A stretch of 64,000 bases of DNA from an uncultured Clostridia bacterium (lineage in GTDB: Bacteria > Bacillota > Clostridia > TANB77 > CAG-508), in the NCBI GenBank assembly GCA_934149075.1, contig CAKPDR010000009.1, positions 1,565-65,564 of the forward strand. The letters are read 5' to 3'. Position numbers and translations under genes: made by a program. The notes under the pieces are model-generated. The model ran no database searches, was not told the DNA's origin, and saw nothing but the letters and a program-made list of their open reading frames with translations. This document shows, in pieces, positions 1 to 64,000 of the stretch (within the stretch, counting starts at the first letter, position 1; each line of letters opens with the position of its first letter).

Positions 1-65
1 GCTTTTAACGCTCCTATATGTGCTGCTGCTTTTATTCCTCCTCCTGATAATGCTAGACCTTTCAT
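1..65 (-). CDS. Patatin-like phospholipase, N-terminal 21 codons only (gene continues past the left window edge)
   Basis: Reverse strand has RBS GGAGGA then ATG; translation is MKGLALSGGGIKAAAHIGALK, which carries the patatin GGGxKxxxHIGxLK oxyanion motif. Confidence 0.5.
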   Translation of the reverse strand, partial: MKGLALSGGGIKAAAHIGALK

Positions 66-182
66 ACTCATCCTCCCAATCAAATAATTTATATTTATTA
101 TATGAAAGTCCATTAAAATTGTTATAATTTTATACATATAAAAGAAACCACATTTGTCTCAAATCAAATATGGCTTCTTTTA

Positions 183-305
183 TTATATTTTTACATACTG
201 TACCATTTTTACAATTTCATAAATCATAAAAAAATTAGCTCCAGTAAGAATCAAAAAAGATATTACTGCAAATGAAAGCATTTTGTGTTTTCTAAAAAAT
301 TTCAT
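183..305 (-). CDS. Small hydrophobic 40-aa ORF, not in the ORF track: MKFFRKHKMLSFAVISFLILTGANFFMIYEIVKMVQYVKI
   Basis: Strong RBS GGGGAGG 8 nt upstream of the ATG; predicted membrane peptide. Confidence 0.3.
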   Translation of the reverse strand: MKFFRKHKMLSFAVISFLILTGANFFMIYEIVKMVQYVKI

Positions 306-467
306 ATAAAAACCTCCCCAAAAAGCAACTCGCGCTTTTAATATTAATTATAGCTACTTAATTTACAACATGTCCATAATAATATTTATATGTGAGATTT
401 TTTATAGTATTCTTAAAAAACAATGATTTTCATCGCAATAATCTACAAATTATATTATAAAATATAT

Positions 468-527
468 GTAAGTGGTGTCCCCACTGGTAAATTTTTTTAC
501 CATTAATGAGTGTCCCTATTGGTAAAA
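468..527. repeat. Two units of the dispersed REP-like palindromic repeat (core GTGTCCCnAnTGGTAA / TTACCAnTnGGGACAC)
   Basis: Same motif is found at 7776-8052 and 17876-18013; it is intergenic, downstream of uvrC. Confidence 0.6.
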
Positions 528-2302
528 TTTAATATCCTTTGTGCTAAACTTTCATTAATTCCACTTATTTTAGTCAATTCTTCAATACTAGAATTTTTTA
601 TTTTTTCAACACTTCCAAAATGTTTTAATAATGCCTTTTTCTTTAATTCACCAATCCCTTCTATTTCGTCCAGCTCTGATTTAGTGATATCACTATCTCT
701 AAGTTTTCTATGATATGAAATTGCTGTGTCATGTACTTCATCTTGAAATTTTGTTATTAAATTTTTTAAGTTTTCTGAAATTGGTAATTCAATTCTATTT
801 TCATTCATCAACGCCCTAGTTTGATGTTTATCATTCTTTACCATACCAAAAACAGGAATATTTAATTCATATTTTGCTATTGCAGTTTTGGTTGCTCTTA
901 TTTGTGTAATACCTCCATCTGCAAAAATCACATCTGGTAGTCTGCCAAATCCACTAGAATCTGTATTTATTGAATGTTTTAATCTTCTTGTGATAACTTC
1001 TTCCATACATCTTGGGTCATCTTGACCATATACTGTTTTTATTTTAAATCTTCTTGACATATTTCTTTTTATTACACCATCTGCCATTACACACATTCCT
1101 GCAACTATATATTCTCCTGATATGTTTGAAATATCATATGTTTCTATTTTTCTTGGTAACTTGTCTAAACCAAGCACTTCTTTTAATTCTACTAAAATTT
1201 CACTTTTATCTCTTTCTTTATTATCTAATGTAATTTTTGCATTATTGTCTGCCATTTCAACAAAACGTAGTTTTTCACCTTTTTTAGGAGATTTAATTTC
1301 TACTTTTCTTCCCGCTTCTTTACTTAACCATTCTTCTATTGCATTTTTATCTTCTAATTCTTCTCTTACCATTATTTTATTGGGAAGATTTTGTGCATCC
1401 ATATAATATTGCTTTATAAATCCTGATATTATTTCTTTATCTTCCATTTCTTTTAAGTCTTGGAAAAAATAATGTTCCCTTCCTACCATTTTGCTTCCAC
1501 GTACAAAAAAGATTTCTACACATACTTCTATTTCTGATTTAGCAATCCCTATTACGTCTATATTGTTTTCTGTTATGTTTGAAACTTTTTGTTTTTCATT
1601 TACTCTTTCTATCGCTAACATCCTATCTCTTATATATGCCGCTTTTTCATAATTCATATTATTTGCTTCTTCTATCATTTGATTTTGTAAGTCTTTTAAT
1701 ACTTTACTTACTTTTCCATCTAATATATCTATTATCTCATCTATTTGTTTTCTATAATCTTCTTTAGATACATATCCCATACATGGTCCTAAACATCTAT
1801 TTATATGATAGTTTAAGCATGCTCTTGTTTCTGATCTAAAACTTTTACATTGTCGAATTTTGTATTTTTGTTTTATAAAATCTAACATTTCTTTTGCTGC
1901 ACCAGGATTTGCATATGGTCCAAAATATTTAGAACCATCATTTACAATTCTTCTTGTTATTACAACATTAGGATAGTCTGATTTTACATCTATTTTTATA
2001 TATGGGTATGTTTTATCATCTTTTAGTAATACATTAAACTTTGGTCTATTCTTTTTTATTAAATTGCATTCTAATATTAATGCTTCTGCTTCATTATCAA
2101 CTACTATATATTCAAAATGATCTATTAATGATACCATTCTTTTTATTCTTTCAGTTTTGTCTGTTTTTCTAAAATATGATTTTACTCTGTTTTTTAAATT
2201 TACTGCTTTTCCTACATATATTATCTTGTCTTCTGCATCATGCATAATATATACACCTGGTTTGTTGGGTAACATTTTTAGTTGTTCTTCTATGTTAAAC
2301 AT
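503..2302 (-). CDS. uvrC: Excinuclease ABC subunit C
   Basis: 599 aa; N-terminal GIY-YIG (GVYIMHDAEDKIIYVGKAVNLKNRVKSYF), UvrC central domain, C-terminal HhH; RBS AAGGAGGAAA upstream. Confidence 0.95.
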   Translation of the reverse strand: MFNIEEQLKMLPNKPGVYIMHDAEDKIIYVGKAVNLKNRVKSYFRKTDKTERIKRMVSLIDHFEYIVVDNEAEALILECNLIKKNRPKFNVLLKDDKTYPYIKIDVKSDYPNVVITRRIVNDGSKYFGPYANPGAAKEMLDFIKQKYKIRQCKSFRSETRACLNYHINRCLGPCMGYVSKEDYRKQIDEIIDILDGKVSKVLKDLQNQMIEEANNMNYEKAAYIRDRMLAIERVNEKQKVSNITENNIDVIGIAKSEIEVCVEIFFVRGSKMVGREHYFFQDLKEMEDKEIISGFIKQYYMDAQNLPNKIMVREELEDKNAIEEWLSKEAGRKVEIKSPKKGEKLRFVEMADNNAKITLDNKERDKSEILVELKEVLGLDKLPRKIETYDISNISGEYIVAGMCVMADGVIKRNMSRRFKIKTVYGQDDPRCMEEVITRRLKHSINTDSSGFGRLPDVIFADGGITQIRATKTAIAKYELNIPVFGMVKNDKHQTRALMNENRIELPISENLKNLITKFQDEVHDTAISYHRKLRDSDITKSELDEIEGIGELKKKALLKHFGSVEKIKNSSIEELTKISGINESLAQRILNFTNRDTH

Positions 2303-2492
2303 TTATTTTCCTCCTTTCGTTCATCTCTTCTTTACTCTATTATGATAAACTATTTTTACTCTTTTTGCAATAGCTTTATATATTGTTGCATTATTTCAAA
2401 ATAAGTATTTACAATTTCCCATTAATTTAATATAATAATTAAGCAAACTTGTTGACGTCCCATACTTTTAGTAATCTATGGAGGATCAAAAT

Positions 2493-2660
2493 ATGGCTAT
2501 TTATATAATTTTGTGCATATTTTTTTTAGCATTAGGAATTTTTATGCCTTTTAAGGATAAGTATGCAGGTCCTTGTGATTTCGGCATAGATGATGTTTTG
2601 CGTATAGTATGTATTAGTCTAGCATTAATTTTTTTTAAAGCTATTCTATCAAATATGTAA
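2493..2660 (+). CDS. Small membrane protein, 55 aa counted from the second ATG (the ORF-track ORF starts at 2478)
   Basis: GGAGGAT RBS 6 nt before the ATG at 2493; hydrophobic helix; followed by an intrinsic terminator. Confidence 0.4.
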   Translation: MAIYIILCIFFLALGIFMPFKDKYAGPCDFGIDDVLRIVCISLALIFFKAILSNM

Positions 2661-2663
2661 TAA

Positions 2664-2700
2664 TTATTAAAATTGCTCAAGGGACGGAGCAATTTTATTT
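2664..2700 (+). terminator. Rho-independent terminator (ATTGCTC..GAGCAAT stem followed by a T-run)
   Basis: Hairpin then TTTTATTTTGTTTT directly after the small ORF. Confidence 0.55.
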
Positions 2701-2829
2701 TGTTTTATACAATTTATAAAAAATTTTTAAATCCCCCAAAAAACACTTGTAACTTTTTACATTTTGCTATAATATATTAAAGTAAATTGAAATATACTAA
2801 ATTCATAGAAAGGAGTATTATCTTTAAAT

Positions 2830-2990
2830 ATATTCAAGCGCCAGAACACTTTGATCTTTGTGTTGACGAGGTCTAGAGTTATCGATTTTTCGGCGGATGC
2901 TCTAGTGGATTGCTTAATCCATAGTATTAAACAAAAATTAGCAGTAATGCTATAACAGACATTAATACATAAGCAGTATATTTCAATTCC
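2830..2990 (+). ncRNA. glmS ribozyme: glmS ribozyme (GlcN6P-dependent self-cleaving riboswitch) in the glmS leader
   Basis: Hallmark cleavage-site/core sequence A|GCGCCAGAACU..UUGACGAGG..GUUAUCGAUUUUUCGGCGGAUGC, with cleavage predicted between A2837 and G2838, directly upstream of glmS. Confidence 0.85.
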
Positions 2991-3017
2991 ACAATTTTTT
3001 ATCAAGGAGGATTCACT

Positions 3018-4859
3018 ATGTGTGGAATTATTGGATATATAGGACATAAAAAAGCAAGTCCTATATTAATTAATGGTCTTTTAAGACTAGAATATAGAGG
3101 ATATGATTCAGCAGGAATTTCTACTGTTGAAAAAAATGGATTATCTATTATGAAAGACAAAGGAAGAGTTAAAAATCTATATAATTTAGATGGAATTGAT
3201 GATTTAACAGGAACTATTGGTATTGCTCATACAAGATGGGCAACACATGGAAAACCATCTAAAGAAAATTCTCATCCTCATTTAGATAATAGTAATAATT
3301 TTTCTGTTGTTCATAATGGAATTATTGAAAATTATAATGACCTAAGAAAATTTTTAATTGATAATGGCTATACTTTCCGTTCTCAAACAGATACAGAAGT
3401 TATACCAAATCTTATACATTATTATTATTCAAAAGATACAAAAAATGATGATTTAAAAGTTTTGCGTGCAGTTCAAAAAGCGTGTATGGATTTAAAAGGT
3501 AGTTTTGCTATTCAAGTGATTTCAAGCTTTATGCCTGATAATATGATTGTTATTAGAAAAGATAGCCCACTTGTTATTGGTAAGGGTGATGGAGAAAATT
3601 ATATTTCTTCTGATATTCCTGCAATCCTATCATTTACTAGAGATTTTTACCTTTTAAATGATTATGAATTTGCTGTTCTTTCTAGAGATACAGTTGATTT
3701 TTATGATATTAATTTAAATAAAATTGTTAAACCTATAAAAACTATTGATTGGAGTGCAAGTAGTGCTGATAAAAATGGTTATGAGGATTATATGTTAAAG
3801 GAAATTTATGAGCAACCTAACTCTGTTAGAGAAACAATAGGTTCTCGTCTACCTGAAAACGAACCTTGTAATTTTGATGATTTAAATTTTACTAAAGAAT
3901 TTTTATCAAGTATAAACAAAATGTATATTGTTGCATGTGGTACAGCAATGCACGCTGGACTTTCAGGTAAATCTGCAATTGAAAAACTTTGCAATATACC
4001 AGTTACTGTTGATATTGCATCTGAATTTAGATATAGAAACCCTATTATTGATAAAAATACTTTATGTATTTATATCTCTCAATCAGGAGAAACAGCGGAT
4101 ACTATTGCTGCATTGAAACTTGCAAAATCTAAAGGTGCTACAACTTTAGCTATTTCAAATGTTATTGGTAGTTCAATTACAAGAGAAGCTGATTATTGTA
4201 TTTATACTCATGCTGGTCCAGAAATTGCTGTTGCTTCAACTAAAGCATATACTGCTCAAGTTGTTTTACTTAATATTTTAGCTGTATACTTTGCAGAAAT
4301 TTTAGAAAGTACTTCAATTTTCGAATTAAAAGATATAAAGTCAGAAATTTCAGCTCTCCCTTCAAAAATTGAAATAGCACTAAAATCTGCTAATAGAATA
4401 GAAGATTTTGCAAAAAATATTTATCAAGAAAAAGATGTATTTTTCTTAGGTAGAGGTGTGGATTACAATACTGCTTTAGAAGGTTCTTTGAAATTAAAAG
4501 AAATTTCATATATTCATTCTGAAGCATATGCTGCTGGTGAATTAAAACATGGTCCAATTGCTTTAATTGAAAATGGTATTACTGTTATTAGTATTATAAC
4601 AGATAAAAACTTAGTTGAAAAAACTATTAGTAATATTCAAGAGGTTATTACCCGTGGTGCAAAAACTTTGGTTGTTACAAATCAAGAATTGCCAAGTAAT
4701 AATATCGATACAATTATTACTGTTCCTGATACTAATGTTTTACTATCACCTATCTTATCAATTGTTCCTTTACAATTACTTTCTTATTTTATTTCAAAAG
4801 AAAAAGGATTGGATGTTGATAAACCTAGAAATCTTGCAAAATCAGTTACAGTTGAATAA
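3018..4859 (+). CDS. glmS: Glutamine--fructose-6-phosphate aminotransferase
   Basis: 613 aa; N-terminal MCGIIGYIG (Cys2 Ntn amidotransferase), two SIS domains, C-terminal KSVTVE; RBS AAGGAGG. Confidence 0.97.
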   Translation: MCGIIGYIGHKKASPILINGLLRLEYRGYDSAGISTVEKNGLSIMKDKGRVKNLYNLDGIDDLTGTIGIAHTRWATHGKPSKENSHPHLDNSNNFSVVHNGIIENYNDLRKFLIDNGYTFRSQTDTEVIPNLIHYYYSKDTKNDDLKVLRAVQKACMDLKGSFAIQVISSFMPDNMIVIRKDSPLVIGKGDGENYISSDIPAILSFTRDFYLLNDYEFAVLSRDTVDFYDINLNKIVKPIKTIDWSASSADKNGYEDYMLKEIYEQPNSVRETIGSRLPENEPCNFDDLNFTKEFLSSINKMYIVACGTAMHAGLSGKSAIEKLCNIPVTVDIASEFRYRNPIIDKNTLCIYISQSGETADTIAALKLAKSKGATTLAISNVIGSSITREADYCIYTHAGPEIAVASTKAYTAQVVLLNILAVYFAEILESTSIFELKDIKSEISALPSKIEIALKSANRIEDFAKNIYQEKDVFFLGRGVDYNTALEGSLKLKEISYIHSEAYAAGELKHGPIALIENGITVISIITDKNLVEKTISNIQEVITRGAKTLVVTNQELPSNNIDTIITVPDTNVLLSPILSIVPLQLLSYFISKEKGLDVDKPRNLAKSVTVE

Positions 4860-4893
4860 ATTTTTAAAGGAGTTTACTATAAACTCCTCTCTT

Positions 4894-5667
4894 TTATTTA
4901 TAATATTTTTTTATATTTTCAAGTGCACTTTTTTCTAATCTTGAAACTTGAGCCTGAGAAATTCCAATTTCATCAGCAACTTCCATTTGTGTTCTTCCAT
5001 CAAAATATCTTTTCTTTATAATTTTCTTTTCTTTTTCATTTAATCTTTTAAGAGCTTCTGCAATTGTCATATTATCGGCCCAATTCTCATCACTGTTTTT
5101 TGTATCTTTTACTTGGTCCATTATAAATATACTTTCAGACCCATCATTATATATAGGTTCTTGTAACGATACTGGATCTTGTATAGCATCAAAACTAAAT
5201 GCAATTTCTTCTCTTTCTACTCCTAATTCTTTAGCAATTTCTTCAATTGTTGGTTCCCTTCCCTTTTCTTTATTAAATCTATCTTTATATTGTATTGCTT
5301 TATATGCTAAATCTCGTACTGACCTACTTACTCTAATACTATTATTATCTCTTAAATATCTCCTTATCTCTCCTATTATCATTGGTACAGCATATGTTGA
5401 AAACTGTACGCCTTGACTTAAATCAAAATTATCAATCGATTTTATTAAACCTATACATCCTATTTGGAACAAATCATCTGCATTTTCGCCTCTACCATAA
5501 AACCTTTGTATTACACTTAATACTAATCTTAAGTTTCCTCTTATAAACTCTGCTCTTGCTTCTTCATCTCCTTGTTTTATCTTGATAAATAGTTCATCTT
5601 TTTCTTTATTTGTTAGTACTGGTAGTTTAGAGGTATTAACTCCACAAATCTCTACCTTGTTAATCAA
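4894..5667 (-). CDS. sigG: Sporulation sigma factor SigG; the ORF-track ORF is over-extended, and the real start is a TTG at 5667
   Basis: Near-identical blocks to B. subtilis SigG (NKVEICGVNTSKLPVL, GNLRLVLSVIQRF, FSTYAVPMIIGEIRRYLRDN, AIQDPVSLQEPIYNDG); GGGAGG RBS 8 nt upstream of TTG-ATT-AAC-AAG-GTA (LINKVEICG). Confidence 0.88.
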   Translation of the reverse strand: MINKVEICGVNTSKLPVLTNKEKDELFIKIKQGDEEARAEFIRGNLRLVLSVIQRFYGRGENADDLFQIGCIGLIKSIDNFDLSQGVQFSTYAVPMIIGEIRRYLRDNNSIRVSRSVRDLAYKAIQYKDRFNKEKGREPTIEEIAKELGVEREEIAFSFDAIQDPVSLQEPIYNDGSESIFIMDQVKDTKNSDENWADNMTIAEALKRLNEKEKKIIKKRYFDGRTQMEVADEIGISQAQVSRLEKSALENIKKYYK

Positions 5668-5725
5668 ATAAAAAACCTCCCTTTGGAAAATAACGTTATT
5701 ATAATTATTTCCAAAGAGAGCATTT

Positions 5726-7438
5726 TTATTCTTTATATGTTTTTTTATTTGCAAATTCTTTTAGTTTATTTTCAACTTCTTCCGCAGAAAATAAACCTAA
5801 AACTTCTTGTGCAAGCTCTTTACAATCATATTTCTCTAGTTCACTGATTCTTTTTCTAGCTTTTAATATACTATTTGAGTTCATAGAAAATTCATCTAAT
5901 CCAAGTCCAATTAATAATGGTATATATAGCTCGTCTCCAGCGGCTTCTCCACACATTCCACAGAATATTCCTGCATCATGTGCTCCATCTATTGCTAGTT
6001 TTATAAGTCTTATTACTGACGGATGAAATTTCGTATATAACTTTGATATCTTTTCATTTCCTCTTTCTGCTGCAACAGTATATTGAATCAAATCATTTGT
6101 TCCTATGCTAAAAAAGTCACATTCTTTTGCTAATCCATAAGCAATTAAAGCTGTTGATGGAATCTCTATCATTATACCAACTTTTATATGTTTTTTATAT
6201 GGTATATTTTTAGCGTCTAGTTCTTCTTTACATTCTTCTAATATCTTTTTAGCATCTCTTAATTCTTCAATTGAAGATATCATTGGGAACATTATTGATA
6301 GGTTTCCATAGGCACTTGCTCTTAATATTGCTTTTAATTGTATTTTGAATATTGCTATATTATCTAAGCATAAACGTATTGCTCTATATCCTAAAAATGG
6401 ATTTGCTTCTTTATCTAAATGTAAGTATTTTAATTCTTTATCTCCACCAACATCTAATGTTCTTATTATTACAGGCCTATCTTCCATTTTTTCTGCAACA
6501 GCTTTATATGCATTAAATTGTTCTTCTTCAGTTGGCATGTTTTCACTATCCATGTATAAAAATTCGCTTCTCAATAACCCTACACCTTCAGCTGTATTTT
6601 TTAAAGCTATGTCTGCATCAGCTGGTGTTCCAATATTAGCAACTAATTCAACTACATATCCATCAATTGTTTTTGTTACAGCATCTTTAAATTGTTCTAA
6701 TTCTTCTTTTTCTTTTATTAATTCATTTTTTATTTCTTCTAATTTTTCTTTTTCTTCTTTAGTTGGATTTAAATATATTTCACCTTTTTCACCATCTATT
6801 GCAACATAATCTCCTGTTCTAAGAATTTTTGTAGCTTCTTCTACTTTTGTTATAGCAGGAATTGCATGTGTTCTCGCCATTATAGATGTATGTGAATTTG
6901 TTCCTCCTAATTCTGTTATTATTCCAACTACATTTTCAAAATCCAATTTTGCAGTATCTGATGTTGTTAATTCTGTTGCAACAATTATTGTATCAGGATC
7001 TAATTTACTTATATTAACAGTTTCCTCATTAAATAATTTCGCAATTATTCTATTTTTGATATCTGCAATATCTCTTGCCCTTCCTGCCATATATTCATCA
7101 TCCATGTTTTCAAAAATTTGTATTACACTATTAAAGCCAATTTCTACTGCATATTCTGCACTATAATTTAAATTCGTTATTGCATTTTCAGTTTCTGTAG
7201 TTAGTGTTGGATCTTGCATTATCATTAAGTAAGCACTCATTATCTCTTTTTCTGTCCCACTTGATGAATTTACAATTTCTTCTGTTTCTTTTGTTACTTG
7301 CTCAAGTGCTTCTTTAAATCTTTTCATTTCTTTTTCAGAATCTTCTACTGTCTTTTTTTCAATTTGTCTTTCTTGATTTTTTAAAACAACTATTGTTCCA
7401 AATCCGATTCCTGTAGACACACCTTTTCCTCTTATCAT
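5726..7438 (-). CDS. ptsI: Phosphoenolpyruvate-protein phosphotransferase (PTS enzyme I)
   Basis: 570 aa; PEP-utilising enzyme domains; conserved GGxTSHxAIxAR-like segment (GGTNSHTSIMAR); RBS AGGAGGAAAC. Confidence 0.95.
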   Translation of the reverse strand: MIRGKGVSTGIGFGTIVVLKNQERQIEKKTVEDSEKEMKRFKEALEQVTKETEEIVNSSSGTEKEIMSAYLMIMQDPTLTTETENAITNLNYSAEYAVEIGFNSVIQIFENMDDEYMAGRARDIADIKNRIIAKLFNEETVNISKLDPDTIIVATELTTSDTAKLDFENVVGIITELGGTNSHTSIMARTHAIPAITKVEEATKILRTGDYVAIDGEKGEIYLNPTKEEKEKLEEIKNELIKEKEELEQFKDAVTKTIDGYVVELVANIGTPADADIALKNTAEGVGLLRSEFLYMDSENMPTEEEQFNAYKAVAEKMEDRPVIIRTLDVGGDKELKYLHLDKEANPFLGYRAIRLCLDNIAIFKIQLKAILRASAYGNLSIMFPMISSIEELRDAKKILEECKEELDAKNIPYKKHIKVGIMIEIPSTALIAYGLAKECDFFSIGTNDLIQYTVAAERGNEKISKLYTKFHPSVIRLIKLAIDGAHDAGIFCGMCGEAAGDELYIPLLIGLGLDEFSMNSNSILKARKRISELEKYDCKELAQEVLGLFSAEEVENKLKEFANKKTYKE

Positions 7439-7489
7439 ATGTTTCCTCCTATATCACATTGTTTATATATTGTACATAAACTGTATGTT

Positions 7490-7753
7490 CTATTCTCCTA
7501 AATTATTTTTAAAAGCTTTTAAAATTTCTTCCATAGCTTTATCTTCATCTTCTCCATCACATTCAATTTCAATTTCAGTATTTGTTTTTATTCCCAAAGA
7601 CATTATTCCTAAAATTGATTTTGCACTTACTGTTTTTCCATTTGCATTTATATTTATATTACAATTAAATGTACCTGCTAATTTTGCTAATTCTCCTGCT
7701 GGTCTTGCATGTAGACCTGTTTCATTTTTTAAAACTACTTTTTCTTTTTTCAT
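7490..7753 (-). CDS. ptsH: Phosphocarrier protein HPr; the real start is the internal ATG, because the ORF-track 5' extension is read from the repeat array
   Basis: 88 aa MKKEKVVLKNETGLHARPAG (His15) ... KSILGIMSLG (Ser46); RBS AAAGGAAG upstream of the internal ATG. Confidence 0.9.
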   Translation of the reverse strand: MKKEKVVLKNETGLHARPAGELAKLAGTFNCNININANGKTVSAKSILGIMSLGIKTNTEIEIECDGEDEDKAMEEILKAFKNNLGE

Positions 7754-7775
7754 TTTTATAACTTCCTTTCTTACC

Positions 7776-8052
7776 AATGTTACCAGTAGGGACACCCATA
7801 AGTGGTCAAAATCTTTACCAATGGGGACACCCATAAGTGGTCAAAATCTTTACCAGTAGGGACACTCATTAATGGTAAAAGTTTATTATTTAATAATGTT
7901 TAAATAATAAATAATGAATATTAATATTAAATACTCTAACTTTTATTATACCTTTTACCATTAATGAGTGTCCCTACTGGTAAAGATTTTGACCACTTAT
8001 GGGTGTCCCTACTGGTAAAGATTTTAACCACTTATGGGTGTCCCTACTGGTA
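7776..8052. repeat. REP-like palindromic repeat array: three ~35-bp units, a ~65-bp AT-rich centre, then three units in inverted orientation
   Basis: Unit is TACCAGTAGGGACACCCATAAGTGGTCAAAATCTT and variants; the whole array is a large inverted repeat between the fruA 3' end and the ptsH promoter. Confidence 0.75.
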
Positions 8053-8060
8053 ACTCCAGA

Positions 8061-9977
8061 TTATTTTTTTTCATATTCTGGTAAATTATTTTTTAACATT
8101 GCCATAACAGCCATTGAAACTAATGATCCAATAATTATTGATACTAAATACCATATTGGATGTCCAACTGTTGCAATTACGAATATTCCTCCATGAGGTG
8201 CCATTAATGTACAATTAAATACCATTGACAATGCTCCTGTTACTGCTGATCCTGCAACAAATGCTGGTATTGTTCTTAATGGGTCTGCTGATGCAAATGG
8301 AATTGCACCTTCTGATATAAATGATAACCCCATTATATAATTTACATATGCTGCTTGTTTGTCTTTTTTTGCTATTTTCTTTGGGAAGAATGTTGCTAAT
8401 AATGCTATTGCTAATGGTGGTACCATTCCTCCTGCCATAACTGCTGCCATAATTTCATATTGCCCAGACGCTAACATTCCTGTTCCAAATGTATATGCTG
8501 CTTTGTTTACTGGTCCACCTAAATCTATTGCCATCATTCCTCCTAGAATTGCTCCTAGTAATACTTTATTTGCTGTACTCATTGATGATAAGTAATTATT
8601 TATTGCTGTGTTTATTGCTCCTACATATGGATTTATTAATAACATAAATGCACCCATTAACATTATTCCAAATACAGGATATAAAAGAATTGTTTTTATT
8701 CCTTCTATACTTTCTGGTAAATAACTACATATCTTCTTTAGTAATAATACTATATAACCACCAACAAAACCTGCTATTAATGCTCCTAAAAATCCTGAAC
8801 TAACAAGAACTACTGTGCTATCCGTTAATGATGCAAATGTTGTTCCCTGTACTGCTAATATTCCTCCAACAAACCCTACTGCTAATCCTGGTCTATCTGC
8901 AATACTCATTGCGATATATCCAGCTAAGATGTATAGCATTACATTAAATGCTGCTCCTCCTACTGTTTTAAAGAATGCAGCTAATGGTGTATTCATGCCA
9001 AAGTTTGAAGGATTTATTGAATAATCATCAAATAAGAATGCTAATGCTATTAATATTCCTCCACCTACAACAAATGGTAACATATGTGTTACACCATTCA
9101 TCAAGTGTTTATATACTTGTGTTCCAAATCCTTCTTTTTCATTATCATCTTCTTGATTACTCTTATTTGAAGAATGATATGTTTTTGCTTCTGGTGATAA
9201 TACATGTTCAATTAATTCTTGTGGTTTATTTATTCCATCTGCAACTTTTGCTTTTACTAGTTTTTTTCCGTCAAACCTTGATAAATCTACCTTTGTGTCT
9301 GCTGCAATTATTACAGCCTTTGCATTTTTTATTTCTTCTTTTGTGAATTTATTTTTCACTCCAGAAGATCCATGTGTTTCTACTTTTACTTTATGTCCTA
9401 ATTGTGCTCCCATTTTTTCTAGTGCTTCTGCTGCCATATACGTATGTGCAATTCCTGTTGGACACGATGTTATTGCTAATATTTCATATCCATCACTTTC
9501 TTGTTTTGTTTCTTTTAATTTCATTCTTTCGGCTCTATCTATGCACAACATAAATTCTGCTGGCGTTTCTGCATTTAGTAATTCTTTTCTAAATTCTGTA
9601 TCCATTAATAATGTTGATAGTCTACTTAACACGTCTAGGTGTACATTGTCTTTTGTATTCGGTGCTGCAATTAAAAATATTAATTTTGCAGGTTGTCCAT
9701 CTAAAGAATCAAAATTTACTCCATTTGGTATTACCATTGCTGATAATCCCGGTTTTGAAACTGCATTTGTTTTTCCATGTGGTATTGCGATTCCTTCTCC
9801 AATTCCAGTTGTTCCTTCTTCTTCTCTTTCCTTTACTACTCTTTTGTATTCTTCCTTGTTGATAATATTTCCATTGTTTGCCATTAAGTCAACCATTTGG
9901 TTAATTACTTCTTCTTTGCTATGTGCTACACCATTTAATTTGATGGCACTTGTACTTAACAAATCTGTAATTTTCAT
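8061..9977 (-). CDS. fruA: PTS fructose-specific IIABC component
   Basis: 638 aa; N-terminal IIA(Fru)-type domain (GIAIPHGK), then a IIB domain (ITSCPTGIAHTYMAAE), then a polytopic IIC domain. Confidence 0.9.
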   Translation of the reverse strand: MKITDLLSTSAIKLNGVAHSKEEVINQMVDLMANNGNIINKEEYKRVVKEREEEGTTGIGEGIAIPHGKTNAVSKPGLSAMVIPNGVNFDSLDGQPAKLIFLIAAPNTKDNVHLDVLSRLSTLLMDTEFRKELLNAETPAEFMLCIDRAERMKLKETKQESDGYEILAITSCPTGIAHTYMAAEALEKMGAQLGHKVKVETHGSSGVKNKFTKEEIKNAKAVIIAADTKVDLSRFDGKKLVKAKVADGINKPQELIEHVLSPEAKTYHSSNKSNQEDDNEKEGFGTQVYKHLMNGVTHMLPFVVGGGILIALAFLFDDYSINPSNFGMNTPLAAFFKTVGGAAFNVMLYILAGYIAMSIADRPGLAVGFVGGILAVQGTTFASLTDSTVVLVSSGFLGALIAGFVGGYIVLLLKKICSYLPESIEGIKTILLYPVFGIMLMGAFMLLINPYVGAINTAINNYLSSMSTANKVLLGAILGGMMAIDLGGPVNKAAYTFGTGMLASGQYEIMAAVMAGGMVPPLAIALLATFFPKKIAKKDKQAAYVNYIMGLSFISEGAIPFASADPLRTIPAFVAGSAVTGALSMVFNCTLMAPHGGIFVIATVGHPIWYLVSIIIGSLVSMAVMAMLKNNLPEYEKK

Positions 9978-10010
9978 ACTTTTATCATCCTTTCCTTTGT
10001 ATGTTTTAAT

Positions 10011-10913
10011 TTATATTTCTTTTAATAGGTTAGCTACTTCTTCTGCTGTTGCTAAATTCATTGAAAATGAGCTTGCACTTCCTGTAGCTATTCCCATTTT
10101 AAAAGCTTGTTCAAAATCTCCACTTTTTTCATAGCCTGCTATAAATCCCGCTACCATGGAGTCTCCTGCACCAACTGTATTTAATACTTTTCCTTTGGGT
10201 GCTTTTGAATAAAATTCTTTTCCTTCTGTTGTTAATAATATAGCTCCTTCTCCTCCTAATGATATTAAAACATTTTGTGCTCCAATTAGCTGAAGTTTCT
10301 TTGCATGAACTATAATTTCTTCTTTTGTTTCTATTTTTTCTTTAAATGTTTCTTCTAATTCTTCTTTATTTGGCTTTATTAAAAATGGTTTATATTTTAA
10401 AACATTCATTAATAATTCTTTTGTAGCATCTACTACAAATGTTACATTATTTCTTTCTAATGTTTTACATATTATTTCATATATATCATTATTTATACAT
10501 CTTGGTATATTTCCTGCTAGTATTACCATATCTTCTTTTGTTATTTTTTCAATTTTTTCTAATAATTTATTGATGTCTTCTTCTGTTATTTCTGGTCCAT
10601 TTCCATTTAACGCTGTTTCTTCATTTGAACTAATTTTTACATTGATTCTCGTAATTCCTTTTTCTACTTTTATAAAGTCTGTTTTTATCCCTTTTTCTTC
10701 AATGTTTCTTTTTAATTCTTTTCCTGTAAATCCTGCTATAAATCCTAATGCTGTACTTTCTATTCCAAGATTTTTTAGAACTGTTGATACATTTAGTCCT
10801 TTTCCTCCTGGAAGTATTTTTTCAGTTTTTGTTCTATTTATTTTTCCAATTTTAAAATTTTCTACTTGTGATATGTAATCTAGAGCTGGATTAAATGTAA
10901 TTGTATATATCAT
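10011..10913 (-). CDS. fruK: 1-phosphofructokinase (PfkB family); the start is moved to the second ATG
   Basis: MIYTITFNPALDY..GGKGLNVS..(ribokinase/PfkB motifs), DTVGAGDSMVAGF; GAGGTGA RBS 5 nt before the ATG at 10913; immediately upstream of fruA. Confidence 0.85.
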   Translation of the reverse strand: MIYTITFNPALDYISQVENFKIGKINRTKTEKILPGGKGLNVSTVLKNLGIESTALGFIAGFTGKELKRNIEEKGIKTDFIKVEKGITRINVKISSNEETALNGNGPEITEEDINKLLEKIEKITKEDMVILAGNIPRCINNDIYEIICKTLERNNVTFVVDATKELLMNVLKYKPFLIKPNKEELEETFKEKIETKEEIIVHAKKLQLIGAQNVLISLGGEGAILLTTEGKEFYSKAPKGKVLNTVGAGDSMVAGFIAGYEKSGDFEQAFKMGIATGSASSFSMNLATAEEVANLLKEI

Positions 10914-11040
10914 TTTATTCACCTCAATTTTTATCATATTATCATAATTAATTTTAATTTACAATAGTATTTTTTATTTTTAAGCGAAAAAAAAACTATA
11001 ATTTTACATTTTTATTATAGTTCTTTTTTTATTCGATTTT

Positions 11041-11625
11041 TTATGCATTTTGTGATGAATTTGTTCCTCCATCAAATGGTATAAATTTGTTTACTATGCT
11101 TCCAGTAGACACTTCTATATTATTAGTATCTGTTTTAAACATTGCAAATGATGTATTTATTTTATTATCAACTAATTCTTCAACTTCATCCTGTGTTGCA
11201 TGTTCTGCTAATACTAGCTCACTTACTAGTATTTGTTTTGCATTATGTAACATTTTCTTTTCTCCTGTTGATAACCCTTTTTCTTTTTGTTTGAAACTTA
11301 AATTTCTTACAACATCGGCAATTTCATATATATTTCCACTTTTCATCTTGTCCATATTATCTCTATAACGTTTGTTCCAGTTTTTCTCCATTTCCGTTTC
11401 GTCTTGTTCTAATACATTTATAACTTTTTCTGCTTCTGTTTTATCAATTACATTTCTAATACCATGTTCTTCCGCTGTTGATATAGGCACCATTACCTTT
11501 ACTTCTCCTGGCATTTTTAATATATAATATGATTGTTTTTCCCCTAATATTTCTTTCTCCTCTATTGAATCTATAACCCCCGCTCCATGCATTGGGTATA
11601 CTATTTTGTCCCCTACATTGTACAT
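11041..11625 (-). CDS. CarD/CdnL-family RNA-polymerase-binding transcription factor
   Basis: N-terminal VGDKIVYPMHGAGVI...YYILKMP (CarD_CdnL_TRCF domain); start reassigned to the ATG 5 nt after AAAGGAGTGA. Confidence 0.75.
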   Translation of the reverse strand: MYNVGDKIVYPMHGAGVIDSIEEKEILGEKQSYYILKMPGEVKVMVPISTAEEHGIRNVIDKTEAEKVINVLEQDETEMEKNWNKRYRDNMDKMKSGNIYEIADVVRNLSFKQKEKGLSTGEKKMLHNAKQILVSELVLAEHATQDEVEELVDNKINTSFAMFKTDTNNIEVSTGSIVNKFIPFDGGTNSSQNA

Positions 11626-11763
11626 GTAAGTCACTCCTTTCAGTCTTTATATTTTGGTTTTCAATCACGTTTCACTTATTATCTCAACCATTTTTATTAT
11701 ACTACAAAAAATGGCAAAAGTCAAAGCTTTTACCATTTTTTTTAATTTTTTTCATTTATAATT

Positions 11764-12225
11764 TCACTTATTTGTTGACCCAAATCCGCCAGTTCTAGCA
11801 CCTTCAGCCATATCATTATCTGCTATTAAAAATGGCATAAATATTGCTTGCCCAATACAGTCACCTTTTTTTATTTCAACATCTTCGTCTTTTATGTTAT
11901 AAAATGCAAACATTATATGTCCATCATTATCTGAATTTCCATAATAGTCTTGATCTACAACTCCTATACTGTTTGCAAGTATTAATCCTTTTTTTCCTGG
12001 ATTAGAACTTCTATTTGCTAACATTAAATATTCATTTTCTTTCATATACGCTTTTATTCCTGTTTTTACTAGTGTTGGTTTCATTCCTTTTTTAAATGAT
12101 GGTATGATTGTATTTTCTGCTGCTTCTACATCATATCCTGCTGAATATTTTGTTTTTCTTACTGGTAAATTTATTCCTTTATCTTCAAATCCTTTTGCTA
12201 TTTCAAATCCTCTTATTTTTTCCAT
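11764..12225 (-). CDS. dut: dUTP diphosphatase (trimeric dUTPase)
   Basis: 153 aa; motifs KYSAGYDV, GVVDQDYYG, C-terminal RTGGFGSTNK. Confidence 0.9.
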   Translation of the reverse strand: MEKIRGFEIAKGFEDKGINLPVRKTKYSAGYDVEAAENTIIPSFKKGMKPTLVKTGIKAYMKENEYLMLANRSSNPGKKGLILANSIGVVDQDYYGNSDNDGHIMFAFYNIKDEDVEIKKGDCIGQAIFMPFLIADNDMAEGARTGGFGSTNK

Positions 12226-12387
12226 GTTTTTTCATCCTTTCTTTGTTTTCTTTATTCTTTCATATCATTATTTAATTGTCAAGATTGTGAAAAAATTAAT
12301 TCAAAAAAATTGCACAAGTTTCAGATCAAAAGTCAATAAAAACTCTCCACCTTTTTAGATGGAGAGAAAGATAAACTCTTTTTCTGT

Positions 12388-12675
12388 TTAATTTTTTCTA
12401 ACAAATTCCAATCTTGTGGATTTCATAAATCCAAATTCACCATTGTCCATAAGGACACCAAAGAAGTGATCTGATTCGTCCCTACGAATTTCAACAATTC
12501 TCCCAGTTCCTTCATGCATAATTGTAGGACAAATATATCCTCTACAATCAGCAGTTACACGAACTACATCATATAACCGATATTTAAGTTCTCCATTAAC
12601 TTGAACTGCAACAGGGATGTCAAATTCGTCAACAACCAACTCATAGTTAGAAAAAATTGTGTGTTCTATTTTCAT
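12388..12675 (-). CDS. Hypothetical 95-aa protein (start at the internal ATG with RBS AAGGAGGA)
   Basis: ORF with a perfect SD 6 nt upstream of MKIEHTIF; followed by a terminator hairpin CTCTCCA..TGGAGAG plus T-run; no family recognised. Confidence 0.5.
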   Translation of the reverse strand: MKIEHTIFSNYELVVDEFDIPVAVQVNGELKYRLYDVVRVTADCRGYICPTIMHEGTGRIVEIRRDESDHFFGVLMDNGEFGFMKSTRLEFVRKN

Positions 12676-12795
12676 GTTATTCCTCCTTGGGTAATTACCC
12701 ATAATAATTTTGTCTATAGCTACTGATGTAACGGAGTTGCAAAATAAAAAACTCTGTAAAGCACTGATTTATCAGTGTTTCAGAGTTTTTAGTTT

Positions 12796-12870
12796 TGGTT
12801 GGGCTGGCTAGATTCGAACTAGCGCATGCCAGAGTCAAAGTCTGGTGCCTTACCGCTTGGCTACAGCCCA
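12796..12870 (-). tRNA. tRNA-Gln (anticodon UUG), CCA encoded
   Basis: Cloverleaf UGGGCUGUAGCCAAGCGGUAAGGCACCAGACUUUGACUCUGG...GUUCGAAUC..CAGCCCA-A-CCA. Confidence 0.9.
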
Positions 12871-12885
12871 ATATATAATATTTTA

Positions 12886-12963
12886 TGGGGTGGAAGATGG
12901 GACTCGAACCCACGGTCTCCAGTGCCACAAACTGGCGCGTTAACCAACTACGCTACATCCACC
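12886..12963 (-). tRNA. tRNA-His (anticodon GUG) with the extra G-1:C73 pair, CCA encoded
   Basis: G-GUGGAUGUAGC..anticodon stem CCAGU/ACUGG, loop UUGUGGC; T-arm GUGGGUUCGAGUCCCAU; ..CUUCCAC-C-CCA. Confidence 0.9.
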
Positions 12964-12995
12964 GTCATTGTAGCTCATTTGTGAGCACAGTTAAT

Positions 12996-13024
12996 ATTTT
13001 AATATGATTTTTCATATTTGTCAA
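12996..13024 (-). promoter_or_regulatory. Sigma-A-type promoter for the tRNA-His/tRNA-Gln operon
   Basis: Reverse strand reads TTGACA, then a 17-nt spacer, then TAAAAT, about 25 nt upstream of the tRNA-His 5' end. Confidence 0.5.
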
Positions 13025-13080
13025 GTTTTTTTCAATAATTTCTTAAAGTTTTGTTGCAGTTTAGTTACAATTCGCACTCC

Positions 13081-13442
13081 TTAAAAATATTATATATGTT
13101 GGGAACCTTCCTAGGTGATTATATATATTTGAGATTTTGTCCTGTTCATTACGTTCAAAAAGAAAATCTACCATAAAAAACTGAGCCTCTCTCACTCAGG
13201 TATAAAATGCATATATATATATGAGTTTAAACTTTTCGAATGTGATTGGAGCAATATTAGAATTTCTTATGTTGCGTATTGAGCCAAGAAAATGTTTCAA
13301 ATCATATACATATATGCATTTTTCCGTGAGCATTCCTCATTTTTTTATTTTAAATTTTCTATTTTTCACTCCAATCAAACGGACAAAATCTCAAATATAT
13401 ATAATCACCTAGGAAGGTTCCCAACATATATAATATTTTTAA
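13081..13442. mobile_element. MITE-like 362-bp element bounded by perfect 62-bp terminal inverted repeats
   Basis: 13081-13142 is the exact reverse complement of 13381-13442; the 238-bp core has internal hairpins (CTGAGC..CACTCAGG) and no convincing ORF. Confidence 0.5.
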
Positions 13443-13527
13443 TGGCTGTGAATCGTAACTCTGTTTAATATTTTTACCAATTTCACAAAAAATAATACCT
13501 ATAAGACTAGGTACTATTTTTTGTATT

Positions 13528-14517
13528 TTATTCTTCTCCTCTACCTTCTGGTAAAGCATCTGGCAATTCAATTCTAATTCTAATCTTGCAAACATAAGAT
13601 ATAGCTCTTCCCAATTTACTATTTTTAATTCTTTGCCATAAAGATGGTTTTTTCTCAAATGTGACAGAATTTTGATATTCTTGTATCTCTTGTTCTTCAA
13701 CAGCCATTTCGTCAACTTCATCTTCATTTTCTTCCTCAAATGAAAGAACTTGAGAAATTGTTTTTTCAGGAACAACTTCTTCTTTTGCAACTTTTACCTT
13801 TTCTGTCTTTTTAGTTGCTTTTGCTTTGTTTACTTCTTTTACTTCTTCTATTTCTTGAACTTCTTCTACATTTTCCTCAATTATTGCATCTGCAGGTTTT
13901 GGAATTCCCTTTAAAGCTTCTGCAACCTCAATTCCTATATAGCTTAAAGCTTTTGATCTATCTTCTGTTCTTTCTAAATCTATTTCTATATGTAAATTTG
14001 TTTCTAAATTATTTACTCTTGCATTTAACAATTTTAAAGCATCTTGATAATTTTGACTTTTTCTGCTTCTATCTTTCCCGACCAATGTAAGTGTATCAAT
14101 TACATCCTCTGAAAAGTCTCCTTCTGCTTCTTTAACCTTATCTTTCCATCCCGTTTCTCTTGACTCAACAACACCAATCAGTTCTGTCAATTTACCTGCT
14201 AATGCTATATTTTCTTCTCTTTGTCTAATTAGTTCCTCAACTTTTTTAGTATTTTCTTCAAATTGTATAGTTGCATATTCAACCAAACCATATGCTGCCT
14301 TATATACACTTACTGGGAAATTCTTTTTCTTAGGATATTCTATTAAATAAGCTTTTATAGATTCAATCAAATCCTTGAAATATGTGTCGTCTTCTAATTG
14401 AACTATTTGCTTTTTGCTTTTCGGATTTATCATTTTTTGTACTTTATCTATATTTGATAGTATTTTTTCTTCTGTGATAACCATTCTCACATTTACTATG
14501 CCTGATCTTCTAGACAT
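13528..14517 (-). CDS. Hypothetical protein with an acidic/lysine-rich coiled-coil C-terminal half
   Basis: 329 aa, AAGGAGGA RBS 8 nt upstream; no confident family assignment. Confidence 0.5.
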   Translation of the reverse strand: MSRRSGIVNVRMVITEEKILSNIDKVQKMINPKSKKQIVQLEDDTYFKDLIESIKAYLIEYPKKKNFPVSVYKAAYGLVEYATIQFEENTKKVEELIRQREENIALAGKLTELIGVVESRETGWKDKVKEAEGDFSEDVIDTLTLVGKDRSRKSQNYQDALKLLNARVNNLETNLHIEIDLERTEDRSKALSYIGIEVAEALKGIPKPADAIIEENVEEVQEIEEVKEVNKAKATKKTEKVKVAKEEVVPEKTISQVLSFEEENEDEVDEMAVEEQEIQEYQNSVTFEKKPSLWQRIKNSKLGRAISYVCKIRIRIELPDALPEGRGEE

Positions 14518-14740
14518 GCAAATTCCTCCTTCTTCCTATGTGGTCAATAATTAAATTCTATTTTATTATACAACAGGTACCATAAAACCTCAAGGCTTTT
14601 TTTGAGTTTTTTATATTACATTTATATTACAATTGTAACACAAATGTAATATAAAGAAGACTTGACATTATAATTGTCGTACTTAATAGGAACAGCTAAA
14701 AACTTGTTTACTTTAACAAATTTAACTGTTCCATAACATT

Positions 14741-16450
14741 CTATCCAAATATTTTTTTCATTTCTTCATGTCTTTTAATTTTTAAAGTTGTTGTCTTTAT
14801 AAGCTCTTCTTCTGTAATAATCATTTCTCTAACATATTTATATTTAGGCATCAATCTATTAACTTCTTTTACTTTTTCCCATAAGAATTCTCTAATTTTA
14901 TCTTCAGCTTCAATATTATATAATTCTTTAATTATTTCTTTATCATAAACTATTTTTACGCAAACCTTCACATCTCCGTCGTCTTCTTTTTTTTCATAAA
15001 CAAATGATTCTTTTATTCCTTCTACTTTATTTAATAATGTTTCAATTTCTTCTGGGAATACATTTTTTCCATTATTTAGAACTATTACACTTTTCTTTCT
15101 GCCAGAAATATAAATAAATCCATCTTTATCAATTCTTGCTAAATCACCCGTATGGAACCACCCATCTGGTTCTAAAGCTGATTTGGTAGCTTCTTCATTT
15201 TCATAATACCCAAGCATTATTGATGGACCTTTTGCCATTAATTCTCCTATTCCTTCTTCGTCTGGATTATCAATTTTAACTTCAACACTTGGAAACTTCT
15301 TTCCTATTGAGCCTAATCTTCTACACTTAGGAATTTCTGCTGCAATTACTGGTGATGTTTCTGTAAGTCCATATCCTTGTTCTAAATCAAATCCTAAGTC
15401 ATTAAACCCTTTTTCAGTCTCAGGATCTAATGCTGCACCACCAGTTACAACTAATTTTAAATCTGGTCCTAAACTTTCATGAATTTCTTTAAATATTTGC
15501 TTTCTAAGGTCTATTTTTACTTTTAATAATAAATTTGATATCTTTCTACCTTTTTCTACAGTTGGTAATTTTCCTTTTTTCTCAATTGTTTTCATTACTT
15601 TTCTATATATAATATCAAATACAGCCGGAACTGATATCATTGCAGTTATACGATAGTCTTTAATGTTGTCTGCCATATGTTTTACACCTTCGCAAAAATA
15701 TATACATGATCCAATTGATACAGGATATAAAAATCCCACTGTACATTCGAATACATGATGTAATGGCAAGAATGATAAAAATCTTTCTTTATCATTTAAA
15801 TTGAATCTTTCATCTATATCCATTATGTTTGTTACTATATTTTTATGTGATAGCATTACTGCTTTTGACATTGCTGTAGTTCCTGATGTAAATAGCATTA
15901 TTCCCATTTTGTCAGCATCGATTTTTGCATCTAAATAACTTGTATCTCCATCTTCTATTAATTTTTTTCCTTTTTCTACTAATGCCTTTTGAGAATATAT
16001 GCCATTTGTATTTTCATCTAATTCCATTGATATAAAATATCTTAAATTAGTATTCTTTTTTTCTCTTAGCTTGTTCATTACTTCATCATATTTCTTTGAA
16101 TAAAATATTGCTTCTACTTGTGAACGTAAAATTAAACTTTCGATTTCATTTTCTGGTAATGATTTATCTAATGGTACAACCACTCCTGTTCCTGCTGCAA
16201 TTGATAAATATGCCAATTCCCATTCATATCTATTTTCAGAAATTACCGCAATCCTTTTGTCTTTTAACCCCATTTTTATTAGTGCCGTTCCTAATGCATT
16301 TATTTCATCTCTAAATTCCTTATGTGTTACTTGTCTCATTTCACCTTTTATTTCTGTTTTTAACATATATGCCGGTCTATTACTATATACTTCTCCTGTT
16401 TGTTTTAACATATCTTTTAAATCTGTATATTTCATTTTTTTTGATTCCAT
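14741..16450 (-). CDS. AMP-dependent synthetase/ligase (long-chain acyl-CoA synthetase-like)
   Basis: 569 aa; AMP-binding motif LFTSGTTAMSKAVMLSHKN, GYGLTETS, hinge/KxxK C-terminal region. Confidence 0.85.
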   Translation of the reverse strand: MESKKMKYTDLKDMLKQTGEVYSNRPAYMLKTEIKGEMRQVTHKEFRDEINALGTALIKMGLKDKRIAVISENRYEWELAYLSIAAGTGVVVPLDKSLPENEIESLILRSQVEAIFYSKKYDEVMNKLREKKNTNLRYFISMELDENTNGIYSQKALVEKGKKLIEDGDTSYLDAKIDADKMGIMLFTSGTTAMSKAVMLSHKNIVTNIMDIDERFNLNDKERFLSFLPLHHVFECTVGFLYPVSIGSCIYFCEGVKHMADNIKDYRITAMISVPAVFDIIYRKVMKTIEKKGKLPTVEKGRKISNLLLKVKIDLRKQIFKEIHESLGPDLKLVVTGGAALDPETEKGFNDLGFDLEQGYGLTETSPVIAAEIPKCRRLGSIGKKFPSVEVKIDNPDEEGIGELMAKGPSIMLGYYENEEATKSALEPDGWFHTGDLARIDKDGFIYISGRKKSVIVLNNGKNVFPEEIETLLNKVEGIKESFVYEKKEDDGDVKVCVKIVYDKEIIKELYNIEAEDKIREFLWEKVKEVNRLMPKYKYVREMIITEEELIKTTTLKIKRHEEMKKIFG

Positions 16451-16480
16451 TTTAAGCTATCATTCCCTTCATTTTATACA

Positions 16481-17065
16481 TTATTTTATTCTTAATCCGT
16501 TTACAATTGTATTTTCGTATTCTTGATATAATTTCATTACATCCATTTGTTCTTCTTCTCTTTTTTTATATACCAATGTTGAGCATATTAAACCATATAT
16601 TTCTGAAGCAATTGCCCTTGTATCGCCTTTTTTTATCTCGCCTTTTTCAATTCCTTGTTGTACTATTTTTTCTATTTGTCCAATATAATCATATACATGT
16701 TCTTGGCATTTTTTATTTCTTGCTTCATTTCCCCAAAATTGACTTAGAATTATTGTTATTATATCTTCATATTTTGCCACTATCTTTATTTGAATTAATA
16801 TTATAGCTTTTATTTTATCTATGTAATTATTATGTTTTGCTGTTTTTATATCAACACTATTCTGTAACAGTTTAATTCCTTCTTCTATTAAGAAGTTGAA
16901 TATTTCTTCTTTACTAGAAAAGTGGTAATATAATGTGCCCTTTGCAACACCAACTGTCGCTGTAATTTCTTCTATGCTTGTTGCATCATATCCTTTTTCT
17001 GCAAATAGTTTCATTGATGTTTCAAATATTTTTCTTTTGGTTTTATTCATATACTTCACACCCAT
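16481..17065 (-). CDS. TetR/AcrR family transcriptional regulator
   Basis: N-terminal HTH TSMKLFAEKGYDATSIEEITATVGVAKGTLYYHF; likely forms an operon with the acyl-CoA ligase. Confidence 0.85.
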   Translation of the reverse strand: MGVKYMNKTKRKIFETSMKLFAEKGYDATSIEEITATVGVAKGTLYYHFSSKEEIFNFLIEEGIKLLQNSVDIKTAKHNNYIDKIKAIILIQIKIVAKYEDIITIILSQFWGNEARNKKCQEHVYDYIGQIEKIVQQGIEKGEIKKGDTRAIASEIYGLICSTLVYKKREEEQMDVMKLYQEYENTIVNGLRIK

Positions 17066-17231
17066 TATCTCTCAATTTTTCTTTCATATTATATAATTTT
17101 ATTGCATTTTATGCAAGCTTTTTTTATAATTTGAATTACCATTCAGTTTTTATGATACATATAAAAATATAAAAAGTTAAATAATATTCCACATTATGTT
17201 TTCCTTCAAGTTTACAATCTCATTTTCAAAA

Positions 17232-17311
17232 TTTATCCACATGGTTGTGGATAATGTGGATAACTTTGTGAATAACTTTAAATAGACATTTTTCATTTAC
17301 AAGTTATTCAC
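17232..17311. promoter_or_regulatory. Cluster of five DnaA-box 9-mers (three perfect TTATCCACA/TGTGGATAA, two TTATTCACA-type)
   Basis: Boxes at 17232-40, 17245-53 and 17254-62 (tandem, abutting), 17266-74 and 17303-11; intergenic region upstream of the tetR-ligase operon. Confidence 0.55.
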
Positions 17312-17407
17312 ATTTGGTTGTTGACAATTCTCAATTTACATTTATTTGCAATTTTTATCATTTTTTATGTAACTCATTTTTATAATGTATTGTAAAAAAT
17401 AAGAATG

Positions 17408-17517
17408 TAATATATTATTTTAAAGTTTAACAAGGTGTTTTAAATTTGTTTCAAACAAATTTAAAATAGCAAGACGTCCGCAGTTAAACGATAAAATAAT
17501 ATATTACATTCTTATTA
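17408..17517. repeat. Perfect 25-bp inverted repeat (AATAAGAATGTAATATATTATTTTA) with a 60-bp spacer that holds a second perfect 11-bp palindrome
   Basis: Nested hairpin structure; a T-run follows on the minus strand, so it is a possible oversized terminator for the gene at 17560-17862. Confidence 0.4.
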
Positions 17518-17559
17518 AATTATAAATACACGAATTATATAAAGTACGCTTTTATCTTT

Positions 17560-17862
17560 TTACATAAATTTCAAATAAATAACTAAAATAATCTCTAGAA
17601 TCAGTATTACCGGTAATCCTACTGTAAATTTAAGTTTTTTAGTTTTATGTCTAAACGTATACATTCCAGCAATAGTACCAATTCCTCCACCTAATGCAGT
17701 AACAATAAATAATGTTTGTTCTGGAATTCTCCATTTTCCCCACTTGGCTCTTCTTTTATCTGACCACATCATATAAAATCCTATTAGGTTTATAATCACT
17801 AAATAAATTATTATATTTCTTATAGAGAATATATCTCCTATTTGTATATTATTTTCTAGCAT
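17560..17862 (-). CDS. DUF1294-family small membrane protein; the start moves to the internal ATG because the ORF-track N-terminus is translated from the repeat
   Basis: ..KRRAKWGKWRIPEQTLFIVTALGGGIGTIAG..; AAAGGAAG RBS 5 nt before MLENN. Confidence 0.65.
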   Translation of the reverse strand: MLENNIQIGDIFSIRNIIIYLVIINLIGFYMMWSDKRRAKWGKWRIPEQTLFIVTALGGGIGTIAGMYTFRHKTKKLKFTVGLPVILILEIILVIYLKFM

Positions 17863-17875
17863 TTTTCTTCCTTTC

Positions 17876-18013
17876 TTACCAGTAGGGACACTCATTTCTG
17901 GTAATTTTTTTTACCAATAGGGACACCCTTTATATAATTTCATTAATTTTTTTCGCATAAGAGTGTCCCCTGTGGTAACTTTTTTTACCATTAATGGGTG
18001 TCCCCAATGGTAA
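17876..18013. repeat. Four units of the REP-like palindromic repeat in inverted pairs
   Basis: TTACCAGTAGGGACACTCAT..., ..TACCAATAGGGACACCC.., ..GAGTGTCCCCTGTGGTAA.., ..GGGTGTCCCCAATGGTAAA; lies between the polC stop and the DUF1294 gene start. Confidence 0.7.
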
Positions 18014-18014
18014 A

Positions 18015-21000
18015 TTATCCAAACAAACTCAATTGATTACTTTGACTCATTCCTTCCAAGCAACCGAATTGACGTAATAATTCTGTTACAGAATCACCTA
18101 TTTTTGCACGTATTTTCATATCATCAATTGACATGAATTTTTCTTCTTCTCTTGCTCTCATTATGCTTTCAGCCGCAACTGAACCTAATCCAGCTATACT
18201 ATTTAAAGGAGGACGAATACTATCTCCTTCTACTAAAAATTTTGTTGCATGTGACTTATATAAATCTATTGGTAAAAATCTAAATCCTCTTTCATACATT
18301 TCTAATACTATTTCCAAGTCATCATACATATCTTTGTCTTTTGGTGTTGCTGCATTTCCCATCATATCTATTTCTTTCATTTTATTTTTTACTTTTTCTT
18401 TTCCATTTATCATTGCTTCCGCGTCAAACGCTTTTGCTCTAATTGAATAATATGCTGCATAATATGCAAGTGGAATATGTACTTTGAACCATGCTATTCT
18501 GAAAGCATTTGTCACATATGCTGCTGCATGGGCCTTTGGAAACATGTATTTAATTTTTTCACATGATTTTACATACCAATCAGGTACTCCATGTTCTTCC
18601 ATTAATGGTATATATTCGTCTTTCCATTTTGGTTCTTTACCTTTTGCTACTTTTCCTTTACGTACCGCTTCCATTATTTTAAATGCTTTGTCTGGTGGTA
18701 ATCCTTTTTGCATTAGATATACCATTATATCGTCACGACAACATATTGCTTCTTTTAATGTTACTATTCCTTGTTCTATTAATGTTTGGGCATTTCCTAA
18801 CCATACATCTGTACCATGTGATAATCCTGATAAACGTATTAGTTCATCAAATGTGGTTGGATGTGTGTCCATAAGCATCCCTCTTGCAAATTTTGTTCCA
18901 TATTCAGGTATTCCAAATGTTCCAACTTCTGAATGTATTTGTTCTGGTGTTACTCCTAGGGCTGTTGTTGAATTGAATATTGACATTGTTTCTTTGTCGT
19001 CTAACGGAATTGCTGTTGGTGCTACTCCTGTTATGTCTTGTAACATACGAATTACTGTCGGATCGTCGTGTCCCAGTATGTCTAATTTTAGTAAGTTTCC
19101 GTCTATTGAGTGATAATCAAAGTGTGTTGTTATTATGTCTGAGTTTGGATCATCAGCGGGATGTTGTACTGGTGTAAATTCATATATTTCTCTTCCTTTT
19201 GGTACTACAATTATTCCGCCTGGATGTTGTCCTGTTGTTCTTTTTATTCCAGTACATCCTGCTGAAAGCCTTGTTATTTCTGCTTTATTTACTGGTATAT
19301 TTCTTTCTTCGTAATATTTTTTAACATAACCAAATGCTGTTTTATCTGCAACTGTACCTACTGTTCCTGCTTTAAATGTTGTTCCTTTTCCAAAGATTAC
19401 TTCTGTATATTTATGTGCTTTTGCTTGATATTCTCCTGAGAAGTTTAAGTCTATATCTGGTTCTTTATCTCCATTAAATCCCAAGAATGTTTCAAATGGT
19501 ATGTCCATTCCATCTTTTGCTAATTTTGCACCACATTTGGGGCAGTCTTTATCTGGTAAGTCAAATCCATTTCCTACTCCATAATCTTCAAATTCTGAAT
19601 ATTTGCATTTTGGACATCTATAATGTGGCTTTAATGAGTTTACTTCTGTTATACCTGTCATATATGCTACAAGTGACGAACCTACTGACCCTCTTGATCC
19701 TACTATATATCCATCTTCATTTGATTTCCATACTAATTTTTGTGCTATTATATACATTACTGAATATCCATTACTTATTATTGAATTTAACTCTTTGTCA
19801 AGTCTTGCTTGTACTATTTCTGGCAATGGATCTCCATATAATTCATGTGCCTTGTTATAAGCTATGTTTTTTATATCTTCTTCACATCCTGGTATATGTG
19901 GTGGACATTTTTCAGGTGATATTGGATCTATTCTATCACACATATCTGATATTTTATTTGTGTTTGTTACAACTACTTCATATGCTTTTTCTTCTCCTAA
20001 ATAGCTAAACTCTTGTAACATTTCTTCTGTTGTTCTTAAATATAATGGTGCTTGATTATCTGCATCTTTATATCCTTGACCTGCTTCTAATATACGTCTG
20101 TATATTTCATCTTGTGGATCCATAAAATGGACATCACATGTTGCTACAACTAGTTTGTTTAGTTTTTCTCCTAATTCTACTATTTTACGATTTATGTCTT
20201 TTAAATATTCTCTATCTGGTACTTTTCCATCTCTTACTAAAAAATCATTGTTTCCTATTGGTTGAATTTCTAGATAATCATAATCTCTTGCTATATTTTC
20301 TATTTCTTCATCTGATTTTCCAAGTTCTATTGCTTGATATAATTCTCCCGCCTCACATGCACTTCCTAATATTAAACCTTCTGAATATTTTTTGTATATA
20401 CTTTTTAATATACGTGGTTTTTTATAAAAATAATGTAAATGTGAAAGAGATACTAATTTATATAAATTTCTTAGTCCAATATAATTTTTTGCTAATATTA
20501 TTGCATGATATGTATTTAATTTTTTGTATTCTTCTTTCTTAGCATTTTCATCTCTTCCTATGGTGTCTATTTCTTCAACCTTTGTAACTCCTCTATCTTT
20601 TAATTTTTGTATCATTACATTAAATACTTTAACTGTTGTATCTACATCATCTAATGCTCTATGTGCTACTTCTACTACTATTCCTAATTCATCTGCAATT
20701 TTACCAAGTTTGTATTTTTTCATATTTGGAAATATATCCTTTGCAAGTGTTAATGTGTCTATTACTGTATAATCAAATTCATATCCTAATGCTTTTGCGT
20801 TTTGCTTTAAAAATCCAACATCAAATTTTGCATTATGTGCAACAATTATTGAATCTCCTAAAAATTCTAGTATTTTGGGAAATACTTTATCAATTGTTTC
20901 TGCATCTTTTACCATTTCATCTGTTATGTTTGTAACATCTACAACTCTTTGTGGAATTGGTTTCTCTGGATTTACAAAACAACTAAATTCATCTATTACC

Positions 21001-22841
21001 TCTCCATTTTGTACTTTCATTATTCCAACTTCTGTTATTTTTTCTGTTACTGCTGAAAACCCTGTTGTCTCTAAGTCTAATACACAATAGGTTGTATCTA
21101 ATGGTTGGCCTTTTGCATTTGTTACTGAATTTTCTTTGTCTGGTGCAAGATATGCTTCTACTCCATAAATTACTTTCATATCTTGGTTATCTCTTCCAAG
21201 TAAATGATATGCTTCTGGGAATGCTTGTACAACTCCATGGTCTGTTATTGCTATTGATTTCATTCCCCAGCTCATTGCTCTTTTTATTAAATCCTCTGCT
21301 GATGTCATTGCATCCATTTGACTCATTTTTGTATGCATATGTAATTCTACTCTTTTTACTTCTGCATGGTCTTCTCTTTTTGTCTTTGGTAATGGTTCTG
21401 ACACTACTATTGTATTTGCCATTACAGTTAACTCATTTGAAAAAGCATCCATTTGAGCTCTTCCTGCTAATTTTATCGCTTTCGTTCCTTTTAATCTTTT
21501 TATGATTTTTTTTGCACTATTTCCAGGTAAAAAAGCTTTACATGTCATAGTACTTGTTCCATCATATATGTCTATACTTAAAATTACCTTTCCTGATTTT
21601 GTTTCTTTATCTTCCATTGCTTGTATTTCACCATCTATACATACATTTCCTGTTTCTGGGTTAATATCTACTATTTTTACAAGTGGATCACTTATATTCA
21701 CTGATGAACCTAAAATTAATGGCGTACTGTCATCTTCTTCTGGAAGTGGTGGCATTCCTTCATCTGATATTTCAGCAATTATATTTGCCATTACAGTTAT
21801 ATCTCCTGCATAACTATCAAATCCAGCTTTACCTGTTGTCTTTATTGCCTTTGCTGATTTTATTTTTTCTAATATTTCATTTCCTTTTGCTCCGTCTTCT
21901 GCAAATGATTTACATGTAATTATTCCTGTACCATCATATATTTCGTATATTAACATTCCTTTTCCTGTTTTTGTTTCTCTACATTCACTGTTTACAATTC
22001 TTCCTTCTAGTGTTACTCTTCCAGAATTAGCATCTAATTCTTTTATCTTCATTTTCTTTTCCTTAGCTCTTGATGGTTTTCCAAATATGATATTTTCTGC
22101 TTGTGGTAATTCTTCCATTTCTGGCATATATCCTAGTTCTTCTTCTGGTGGAATAGCATAATCTGCATCATTATATGGTCCTTCTGGAAGTGGTGGAATA
22201 TCTCCTTGTATTTCTGGAGTAGTGTATTGTTCTTCTTGATGTGTTCTTATTGCAATTCCTCTCATTGCTTCATGTACTGCTTGTTCTTCAATCTTTTTTG
22301 TCTTTTCTTGAAATGCTTTTACTTCTTGCTCTTTTATTTTTTCTTCTATATTTACTTTATACTTTTTTCCAAATAAATTATATATTACATTTTCAAGTTC
22401 TCTATCCAATTTTCTTGCTTTTAGGAAATCCGCTCCTTTTATTTGCATATATACATTTACTTTGTTATCGGTTAATTCTACTTTACTTTTTAATAATAGC
22501 AATGGTCTCATTAACGGATATTTATGTGCCATATAGCATATTAAATTTTCCCATTCATCATCAATTCTTTTTATATATATTCCTTCTGGATATGTCATTA
22601 GCATATGTACTTGTTCAAACTGAAATCTTTCTCTTAAGAATTTTTCAAAATACCATATTTCTTTTATTTCTATATATTCCTTTGAAGCCATACCTAGTTC
22701 CAATGTGTTTATTCTTTTTATAAAATTCATTTTTGTTATTACTACATCTGCTATATTACTGTTTGTTTTATAATCACTGAATACATCTCCAATTTTCCTA
22801 CTTTTCTTTATTTCTTGTACTTCTGCCATTTGTTTTTTCAT
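18015..22841 (-). CDS. polC: DNA polymerase III PolC-type (Gram-positive replicase), 1608 aa with a tandemly duplicated OB-fold domain
   Basis: Collinear with B. subtilis PolC: PHP (VELHMHTKMSQMDA), DEDDh exonuclease (YCVLDLETTGFS..VAHNAKFDVGFL), PHP-C, Zn-finger (CPKCKYSEF..CPKCG), palm/fingers (GSRGSVGSS.., HPGGIIVVP, LDILGHDDPTVIRMLQD), C-terminal LSLFG. Confidence 0.95.
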   Translation of the reverse strand: MKKQMAEVQEIKKSRKIGDVFSDYKTNSNIADVVITKMNFIKRINTLELGMASKEYIEIKEIWYFEKFLRERFQFEQVHMLMTYPEGIYIKRIDDEWENLICYMAHKYPLMRPLLLLKSKVELTDNKVNVYMQIKGADFLKARKLDRELENVIYNLFGKKYKVNIEEKIKEQEVKAFQEKTKKIEEQAVHEAMRGIAIRTHQEEQYTTPEIQGDIPPLPEGPYNDADYAIPPEEELGYMPEMEELPQAENIIFGKPSRAKEKKMKIKELDANSGRVTLEGRIVNSECRETKTGKGMLIYEIYDGTGIITCKSFAEDGAKGNEILEKIKSAKAIKTTGKAGFDSYAGDITVMANIIAEISDEGMPPLPEEDDSTPLILGSSVNISDPLVKIVDINPETGNVCIDGEIQAMEDKETKSGKVILSIDIYDGTSTMTCKAFLPGNSAKKIIKRLKGTKAIKLAGRAQMDAFSNELTVMANTIVVSEPLPKTKREDHAEVKRVELHMHTKMSQMDAMTSAEDLIKRAMSWGMKSIAITDHGVVQAFPEAYHLLGRDNQDMKVIYGVEAYLAPDKENSVTNAKGQPLDTTYCVLDLETTGFSAVTEKITEVGIMKVQNGEVIDEFSCFVNPEKPIPQRVVDVTNITDEMVKDAETIDKVFPKILEFLGDSIIVAHNAKFDVGFLKQNAKALGYEFDYTVIDTLTLAKDIFPNMKKYKLGKIADELGIVVEVAHRALDDVDTTVKVFNVMIQKLKDRGVTKVEEIDTIGRDENAKKEEYKKLNTYHAIILAKNYIGLRNLYKLVSLSHLHYFYKKPRILKSIYKKYSEGLILGSACEAGELYQAIELGKSDEEIENIARDYDYLEIQPIGNNDFLVRDGKVPDREYLKDINRKIVELGEKLNKLVVATCDVHFMDPQDEIYRRILEAGQGYKDADNQAPLYLRTTEEMLQEFSYLGEEKAYEVVVTNTNKISDMCDRIDPISPEKCPPHIPGCEEDIKNIAYNKAHELYGDPLPEIVQARLDKELNSIISNGYSVMYIIAQKLVWKSNEDGYIVGSRGSVGSSLVAYMTGITEVNSLKPHYRCPKCKYSEFEDYGVGNGFDLPDKDCPKCGAKLAKDGMDIPFETFLGFNGDKEPDIDLNFSGEYQAKAHKYTEVIFGKGTTFKAGTVGTVADKTAFGYVKKYYEERNIPVNKAEITRLSAGCTGIKRTTGQHPGGIIVVPKGREIYEFTPVQHPADDPNSDIITTHFDYHSIDGNLLKLDILGHDDPTVIRMLQDITGVAPTAIPLDDKETMSIFNSTTALGVTPEQIHSEVGTFGIPEYGTKFARGMLMDTHPTTFDELIRLSGLSHGTDVWLGNAQTLIEQGIVTLKEAICCRDDIMVYLMQKGLPPDKAFKIMEAVRKGKVAKGKEPKWKDEYIPLMEEHGVPDWYVKSCEKIKYMFPKAHAAAYVTNAFRIAWFKVHIPLAYYAAYYSIRAKAFDAEAMINGKEKVKNKMKEIDMMGNAATPKDKDMYDDLEIVLEMYERGFRFLPIDLYKSHATKFLVEGDSIRPPLNSIAGLGSVAAESIMRAREEEKFMSIDDMKIRAKIGDSVTELLRQFGCLEGMSQSNQLSLFG

Positions 22842-23023
22842 TCCTTCCTAGGATTTTTTTATCTCTTTTTGTCTTGGATTATATTATCATAAATTTATCT
22901 TTTTTTCAATAAAAATAAAAATTTGATAAATAATGAATATTTAAATTTTACACAAAAAGGTCTTGAAATTTTCACAATAAAATATTATTATATATAAAGC
23001 TTATAACAAAGGAGGAATTATCA

Positions 23024-23668
23024 ATGGCAAGAATAAGTAAAAAAGAAAAAGAAGCCGAAAAAATTGAAAAAGAAGAAAATGTAGAAAATTTAGAAAATCT
23101 TGAAGTTACTACAAATACTTCAAAAACAAAAAATATGGAAGATTTAAAAAATATTTTAGCAGAATTAAAAACTGTATTATCAAATCTAGACGTAAACATT
23201 TCTCAATTAGACTCATCAATTTCATCAAATAAAGAAATAGTAGATGATAAAAAAAATGATGAAATTACAGATAGTAATACACTTTTAATTTCTGAAACAC
23301 AAAGTAAAGTTGTATTACCTTATAAAATAGAAAATGTAAAAAAAATCTTAAATGAAAATTCTAAATATGAAACACTTCAAGATGTCATTAATGTAGAATA
23401 TACATTACCTATTACAAAATACAAGAACTCATCAAAATCACGATTTAAAGAAGCTTACAGTTTAATGCGTAAAAAAGAAAAAGCTTCTGTATTTGATAGC
23501 TTAAGTGTAGCTACAGAAATGACATTTAACAATTCTCTTAATCCTGCAGTCATAACTGCTTGCGAAAATTTAGATCAACTTGATGTATATGTTGATTGTT
23601 TATCTTCTAATAAACTTGACAAATTTAATTATTTTAAGGTAAAATATGAAGCTTTACCAAAAAAATAA
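23024..23668 (+). CDS. Hypothetical protein (214 aa, Lys/Glu/Asn-rich)
   Basis: AAAGGAGGAA RBS; followed by a bidirectional terminator hairpin (AGAAAAAACTAT..ATAGTTTTTTCT). Confidence 0.5.
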   Translation: MARISKKEKEAEKIEKEENVENLENLEVTTNTSKTKNMEDLKNILAELKTVLSNLDVNISQLDSSISSNKEIVDDKKNDEITDSNTLLISETQSKVVLPYKIENVKKILNENSKYETLQDVINVEYTLPITKYKNSSKSRFKEAYSLMRKKEKASVFDSLSVATEMTFNNSLNPAVITACENLDQLDVYVDCLSSNKLDKFNYFKVKYEALPKK

Positions 23669-23705
23669 GAAAAAACTATTTATATAGTTTTTTCTTATTT
23701 TTTGT

Positions 23706-24713
23706 TTAATTTTCATTATTTAAAGCTTTTTCAATTAATTTATCTAATAGCTCTGAATATGTAATTCCAATTGCTTCTAACAATTTTGGATACATACTTA
23801 TTTTGGTAAAACCCGGCATTGTATTTATTTCATTTATATATATTTTGTTTGTTTCTTTTTCTATAAAGAAATCTACTCTTGCCAAGCCTTTTCCATCAAT
23901 TGCTTTAAATGCTTTTACTGCAAGTTTCTTAATTTCTTCCATTTTGCTTTCTTCAATTTCTGCTGGAATAATAGTTTTTGACTCTTGAATATTATATTTT
24001 GCATCAAAACTATAAAATTCCTCTGCTGATATTATTTCTCCTACTGTTGATGCAATAATGTCTTTGTCTTCTAAAACAGCACATTCTATCTCTCTAGCAT
24101 CTATCCCCTGTTCTACTAAAATTTTATTATCATATTTTCCCGCATGTTCTATTGCCATTTTTAATTCACTATTATTGGTAGCTTTTTTTACTCCAATTGA
24201 AGATCCTGAATTAGATGGTTTTACAAACATTGGAAACTTTATTTTATCAGTTATTTTTTCTATTTTAAATTCTTCTTCTTCAAATTTTTCATCTATAATT
24301 GCATATCCATCCTTATTTTTCTTTATATATATATACGGTGCTTGGTCGATTCTAGCTTTTTCGAAAATAACTTTTGTATACACTTTATCCATCCCTATAC
24401 TTGAAGCCAAGACTCCACTTCCTACATATGGAATTTTTAACATTTCAAACATTCCTTGTATTGTGCCATCTTCTCCTCCTAATCCATGCAATACTGGAAA
24501 TAGAACATCTAAATCTTTTAAAGTCCATACTAAATTATATATCTCTTCCCTTTCACCACTACCTTTTTCAAAATATTTTCCATATTCATTTATATAAATC
24601 TCATGTATTTCATATTTTTCTTTATCTAAGTTTTCTATTATAGATTTTGCTGACATTACTGAAATATCATGTTCTGTTGATATTCCTCCATAAATAATAC
24701 CTAATTTTATCAT
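23706..24713 (-). CDS. ddl: D-alanine--D-alanine ligase; start at the ATG after GGAGGG (the ORF-track TTG start is rejected)
   Basis: MIKLGIIYGGISTEHDISVMSAKSI.., ATP-grasp motifs, C-terminal EINTMPGFT. Confidence 0.92.
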   Translation of the reverse strand: MIKLGIIYGGISTEHDISVMSAKSIIENLDKEKYEIHEIYINEYGKYFEKGSGEREEIYNLVWTLKDLDVLFPVLHGLGGEDGTIQGMFEMLKIPYVGSGVLASSIGMDKVYTKVIFEKARIDQAPYIYIKKNKDGYAIIDEKFEEEEFKIEKITDKIKFPMFVKPSNSGSSIGVKKATNNSELKMAIEHAGKYDNKILVEQGIDAREIECAVLEDKDIIASTVGEIISAEEFYSFDAKYNIQESKTIIPAEIEESKMEEIKKLAVKAFKAIDGKGLARVDFFIEKETNKIYINEINTMPGFTKISMYPKLLEAIGITYSELLDKLIEKALNNEN

Positions 24714-24832
24714 ATTACCCTCCAACTTTTTTATTATATTTATATGACTTTTATTTTTATTTATTCTAATTTTTCTCTATAGCACAGCATACATTTATAT
24801 TATGAATATTTATATTTCGAAAGGAGATTTTT

Positions 24833-26566
24833 ATGCCAATTTCTTTAAGTAATAAAAAGAAAATGAGAAATGCATTATTTATTGTTTTAATTGTTTTAAC
24901 ATTGCTAACAACAAGATTAGCTTATATTCAATTTGTATGGGGAGTCGAATTAAGTGAAAAAGCCGGAACTCAACAATCCCAAAGTAGAACTATAACAGCA
25001 AAAAGAGGTACTATTTATGACGCTACCGGAAAATATATTTTAGCAGAAAGTTCTAGTGTTGAATTTGTAAGTGTAAATCCAACAAATATTTCTGATAAAA
25101 ATAAAGAAATAGTTGCAAAAGCTTTGAGTAATATTTTTGAACTTGATTATGAAAAAGTATTAAAAAAAGTATCTAAAAGAAGTTCTATCGAAACAATTGT
25201 AAAAAAAGTTGATAAAGAAAAGGCTGATGAATTAAGAACTTGGATGGAACAAAACGGAATAACTACTGGTATTAATATTGATGAGGATTCTAAAAGATAT
25301 TATCCTTATGGAGATCTTGCTGCACAAGTTATCGGATTTTGTGGTAGTGATAATCAAGGTTTAGATGGTGTTGAAGCAAAATATGATGATGAATTAAAAG
25401 GTACTAATGGAAAAATAAATAGGCAAACCAATGCAGCTGGTGTTAGTCTTGGTGATGAAGATTATGTTGCTGCAATTGATGGAAATAATTTATATTTAAC
25501 TATTGATATGACAATTCAATCTATTGTTGAAAAATACTTAGAAGAAGCTTGTATTGATAATGTTTGTACAGATGGTGGAAGTATTATTGCGATGGATCCA
25601 CGTAATGGTGACATTTTAGCTATGGCAACCTATCCTAGTTATGATTTAAATTCACCTTATGAACCTCATACAGAGGAATTAAAATCTGAATGGAATACAA
25701 TGGATTCACAAGCAAAATCTATTGCATTACAGAGTATGTGGAGAAATAAAGCTGTTTCTGATACTTATGAACCTGGTTCAGTTTTTAAAACTGTTACTGC
25801 CTCTGCTGCTCTCCAAGAAGGTATTGTTACCAATATAGATCAACAAGGTCAATTCTGCTGTACTGGTTCAATTGAAGTTGCAAAAACTAGGATAAAATGT
25901 TGGAGATATTATAGACCACATGGTTCTGAAAGTTTAAGATTAGCTTTAATGAATTCTTGTAATCCTGTTTTTATAGGATTAGGACAAAAAATCGGTATTA
26001 CAAAATATTATGAATATTTACGAAAATTTGGATTATTTTCTAAAACTGGAATTAAACTTCCCGGTGAAGCAAATAGTATTTTTGTAAAAGAGGAAAAAGC
26101 TGGTCCTGTTGAACTAGCAACTATTAGTTTTGGTCAAAGATTCGAAATTACTCCTCTTCAAATGATTACTGCAGTTTCTTCTATTGCTAATAATGGTGTT
26201 TATATAAAGCCTCGTATTGTTAGAAGTGTCCAAAATAGTGTGACTGGCGAAATTACTGATATGCCTATTGAAACTGGTGAACAAATTATTTCAAAAGAAA
26301 ACGCTCAAAAAGTTCTTAGTATGATGAATAGTGTTGTTTCTGAGGGTACTGGAAAAAATGCAAGAGTTGAAGGTTATCAAGTGGGTGGAAAAACTGGTAC
26401 TTCTGAAGATGGTGTTAATACTGGAAAATATGTTACTTCCTTTTGCGGTGTTGCTGAAACTGATAATCCTGAAATTGTTTTATTAATTACTTTATATAAT
26501 CCAACTGGTGAGGGGGGACATCAAGGAGGTGCGTGGCTCATTTTGTCACTACATATCATTCTATAA
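24833..26566 (+). CDS. Class B penicillin-binding protein (FtsI/SpoVD-family transpeptidase) whose last ~22 native codons are displaced by an insertion; the annotated 3' tail (AWLILSLHIIL) comes from the element
   Basis: TM anchor, dimerisation and transpeptidase domains (SxxK: GSVFKTVT; SxN: SCN; KTG: GGKTGTS); the conserved C-terminal GG-VAAPV-GKIF..LPYL block is missing here and is found at 31868-31935. Confidence 0.85.
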   Translation: MPISLSNKKKMRNALFIVLIVLTLLTTRLAYIQFVWGVELSEKAGTQQSQSRTITAKRGTIYDATGKYILAESSSVEFVSVNPTNISDKNKEIVAKALSNIFELDYEKVLKKVSKRSSIETIVKKVDKEKADELRTWMEQNGITTGINIDEDSKRYYPYGDLAAQVIGFCGSDNQGLDGVEAKYDDELKGTNGKINRQTNAAGVSLGDEDYVAAIDGNNLYLTIDMTIQSIVEKYLEEACIDNVCTDGGSIIAMDPRNGDILAMATYPSYDLNSPYEPHTEELKSEWNTMDSQAKSIALQSMWRNKAVSDTYEPGSVFKTVTASAALQEGIVTNIDQQGQFCCTGSIEVAKTRIKCWRYYRPHGSESLRLALMNSCNPVFIGLGQKIGITKYYEYLRKFGLFSKTGIKLPGEANSIFVKEEKAGPVELATISFGQRFEITPLQMITAVSSIANNGVYIKPRIVRSVQNSVTGEITDMPIETGEQIISKENAQKVLSMMNSVVSEGTGKNARVEGYQVGGKTGTSEDGVNTGKYVTSFCGVAETDNPEIVLLITLYNPTGEGGHQGGAWLILSLHIIL

Positions 26567-26629
26567 TGTTTAAACATTCAAAAAGAGTAATGGATAGCTT
26601 ATTTATGCTATCCATTACTCTTTTAAAGG

Positions 26630-27205
26630 TTAATCAAAGTTAACTTCAGGTACTTTTTTCGCACTCTCATCAGCTTCAAAATACTGCATTGGATAATATC
26701 CACTCATTCCAGCAATAAAACTACTTGGGATACTCTGTACTTTGGTATTATAAGCCTTTACTTTCTCATTATAATACTGTCTTGCTACAGAAATTCTATT
26801 TTCAGTTCCAGCTAATTCATCCTGTAATGCAATGAATTGTTCACTTGCTTTAAGCTCCGGATAATTCTCCGAAATTGCAAGTAATCTTCCTAGTGCAGAG
26901 TCTAAAGCATTGTTTGCTTCACTGATACTTTCAATATTTCCACTTTCAATACTTCCTGAAAGTTTCGCTCTCGCATCAGCAATTTCGGTAAATACTTCTT
27001 TCTCATGAGTTGCATAGCCTTTAACCGTTGCTACAAGATTCGGAATAAGGTCGCTCCGTCTCTGAAGTGTTGTCTCAATTTGAGACTGCTGCATTTCGAC
27101 ATCTTCTTTCAAAGATACCAAACTGTTTTTGGTTCCAAAAAACCAAAATGCTACCAAAATTACTACTGCAATTACTCCAAATAATACGCTTCTTCCACTC
27201 TTCAT
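26630..27205 (-). CDS. lemA: LemA family protein
   Basis: 191 aa; N-terminal TM then a LemA domain (LQRRSDLIPNLVATVKGYATHEKEVF...NYPELKASEQF..LQDELAGTENRISVAR). Confidence 0.85.
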   Translation of the reverse strand: MKSGRSVLFGVIAVVILVAFWFFGTKNSLVSLKEDVEMQQSQIETTLQRRSDLIPNLVATVKGYATHEKEVFTEIADARAKLSGSIESGNIESISEANNALDSALGRLLAISENYPELKASEQFIALQDELAGTENRISVARQYYNEKVKAYNTKVQSIPSSFIAGMSGYYPMQYFEADESAKKVPEVNFD

Positions 27206-27258
27206 GTAAATTACCTCCTAAAGTTTTGATTTTTTGTTTTCAATTTACAATTTGATTG

Positions 27259-28020
27259 TTATCTTGAGGCACCACCACCTCCGGAAAAACCTCCGCCGAA
27301 TCCTCCACCGGAAAATCCTCCGCCCGAAAATCCTCCACTAGAAAATCCTCCTGATGAACTTCCTCCACCACAGATAACTCCAATAATAATTAATGCAATA
27401 AGAATTATAACAATAATTATCAGTGCCCATGATGGTAATTCCTCATCAGAATCAGCTTCTTCATCAACAGAAATCTTACTTTCCACACCCTGAATTGATA
27501 TTTCATATTCTTCAGCCAAAACATTTAAAACTGCTTTAACAGTCATTTCTGTTGCTTTAGTATACTCATTATTTTCACGGTAAGGGACAAAATATTTGTC
27601 AAGAATTCGACCACATTTTGAGTCATTTAAGGCTCCTTCTAGTCCTCTGCCAATTTCAAGTCTAACTTTTTTATCAGACCGAGAAAATAGCAGTAGTGCT
27701 CCGTTGTCTTTTCCCTTTTTGCCAATTCCTAAAGTATTAAATAGATTATTTGCATAATCTTCAATACTTCTATCAAGCAGACTTTTTACTGATACAACAG
27801 CAAACTCTGCTTCTGTCTTTTCTTCAAGTTCTACCAGCATTTTGTTGAGTTTCTTTTCTACATCATCATCAATAATGTTATCATCATCATAGATGTAGAC
27901 ATCTTTCTCAATTTTGGGAATTGGAATTTTCTCTACTGATGTGGTACATCCAGTAATCATACTCACAAGTATAATTACCACCATAAATAGTGCATAAGAA
28001 GTTATCCGTTTTTTTCTCAT
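27259..28020 (-). CDS. TPM-domain (YgcG-like) lipoprotein with a C-terminal TM helix and Gly-rich tail ending GGGGASR
   Basis: Lipobox LVSMITGC; TPM_phosphatase-like domain; (GGFS)n tail. Confidence 0.8.
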   Translation of the reverse strand: MRKKRITSYALFMVVIILVSMITGCTTSVEKIPIPKIEKDVYIYDDDNIIDDDVEKKLNKMLVELEEKTEAEFAVVSVKSLLDRSIEDYANNLFNTLGIGKKGKDNGALLLFSRSDKKVRLEIGRGLEGALNDSKCGRILDKYFVPYRENNEYTKATEMTVKAVLNVLAEEYEISIQGVESKISVDEEADSDEELPSWALIIIVIILIALIIIGVICGGGSSSGGFSSGGFSGGGFSGGGFGGGFSGGGGASR

Positions 28021-28251
28021 ACTTTTTTTTCCTTTCTTTTCAGATTACAATCTGATTACTTTAATCTATATTAAATAAGCCAAAGCTTAACCATACAATA
28101 TAATACCATATTTTACATAAAATATCAAGTATTGTCTCAATATTTTTTCATAATTAAGACAATATAATTGTTTTGATTGAATTTTTATAAGAAAGACCAT
28201 AATTAAAGAGTACCCTAAAATAGAGTACCCTTTTTAGAAAATTAATCAAAT

Positions 28252-47429: not shown

Positions 47430-48765
47430 TATTTGGAATGCTTTAAGCAGTGAAAACGAAGAACTTTTGAATTTATTAATGATTCCTGGTGGGATTATTG
47501 AATCATATCTTTTTATGAATTTATTTTTAAATTTGTTTAATGTAAAAAGTTCAAAAAAAGAAAAGATTCAATATGTTCTACTACTGTTTATAATAAGTAC
47601 ATTCACATTGAATATTATTCCTTCGCCTTATAACGTATTAATAAACTACATTGTCTCAATATGTTTAATATATTTTATATTTAAACTTGGTTTTTTAAAG
47701 AGCTTTATTTCTTCAATTATCCCAAGCTTTATATTAGGAATATTAAACACTCTATTGCAAAACCATTATTTAACCTTATTTAATATTGATCCTACCAAAT
47801 TTATAAGTACACCTATTTGTAGAATACCATATTTAGTAATTTTATATTCATGCATGTGTCTTATAAATGTGCTTGTAAAAAGATTCAGACAAATAAACTT
47901 AGATTTAATCGACAGCCTGGATACCAGAACTCTAATTATACTTATTATAAATTTATGTATTGGTTTTTTAACATTATGTATTCAACTTATAGTTACTACT
48001 TTTTATATTGATATTGTCCCTATCATTATTACTGTTTTAAATTTTATATTGTTAGCATCCTTCCTGCTATTAAGTATTTATAGTTTCTCACGTATGATTA
48101 AATTATCAAATACAAAACGAGATCTGCAAATAGCTGAAGAATATAATAAATCCTTGGAAATTTTATATGATAAAGTCAAAGGATTTAAGCATGATTTTAA
48201 TAATATCGTTTCTACATTAGATGGATATATAGAAAATAATGATATGAATGGTCTAAAAGAATATTTTGAAGATGTAAAAAAAGATTGTAAAATTACCAAT
48301 AATCTTTCATTAATAAATCCCAGAATTATTAATGACCCTGGAATATATAGTCTATTAAATAATAAATATTTTAAAGCTACAAGTTTAGGAATCTCATTTG
48401 ACATTGAGTTCTTTTTAAATCTATCTAATTTAAAAATAAATAAGTACCATTTTTCAAGAATTCTTGGAATATTAATTGATAACGCTATTGAAGAAGCCGA
48501 AAAATGCACTCAAAAAGTAGTAAGAATATCTTTTATAAACGAGGAAAGGAACAATAGGGCTGTAATTTGTGTAAAAAATACATATTTAAATAAAGATGTA
48601 GACTTAGAAAAAATATTTGAAAAAGGATTATCCAGCAAGGAAAATCATTCAGGTATTGGATTATGGGAAGTTAGAAAATATGTTAAAAAAGGTAAAAATC
48701 TAGATTTGTATACAAGTAAAGATAATAAATATTTTAAACAAGAATTATTTATATACAATTTATAG
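47410..48765 (+). CDS. AgrC-like sensor histidine kinase (HPK10 subfamily)
   Basis: Polytopic N-terminal sensor, then a GHKL ATPase C-terminus (LGILIDNAIEEA..NHSGIGLWEV); start taken at the ATG after GGAGGT; overlaps the regulator stop. Confidence 0.85.
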   Translation: MMQFVNNIWNALSSENEELLNLLMIPGGIIESYLFMNLFLNLFNVKSSKKEKIQYVLLLFIISTFTLNIIPSPYNVLINYIVSICLIYFIFKLGFLKSFISSIIPSFILGILNTLLQNHYLTLFNIDPTKFISTPICRIPYLVILYSCMCLINVLVKRFRQINLDLIDSLDTRTLIILIINLCIGFLTLCIQLIVTTFYIDIVPIIITVLNFILLASFLLLSIYSFSRMIKLSNTKRDLQIAEEYNKSLEILYDKVKGFKHDFNNIVSTLDGYIENNDMNGLKEYFEDVKKDCKITNNLSLINPRIINDPGIYSLLNNKYFKATSLGISFDIEFFLNLSNLKINKYHFSRILGILIDNAIEEAEKCTQKVVRISFINEERNNRAVICVKNTYLNKDVDLEKIFEKGLSSKENHSGIGLWEVRKYVKKGKNLDLYTSKDNKYFKQELFIYNL

Positions 48766-48881
48766 GGGTAATGTTTTAATTACCTCTTTTTTTGATGTGC
48801 CCAAAAAAAGAAAACTTCTTATGAAGTTCCCTTCTCTTGAATTGATTTTTAATGTTTAAGAACATTATCTTTTATAGGAAA

Positions 48882-49001
48882 TTAATCCTTTTTTATTAGA
48901 GATGCTGGCATTTTTGGTTGATGTCCCCACCAAAAAATATAACATGCAGTATTTGTTGATTTGGCATATTTTTCAGCCATTTTAGCTAATAATTTCATCA
49001 T
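48882..49001 (-). CDS. agrD: AgrD-like autoinducing-peptide precursor, 39 aa
   Basis: MKLLAKMAEKYAKSTNTACYIFWWGHQPKMPASLIKKD: amphipathic leader, then a Cys for thiolactone formation, then a charged recognition tail; RBS GAAGGGGGAA; directly downstream of agrB. Confidence 0.6.
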   Translation of the reverse strand: MMKLLAKMAEKYAKSTNTACYIFWWGHQPKMPASLIKKD

Positions 49002-49074
49002 AATTAATTCCCCCTTCTTTTGTAAAAATTTATATAACATAAGAGCAGTTGCAATGACTCTTATATTAATCAAT

Positions 49075-49686
49075 TTAAATATTTGCATATAGTTCATGTC
49101 CATATTTATTATCTGTAATTTTATATGCAAATCTTGTTATTGTTAAAGTCTGTATAAAATCTCCAAATATTATTATTCCTACAATCGTAGTATTACTTAT
49201 GAAGATAGCAATTATAAATTCAATAGTCAAAGTTATATATGAAAAAATTTGCTTTTGTTTTCTTTCTTTCTCCATTAGTATTGGAACATTTTCTGTATCT
49301 GCTGGTGCATATAATTTTATCATTATCATACAAAATGTCCAAACTGTAAATGCAGTAATATATTTTGTTATACCAGTTAGGATTATATATTTTCCAAGTA
49401 ATGCTGAACCACTATATAAAATCAAAGTATAAATTATACAACCAATGTGTGTTTTCATATGAACTCCACCTGAAAAACCTCTATATGGTGCAATAATTAA
49501 CATCGAAACTAAAGTTAATTTGAATATTCCTAGGAAATATGCAATTATTAAAATAATTACTCCTTTAGGTAATTCACCTATTATATTTTGTAGTCCATAC
49601 ATTATTATCTCTGCTCGTTCGTCATCAATCTCTGGCATTTCTTTTCTGATTCTATTTGTTAGATATGTGCAGATTTTATCAATCAC
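49075..49686 (-). CDS. agrB: Accessory gene regulator B (AgrD-processing membrane peptidase), with a GTG start
   Basis: 203 aa polytopic; the catalytic His/Cys pair is in context ..PYRGFSGGVHMKTHIGCIIYT.. Confidence 0.8.
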   Translation of the reverse strand: MIDKICTYLTNRIRKEMPEIDDERAEIIMYGLQNIIGELPKGVIILIIAYFLGIFKLTLVSMLIIAPYRGFSGGVHMKTHIGCIIYTLILYSGSALLGKYIILTGITKYITAFTVWTFCMIMIKLYAPADTENVPILMEKERKQKQIFSYITLTIEFIIAIFISNTTIVGIIIFGDFIQTLTITRFAYKITDNKYGHELYANI

Positions 49687-49906
49687 TTTTCACACCTCTC
49701 TTTTATCTTAAGTACATACTTAATTTATCATCTTTTTACGCATTTTGTTCATTTATGTCATAAAACCTTTTCTGTATTTAATAAAAAGCGGTTTCCTTCA
49801 TTTCATATATATTTTAGGCATTTTCATAAATTTTCCATTTTTTAATTAGACATCAAAAAAGAACGATTCTTAGATTTCACATTCATCCAAAATCGTTCTA
49901 AAATAT

Positions 49907-50593
49907 TTAAATTTTCACTTCTCTTAAAATACACCAAGTCCCATTACTTTCTGGCAAGCATTTAAAAGTAATCTCTTCTTTGCTCACTGGATGTTCTATT
50001 GTAAGCTCATATGCCCATAATGCTATTTGCTTTCCCTTTCCTCTTGTGCCATATTTTTGATCTCCAAAAATACTATGTCCTGAATGCGCAAGTTGCACTC
50101 TTATTTGATGATGTCTACCTGTATGTAAGTTTACTTTTACCAAAGATAAATTTTTCACCTCATTATATTTCAAAACTTCATAATCCAATTTGGCAAGTTT
50201 TGCATTTTTCTTATCCTTGTTAACAACTCTACTCATATTATTTCTTTCATCTTTATATAAGTAATCTTCTAATGTTCCTTTAGTTTGTTCAAATTCACCA
50301 TCAACAACAGCTAAATATTTCTTTTTAAATATTTTCTCTCGTACTTGATTACTCAATCTCGAAGCAGCCTTTGATGTTTTTGCAAATACCATAACTCCTC
50401 CAACAGGTCTATCTAATCTATGAACTAACCCCAGATAAACATTCCCAGGCTTATTGTATTTTTCTTTTAAAAAGCTTTTTATAATTGTAAGCATATCCAT
50501 ATCTTCTGTTTTATCCGCTTGTGAGGGAATATTGGGTTCTTTTTTTACAACAATTATATGATTATCTTCATATATTACATCTAACTTTTGCAT
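49907..50593 (-). CDS. RluA-family pseudouridine synthase (start at the internal ATG after GGAGA)
   Basis: Catalytic motif HRLDRPVGGVMVFAKT, ..GRHHQIRVQLA..; the ORF-track extension MYPVHFFPEGEK is read from the palindrome. Confidence 0.8.
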   Translation of the reverse strand: MQKLDVIYEDNHIIVVKKEPNIPSQADKTEDMDMLTIIKSFLKEKYNKPGNVYLGLVHRLDRPVGGVMVFAKTSKAASRLSNQVREKIFKKKYLAVVDGEFEQTKGTLEDYLYKDERNNMSRVVNKDKKNAKLAKLDYEVLKYNEVKNLSLVKVNLHTGRHHQIRVQLAHSGHSIFGDQKYGTRGKGKQIALWAYELTIEHPVSKEEITFKCLPESNGTWCILREVKI

Positions 50594-50606
50594 CTTTTCT
50601 CCTTCT

Positions 50607-50637
50607 GGGAAAAAATGTACCGGGTACAAAATTTCCC
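50607..50637. repeat. Third copy of the 31-bp palindrome (GGGAAAAAATGTACCGGGTACAAAATTTCCC)
   Basis: Nearly self-complementary; same family as 35279-35350. Confidence 0.5.
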
Positions 50638-50644
50638 ATATTTT

Positions 50645-51508
50645 TTAATCTTCCCATCTTCCAAAAATTCCACAAGGAAGTATAAGTTTTGAATCTTCCA
50701 TTGGTAATCCAATTTCTCCTGAAGATACTTTTCCTCTGTGTTTTTTAGAAACTGTTAAATTTAAAATGTTTTCTAAAACTTTGCTTGAAATCCCTGTTGT
50801 ATATGAGTTTATTAAAAAGAATAATGGTTTGTCTGAAAGTACTTTAGAACATAATTCAACTAAATCATATATATTATTCTCAAATTGCCATACTTCTCCA
50901 TTTGCTCCTCTACCATATGATGGCGGATCCATTATTATTGCATCATATTTATTTCCTCTACGTATTTCTCTATTAACAAATTTAACAACATCATCAACTA
51001 TGTATCTAACTGGTCTTTCAGATAAACCTGATGATACAATATTTTCCTTAGCCCATGTCACCATTCCTTTTGAACTATCTACATGACACACTGATGCTCC
51101 TGCATAACTACATGCTACTGTTGCACCTCCAGTATATGCGAATAAATTAAGCACCTTTATTTCTCTATTTGAGTTTTGAATTTTGTTTATCATCCAATCC
51201 CAATTTACCGCTTGTTCTGGAAATAATCCTGTATGTTTGAATCCCATTGGCTTTATATTAAATGTTAATTTTTTATATTTTATTTGCCACTGTTGTGGGA
51301 CTTTCTTCTTATATTCCCATGCACCACCACCTGTTTTGCTTCTATGATATGTTGCATTTATGTTTTTCCACTTCTCTGGATATGTTTTATCTTTCCAAAT
51401 TATTTGTGGATCTGGTCTTGATAATATTACATCTCCCCACTTTTCTAACTTTTTACCATCTGCCATATCTAATATTTTATAATCTTTCCAATCATTTGCT
51501 ATGTTCAT
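50645..51508 (-). CDS. Class I SAM-dependent methyltransferase (RlmI/YwbD-like catalytic domain)
   Basis: ..VLNLFAYTGGATVA..(SAM motif I), ..IIMDPPSYGRG.. (motif IV, DPPxY). Confidence 0.7.
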   Translation of the reverse strand: MNIANDWKDYKILDMADGKKLEKWGDVILSRPDPQIIWKDKTYPEKWKNINATYHRSKTGGGAWEYKKKVPQQWQIKYKKLTFNIKPMGFKHTGLFPEQAVNWDWMINKIQNSNREIKVLNLFAYTGGATVACSYAGASVCHVDSSKGMVTWAKENIVSSGLSERPVRYIVDDVVKFVNREIRRGNKYDAIIMDPPSYGRGANGEVWQFENNIYDLVELCSKVLSDKPLFFLINSYTTGISSKVLENILNLTVSKKHRGKVSSGEIGLPMEDSKLILPCGIFGRWED

Positions 51509-51626
51509 ATTTAATCCATTCCTTTTTTATAAATTTCTTTTAATGCTATTATATCATACAAATTTAGAAAAAACACTAAATATATTTTTGCTTGATTTAA
51601 ACAAATTCTATACTTAGTGCTTTTCT

Positions 51627-52613
51627 CTATTTGTATAAATATTGTTGTGGATTTATTGCTGTTCCATCCACTCTTATTTCTAAATGTAAATGTGGTCCTG
51701 TTGTATTTCCTGTCATTCCAACAGCTGCAATAACATCTCCTGCATTGATTTGTTGTCCAACTGATGCGTATAACACTTTACAGTGTGCATACCATGTTTC
51801 AACACCATTTCCATGTGAAATTTTTATTAGATTTCCATATGGTCCACTTTTTTGTGCAAATATAACTGTTCCATCTGCTACCGCTTTTATTTGAGTTCCT
51901 ATAGAACATGCAATATCTGTACCAGTATGTGCTCCTGATCTAATACTACTTATAGCACCAAATCTAGATGTAATATTTCCTTGTACAGGTGCTACTGCTA
52001 ATAATATTCCATTTATAGATGGCATTTTGCTCTTTTGGTCTTGTTCTATAAGTACTGCTACTTTTTCTTCTACCTGTGTTTGTGCAACTTGTACTGTTTC
52101 TAAATTTATTTCTTCAATATTTTCTGTATAGTTTTCTGTTACACTTAAATCTAGTTGAATAGTATCATTTTGATGTTCTTCTTTTATTTGATTTATTGCC
52201 TGTTCTGCTTCTTCAATATTGTCTACTAATCCCACTGTTTCATTATTTAAGTTTACTGCATAATATTTATACATTATTCTCGCTTTTTCTTTTAAAGCTA
52301 ACATTATTTCTTCTTCATTCGTTTCTTGTTTTCTGCTTACTAATTTCAATTCATAATTTGGCATTTCATTTAATGAAACAAAATCTATATTTTTGCCTTC
52401 CATTTCTATAATTTCTTTTTGTATTCTTTCTTTTAATTCTGTTTCATTTTCTACGTAACCTATCTCCTGACCAGATAATGTTACCATATAGGTCGTTTTG
52501 TATTTTAATAAAATAATCGCTATTATTAATCCTAACGCTATTGCCATTATGCTAAAAAGTTTGCAACTTTCCTTAGTATAATATTTTATTTTCTTTTTTA
52601 AAATAATATACAC
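51627..52613 (-). CDS. M23-family peptidoglycan metalloendopeptidase (membrane-anchored)
   Basis: C-terminal LytM domain: HTGTDIA.., HGNGVETWYAHC, GPHLHLEIR. Confidence 0.8.
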   Translation of the reverse strand: MYIILKKKIKYYTKESCKLFSIMAIALGLIIAIILLKYKTTYMVTLSGQEIGYVENETELKERIQKEIIEMEGKNIDFVSLNEMPNYELKLVSRKQETNEEEIMLALKEKARIMYKYYAVNLNNETVGLVDNIEEAEQAINQIKEEHQNDTIQLDLSVTENYTENIEEINLETVQVAQTQVEEKVAVLIEQDQKSKMPSINGILLAVAPVQGNITSRFGAISSIRSGAHTGTDIACSIGTQIKAVADGTVIFAQKSGPYGNLIKISHGNGVETWYAHCKVLYASVGQQINAGDVIAAVGMTGNTTGPHLHLEIRVDGTAINPQQYLYK

Positions 52614-52877
52614 TCTCCTTTTTAACGCGACCGTTTTCTATTATACCATAATTTTACCTTTTTGGCAAATTATGTATCCTTCATAAGCCGTTTTTAGAAG
52701 TTTTTTACCTTTTTTAGCCTTTTTTATTATGTCATTTGTGTATATTTTATTCATTTTTTCTCAATTTTATTCATTTTTTCTATGTTTTTCTATGTTTTTA
52801 ATTCATCTATTATCACATCTTGAAGAATATTCAAAAGTATGTTATTCTTATTTATATTATATGAAAAGGATTATATT

Positions 52878-53732
52878 ATGAAAAAATTAATTGTACCAAA
52901 TAAATATGATGGAAAAAAACTTTCAAAATTTATATTAGATAGTTTTCCTCACTTATCTCCAAACATGCTATATAAAGCTTTACGTCAAAAAGATATAAAA
53001 ATTAATGGAACACGAACTAATAAAGATTGTACTATATATGTAGGAGATGAAATTCTTGTTTATATTGCAGATAACTTTCTTTGTCCAAGTATTAATTTAG
53101 ATATAGTTTTTGAAGATGAAAATATTTTAATTATAAATAAACCATCAAATATTGAAGTTACTGGTAATGACAGTTTAACTACAAATGTTCATATCCAATA
53201 CTCTAACTCAGATTTCTTACCTATGCCTTGTCATAGATTAGATAGAAATACTACTGGTTTAGTTTTATTTGCTAAAAATGAGGATTCTCTAAATATTTTA
53301 CTTGAAAAATTTAAAAATCACGAAATTCAAAAAAAATATTTGGCTTTAGTCTATGGAATTCCAAAAGTAAAAAAAGCAAGACTTGAAGCTTACTTATTTA
53401 AAGATAACAAAAAATCAATTGTATATATTTCTGATACTTTTAAAACTGGATATAGTAAAATTATTACTTCATATTCTGTTATCAAAGAATATGATAACAA
53501 TTCTTCTTTATTAGAAGTAGAAATTGAAACTGGTAAAACTCATCAAATTAGAGCTCATTTGGCTCATATTGGTTATCCTATTATTGGTGATGGTAAATAT
53601 GGTATTAATTCTGTTAATAAAGACTTTGGTTTTAAGTTTCAGCAACTAAAAGCTTATGAATTAACATTTAATTTTAGAACAGACTCAAAGTGTTTGAATT
53701 ATTTAAACGGAAAAACTTTTTCTTTGAAATAA
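52878..53732 (+). CDS. RluC/RluD-type pseudouridine synthase (S4 domain plus RluA catalytic domain)
   Basis: S4-like N-terminus, catalytic HRLDRNTTGLVLFAKN, ..GKTHQIRAHLAHIGYPIIGDGKYG; start at the ATG after AGGA. Confidence 0.85.
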   Translation: MKKLIVPNKYDGKKLSKFILDSFPHLSPNMLYKALRQKDIKINGTRTNKDCTIYVGDEILVYIADNFLCPSINLDIVFEDENILIINKPSNIEVTGNDSLTTNVHIQYSNSDFLPMPCHRLDRNTTGLVLFAKNEDSLNILLEKFKNHEIQKKYLALVYGIPKVKKARLEAYLFKDNKKSIVYISDTFKTGYSKIITSYSVIKEYDNNSSLLEVEIETGKTHQIRAHLAHIGYPIIGDGKYGINSVNKDFGFKFQQLKAYELTFNFRTDSKCLNYLNGKTFSLK

Positions 53733-53755
53733 ATATCTTTATTTCGCCCATTAAT

Positions 53756-53792
53756 AAAATTCGCCCAGTATAACTAGGCGAATTTTATTTTT
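53756..53792. terminator. Bidirectional intrinsic terminator (AAAATTCGCC..GGCGAATTTT hairpin with flanking T/A runs) between convergent genes
   Basis: Perfect 10-bp stem with TTTTATTTTT downstream. Confidence 0.6.
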
Positions 53793-53800
53793 AATACTCT

Positions 53801-54685
53801 TTACTCCTTATTCTTTTCTGCATTGCTATTAAAATTTTCTCTTATCATTTCAACTAATAGATTTAATTCCTTAAATCTATTGGAATTTAAATACATTCCA
53901 AATTCTACCTTTCCTAATCCAATATCATTATTAACTTCAATTAAGTTAAATTTTTCCCATTCCCAATCATATAAATATTCTGCTGTTACTACACCAATTA
54001 CCATTCCTTCATTCACTAAACGAACTATTGACCTATAATTACTAACTTTCAATTCTAAATTTGAATTTTTTGCTAGCTCTTTAATTCTTTTTGTTGTTTG
54101 CTCATATTCTCTTGGTATATAAATTAATTTTCCATTCAAATTATCCAATGTTAAAGTCTTATTTGCCATATCTGATTTTTTATTTACAATGAATGTTTCA
54201 TGCATATGTCCCAATCTAATAAACTTAAGACCATATGGTACTTCTGTATTATATTTTTTGGCAAATACTATGTCAATTTCCTTATTTTTCAATTTTCTTA
54301 ATAACTCATTTATCTCTTCACATATTAAATTTAAATTAACATCTGGATATTTTAGAGTATATTGATTTATTGCTTGTCCAAAAATCAATCCTCCCATATG
54401 ATTATGTGTTCCAATATTAATTGATTTATCTTTTCCAACTTTTTCATCTATTTTATTAAGTTCTTCTATAGGATTTTTCAGCATTTCATATAATTTTTTT
54501 CCTTCTTCTGTCAAAGCAACCCCTTTACTTTTTCTTTTTAATAATTTCATAGATAACTGATTTTCTAAATTTTTAATTTGTTTTGTAATAGCTGGTTGTG
54601 AAATATTTAATTTATCACTTGCTTTTGTTATGTTTTCTTCATTTGCTACTACAACAAAAATTCTATATAATTCAAAATCTATCAT
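53801..54685 (-). CDS. LysR-family transcriptional regulator
   Basis: N-terminal HTH (FVVVANEENITKASDKLNISQPAITKQIKNLE), C-terminal LysR substrate-binding domain. Confidence 0.85.
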   Translation of the reverse strand: MIDFELYRIFVVVANEENITKASDKLNISQPAITKQIKNLENQLSMKLLKRKSKGVALTEEGKKLYEMLKNPIEELNKIDEKVGKDKSINIGTHNHMGGLIFGQAINQYTLKYPDVNLNLICEEINELLRKLKNKEIDIVFAKKYNTEVPYGLKFIRLGHMHETFIVNKKSDMANKTLTLDNLNGKLIYIPREYEQTTKRIKELAKNSNLELKVSNYRSIVRLVNEGMVIGVVTAEYLYDWEWEKFNLIEVNNDIGLGKVEFGMYLNSNRFKELNLLVEMIRENFNSNAEKNKE

Positions 54686-54760
54686 TATATCACTCCCATA
54701 TTTTTATATCACAAAAGCATGAAATACTCAAGATATTTCATGCTTTTTAACTGTTGAAAA

Positions 54761-55747
54761 CTAATTTAATAAACCTAACAGCTTATTAAAAGCTTCCTTC
54801 ATTTGATGATTATCACATTCATTTAAGTTAAAATGAATATTTTTGTTTTTACATCCAGACAAATGCAAAAATAAATTTGTGGATAAGAACAAGCTAAACA
54901 CACCTTCTTGACAATTTCCTTTTTTAAAATAGATACACTTGCTCGTACAATATTCTGAATACTTTGCACCTCTTGTTGAGTCTTTTACTTGTATCCATCT
55001 TTTTCCTCTGATATATAAACTCATTGGAATTCCATGGTCTTTACCAATAAACCCCGTTGTCCATTCTTTTTCAGAGTCACTTGATATACTTTCTAAAAAA
55101 TCGTAAAAATTTTTCATTGGAACAAAAAGTTTTTTCCATAATTCAAAAGCTTCTTTTCCTTCTACTTTTTTACCACACCCTAAATATTCTGAAAATCTGT
55201 TTAAATCTAACAATTTAACATTTACATGTAATTCGTCAATGGCTTTTATTATAAGTTCATTTATCTCATATTTATTTAGTGATGTTACAACTACATTATA
55301 TCTTACTGAAATTCCTTTTTCTTTAAGCTCTCGTGTTATGTTTATGACATTTTCTGAAAGAAATTTTGGAAAATGAACTCCATTCAAGTTCTCAGATATA
55401 CTGTCAACACTAAAAATTACATCTAATCTTTTTTGATATTTTGTAAGAATATCAATATGTTTTAAAATCATATACCCATTTGTATTAATTCTTATTTTAG
55501 TATCATTAAAACTCATAATAAACTCTATTAGTTCACCAAAATAATGTACAGCTGTAGGTTCACCACCAGTAATCCTAAAATTTGTAATTCCTACATCATA
55601 TGCGTTATTAATAACTTTTTTTATCTTACAAAATGGAATTGTTTCTTTTTTACTTGAAATACTTTCTCCTCCATTTTTACAATAAAAGCATTGATAATTG
55701 CAATAAGTTGTTATAGCTATTGCCAGTGTATTTACCCGTTTTTTCAT
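54761..55747 (-). CDS. Radical SAM protein with a Cys-rich C-terminal region (possible auxiliary-cluster/twitch-like domain)
   Basis: CNYQCFYC (CxxxCxxC) and GGEPT motifs; C-terminal CTSKC..C..C. Confidence 0.75.
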   Translation of the reverse strand: MKKRVNTLAIAITTYCNYQCFYCKNGGESISSKKETIPFCKIKKVINNAYDVGITNFRITGGEPTAVHYFGELIEFIMSFNDTKIRINTNGYMILKHIDILTKYQKRLDVIFSVDSISENLNGVHFPKFLSENVINITRELKEKGISVRYNVVVTSLNKYEINELIIKAIDELHVNVKLLDLNRFSEYLGCGKKVEGKEAFELWKKLFVPMKNFYDFLESISSDSEKEWTTGFIGKDHGIPMSLYIRGKRWIQVKDSTRGAKYSEYCTSKCIYFKKGNCQEGVFSLFLSTNLFLHLSGCKNKNIHFNLNECDNHQMKEAFNKLLGLLN

Positions 55748-55897
55748 TTAATATTACCTCCTAATAATATTAGAATCTGTTATAATAGTTTACATATATT
55801 ATGATAACATAATATTGTCTTTTTGTGAAATATATATCTGTAATATTGTTATAACTTATTGTAATATCATTATTTCCTAATTTGTTTCTATCAATTT

Positions 55898-56692
55898 TTA
55901 TTTTCCTATAAATATTTGAACATATATTTTTCCATATCTGTTACTACTTACAACTCCTATTCCAGTATAATTAAAATTACTATTTAAAATATTTGCTTTA
56001 TGCCCTGATGAATTCATCCAAGCTGTTACAGTAGAACTATTACTTGAATTTGCAGCAATATTTTCTCCTGCCGTTTTATACGAAATATTAAACTGATTCA
56101 ACATTTGAAAAGGTGTCCCATATGTTGGTGATTCATGTGCGAAATAATTATTTGATACCATATCTTGTGCTTTTATTCTAGCGACTTTCTGTACTTCTGC
56201 ATCTTCTTTTAATGGTTGAAGTCCATTATTGGTTCTTTGCTTATTTATTAAATCAAATACTTCTTTTTCACCTGAATTCATTGCAGTAGTTGTGTTCGTT
56301 GCTCCAGTACTAGTATTTCCGTCTGTACTATCATTACCTCCTGTGCTTGATGAATTGGGATAAATAGGTTTTATATATTTTTTATTTACAGCTCCTATAT
56401 AATTTCCTTCTATTTGGACTATATACCATTCTCCTACTCCTGCAAATACTCGTATATATTCATTTTTCTTTACTGTTGCAATTACATTATATTTAGTACC
56501 TGGTCCACTTCTAACGTTCAATGTTGTTGCAGTTACTAGCCCTGTTGAAAAGTCTACTTTATAATAATGTTGCATTCCAAATGATGTGGTATATTTACAC
56601 AAAACTATAGCAAATACCACTAACGTAAACATTTTTAATATATTCTGCTTTTTTACTGTTATAATCTTCATATTTATTATCATTCCCTTCAT
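55898..56692 (-). CDS. Secreted SH3b plus CAP-domain (YkwD-like, SCP/PR-1 family) protein
   Basis: N-terminal signal/TM, SH3-like repeat (ATTLNVRSGPGTKYNVIATV), C-terminal CAP domain (..NNYFAHESP.., ..GHKANILN..). Confidence 0.7.
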   Translation of the reverse strand: MKGMIINMKIITVKKQNILKMFTLVVFAIVLCKYTTSFGMQHYYKVDFSTGLVTATTLNVRSGPGTKYNVIATVKKNEYIRVFAGVGEWYIVQIEGNYIGAVNKKYIKPIYPNSSSTGGNDSTDGNTSTGATNTTTAMNSGEKEVFDLINKQRTNNGLQPLKEDAEVQKVARIKAQDMVSNNYFAHESPTYGTPFQMLNQFNISYKTAGENIAANSSNSSTVTAWMNSSGHKANILNSNFNYTGIGVVSSNRYGKIYVQIFIGK

Positions 56693-56774
56693 AAGATTAT
56701 CTTTATGATTTAATCTTATGTAATACTGAATGTCCTTTATTACTTAATTATTTCTTATAACAGTTTTCTATGTA

Positions 56775-57179
56775 TTATCCTAATTTTTCTTTTAATTTAG
56801 ATAAATTTTTCGATAAACTTATTACTTCTAATGGTATTTCAATTAATTCATTGTCTACTGCTACATAATTTATAATTTCTATATTACTTATATCTATAGC
56901 ATTTTCTAATTCTTTTATAATATAGTGAAGTTGTATACAATGTGGAGATTTATCTACTGTTGCAAAAACTATTGTTTTTATTTTTCCTCTTGCTATCATA
57001 CCAATTATTTTAGTTACTATCATATTTAAATGTTCTTTTTCTAAACACACATCATAAATATTGTCAGAAATCTTTTCTAGTTTTTTATATGCTTTTGGTT
57101 GCATTCTTTCTAAACAACTTCCTACAATTATCATTGTTTCTTGAATATCAAAGCAATTCGTTTTTAATAAATCTCTCAT
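56775..57179 (-). CDS. Hypothetical 134-aa protein
   Basis: ORF with a plausible RBS; no confident family. Confidence 0.4.
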   Translation of the reverse strand: MRDLLKTNCFDIQETMIIVGSCLERMQPKAYKKLEKISDNIYDVCLEKEHLNMIVTKIIGMIARGKIKTIVFATVDKSPHCIQLHYIIKELENAIDISNIEIINYVAVDNELIEIPLEVISLSKNLSKLKEKLG

Positions 57180-57403
57180 TTTTTATTTTCTCCCTTTCTA
57201 TTTATAATTTTCATGATTACTAACTTTAATGCTTTGCTTATTTACACTTTTCTTTGCTTTTATACAATAATATAATATATATTATCATTGTGTTCTCTTT
57301 ATTTCAATACTTTTGAAAAATTAAATAATATGAAATAGAACCATAAACAGAGCAGGAGTTAATTTCTTAACCCCTACTCTGCTTATTCATATTACGTTAC
57401 ATT

Positions 57404-64000: not shown

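What the first reader, a model, noticed from the sequence alone, without database searches (positions are those of the whole stretch)
7776..8052. Dispersed REP/BIME-like palindromic repeat family organised as inverted arrays
The core TTACCAnTnGGGACAC(C/T)CAT..TGGT(A/C)AA, with half-site GTGTCCCnAnTGGTAA, occurs at four intergenic loci: 468-527, 7776-7885, 7948-8052 and 17876-18013. Each unit is an imperfect hairpin of ~30 bp. At 7776-8052, three units, a 65-bp AT-rich centre and three inverted units form a ~280-bp super-palindrome sitting between the fruA 3' end and the ptsH start, so it overlaps the ptsHI promoter region. The repeats create spurious ORF extensions (MGVPIGKDFDHLWVSLLVT.., MSVPTGKKGRK..) that recur in the ORF track. 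It could be an RNA-stabilising or terminating element, a MITE, or a protein-binding site family.
Basis: seen in the sequence. Interest (0 to 1): 0.55.

Follow-up and report, generated by a model that had tools for sequence, protein, structure and literature searches.

The report
Transposase-linked foldback repeat family in Clostridia
The 276-bp palindrome between fruA and ptsH is one copy of a high-copy intergenic repeat family whose units also flank a REP-type tyrosine transposase (TIRYT/RAYT-like) gene in sister genomes, so it is a new variant of a known kind of bacterial "junk" repeat and not a ptsH-specific regulatory site.

Summary
The core GTGTCCCNNNTGGTAA occurs 12 times exactly in the window against 0.47 expected. 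The copies lie at three loci, not four. Site 7779-8054 has 3 units, a 70-bp centre with 8.6% GC, and 3 inverted units.

The family is genome-wide in two sister MAGs (90-95% identical to the window). They hold at least 229 cores in about 75 clusters, always with the TTACCA..GGGACAC arm on the left and the GTGTCCC..TGGTAA arm on the right.

In both MAGs the same units bracket, in inverted orientation, a single Y1 (HUH) transposase gene with a C-terminal wHTH. Its only solved relative is E. coli TnpA-REP. The core GGGGACAC fits the published GGGGWSAS motif of inverted repeats that flank TIRYT genes. More distant relatives carry intact orthologues at the same acpS-tatD-udg locus, flanked by co-varying repeats.

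Strains over 99% identical to the window carry 3+3 units, 2+1 units, or an older decayed array at fruA-ptsH.

The family is therefore a TIRYT/RAYT-associated REP-like family, arranged unusually as tandem direct units in foldback arms. Single units fold weakly. A role as the ptsH promoter is not supported. The transposase gene itself was not found in the window.

The parts
7779..7881 (.). Left arm of the long-type (foldback) element. Three direct 35-bp units read TTACCAnnnGGGACAC on the + strand (7780-7814, 7815-7849, 7850-7884).
7882..7951 (.). AT-rich centre, 70 bp with 8.6% GC. It is homologous to the centres of other long-type copies: 95% to L041 and 93% to L028, which lie at non-orthologous loci in the sister genomes.
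7952..8054 (.). Right arm. Three direct 35-bp units read GTGTCCCnnnTGGTAA on the + strand. It is 97% complementary to the left arm.
7945..7974 (-). Promoter-like match GGGACA-18 nt-TATAAT, formed by the innermost unit plus the edge of the centre and pointing towards ptsH. It is a consensus match only.
   Evidence: The count in the region is not above chance. Centre orientation is not consistent in other copies.
468..527 (.). Two-unit half-element (cores 475-490 and 510-525). The uvrC reading frame runs 23 nt into the outer unit and stops at 503-505, giving the tail ..NFTNRDTH*.
17876..17926 (.). Short-type arm of two units (TTACCA..GGGACAC on +). It abuts the Shine-Dalgarno sequence and start (17862) of the downstream small membrane-protein gene on the minus strand.
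17963..18013 (.). Short-type arm of two units (GTGTCCC..TGGTAA on +). It ends 1 nt from the polC stop codon (18015-18017).
8061..9977 (-). fruA (PTS fructose IIABC), the upstream flanking gene.
7490..7753 (-). ptsH (HPr), the downstream flanking gene. Its Shine-Dalgarno sequence GAAAGGAAG directly follows the leftover ATTGGTAA of an older unit.

Best explanation
The repeats are a REP-like, non-autonomous repeat family. It derives from, and is probably mobilised in trans by, a single-copy chromosomal TIRYT: a RAYT-like Y1/HUH tyrosine transposase with a C-terminal winged HTH. In sister genomes that gene is itself bracketed by the same units in inverted orientation.

The conserved ~20-bp core (A-n-G-R-GTGTCCC-Y-A-n-TGGTAA, which reads GGGGACAC on the other strand) is inferred to be the transposase recognition site.

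Two forms exist:
- Two-unit half-elements sit flush against stop codons and ribosome-binding sites. They are old and conserved at orthologous sites.
- Long foldback elements have 2-5 tandem units per arm around a ~70-bp AT-rich centre, and their two arms co-vary almost perfectly. This indicates that a single-strand foldback is the propagated or maintained form, as in REPINs.

Unit number changes in 35-bp steps by slippage or unequal recombination. The copy at 7779-8054 is a recent arrival that replaced an older decayed array between fruA and ptsH.

Shown here: the family structure, the link to the transposase gene, the co-variation of transposase and flanking repeat across relatives, and the strain polymorphism. 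Inferred: binding and cleavage by the TIRYT, the single-strand intermediate, and the mechanism of array growth.
For: Abundance and structure:
- The core has 12 exact copies against 0.47 expected.
- The genome scan returned 61 loci from just two sister MAGs and 15 single chance hits in unrelated phyla.
- 241 distinct cores were counted, always with the same arm polarity, in a few recurrent architectures.

Link to the transposase gene:
- The Y1 gene lies between '--' and '++' arms in both MAGs.
- It scores 40 bits against Pfam Y1_Tnp (cut-off 23). It scores 59.9 bits against NCBIfam REP_Tyr_transpos, against 18.7 for IS200. It has a C-terminal HTH_24 domain.
- The only PDB relative is TnpA-REP, 4ER8.
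- HUH and the catalytic Tyr are invariant in the alignment.
- The literature describes TIRYT genes flanked by inverted repeats with the motif GGGGWSAS, some dispersed as dimers or clusters (PMC3733652). It equates TIRYT with subclass 2.1, which is Y1 plus a C-terminal HTH (PMC6006769). GGGGACAC fits that motif.

Co-variation across relatives:
- Intact orthologues at the same acpS-tatD-[gene]-udg locus are flanked by a co-varying repeat, TTACCACGGGGACGGAGATAATGGTAA. A more distant homologue has its own perfect 47-nt inverted repeat.

Evidence for foldback and mobility:
- Long-type arms are 95-100% alike at variable positions, with element-specific variants. The between-element mean is 67%.
- Strains 99.3-99.9% identical in the flanks carry 3+3 units, 2+1 units or a decayed 89-bp array.
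- The closest centres (93-95%) sit at non-orthologous loci in the other species.
Against: - The transposase gene was not found in the 64-kb window, so the link rests on sister genomes that are 90-95% identical.
- In those genomes the gene carries a +1 frameshift. A third species has an internal deletion that removes the catalytic Tyr. The enzyme may therefore be crippled, which sits awkwardly with recent mobility. Against this, dN/dS of 0.10 for ORF1 and 0.42 for ORF2 argues that it is still expressed.
- No clean empty-site/filled-site pair with defined junctions was obtained. The fruA-ptsH event is a replacement, not a simple insertion, and could be gene conversion.
- Single units are poor hairpins, unlike classical REPs.
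- No biochemical evidence exists.
Confidence: 0.75

Rival explanations
1. Domesticated gene-boundary elements. The arms act at the RNA level or as protein-binding punctuation: 3'-end stabilisers or insulators right after stop codons, and 5' leaders right before ribosome-binding sites. The long palindrome would be an RNase III-type processing site that uncouples fruA from ptsHI. This rival is not exclusive of a transposase origin.
For: - The outer TTACCA end lies 0-30 nt from a stop codon in 49 cases. In 15 further cases with ORFs of at least 120 codons, the ORF ends 22-23 nt inside the unit. The other end sits 0-3 nt from the Shine-Dalgarno sequence.
- Sites A and C and several others are conserved at orthologous positions in three species.
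- Flanking genes are mostly tandem (56) or convergent (12), and rarely divergent (5).
- The whole element would fold as a 103-bp RNA stem, -208 kcal/mol with z = -25.6.
Against: - No terminator-like site lies in the element.
- Single units fold weakly.
- No covariation was found across the internal loop.
- Unit number and even presence differ between strains more than 99% identical, which argues against a tuned function at this locus.
- Flush positions can result from selection for compact spacers.
Confidence: 0.15
2. A classical MITE, that is, a deletion derivative of a DDE-transposase insertion sequence, moving by cut-and-paste with target-site duplications.
For: It has terminal inverted repeats, a small size of 130-340 bp, an AT-rich non-coding centre, multiple copies and an intergenic location.
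Against: - No target-site duplication is visible at the ends. The inverted symmetry simply fades into degenerate units.
- The only coding element bounded by the same termini is a Y1/HUH gene.
- There are no matches in the plasmid, phage or viral collections.
- Tandem sub-repeats of variable number are atypical of MITEs.
Confidence: 0.04
3. Operator arrays for a transcription factor that controls the fru/pts genes, a locus-specific regulatory site.
For: Iterated 16-20-bp sites lie in dyad arrangement directly upstream of ptsH. A promoter-like hexamer pair lies inside the element.
Against: - The same units occur at about 75 unrelated gene boundaries (uvrC, polC, tatD, infB and others).
- The array is absent or decayed at this very locus in strains more than 99% identical.
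Confidence: 0.02
4. Immobile relics. The family spread long ago, and all present variation is slippage, deletion and gene conversion among existing copies, with no current transposition.
For: - The transposase gene is frameshifted or deleted in all three species of the genus examined.
- Many sites are orthologous across species.
- Long elements collapse to 1+1 doublets at orthologous loci, as in L059 vs L077 and L009 vs L021.
- Unit-number changes come in exact 35-bp steps.
Against: - The long element at fruA-ptsH is present only in part of one species, while the decayed allele is shared with another species.
- The nearest relatives of its centre are at non-orthologous loci.
- ORF1 of the transposase is under purifying selection as strong as that on neighbouring housekeeping genes.
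Confidence: 0.2

Closest known systems
TIRtrons: TIRYT genes and their dispersed terminal-inverted-repeat families (Di Nocera et al. 2013, PMC3733652; subclass 2.1 of Quentin et al. 2018, PMC6006769)
   Same: - A Y1/HUH protein homologous to TnpA-REP but longer, with a C-terminal HTH.
- The gene is flanked by inverted repeats that carry GGGGWSAS (here GGGGACAC).
- Copies of the flanking repeat are dispersed in the genome as singles, dimers and clusters.
- The gene is single-copy at a fixed, vertically inherited locus.
   Different: - The host is an uncultured low-GC gut Clostridia lineage.
- The density is very high: 12 cores in 64 kb, and at least 146 cores in about 250 kb sampled from one sister genome.
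- Units are stacked as direct tandem repeats (35-bp and 21-22-bp periods) in each arm around a conserved AT-rich centre.
- The transposase gene carries a conserved +1 frameshift.
- Quentin et al. found no REP-like sequences next to subclass 2.1 genes.
REP/BIME elements with RAYT (E. coli TnpA-REP, PDB 4ER8) and REPINs of Pseudomonas (Nunvar 2010, PMC2817692; Bertels & Rainey 2011, PMC3337134)
   Same: - Short extragenic repeats at more than 100 copies per genome scale, mostly between tandem or convergent genes and just downstream of stops.
- A single-copy Y1 gene is bracketed by inverted copies.
- Inverted doublets have arms that co-vary, as REPINs do.
   Different: - No GTAG or CGTC tag at the unit end.
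- The unit is a weak hairpin.
- Units within an arm are direct tandem copies, not alternating as in BIMEs.
- The protein scores below the NCBIfam RAYT cut-off (59.9 against 80) and has an added HTH domain.
IS200/IS605 insertion sequences (IS608, ISDra2) and their palindrome-associated derivatives
   Same: Y1/HUH chemistry. Single-strand hairpin ends would be the expected substrate. The unit begins with TTAC, which from my own knowledge is the IS608 target tetranucleotide; this may be coincidence.
   Different: The protein fits IS200 poorly (18.7 bits). The gene is single-copy and syntenic, not multi-copy. The ends are true inverted repeats, not distinct left-end and right-end hairpins.
Eukaryotic foldback (FB) transposons (analogy from my own knowledge)
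   Same: Long inverted termini are built from variable numbers of short tandem sub-repeats around a central loop. Arm lengths are unequal and vary between copies.
   Different: An unrelated host domain and enzyme. This is an architectural analogy only.

Membership tests
TIRYT-associated repeat family (TIRtron) | A Y1 transposase with an HUH motif and a catalytic Tyr, closer to TnpA-REP than to IS200 | tested here: met
   - Pfam Y1_Tnp scores 40 bits (cut-off 23). REP_Tyr_transpos scores 59.9 bits against 18.7 for IS200.
- The only PDB hit is 4ER8.
- H60, H62 and Y120 are invariant.
- Found in the sister genomes (L042, L052), not in the window.
TIRYT-associated repeat family (TIRtron) | C-terminal HTH extension (subclass 2.1) | tested here: met
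   HTH_24 matches residues 217-251, with E = 6e-5 to 3e-4. The region is colinear with uninterrupted homologues of 238-298 aa (mostly ~250-260 aa). It requires a +1 frameshift in this genus.
TIRYT-associated repeat family (TIRtron) | Gene flanked by terminal inverted repeats containing GGGGWSAS | tested here: met
   TTACCAttGGGGACAC.. lies upstream and ..GTGTCCCCaaTGGTAA downstream in L042 and L052. The motif definition comes from PMC3733652 and PMC6006769.
TIRYT-associated repeat family (TIRtron) | Copies of the flanking repeat dispersed in the same genome | tested here: met
   61 loci and at least 229 cores in the two MAGs. 12 cores at 3 loci in the window.
TIRYT-associated repeat family (TIRtron) | The repeat is bound, cleaved or mobilised by the TIRYT | not testable with these tools
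   The only indirect evidence is that the flanking repeat co-varies with the protein across relatives.
Classical REP / BIME | A 20-40-nt imperfect palindrome that forms a stable stem-loop | tested here: inconclusive
   The frame TTACCA..TGGTAA plus GGG/CCC can pair, but the free energy is only -1.8 to -3.6 kcal/mol and z ranges from +0.35 to -1.8. No covariation was found across the internal loop.
Classical REP / BIME | A conserved GTAG (or CGTC) tag at one end of the palindrome | tested here: not met
   The position-by-position counts show no terminal tag. GTAG appears only when the variable triplet happens to be GTA, and it lies inside the unit.
Classical REP / BIME | In BIMEs, regularly spaced REPs in alternating orientation | tested here: not met
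   Units within each arm are direct repeats. Orientation changes only once, at the centre.
REPIN | Two inverted repeat units around a spacer, with the arms kept complementary | tested here: met
   Long-type elements have 95-100% arm identity at variable positions, against a 67% mean between elements. This is not true of the short-type '--++' pairs, which score 45-80%.
MITE of a DDE insertion sequence | Target-site duplication and a related autonomous IS that encodes a DDE transposase | tested here: not met
   No duplication at the ends or in the comparison of filled and older alleles. The only coding relative is the Y1 gene.
CRISPR array | Direct repeats separated by unique spacers of similar length | tested here: not met
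   Units are contiguous with a 35- or 21-bp period and have no unique spacers. The arrays are inverted.

The most novel reading that the evidence does not exclude
The family may be more than selfish DNA. Under this reading the half-elements were recruited as gene-boundary punctuation, set flush against stop codons, where they even supply the last 7 codons (-FTxGDTH*) of about a dozen housekeeping genes, and against Shine-Dalgarno sequences. The resident TIRYT would be a domesticated enzyme whose full-length Y1+HTH form is made only through a conserved hungry-codon +1 frameshift of the Ty3 type (GCU-CGG-A). The long copies would be a bacterial counterpart of foldback transposons, propagating as single-strand foldbacks.
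Probability: 0.15. Interest if true: 0.7.

Novelty: new variant of a known kind. Interest (0 to 1): 0.4.

Why it matters
- It links a Y1+HTH (subclass 2.1, TIRYT) transposase to a very abundant, clearly structured repeat family in a gut Firmicute. That subclass was reported to have no REP-like partners, so the case is a natural system for asking what TIRYTs do.
- Natural alleles at one locus (3+3 units, 2+1 units, decayed array) exist in strains more than 99% identical. The transposase gene also shows a graded series across relatives: intact, frameshifted, deleted. Together these make activity, array growth and decay directly comparable in metagenomes.
- For annotation, it explains the recurrent spurious ORF starts and the shared C-terminal tails.
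- It warns against reading the fruA-ptsH palindrome as a ptsHI regulatory site.

Tried and rejected
- **Known RNA family:** Rfam at gathering thresholds finds nothing at the repeats. The permissive search gives only sub-threshold plant miRNA-precursor hairpins and BsrG, which are long-hairpin artefacts.
- **Phage or plasmid origin:** 0 hits in viral contigs, plasmids and phages.
- **Unit as a stable hairpin:** folding is not better than shuffles.
- **Covariation between the two sides of the internal loop:** mutual information appears only between neighbouring positions, not across the loop.
- **Centre as an outward promoter for the downstream gene:** there is one good hexamer pair in the window, but no enrichment. 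By my own reading, the centre points with the genes in about 2 copies and against them in about 6.
- **Intrinsic terminator:** none in the element.
- **Target-site duplication:** none seen; the symmetry fades into degenerate partial units.
- **Transposase gene in the window:** no significant tblastn hit.
- **Orthology among long-type copies fetched from the two MAGs:** a blast of flanks found none. By eye, two long copies in one MAG correspond to collapsed 1+1 doublets in the other.
- **Pseudogene status of the frameshifted gene:** not supported for ORF1 (dN/dS 0.10) and equivocal for ORF2 (0.42).

Full report
**The observation.**
The sequence is as described. The core GTGTCCCNNNTGGTAA has 12 exact matches in the window (plus one 2-mismatch match, probably chance). 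Dinucleotide-preserving shuffles give a mean of 0.47 and a largest value of 3.

At the reported site two 103-nt arms (7779-7881 and 7952-8054) are 97% complementary. Each consists of three direct 35-bp units. They are separated by 70 nt with 8.6% GC.

The other copies are a two-unit block at 468-527 and a 2+2 block at 17876-18013. A profile HMM built from 140 units of related genomes finds these 12 units in the 64 kb and nothing else. There are therefore three loci, not four.

**Genes around the repeats.**
All the relevant genes are on the minus strand. The order is fruK-fruA (IIABC, stop at 8061), then the repeat, then ptsH (start at 7753) and ptsI.
- uvrC ends inside the block at 468-527, with its stop at 503-505.
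- The polC stop (18015) lies 1 nt from the block at 17876-18013.
- The other end of that block touches the ribosome-binding site of a small membrane-protein gene.

**A genome-wide family.**
Of these, 61 come from two MAGs of uncultured Clostridia from human gut (CAKPGU01 and CAKPLT01). The other 15 are single hits in unrelated phyla, which is what chance gives.

The two MAGs are 90-95% identical to the window over syntenic segments of 5-8 kb. They are sister species of the window's organism.

In the fetched DNA I counted 241 distinct cores, 146 and 83 of them in the two MAGs. They form about 75-80 clusters.
- The polarity is invariant. The TTACCA..GGGACAC arm lies on the left and the GTGTCCC..TGGTAA arm on the right, so the TTACCA/TGGTAA ends face outwards.

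**Recurring architectures**.
- Two-unit half-elements (an outer full unit plus an inner half unit) stand alone.
- Short '--++' pairs have 42-54 bp between the inner cores.
- Long elements have 2-5 units per arm, with a period of 35 or 21-22 bp, around a ~70-bp AT-rich centre that is homologous between copies.

The window's fruA-ptsH copy is of the long type.

**The transposase link.**
In both MAGs a gene lies between a '--' arm and a '++' arm, between tatD and udg.

Reconstructed across a +1 frameshift, it is a 253-aa protein.
- It matches Pfam Y1_Tnp at 40 bits (cut-off 23).
- It matches NCBIfam REP-associated tyrosine transposase at 59.9 bits. This is below that model's cut-off of 80 but far above the IS200 model at 18.7.
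- It carries a C-terminal winged HTH.
- Its only relative among solved structures is E. coli TnpA-REP, 4ER8.

It aligns end to end with 238-298-aa (mostly ~250-260-aa) uninterrupted homologues. HUH (H60, H62) and the catalytic Tyr (Y120) are invariant in that alignment.

The literature describes exactly this class. Di Nocera et al. 2013 named RAYT-like genes flanked by terminal inverted repeats 'TIRYT'. Many of those repeats share the motif GGGGWSAS, and some are dispersed as dimers or clusters (PMC3733652). Quentin et al. 2018 equate TIRYTs with their subclass 2.1, which is Y1 plus a C-terminal HTH. They report finding no REP-like sequences next to those genes (PMC6006769). The core here, GGGGACAC, fits GGGGWSAS.

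**Co-variation of the gene and its flanking repeat.**
The closest intact homologues (53-54% identity) sit at the same acpS-tatD-[gene]-udg locus in more distant relatives. They are flanked by a related but distinct perfect inverted repeat, TTACCACGGGGACGGAGATAATGGTAA. In one of these relatives a further inverted doublet lies nearby.

A homologue at 41% identity, at another locus, has its own perfect 47-nt inverted repeat with GGGGACGTGTC and GGGACACACC.

The gene is thus vertically inherited at a fixed locus and its flanking repeat changes with it. This is the best available indirect evidence for a functional link.

**Evidence for turnover.**
Contigs that encode the identical HPr show several alleles of the fruA-ptsH spacer. 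There are 3+3 units (307 bp), 2+1 units with the same centre (202 bp), and a 114-bp spacer made of three decayed units with no centre.
- The decayed allele lies in flanks 99.3-99.9% identical to the window, and it is the allele of the sister species.
- The long element is therefore derived and recent.
- It arrived as a replacement that left the ATTGGTAA of the old terminal unit next to the ptsH ribosome-binding site, not as a clean insertion.
- Its centre is 95% and 93% identical to copies that lie at non-orthologous loci in the two sister genomes.
- Conversely, two long elements in one MAG correspond to collapsed 1+1 doublets at the orthologous loci in the other. One of these doublets still holds the first ~10 nt of the centre.
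- At the polC site the three genomes differ by exactly one unit, or by decay of a unit.

**Evidence for a foldback.**
In long elements the two arms are 95-100% identical at the variable positions and carry element-specific variants. Arms from different elements average 67%. In short '--++' pairs the arms are no more alike than random pairs, at 45-80%.

Long elements therefore behave as true palindromic units whose complementarity is maintained or generated, as in REPINs. Short pairs are two independent half-elements that meet in one spacer.

Single units, by contrast, fold poorly, and I found no covariation across the internal loop.

**Position relative to genes.**
Flanking genes are tandem in 56 clusters, convergent in 12 and divergent in 5.
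- The outer TTACCA end lies 0-30 nt after a stop codon in 49 cases.
- In 15 further cases with ORFs of at least 120 codons (about 11 distinct genes, including uvrC, tatD, acpS and mnmG), the reading frame runs 22-23 nt into the unit. It ends at the TAA of CATTAATGG, giving a shared tail -FTxGDTH*.
- The opposite end is typically 0-3 nt from the Shine-Dalgarno sequence.

I cannot tell whether this reflects a target preference, selection for compact spacers, or recruitment of the arms for a function at the RNA level.

**Readings that did not hold up.**
- One promoter-like pair, GGGACA-18-TATAAT, faces ptsH. However, promoter-like matches in the region are at chance level, and the centre lies in either orientation relative to genes elsewhere.
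- No terminator-like site lies in the element.
- Rfam, plasmid, phage and viral searches gave nothing meaningful.
- No target-site duplication is visible.

**State of the transposase gene.**
In both sister MAGs an extra C (AAA GCT C GGA, where homologues read NPVKAGIV) splits the gene. A third species has an internal deletion that removes the catalytic Tyr.

Between the two MAGs, ORF1 has dN/dS of 0.10, comparable with tatD (0.14) and udg (0.07). ORF2 has 0.42 and has stayed open in both.

The codon at the shift, CGG, is rare: 0.65 per 1000 in the window's long ORFs. A programmed +1 shift is possible but unproven.

The gene is not in the window, and I could not fetch the rest of the window's genome.

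**Verdict.**
The finding is real and it is a family. The precise home is the TIRYT/TIRtron class, not classical GTAG REPs or BIMEs.

It is a new variant of a known kind for four reasons:
- the host is a Firmicute;
- the copy density is very high;
- tandem direct units are stacked in foldback arms around a conserved AT-rich centre;
- the frameshifted transposase gene sits at a conserved locus.

Mobilisation by the TIRYT, the single-strand foldback intermediate and the mode of array growth are inferences.

Noticed in passing
L042 1683-2445 and L052 6233-6995 (sister genomes; not in the window): The TIRYT gene needs a +1 frameshift at a conserved extra C (AAA GCT C GGA). ORF1 has dN/dS 0.10, and ORF2 has 0.42 and is still open in both species. 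The shift codon CGG is rare (0.65 per 1000). This could be a hungry-codon programmed +1 site or an old lesion.
   Followed up: partly
window 503-525 (uvrC 3' end); also L042 574 and 1459, L052 759, 5129 and 5998, L068 2806, L048, L050, L014 and others: 15 ORFs of at least 120 codons (about 11 distinct genes) lack their own stop. They read 22-23 nt into the outer repeat unit, always in the same frame, and all end in -FTxGDTH*.
   Followed up: partly
window 7754-7779 and 17863-17876; many loci: The TGGTAA end of an arm is usually 0-3 nt from the Shine-Dalgarno sequence of the next gene (TGGTAA-aAGGAG/GAAAGGAAG). The arms thus bracket whole intergenic spacers from the stop codon to the ribosome-binding site.
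   Followed up: partly
L085 1606-2082: A third species of the genus has an in-frame internal deletion in the TIRYT gene. It removes the catalytic-Tyr region but keeps the N-terminal part and the HTH. The flanking repeat units are still present.
   Followed up: partly
sister genomes: One MAG (CAKPGU) is rich in long multi-unit foldbacks. The other (CAKPLT) has mostly 1+1 doublets with 48-53 bp between cores, at least two of them at loci orthologous to long elements in the first. The cause of this species difference is unknown.
   Followed up: partly
window 44719-45028 (-): Group II intron RNA domains (RF02001 at 150 bits, RF01998 at 62 bits). A mobile intron is probably present here.
   Followed up: no
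window 2826-2978 (+): A glmS ribozyme lies upstream of glmS (3018-4859).
   Followed up: no
window 18015-22841 (-): polC is 1608 aa, and the matches to the PolC models begin only at residues 377-392. The N-terminal extension of about 375 residues was not examined.
   Followed up: no

What the first reader, a model, noticed from the sequence alone, without database searches (positions are those of the whole stretch)
13064..13442. 362-bp element with perfect 62-bp terminal inverted repeats next to the tRNA operon (MITE-like)
13081-13142 (TTAAAAATATTATATATGTTGGGAACCTTCCTAGGTGATTATATATATTTGAGATTTTGTCC) is the exact reverse complement of 13381-13442, enclosing 238 bp that has its own hairpin (CTGAGCCTCTCTCACTCAGG) and no credible ORF. 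A perfect 62-bp inverted repeat implies either a recent transposition or hairpin-forming selection. The 37 nt spanning its left edge (GTTACAATTCGCACTCCTTAAAAATATTATATATGTT) recur inside a hairpin in the ldh 3' UTR at 35743-35779. That suggests a family of related sequences or a preferred insertion context. The site is next to tRNA genes, a classic mobile-DNA target.
Basis: seen in the sequence. Interest (0 to 1): 0.55.

Follow-up and report, generated by a model that had tools for sequence, protein, structure and literature searches.

The report
Decaying foldback MITE beside tRNA promoter
The perfect 62-bp inverted repeat is real and belongs to a 396-bp non-coding mobile element (a new MITE family of uncultured gut Clostridia) that inserted upstream of a tRNA promoter with an 8-bp target duplication; it is an ordinary kind of thing with a few odd details.

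Summary
The 62-bp perfect inverted repeat exists. The element is larger than reported: 13064-13459 (396 bp, GTTAC...GTAAC), a near-complete palindrome with about 80-nt arms, flanked by 8-bp direct repeats (GCAGTTTA/TCTGTTTA).

It belongs to a dispersed family. I found at least 2 more copies in the same species' metagenome and 4 in a sister MAG. Their flanking 8-mers match 35/48 (P<1e-6). Three sister lineages have an empty site with one 8-mer (ATTGTTTA), so the window carries exactly element + 8 bp.

The insertion is old, not recent. It is fixed in the species as three length variants (461/396/93 bp). The window copy has lost a 65-nt apical hairpin.

The "37-nt recurrence" at 35743 (35/37 identical) is a 49-bp remnant of another copy. 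That copy is full-length (466 bp) at the orthologous ldh site in the sister MAG.

There is no ORF, Rfam family, phage, plasmid or viral match, and no partner transposase was found.

Oddities: the interior is better conserved than the arm ends. Arm variants are private to a copy but shared by both of its arms. A distant Clostridia MAG has the same core with unrelated arms.

Verdict: a new member of a known kind (MITE/foldback); modest interest.

The parts
13056..13063 (.). Left copy of the 8-bp target-site duplication (GCAGTTTA)
   Evidence: The empty site in sister lineage L052-L054 has a single ATTGTTTA between the same anchors, AAAGTTTTGTT and ATATTTTT. Coordinates.
13064..13459 (+). The element proper: 396 bp, GTTAC...GTAAC, non-coding. 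It is a 65-nt apex-deletion derivative of the 461-bp family form.
   Evidence: Boundaries come from alignment to copies L015, L018, L038/37 and L039/40 and from the empty site.
13064..13142 (+). Left arm (about 79 nt). Conserved boxes: GTTACAATTC, TTAAAAATATTATATATGTT, CCTAGGTGATTATATATATTTGAGATTxTGTCC. Variable patches lie at arm positions 11-17 and 38-47. The perfect 62-mer is 13081-13142.
13143..13380 (+). Conserved core, 94-98% identical between copies. It shows about 68% BLAST identity over about 300 nt to the cores of the distant L017 elements.
13181..13199 (-). Left-block hairpin CTGAG-N9-CTCAG. On the minus strand a T-run follows it, so it looks like a terminator.
   Evidence: The block is conserved in L017.
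13204..13322 (.). Inner AT-rich inverted repeat (33-nt arms, 88% complementary) around the truncated centre. The deletion junction of the apical hairpin lies within GAATTTCTTA|TGTTGCG at about 13269/13270.
13326..13340 (+). Right-block hairpin GTGAG-CATTC-CTCAT, followed by T7 on the plus strand.
   Evidence: Read from the sequence. The block TTTTTCCGTGArCATyCCTCA is conserved in L017.
13381..13459 (+). Right arm. The perfect 62-mer is 13381-13442. The outer 17 nt differ from the left arm at 5 positions (6, 11, 14, 15, 17).
   Evidence: the mismatch count was made by hand on the two sequences printed.
13460..13467 (.). Right copy of the 8-bp target-site duplication (TCTGTTTA)
35743..35791 (.). 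49-bp remnant of a second family copy just past the ldh stop codon. It keeps both termini (GTTACAATTCACA...TGAATTGTAAC) and is flanked by CATTTTAG / CATTTTTG.
   Evidence: The sister MAG locus L018 carries a 466-bp copy at the same position, with flanks 94% identical. Gene spacing at this site is identical in 10 of 10 strains; their sequences there were not inspected.
12996..13024 (-). Context: promoter-like site for tRNA-His/tRNA-Gln (TTGACA-17-TAAAAT, 11/12 match). The element lies 39 nt upstream of the -35.
   Evidence: This promoter region is present unchanged at the empty sites.
13485..13524 (-). Context: terminator-like hairpin of the upstream 329-aa gene. The element sits between this hairpin and the tRNA promoter.
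   Evidence: I5. It is present at the empty sites too.

Best explanation
The feature is a non-autonomous DNA transposon: a MITE of the 'foldback' type, in which nearly the whole element is one long imperfect palindrome.

An ancestor of this species acquired a copy of about 461 bp, 39 nt upstream of the -35 of the tRNA-His/Gln promoter. The insertion duplicated 8 bp of target, which points to a staggered cut by a DDE-type transposase supplied in trans. That step is inferred; the enzyme was not found.

The copy has since been immobile at this locus and is decaying. Slippage across the palindrome removed the 65-nt apical hairpin to give the 396-bp form in the window. In other strains slippage removed about 370 bp to give a 93-bp stump. 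The hairpin at 35743-35791 is the same kind of stump from a second insertion.

The perfect 62-bp arms are not a sign of youth. They most likely reflect copying of one arm from the other, either by intramolecular template switching (quasipalindrome correction) or by gene conversion. This would explain why each copy has private variants present in both of its arms. That step is also inferred.

I found no evidence for a host function. The element lies in the neutral gap between a terminator and a promoter.
For: Family: 4 copies in MAG CAKPLT01 and at least 2 further copies in metagenome QWCV01, which also holds the window's own locus. All share termini, arms and core.

TSD: flanking 8-mers match 6/8, 8/8, 7/8, 7/8, 5/8 and 2/8, a total of 35/48. 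In 10^6 simulations from AT-rich background, P < 1e-6.

Empty sites: L052-54, L055-57 and L058-61 lack the element. L052 aligns base for base with the window flanks and holds one 8-mer where the window has 8 + 396 + 8. The L025 copy upstream of mraZ is likewise absent in a lineage with 95% identical MraZ.

Decay series at one locus, in strains with an identical neighbouring protein: 461/462, 396 and 93/91 bp, with deletion ends in short direct repeats. Elsewhere there is a 172-bp form (L025) and a 49-bp form (window 35743-35791).

Non-coding and not a described RNA.

Orientation relative to neighbouring genes is mixed: 3 forward and 2 reverse, by reading.

Both strands fold equally well.

Concerted arms: the private variants ATGGATG (L038/37), GGGGGAGTCTT (L018) and GATTGTG (L015) each occur in both arms.
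Against: No autonomous partner with matching ends was found. There is no second GTTACAATTC-type terminus pair around an ORF in the window or in the fetched copy-bearing loci that I scanned. There were no plasmid or phage matches and no viral-contig matches.

The conservation pattern is the reverse of a textbook MITE. The interior is 94-98% identical between copies, while the outer 50 nt are only 81-91%.

The distant L017 relatives keep the core but have unrelated arms. It is therefore not obvious what a transposase would recognise.

One copy (L039/40) has no TSD, and one (L038/37) is marginal at 5/8.

The template-switch explanation for the perfect arms rests on known bacterial mutational mechanisms. 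No test was done here.
Confidence: 0.8

Rival explanations
1. The element is a mobile or duplicated gene for a structured non-coding RNA: a rod-like RNA of about 300-460 nt with a conserved core and a capped apical hairpin. It spreads as DNA but is kept because the RNA does something.
For: The core is better conserved than the arms. It is recognisable at about 68% identity in a distant Clostridia MAG whose arms are unrelated. Of 172 predicted pairs, 30 keep pairing through changes on both sides. The apex reads TTCAC-GAGA-GTGGA, a GNRA-type loop. It has a T.G wobble that is kept with a compensatory change in L013 (TTCGC..GCGGA) and in L077 (TTCAAG..CTTGGA). Hairpin-plus-T-run motifs occur near both ends of the core (right-hand one read from the sequence).
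Against: No Rfam family matches, even for the long forms. Both strands fold equally well and G-U counts show no strand bias. No conserved promoter was found. Orientation relative to neighbouring genes is mixed. The window species tolerates loss of the apex and of nearly the whole element at this locus. Paired changes in a palindrome are also produced by arm-to-arm copying, so they do not prove an RNA.
Confidence: 0.1
2. Only the conserved core is mobile, and it inserts into pre-existing host palindromes. On this view the long arms are target DNA rather than part of the element.
For: The two L017 copies have 98% identical 324-nt cores, each bounded by its own short inverted repeat (TAAATCAAC/GTTGATTTA), and completely unrelated arms.
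Against: For the family in the window, the empty sites lack the arms as well as the core. The arms are homologous between copies at unrelated loci. The L017 pattern is equally explained by gene conversion between two neighbours 2.4 kb apart.
Confidence: 0.04
3. The palindrome is a local regulatory structure: an operator, insulator, or bidirectional terminator that serves the tRNA promoter and the upstream gene.
For: It lies between a terminator and a strong promoter-like site. The L025 copy lies 38 nt upstream of the -35 of an mraZ promoter with a similar upstream region. Related elements lie upstream of rpsB promoters.
Against: Sister lineages run the same promoter without it. Strains of the same species keep only a 93-bp stump. 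Other copies lie after stop codons or next to terminators, at sites with no promoter similarity.
Confidence: 0.04

Closest known systems
Prokaryotic MITEs such as Correia/NEMIS (Neisseria), ERIC/IRU (enterobacteria) and RUP (Streptococcus pneumoniae). Properties recalled from my own knowledge; only the generic definition of TIRs was read in the review PMC10969869.
   Same: Small, non-coding and intergenic, with terminal inverted repeats, a target-site duplication, multiple dispersed copies, whole-length hairpin potential, presence/absence between close relatives, and internal-deletion variants.
   Different: Those families are 100-160 bp, have TA or other short duplications, and have TIRs as their best-conserved part. 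This family is 460-500 bp when intact, has about 80-nt arms and an 8-bp duplication, is low in copy number (a handful found per genome), and has arms that vary more than the interior.
Foldback (FB) transposons of eukaryotes (from my own knowledge)
   Same: Almost the whole element is a pair of long inverted arms around a short centre. Size is highly heterogeneous because of internal deletions.
   Different: FB arms are built of tandem subrepeats, and the elements are eukaryotic with their own associated proteins. No homology is implied. A second repeat in this window, at 7779-8054, does have tandem-subrepeat arms.
IS families that make 8-bp duplications and could supply the transposase: the clostridial 'long' IS6/IS26-like clades VII/VIII (8-bp TSD listed in PMC6807381), and ISL3, IS256, IS66/ISBst12 (from my own knowledge)
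   Same: The 8-bp target duplication, and occurrence in Clostridia for the IS6-like clades.
   Different: The termini do not match the consensus I could check: IS6/IS26 is GGTTCTGTTGCAAA (PMC6807381), against GTTACAATTCACA here. The TIR sequences of the clostridial clades are given only in a figure I could not read. No such IS was found next to any copy.
Quasipalindrome-templated mutation by intramolecular template switching in bacteria (from my own knowledge of the E. coli literature)
   Same: It would turn an imperfect inverted repeat into a perfect one and copy a new variant from one arm to the other. That is the pattern seen in the arms.
   Different: It is a mutational process, not a family of elements. 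Its action here is inferred from the pattern only.
REP/BIME palindromes mobilised by RAYT transposases; IS200/IS605-derived palindromic elements
   Same: Intergenic palindromic repeats of bacteria.
   Different: Those are 20-40 nt units with a GTAG or CGTC head (PMC3733652 abstract) and leave no target duplication. IS200/IS605 types insert next to a fixed tetranucleotide. Here there is an 8-bp duplication, and the empty site holds no TTAC.

Membership tests
MITE (non-autonomous DNA transposon) | Small and without coding capacity | tested here: met
   The element is 396 bp here and 461-503 bp when intact. Its only ORFs are mirror-image ones of 41-63 aa, and the central insert of the longer copies breaks them.
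MITE (non-autonomous DNA transposon) | Terminal inverted repeats | tested here: met
   Arms of about 80 nt ending GTTAC/GTAAC, of which 62 nt are perfect here.
MITE (non-autonomous DNA transposon) | Target-site duplication of fixed length | tested here: met
   8 bp. Matches total 35/48 over six copies, P < 1e-6. The empty site holds a single 8-mer.
MITE (non-autonomous DNA transposon) | Several dispersed copies in one genome | tested here: met
   MAG CAKPLT01 has 4 copies on 3 contigs. Metagenome QWCV01 has the window locus plus 2 more copies. The window also holds a remnant at 35743.
MITE (non-autonomous DNA transposon) | Presence/absence at orthologous sites | tested here: met
   Locus A is empty in three sister lineages. 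The mraZ site is empty in L090-95.
MITE (non-autonomous DNA transposon) | A cognate autonomous IS with matching ends | tested here: inconclusive
   None was found in the window or in the fetched copy-bearing loci scanned for the terminus, in plasmids or phages or in viral contigs.
Described RNA families (Rfam 15) | Match to a covariance model at or near its gathering score | tested here: not met
   Only tRNAs passed. Everything else was far below threshold, including for the long forms in L047, L015 and L017.
REP/BIME (RAYT-mobilised) | 20-40 nt unit with a GTAG/CGTC head and no target duplication | tested here: not met
   The unit is 400-500 bp, its head is GTTAC, and an 8-bp duplication is present.
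IS200/IS605-derived palindromic elements | Insertion 3' of a fixed tetranucleotide without duplication | tested here: not met
   The empty site ...GTTATTGTTTAATATT... holds no TTAC, and the filled site has 8 extra bases.
tRNA-targeted integrative element | Integrase-mediated insertion into a tRNA gene end with an att repeat | tested here: not met
   The insertion lies upstream of the tRNA promoter. The four MAG loci with other copies hold no tRNA. No integrase is present in the element.
Integron attC site | R''/R' core sites (RYYYAAC...GTTRRRY) within a cassette array next to intI | tested here: not met
   The termini read GTTACAA...TTGTAAC, which is the wrong order and does not fit the consensus. 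The copies are solitary and lie between housekeeping genes. The consensus is from my own knowledge.

The most novel reading that the evidence does not exclude
These may be members of an undescribed class of 'core-conserved, arm-variable' rod-shaped elements in small-genome gut Clostridia. On this reading, what selection keeps is a core of about 300 nt (two asymmetric blocks plus a capped apical hairpin), together with the mere existence of a long stem of any sequence. That would point either to a mobile structured RNA gene or to a transposition machinery that recognises hairpin or cruciform shape and internal sites rather than terminal sequence. Insertion would show a preference for a spot about 38-39 nt upstream of the -35 of strong promoters.
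Probability: 0.12. Interest if true: 0.65.

Novelty: new member of a known kind. Interest (0 to 1): 0.3.

Why it matters
As a MITE it mainly matters for annotation. It explains a 396-bp 'orphan' palindrome, a hairpin after ldh, and probably several contig breaks in metagenome assemblies of this common human-gut lineage; contigs end inside the element.

It also provides a clean natural series of palindrome decay at one locus (461 to 396 to 93 bp). It is a clear case in which perfect inverted repeats do not mean a recent insertion.

If the minority reading were right, with the core functional and the arms free to vary, it would define a new kind of mobile structured element in uncultured Clostridia.

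Tried and rejected
(1) An exact 20-mer scan of 185,579 species-representative genomes gave 34 hits, of which 30 were chance hits in unrelated taxa. One of the chance hits, L017, happened to lie 300 nt from a distant relative of the element.

(2) blastn of the element against plasmid and phage collections found nothing.

(3) Three viral-contig scans with conserved core or apex patterns found nothing. I therefore have no evidence for a phage link.

(4) Rfam at a permissive E-value, on the window form and on the long forms, gave only sub-threshold microRNA-like noise, as expected for any long AT-rich hairpin.

(5) A profile HMM of the core, run over the window and 71 fetched loci (about 0.5 Mb), found no further diverged copies.

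(6) A search for a parent IS using termini like GTTACAATTCACA at up to 2 mismatches found no inverted pair around an ORF.

(7) Small peptide idea: a 17-aa ORF (MSLNFSNVIGAILEFLK) in the long form has no ribosome-binding site, so I dropped it.

(8) Inward promoter idea: TTGGGA-17-TATATA in each arm. The -35-like hexamer varies between copies and the scan tool did not flag it, so I did not pursue it.

(9) IS608-like TTAC targeting was rejected by the empty site.

(10) Literature searches for a described equivalent returned only general MITE and IS papers.

(11) Sampling rpsB-tsf loci of other relatives for more family members found one more related palindrome (L077), and none in the six P0168 loci (L078-L083) by a long-inverted-repeat screen.

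Full report
OBSERVATION. The window has 28% G+C. Positions 13081-13142 are the exact reverse complement of 13381-13442. The repeat is part of something larger. The arms extend, with mismatches, to 13063-13166 / 13357-13460 (104 nt, 86% complementary). The whole of 13063-13460 aligns to its own reverse complement at 77%. A second inverted repeat is nested inside (13204-13236 / 13290-13322). The claimed 37-nt recurrence at 35743-35779 is 35/37 identical, not exact. The same sequence is present in independent assemblies, so it is not an artefact. As a single strand the element folds into one long rod (DNA -104 kcal/mol, z = -18; RNA -178 kcal/mol, z = -19.5).

SETTING. tRNA-His and tRNA-Gln are on the minus strand at 12796-12962. 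Their promoter-like site (TTGACA-17-TAAAAT, 11/12) is at 13024-12996. The upstream 329-aa gene (13528-14517, minus strand; no precomputed Pfam domain) ends in a hairpin at 13485-13524. The palindrome fills the gap between that terminator and the tRNA promoter.

A FAMILY EXISTS. A scan of one genome per species for the 20-mer TTAAAAATATTATATATGTT gave 34 hits. Thirty were chance hits in unrelated taxa. Four were in one MAG, CAKPLT01 (an uncultured Clostridia bacterium from Hadza gut samples), and all four are relatives of the element:
- L015, 480 bp.
- L018, 466 bp.
- L013, cut off by the end of the fetched locus.
- L025, a 172-bp internal-deletion form.

A metagenome scan for an arm 21-mer found only contigs of one assembly, QWCV01. 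These are the window's own locus (99-100% identical) plus two further copies, L038+L037 and L039+L040.

All copies begin GTTAC (or ATTAC) and end GTAAC. They share the arms and a highly similar interior. The intact form is 461-480 bp. It carries a central hairpin (AAATAAATTTATGG ... TTCAC-GAGA-GTGGA ... CCATAAATTTATTT) that the window copy lacks.

IT INSERTED WITH AN 8-BP DUPLICATION. The eight bases on either side of GTTAC...GTAAC are as follows:
- Window: GCAGTTTA / TCTGTTTA.
- L015: TTTTATTT / TTTTATTT.
- L018: CCAAAATG / CTAAAATG.
- L025: TATTTTGC / TATTTTAC.
- L038/37: ATTTTATT / CATTTATA.
- L039/40: TATAATTA / ACAAAACC.

That is 35 matches out of 48. Against AT-rich background pairs taken 400 nt apart, no simulation out of 10^6 reached this total.

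I retrieved the orthologous locus from relatives through homologues of the 329-aa protein. Three sister lineages lack the element. L052-54 reads ...AAAGTTTTGTT-ATTGTTTA-ATATTTTTTCC... The window reads ...AAAGTTTTGTT-GCAGTTTA-[396 bp]-TCTGTTTA-ATATTTTTACC.... The window therefore has exactly the element plus 8 extra bases. The arms are absent from the empty site, so they travel with the element. The copy upstream of mraZ (L025) is likewise absent in a lineage whose MraZ is 95% identical, although that alignment is less clean on one side.

IT IS OLD AND DECAYING. Ten loci (L041-L050) were fetched from strains that encode an identical 329-aa protein. The nine that cover the site all carry the element at this locus, in three sizes:
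- 461/462 bp in L047 and L049.
- 396 bp in the window, L042 and L046.
- 93/91 bp in L041, L043, L044, L045 and L048.

The 396-bp form differs from the long form by loss of 65 nt between GAATTTCTTA and GAAATTCTTA, which removes exactly the apical hairpin. The 93-bp form is a deletion between ATATAT runs. No strain has an empty site.

The two TSD copies differ from each other at 2 of 8 positions, and from the sister-lineage 8-mer at 3 and 2 positions. The outermost 17 nt of the two arms differ at 5 positions, while the next 62 nt differ at none. A uniform mutation process would not give that contrast, so the perfect stretch is not evidence of a recent insertion.

SITE B. At 35743-35791, immediately after the stop codon of ldh (35801-36757, minus strand), lies GTTACAATTCACACCCCTTAAAAATATTATATATGTTCTGAATTGTAAC, flanked by CATTTTAG / CATTTTTG. 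The sister MAG has a 466-bp copy at this exact position with the same flanking 8-mers (L018), and its flanks are 94% identical to the window. The window sequence is therefore a 49-bp stump that kept both termini. Gene spacing at this site is identical in all ten strains retrieved, which suggests the stump is fixed; I did not inspect those sequences.

WHAT IT IS NOT. Rfam gave only tRNAs above threshold, for the window form and for the long forms. The ORFs are short mirror images, and the central insert of the long forms interrupts them. There are no matches in plasmid, phage or viral-contig collections. The four MAG loci with other copies hold no tRNA. No integrase or transposase lies in or beside the element.

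ODD FEATURES. (1) Between copies the interior is 94-98% identical, but the outer 50 nt of each arm are only 81-91% identical. Within the arms, three boxes are constant (GTTACAATTC; TTAAAAATATTATATATGTT; CCTAGGTGATTATATATATTTGAGATT) and two patches vary.

(2) The variable patches and some point variants are private to a copy yet present in both of its arms. Examples are ATGGATG in L038/37, whose 80-nt arms are perfect; GGGGGAGTCTT in L018; and GATTGTG in L015.

(3) One of the chance hits, L017 (a rabbit-gut Clostridia MAG), carries two elements flanking rpsB-tsf. Their 324-nt cores are 98% identical to each other. BLAST aligns them at about 67-68% over about 300 nt to the core of this family, and they share the blocks TGTTCATTACxTTCAAAAAGAAAwTCTA, TGAGCCxCTxTCACTCAGG and TTTTTCCGTGArCATyCCTCA. 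Their 52-72-nt arms, however, are unrelated to this family and to each other, while remaining self-complementary.

(4) L077 has a 190-nt palindrome upstream of its rpsB promoter that shares only the apex module ATGGAAAGxGTTCA...GGAAGGGxGCCAT.

(5) A consensus fold over six sequences has 172 pairs, 30 of which keep pairing through changes on both sides. Both strands fold equally well, and G-U counts show no strand bias.

(6) The window copy and the L025 copy lie 39 and 38 nt upstream of the -35 of promoters with similar upstream regions (tRNA-His and mraZ respectively). With n = 2 this is only a lead.

MECHANISM. Shown here: a dispersed family, an 8-bp duplication, empty sites, and in-place deletion variants.

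Inferred: mobilisation in trans by a DDE-type transposase that makes 8-bp staggered cuts. Families with that duplication length include the clostridial IS6-like clades listed with 8-bp TSDs in PMC6807381, and, from my own knowledge, ISL3, IS256 and IS66/ISBst12. The IS6/IS26 consensus end GGTTCTGTTGCAAA (PMC6807381) does not match GTTACAATTCACA. No partner was found.

Also inferred: the arms are kept complementary by copying one arm from the other, either by template switching in quasipalindromes (a known bacterial mutational route) or by gene conversion. The better-conserved interior may reflect gene conversion between copies, which would spare the edges, or functional constraint on internal sites.

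The main rival is that the core is a functional RNA. It is supported by core conservation, paired changes, and the GNRA-capped apex with a conserved wobble. It is weakened by the lack of strand asymmetry, the lack of a conserved promoter, the mixed orientation, and the fact that strains tolerate loss of most of the element.

COMPARISON AND VERDICT. The element meets every testable defining feature of a MITE except the identified partner IS. It fails the tests for REP/BIME, IS200/IS605-type palindromic elements, attC sites, tRNA-targeted islands and all Rfam families. It resembles Correia/ERIC/RUP elements in kind but differs from them in size, arm length, duplication length and conservation pattern. 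In shape it resembles eukaryotic foldback elements.

I rate it a new member of a known kind, of modest interest (0.3). There is a minority possibility (about 0.12) that the core-conserved, arm-variable architecture marks something less conventional.

LIMITS. Each large DNA collection could be scanned only once. Copy numbers are therefore lower bounds, based on exact 20- or 21-mers. The host's whole genome was never searched for a transposase. No expression data were available.

Noticed in passing
window 7779-8054 (also L040 3793-4004; partial units at window 17876-18018 and 474-526): A second foldback-like repeat. Three tandem 35-bp units (GTTACCAGTAGGGACACCCATAAGTGGTCAAAATCT) sit on each side of a 70-nt AT-rich centre, in inverted orientation, giving 103-nt arms that are 97% complementary. 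A version with 2+2 units lies at another locus of the same metagenome. It also starts GTTAC and ends GTAAC, but I saw no clear 8-bp duplication.
   Followed up: partly
L017 3956-4423 and 6403-6832: Two palindromic elements flank rpsB-tsf in a rabbit-gut Clostridia MAG. Their 324-nt cores are 98% identical to each other, and BLAST aligns them at about 67-68% over about 300 nt to the window family's core, but their arms are completely unrelated. Contigs from other samples of that species end inside these elements.
   Followed up: partly
L077 1735-1921: A 190-nt palindrome upstream of an rpsB promoter. It shares only the apical module ATGGAAAGxGTTCA...GGAAGGGxGCCAT and part of the central stem with the window family.
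   Followed up: no
L059-L061 versus L058, between tRNA-Gln and the next gene: A different 101-bp insertion (AATTCGGTCTCAATACAGAG...GTAGTATCCG) is present in some strains of a sister species and absent in another. ATTTTTAT occurs on both sides of it, so it is probably another small mobile element with a 7-8-bp duplication.
   Followed up: no
L045 5539-8804: One strain of the window's species carries a tyrosine integrase (PF00589), a DUF3644 protein and an HTH/peptidase S24 repressor-like gene directly after tRNA-His/tRNA-Gln, in place of the usual neighbours. This looks like an integrated island or prophage at the tRNA.
   Followed up: no
window 17398-17516 and 23640-23722: Two further intergenic palindromes (129 and 84 nt self-complementary). 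The first varies in length between strains (L041 1002-1120 versus L042 1036-1120).
   Followed up: no
window 13015-13063 versus L025 2369-2417: The DNA just outside the element on the promoter side is similar at the two loci: TTTAAGAAAwTTAyTrAAAAAmACTTGmCAAA, followed by the -35. The element ends lie 39 and 38 nt from the -35. This may be a target preference or simply a shared promoter architecture.
   Followed up: partly
L002, L014, L026, L027, L032 (Methanosarcina and relatives): The AT-rich 20-mer used for the genome scan also hit five methanogen loci. They share about 60 further bases (..TAGTATAAATTGCGTTCTCATCT..AAGACCACATAGCAAAG). This is an unrelated conserved archaeal repeat or RNA.
   Followed up: no

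What the first reader, a model, noticed from the sequence alone, without database searches (positions are those of the whole stretch)
17232..17311. Non-oriC cluster of five DnaA boxes upstream of the tetR-acyl-CoA ligase operon
Three perfect consensus boxes (TTATCCACA at 17232-40; TGTGGATAA at 17245-53 and 17254-62, directly abutting) plus two one-mismatch boxes (17266-74, 17303-11) lie within 80 bp. No dnaA, dnaN or obvious DUE context is present in the window. This resembles the DnaA-box clusters that titrate DnaA and modulate initiation in Bacillus, or a DnaA-regulated promoter. It sits ~170-250 bp upstream of the tetR start and is followed by a large nested perfect inverted repeat at 17408-17517.
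Basis: partly seen in the sequence, partly recalled or inferred. Interest (0 to 1): 0.5.

Follow-up and report, generated by a model that had tools for sequence, protein, structure and literature searches.

The report
Conserved non-origin DnaA-box cluster after polC
A tight group of six or seven binding sites for the replication initiator DnaA sits in the gap after the DNA polymerase gene polC; it is not the replication origin, it keeps the same layout in over a hundred related uncultured gut bacteria whatever gene follows it, and it is most likely a Bacillus-type DnaA "parking" site, not a switch for the tetR operon.

Summary
The boxes are real, but every coordinate is one base higher than reported. 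There are three perfect and two one-mismatch TTATCCACA boxes in 17233-17312, plus two 2-mismatch boxes at 17185 and 17319. None of 300 shuffles reproduced this density.

It is not oriC. The window holds no dnaA or dnaN, GC skew does not switch, and genes on both sides run the same way.

The cluster lies after a strong terminator hairpin that ends the polC-DUF1294 operon. It is 117 bp upstream of the conserved tetR-operon promoter.

Comparative data change the reading. The same layout (boxes at -52, -37, 0, +12, +21, +34) recurs in 24 of 80 polC-anchored species genomes and in 103 dereplicated sequences. It usually follows polC-DUF1294, but the next gene varies: rhodanese-lepA, a glycyl-tRNA-synthetase-like gene, tetR-AMP ligase, uvrA, relQ and others. 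tetR follows only in the closest relatives.

A position-specific ACATAA motif flanks the boxes on both sides and is unexplained.

Best reading: a self-contained DnaA-binding module of the Bacillus subtilis DBC type. The tetR link is incidental. It is a new member of a known kind. Distance to oriC and actual DnaA binding remain untested.

The parts
17319..17327 (-). Box 1. Reads TTGTCAACA on the - strand, 2 mismatches. Position -52 in the conserved layout.
   Evidence: The same position is the 1-mismatch box TTATCAACA in L007, L009, L018, L093 and L154.
17304..17312 (+). Box 2. TTATTCACA on the + strand, inverted relative to polC, 1 mismatch. Position -37.
   Evidence: An inverted box at -36 to -38 is present in most low-GC relatives. 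The TGTG-A-AA columns are nearly invariant.
17267..17275 (-). Box 3. TTATTCACA on the - strand, 1 mismatch. Position 0, the first box of the three-box core.
   Evidence: Its columns are invariant across 20 species.
17255..17263 (-). Box 4. Perfect TTATCCACA on the - strand. Position +12, 3 bp after box 3.
   Evidence: Invariant across 20 species.
17246..17254 (-). Box 5. Perfect TTATCCACA on the - strand. Position +21, abutting box 4.
   Evidence: The motif nTnTCCACA is invariant across 20 species.
17233..17241 (+). Box 6. Perfect TTATCCACA on the + strand, inverted relative to polC. Position +34.
   Evidence: An inverted box at +33 to +35 is present in many relatives.
17185..17193 (+). Possible weak box 7. 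TATTCCACA, 2 mismatches, inverted relative to polC.
   Evidence: It is not conserved in relatives, so confidence is low.
17365..17370 (-). Upstream flanking motif ACATAA (window GAGTTACATAAAA; family consensus AAAAAGTACACATAAAA).
   Evidence: Found at -100 to -85 from box 3 in 68 of 87 dereplicated low-GC sequences. Function unknown.
17194..17199 (-). Downstream flanking motif ACATAA (window GGAAAACATAATG; family consensus AAGGTAACATAATATAA).
   Evidence: Found at +50 to +99 in about 70 of 87 sequences. Nearly invariant columns in alignment A2. Function unknown.
17392..17516 (-). Intrinsic terminator of the polC-DUF1294 operon: a nested hairpin at 17398-17516, followed on the - strand by a run of six T at 17392-17397.
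   Evidence: As RNA, 17385-17560(-) folds to -45.7 kcal/mol with z = -8.2. Comparable hairpin plus T-run candidates separate DUF1294 from the boxes in many relatives, by a crude scan.
17560..17895 (-). DUF1294 small protein gene, the usual left-hand neighbour of the cluster.
   Evidence: Pfam PF06961, E = 1.2e-24. Found upstream of the cluster in 64 of 103 dereplicated sequences, counted together with polC.
18015..22841 (-). polC-type DNA polymerase III alpha gene, 1608 aa.
   Evidence: Pfam domain set. Used as the anchor for finding orthologous loci.
17088..17116 (-). Likely promoter of the tetR-AMP ligase operon: TTGCAT (17111-17116), 17 nt, TATAAT (17088-17093).
   Evidence: Coordinates. 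CTTGCAt-N17-TATAAT is conserved in the window, L007, L010 and L018, by my reading of alignment A2. It lies 117 bp from box 6. The consensus scan missed it because TTGCAT matches only 3 of 6 positions of TTGACA.
17132..17146 (-). Candidate TetR operator CTGAATGGTAATTCA (TGAAT-N4-ATTCA).
   Evidence: Coordinates. The same position in L007 reads ACTGAATACGTATTCAGT, a perfect palindrome. It is degenerate in L018, which lacks tetR. This is inference.
16481..17065 (-). tetR-family regulator gene. The true start is probably the second ATG at 17050, giving MNKTKRK as in L007.
   Evidence: Pfam TetR_N, E = 2.5e-18. L007 ORF sequence.
14741..16450 (-). AMP-binding (acyl-CoA ligase-like) enzyme gene.
   Evidence: Pfam PF00501, E = 1.3e-69.

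Best explanation
This is a non-origin DnaA-binding locus of the kind called a DnaA-box cluster (DBC) in Bacillus subtilis. Six or seven boxes over about 95-140 bp lie in a fixed order and orientation. In the polC direction they are: box 1 forward, box 2 inverted, a 28-bp spacer, boxes 3-4-5 forward (3 bp and 0 bp apart), then box 6 inverted 4 bp later.

Inferred mechanism: several DnaA molecules bind cooperatively and form a stable complex in the untranscribed gap between the polC-DUF1294 terminator and the next promoter. The module is self-contained, about 180 bp including two flanking ACATAA motifs, and is kept under selection for its own sake. Its most likely role is to hold or modulate DnaA away from oriC, buffering initiation. 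A secondary, lineage-dependent effect on the neighbouring promoter is possible. In this genome the tetR-AMP ligase operon sits next to it only because of a rearrangement.

Shown: the boxes, their conservation and layout, the non-origin context, the terminator and the variable neighbours. Inferred: DnaA binding itself (from a match to the canonical box) and any effect on initiation (by analogy).
For: The density of boxes is far beyond chance: 0 of 300 shuffles reached it.

Across 20 species the only invariant alignment columns are boxes 3-5. Box 2 and the ACATAA motif are nearly invariant, while mean column identity is 39%.

In 80 polC-anchored species genomes, every cluster of three or more boxes lies downstream of polC and none lies in the roughly 6 kb upstream. 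24 of the 80 carry the three-box core with at most 2 mismatches. On a rough tree they sit in several deep branches of one clade of uncultured low-GC Clostridia.

Together with the genome loci this gives 103 clusters after dereplication at 90% identity. 64 of them have polC or DUF1294 upstream.

The downstream gene differs: rhodanese-lepA 31, GlyRS-like 18, tetR 5, and also AIM24, uvrA, relQ, gltD and AMP ligase alone. Five clusters keep the module in front of rhodanese-lepA without polC-DUF1294 upstream. The module therefore survives breakage on either side.

In the window organism lepA lies 46 kb away and has no boxes upstream of it.

The locus is not an origin: GC skew is negative throughout, and genes on both sides are on the - strand. 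A strong terminator separates it from polC-DUF1294.

No small conserved ORF and no Rfam family lies in the gap.

For comparison, B. subtilis has six non-oriC DBCs. Deleting all six causes early initiation. DBCs lie next to different genes in different Bacillus species (PMC3245932), and one lies between two 3' ends (PMC4447404).
Against: DnaA binding is inferred from sequence alone.

The distance to oriC is unknown. It is more than about 57 kb, because the window and L207 reach that far towards the origin without dnaA. B. subtilis DBCs work best near oriC.

About half of the closest species lack the cluster, so it is dispensable.

In roughly 25 of 87 low-GC relatives a second group of inverted boxes sits beside the downstream gene's promoter. 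In L025, for example, TGTGGATAA lies 7 nt before TTGACT-17-TAAAAT. That points to a transcriptional role at least in those lineages.

The conserved ACATAA motifs are not explained by a simple titration model.

The metagenome set was selected by the core pattern, so conservation of the core within that set is circular. Only the polC-anchored genome set is unbiased.
Confidence: 0.6

Rival explanations
1. The cluster is mainly a transcriptional operator. DnaA bound here represses or activates the promoter of whatever gene lies downstream: tetR-AMP ligase in this genome, rhodanese-lepA or the GlyRS-like gene in relatives. This would couple those genes to replication status.
For: The boxes always lie upstream of, and in the same direction as, the next gene.

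About 25 of 87 relatives have extra perfect inverted boxes at +230 to +350, next to the downstream promoter.

A weak promoter-like site, TTGAAG-17-TATTAT at 17209-17181, starts 24 bp after box 6.

Several B. subtilis DBCs regulate sda, ywlC, yydA and dnaA (PMC3245932).

The same three-box core lies upstream of hpf, trmB-like, ymdB-like and proA-like genes in unrelated organisms of higher GC.
Against: The downstream gene changes at least eight times while the cluster stays fixed. No coherent regulon emerges.

In the window the conserved operon promoter is 117 bp from the nearest box and has no box beside it.

lepA lost its boxes when it was separated from the cluster.

The tetR operon has its own likely operator.
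Confidence: 0.25
2. The cluster serves the polC-DUF1294 operon from its 3' end. It could act as a protein roadblock or insulator reinforcing termination. It could instead control an antisense transcript that tunes polC or DUF1294 according to DnaA level.
For: polC or DUF1294 lies upstream in 64 of 103 dereplicated sequences. Insertions occur between polC and DUF1294, yet the cluster stays just after DUF1294, as in L009, L033 and L052. It sits directly after the terminator.
Against: Many species keep polC-DUF1294 without the cluster.

Five lineages keep the cluster with rhodanese-lepA but without polC-DUF1294. Another low-GC lineage has the same layout between an ltaS-like gene (my reading of its sequence, not verified) and a HAD-type gene.

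No convincing antisense promoter exists; the TTGACA at 17321-17326 is simply box 1.

The terminator is already very strong.
Confidence: 0.07
3. It is a replication origin, a second origin, or the relic of an origin or of an integrated plasmid or phage replicon.
For: It has many high-affinity boxes, including a tandem pair, within an AT-rich intergenic region 494 bp long.
Against: GC skew is negative on both sides, and nearly all genes for 46 kb to the right are on the - strand. They would be head-on to a fork starting here.

No dnaA or dnaN is present.

The core pattern has no match in 2.9 million viral contigs. No mobile-element genes are adjacent.

The locus is vertically conserved next to housekeeping genes.
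Confidence: 0.03

Closest known systems
[quoted passage not shown]
   Same: Both are clusters of consensus TTATCCACA boxes in an intergenic region outside oriC of a PolC-type Firmicute. The neighbouring genes differ between species. One B. subtilis DBC lies between two 3' ends, so it is not tied to a promoter. Some lie next to promoters and may regulate them.
   Different: DnaA binding and the effect on initiation are demonstrated in B. subtilis and untested here. Proximity to oriC is unknown here. According to Okumura et al., Bacillus DBC positions vary from species to species. This one keeps a fixed six-box geometry and a fixed left neighbour across a broad uncultured clade. It also carries conserved flanking ACATAA motifs, which I did not see mentioned for B. 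subtilis DBCs in the passages I read.
Escherichia coli datA
   Same: Both are non-origin clusters of about five high-affinity boxes that lower initiation potential. datA also needs a second bound factor (IHF) at a fixed site. The conserved flanking motifs here might play a comparable role.
   Different: datA acts by IHF-dependent DnaA-ATP hydrolysis. No IHF-type site (WATCAANNNNTTR) was seen by eye, and the box layout is different. No sequence homology is implied.
DnaA-regulated promoters (B. subtilis dnaA, sda, ywlC, yydA; E. coli dnaA, nrdAB)
   Same: Boxes lie upstream of, and co-oriented with, a transcription unit. In some relatives extra boxes abut the -35 of the downstream promoter.
   Different: In this window the nearest box is 117 bp from the -35 of the conserved promoter, and the target gene is not conserved.
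oriC basal unwinding system (tandem DnaA boxes, spacer, DnaA-trios; PMC8287927)
   Same: A tandem pair of same-orientation, near-consensus boxes (boxes 4 and 5, with box 3).
   Different: There is no skew or gene-orientation switch and no dnaA or dnaN. No run of GAT-type trios was seen next to the terminal boxes. The permissive NAN criterion cannot discriminate in DNA this A-rich.

Membership tests
Non-oriC DnaA-box cluster (B. subtilis DBC type) | Several consensus or near-consensus DnaA boxes packed into a short intergenic segment, well beyond chance | tested here: met
   Five boxes with up to one mismatch lie within 80 bp, three of them perfect. 0 of 300 shuffles reached this.
Non-oriC DnaA-box cluster (B. 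subtilis DBC type) | Located outside oriC: no dnaA or dnaN next to it and no strand-asymmetry switch | tested here: met
   GC skew is negative across all 64 kb and genes on both sides are on the - strand. No DnaA or DnaN family hit was found among the ORFs scanned.
Non-oriC DnaA-box cluster (B. subtilis DBC type) | Stable DnaA binding in vivo or in vitro | not testable with these tools
   Needs ChIP, IDAP-seq or footprinting. Only the match to the canonical box is available.
Non-oriC DnaA-box cluster (B. subtilis DBC type) | Deletion advances initiation and ectopic copies restore timing | not testable with these tools
Non-oriC DnaA-box cluster (B. subtilis DBC type) | Usually close to oriC (typical of the family, not strictly defining) | tested here: inconclusive
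   The origin lies to the right of the window and more than about 57 kb from the cluster. No contig linking the cluster to dnaA could be reached.
Chromosomal origin oriC | Switch of GC skew and of gene orientation at the site | tested here: not met
Chromosomal origin oriC | Adjacent dnaA or dnaN, as usual in Firmicutes | tested here: not met
   For the window, and the recalled-DnaA tblastn. The same recalled query also found no DnaA in the 120 metagenome loci that carry the core; that query is a lead only.
Chromosomal origin oriC | DnaA-trios and an unwinding element next to a tandem box pair (basal unwinding system) | tested here: inconclusive
   By inspection, no TAG/GAT-type repeat run lies next to the end boxes. 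The published NAN x3 criterion (PMC8287927) is met trivially in A-rich DNA, so it cannot discriminate.
E. coli datA / DARS | Specific box set plus an IHF (or Fis) site; catalysis of DnaA-ATP hydrolysis or of ADP release | not tested
   No computational search for an IHF site was run. The biochemistry is not testable. The flanking ACATAA motifs are only a loose analogy.
DnaA-regulated promoter | Boxes overlapping or abutting the core promoter of the regulated gene | tested here: not met
   Box 6 is 117 bp from the -35 of the conserved TTGCAT-17-TATAAT promoter. Only a weak consensus match (9 of 12) lies 24 bp from box 6. The feature is met in some relatives through a second box group.
DnaA-regulated promoter | Conserved regulated gene or coherent regulon | tested here: not met
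   At least eight different downstream genes were found.

The most novel reading that the evidence does not exclude
The unit under selection is a self-contained module of about 180 bp: six phased DnaA boxes bracketed by two same-strand ACATAA motifs about 168 bp apart. In this reading a second, unidentified factor binds the flanking motifs and shapes the DnaA complex. The locus would then act catalytically on DnaA, in the manner of datA or DARS, and not as a passive sink. It would be the first such element defined for Clostridia, found in a large uncultured gut lineage. In one sister lineage a perfect Spo0A-type box sits inside the module, which hints at a link to sporulation.
Probability: 0.15. 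Interest if true: 0.65.

Novelty: new member of a known kind. Interest (0 to 1): 0.35.

Why it matters
Control of DnaA outside the origin is well worked out only in E. coli (datA, DARS) and partly in B. subtilis (DBCs). Almost nothing is known for Clostridia, and less still for the uncultured low-GC gut lineages that carry this locus.

The comparative result is a fixed six-box geometry with abutting boxes and conserved flanking motifs. It persists through repeated rearrangement of both neighbours in more than 100 sequence-distinct lineages. That gives a concrete, synthesisable 180-bp element. It could be tested with purified DnaA or moved into a tractable Firmicute.

It also warns against reading such clusters as regulators of whichever gene happens to lie next to them.

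If it is only a passive DBC, it is an expected feature of Firmicute chromosomes and of modest interest.

Tried and rejected
- **oriC or a second origin:** rejected on GC skew, gene orientation and the absence of dnaA and dnaN.
- **Hidden small gene, for example an Sda-like checkpoint peptide, downstream of the boxes:** no conserved small ORF with a ribosome-binding site in 23 intergenic regions. The recurring 'ORFs' are just translated boxes.
- **Known non-coding RNA or leader:** nothing at Rfam gathering scores. The only hit at E up to 1 is a chance miRNA match. No T-box or other family lies in the gap in 11 relatives, even before the GlyRS-like gene.
- **Phage or mobile-element origin:** no match to the 30-nt core in the viral contig collection.
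- **ACATAA paired with TGTAAAC as a sigma-70 -10/-35 pair:** the spacing is only 13 nt in the window, L007 and L008. GTA.?ACATAA is rare elsewhere in the window, so it is not a general promoter element.
- **A Spo0A box as a general part of the module:** a perfect TGTCGAA in the spacer occurs in only 6 of 87 sequences, all from one sister lineage.
- **WalR-type TGTWAH-N5-TGTWAH repeats downstream of the boxes:** seen by eye only in one sublineage (L033, L040, L046, L048). Not general and not pursued.
- **Same-species metagenome contigs (L001-L006):** 98% identical, so uninformative on conservation.
- **Mapping the distance to dnaA:** not achieved. Contig walking is limited to window proteins, and 10 kb beyond the window still shows no dnaA.
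- **Boxes travelling with lepA:** none lie upstream of lepA in this organism.

Full report
**Observation**

- TTATCCACA at 17233-17241 (+);
- TGTGGATAA at 17246-17254 and 17255-17263, abutting;
- TGTGAATAA at 17267-17275;
- TTATTCACA at 17304-17312.

Two weaker sites with 2 mismatches extend the array. TGTTGACAA lies at 17319-17327 and TATTCCACA at 17185-17193.

The window as a whole is not rich in boxes. It has 19 sites with up to one mismatch against 23.9 expected, and only four perfect boxes, three of which lie here within 31 bp. In 300 dinucleotide-preserving shuffles the largest cluster in 80 bp was 3, and no shuffle had two perfect boxes within 31 bp.

**Local anatomy**

All genes around the cluster are on the - strand:
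- a polC-type polymerase at 18015-22841;
- a DUF1294 gene at 17560-17895;
- a 494-bp gap;
- a tetR-family gene at 16481-17065;
- an AMP-binding ligase at 14741-16450.

Its arms are 17398-17431 and 17483-17516, 94% complementary, and they enclose a perfect 14-nt palindrome. As RNA the 17385-17560(-) segment folds to -45.7 kcal/mol (z = -8.2). The hairpin is followed on the - strand by a run of six T. I read it as the intrinsic terminator of polC-DUF1294.

The boxes follow about 70 bp after the terminator. The tetR operon has its own good promoter, TTGCAT-17-TATAAT at 17116-17088. By my reading of alignment A2 this promoter is conserved in the window, L007, L010 and L018. Just upstream is a likely TetR operator at 17132-17146; the same position is a perfect 18-nt palindrome in L007. 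The last box is 117 bp from the -35 of this promoter. Only a weak consensus match, TTGAAG-17-TATTAT at 17209-17181, lies close to the boxes.

**Not an origin**

GC skew is negative in nearly every 2-kb bin across the 64 kb, and the cumulative curve falls steadily. Almost all genes on both sides are on the - strand. A fork starting here would meet 46 kb of head-on genes, including polC. No DnaA or DnaN family appears among the scanned ORFs. The origin must lie to the right of the window. Ten further kilobases in that direction (L207) still show no dnaA.

**Relatives**

The organism is a common member of gut metagenomes; the TetR protein is indexed in 245 blocks of the collection. Same-species contigs are 98% identical and so say nothing about conservation.

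Anchoring on the C-terminal 499 residues of PolC gave 80 species genomes. Most are uncultured low-GC Clostridia MAGs, with true Clostridium species further out.

- Every cluster of three or more boxes in these 13-kb loci lies downstream of polC. None lies in the roughly 6 kb upstream.
- 24 of the 80 carry the three-box core with at most two mismatches.
- On a rough neighbour-joining tree they fall in several deep branches of one clade, with losses scattered among them. They are absent from cultured Clostridium species and from the outgroups.
- In an alignment of 20 species the mean column identity is 39%. The only invariant columns are TTATTCACA-N3-TTATCCACA-nTnTCCACA. The inverted box at -37 and an ACATAA about 68 bp downstream are nearly invariant.

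Numbered from the start of box 3 and read in the polC direction, the layout is:

| Box | Position | Orientation |
|---|---|---|
| 1 | -52 | forward |
| 2 | -37 | inverted |
| 3 | 0 | forward |
| 4 | +12 | forward |
| 5 | +21 | forward |
| 6 | +34 | inverted |

**The neighbours change and the cluster does not**

tetR follows the cluster only in the closest relatives (L007, L010 and a few metagenome contigs). In L018 the AMP ligase follows directly, without tetR. Elsewhere the next gene is one of the following:
- a rhodanese-domain gene followed by lepA;
- a GlyRS-like class II aminoacyl-tRNA synthetase;
- an AIM24-family gene;
- uvrA;
- a RelA/SpoT-domain gene;
- gltD, or others.

Together with the genome loci these form 103 clusters at 90% identity.

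- 64 have polC or DUF1294 upstream.
- The first downstream gene is rhodanese in 31, the GlyRS-like gene in 18 and tetR in 5.
- Five keep the module in front of rhodanese-lepA without polC-DUF1294 upstream.

Insertions between polC and DUF1294 leave the cluster just after DUF1294, as in L009, L033 and L052.

In the window organism lepA lies at the right end of the window (63355 onward), 46 kb from polC, and has no boxes upstream of it. So the probable ancestral order polC-DUF1294-cluster-rhodanese-lepA has been broken on either side in different lineages. The cluster persisted each time.

A crude scan finds hairpin plus T-run candidates between DUF1294 and the boxes in many relatives.

**Other contexts**

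The same three-box core also occurs in unrelated organisms of 38-54% GC. There it lies upstream of hpf, a TrmB-type methyltransferase, a YmdB-like gene and a proA-like gene (the last is my reading of its sequence).

In a second low-GC lineage it lies between an ltaS-like gene (again my reading) and a HAD-type gene. That lineage has the same -38/0/12/21 layout and a perfect Spo0A-type TGTCGAA in the spacer.

None of the 120 metagenome loci has a DnaA homologue beside the core. This rests on a tblastn with a recalled B. subtilis DnaA sequence and is a lead only. The core has no match in the viral contig collection.

**Extra conserved features**

An ACATAA motif is strongly position-specific on the polC strand:
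- at -100 to -85 in 68 of 87 low-GC dereplicated sequences, consensus AAAAAGTACACATAAAA;
- at +50 to +99 in about 70 of 87, consensus AAGGTAACATAATATAA.

In these segments ACATAA occurs 218 times against 30 for its reverse complement. In the window the two copies are at 17365-17370 and 17194-17199.

The motif is not a general promoter element of this genome. It does not form a properly spaced -35/-10 pair with the nearby TGTAAAC. I could not explain it.

Roughly 25 of 87 relatives also have one to three perfect inverted boxes at +230 to +350, beside the downstream gene's promoter. In L025, for example, TGTGGATAA lies 7 nt before TTGACT-17-TAAAAT. The window lacks these.

No conserved small ORF and no Rfam family lies in the gap.

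**Interpretation**

The closest known kind is the non-oriC DnaA-box cluster of B. subtilis. That organism has six such clusters. Deleting all six advances initiation, and a single ectopic copy partly restores timing, best near oriC. Some double as operators (sda, ywlC, yydA). In other Bacillus species the clusters lie next to different genes (PMC3245932). One lies between two 3' ends, and all bind DnaA with high affinity in vitro (PMC4447404).

The locus here meets the features that sequence can test: box density, intergenic position and non-origin context. Binding, the initiation phenotype and proximity to oriC could not be tested.

I therefore file it as a new member of that kind. The tetR association is incidental. 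A transcriptional role remains a live secondary possibility, about 0.25, because of the promoter-proximal boxes in relatives. A 3'-end role for polC-DUF1294 is less likely (0.07), and an origin is very unlikely (0.03).

What goes beyond the B. subtilis picture is the fixed six-box geometry, the conserved flanking motifs and the persistence of the module across a broad uncultured clade. That leaves open, at about 0.15, that this is a more specific datA-like or DARS-like device with a partner protein.

**Caveats**

- The metagenome set was selected by the core pattern, so invariance of the core within it is circular. Only the polC-anchored genome set is unbiased, and I chose the 20 aligned species because they have clusters.
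- The tree is a rough NJ tree on one protein fragment.
- The terminator scan in relatives is crude.
- The DnaA query used for tblastn was recalled from memory.

Noticed in passing
window 475-525(-), 7780-7865(+), 7968-8053(-), 17876-17926(+), 17963-18013(-): A dispersed repeat family, TTACCA[GA]T[AG]GGGACAC, with a 35-nt period, forms inverted arrays in intergenic regions. One array sits in the polC-DUF1294 gap. There are 12 good copies against 0.69 expected. The segment 17865-18025(-) folds to -60.5 kcal/mol (z = -8.2). It looks like a REP- or MITE-like element.
   Followed up: partly
L003:2584-2668, compared with window 17398-17516: In one of eight same-species contigs, the interior of the terminator inverted repeat is inverted and 34 nt shorter. 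The cause could be recombination between the arms or an assembly artefact at a hairpin.
   Followed up: partly
window 17194-17199 and 17365-17370; L101, L131, L161, L192 and L091 around the core: A position-specific ACATAA motif flanks the DnaA boxes on both sides in most relatives. A sister lineage with different flanking genes has the same layout plus a perfect Spo0A-type box, TGTCGAA, between boxes 2 and 3. This is unexplained.
   Followed up: partly
window 30185-31832(+) and 41714-43338(-); 44719-45028(-): Two large serine recombinase genes are each split into two ORFs. A group II intron RNA (domains D1-D4) lies nearby. Another contig of the same species has about 9.6 kb less between tetR and the SpoU methylase gene, so a mobile or excisable element probably lies in this stretch.
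   Followed up: no
window 63355-64000(-), compared with L008, L081 and others: lepA lies 46 kb from polC here. In many relatives it sits immediately after polC-DUF1294, the box cluster and a rhodanese gene. This marks a rearrangement that left the cluster with polC.
   Followed up: yes
L081:8560-8650, L011:8480-8520, L025:7780-7840: Many relatives carry a second group of perfect inverted DnaA boxes 230-350 bp downstream of the main cluster, abutting the promoter of the next gene. This gives a bipartite arrangement that could loop. The window lacks it.
   Followed up: partly
window 18015-22841(-): The PolC here is 1608 aa, noticeably longer than the roughly 1430-1450 aa I recall as typical for PolC. 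Gene callers give 1604 aa in the same-species metagenome contigs.
   Followed up: no
window 2826-2978(+), 4894-5754(-), 39816-40958(-): A glmS ribozyme lies upstream of glmS. sigG and yqfD are present, so the organism is probably a spore former.
   Followed up: no
L025, L035, L046, L052, L059: The GlyRS-like gene downstream of the cluster has no T-box leader at Rfam gathering score in these relatives. A T-box is found elsewhere in L059, at 10469-10696.
   Followed up: no
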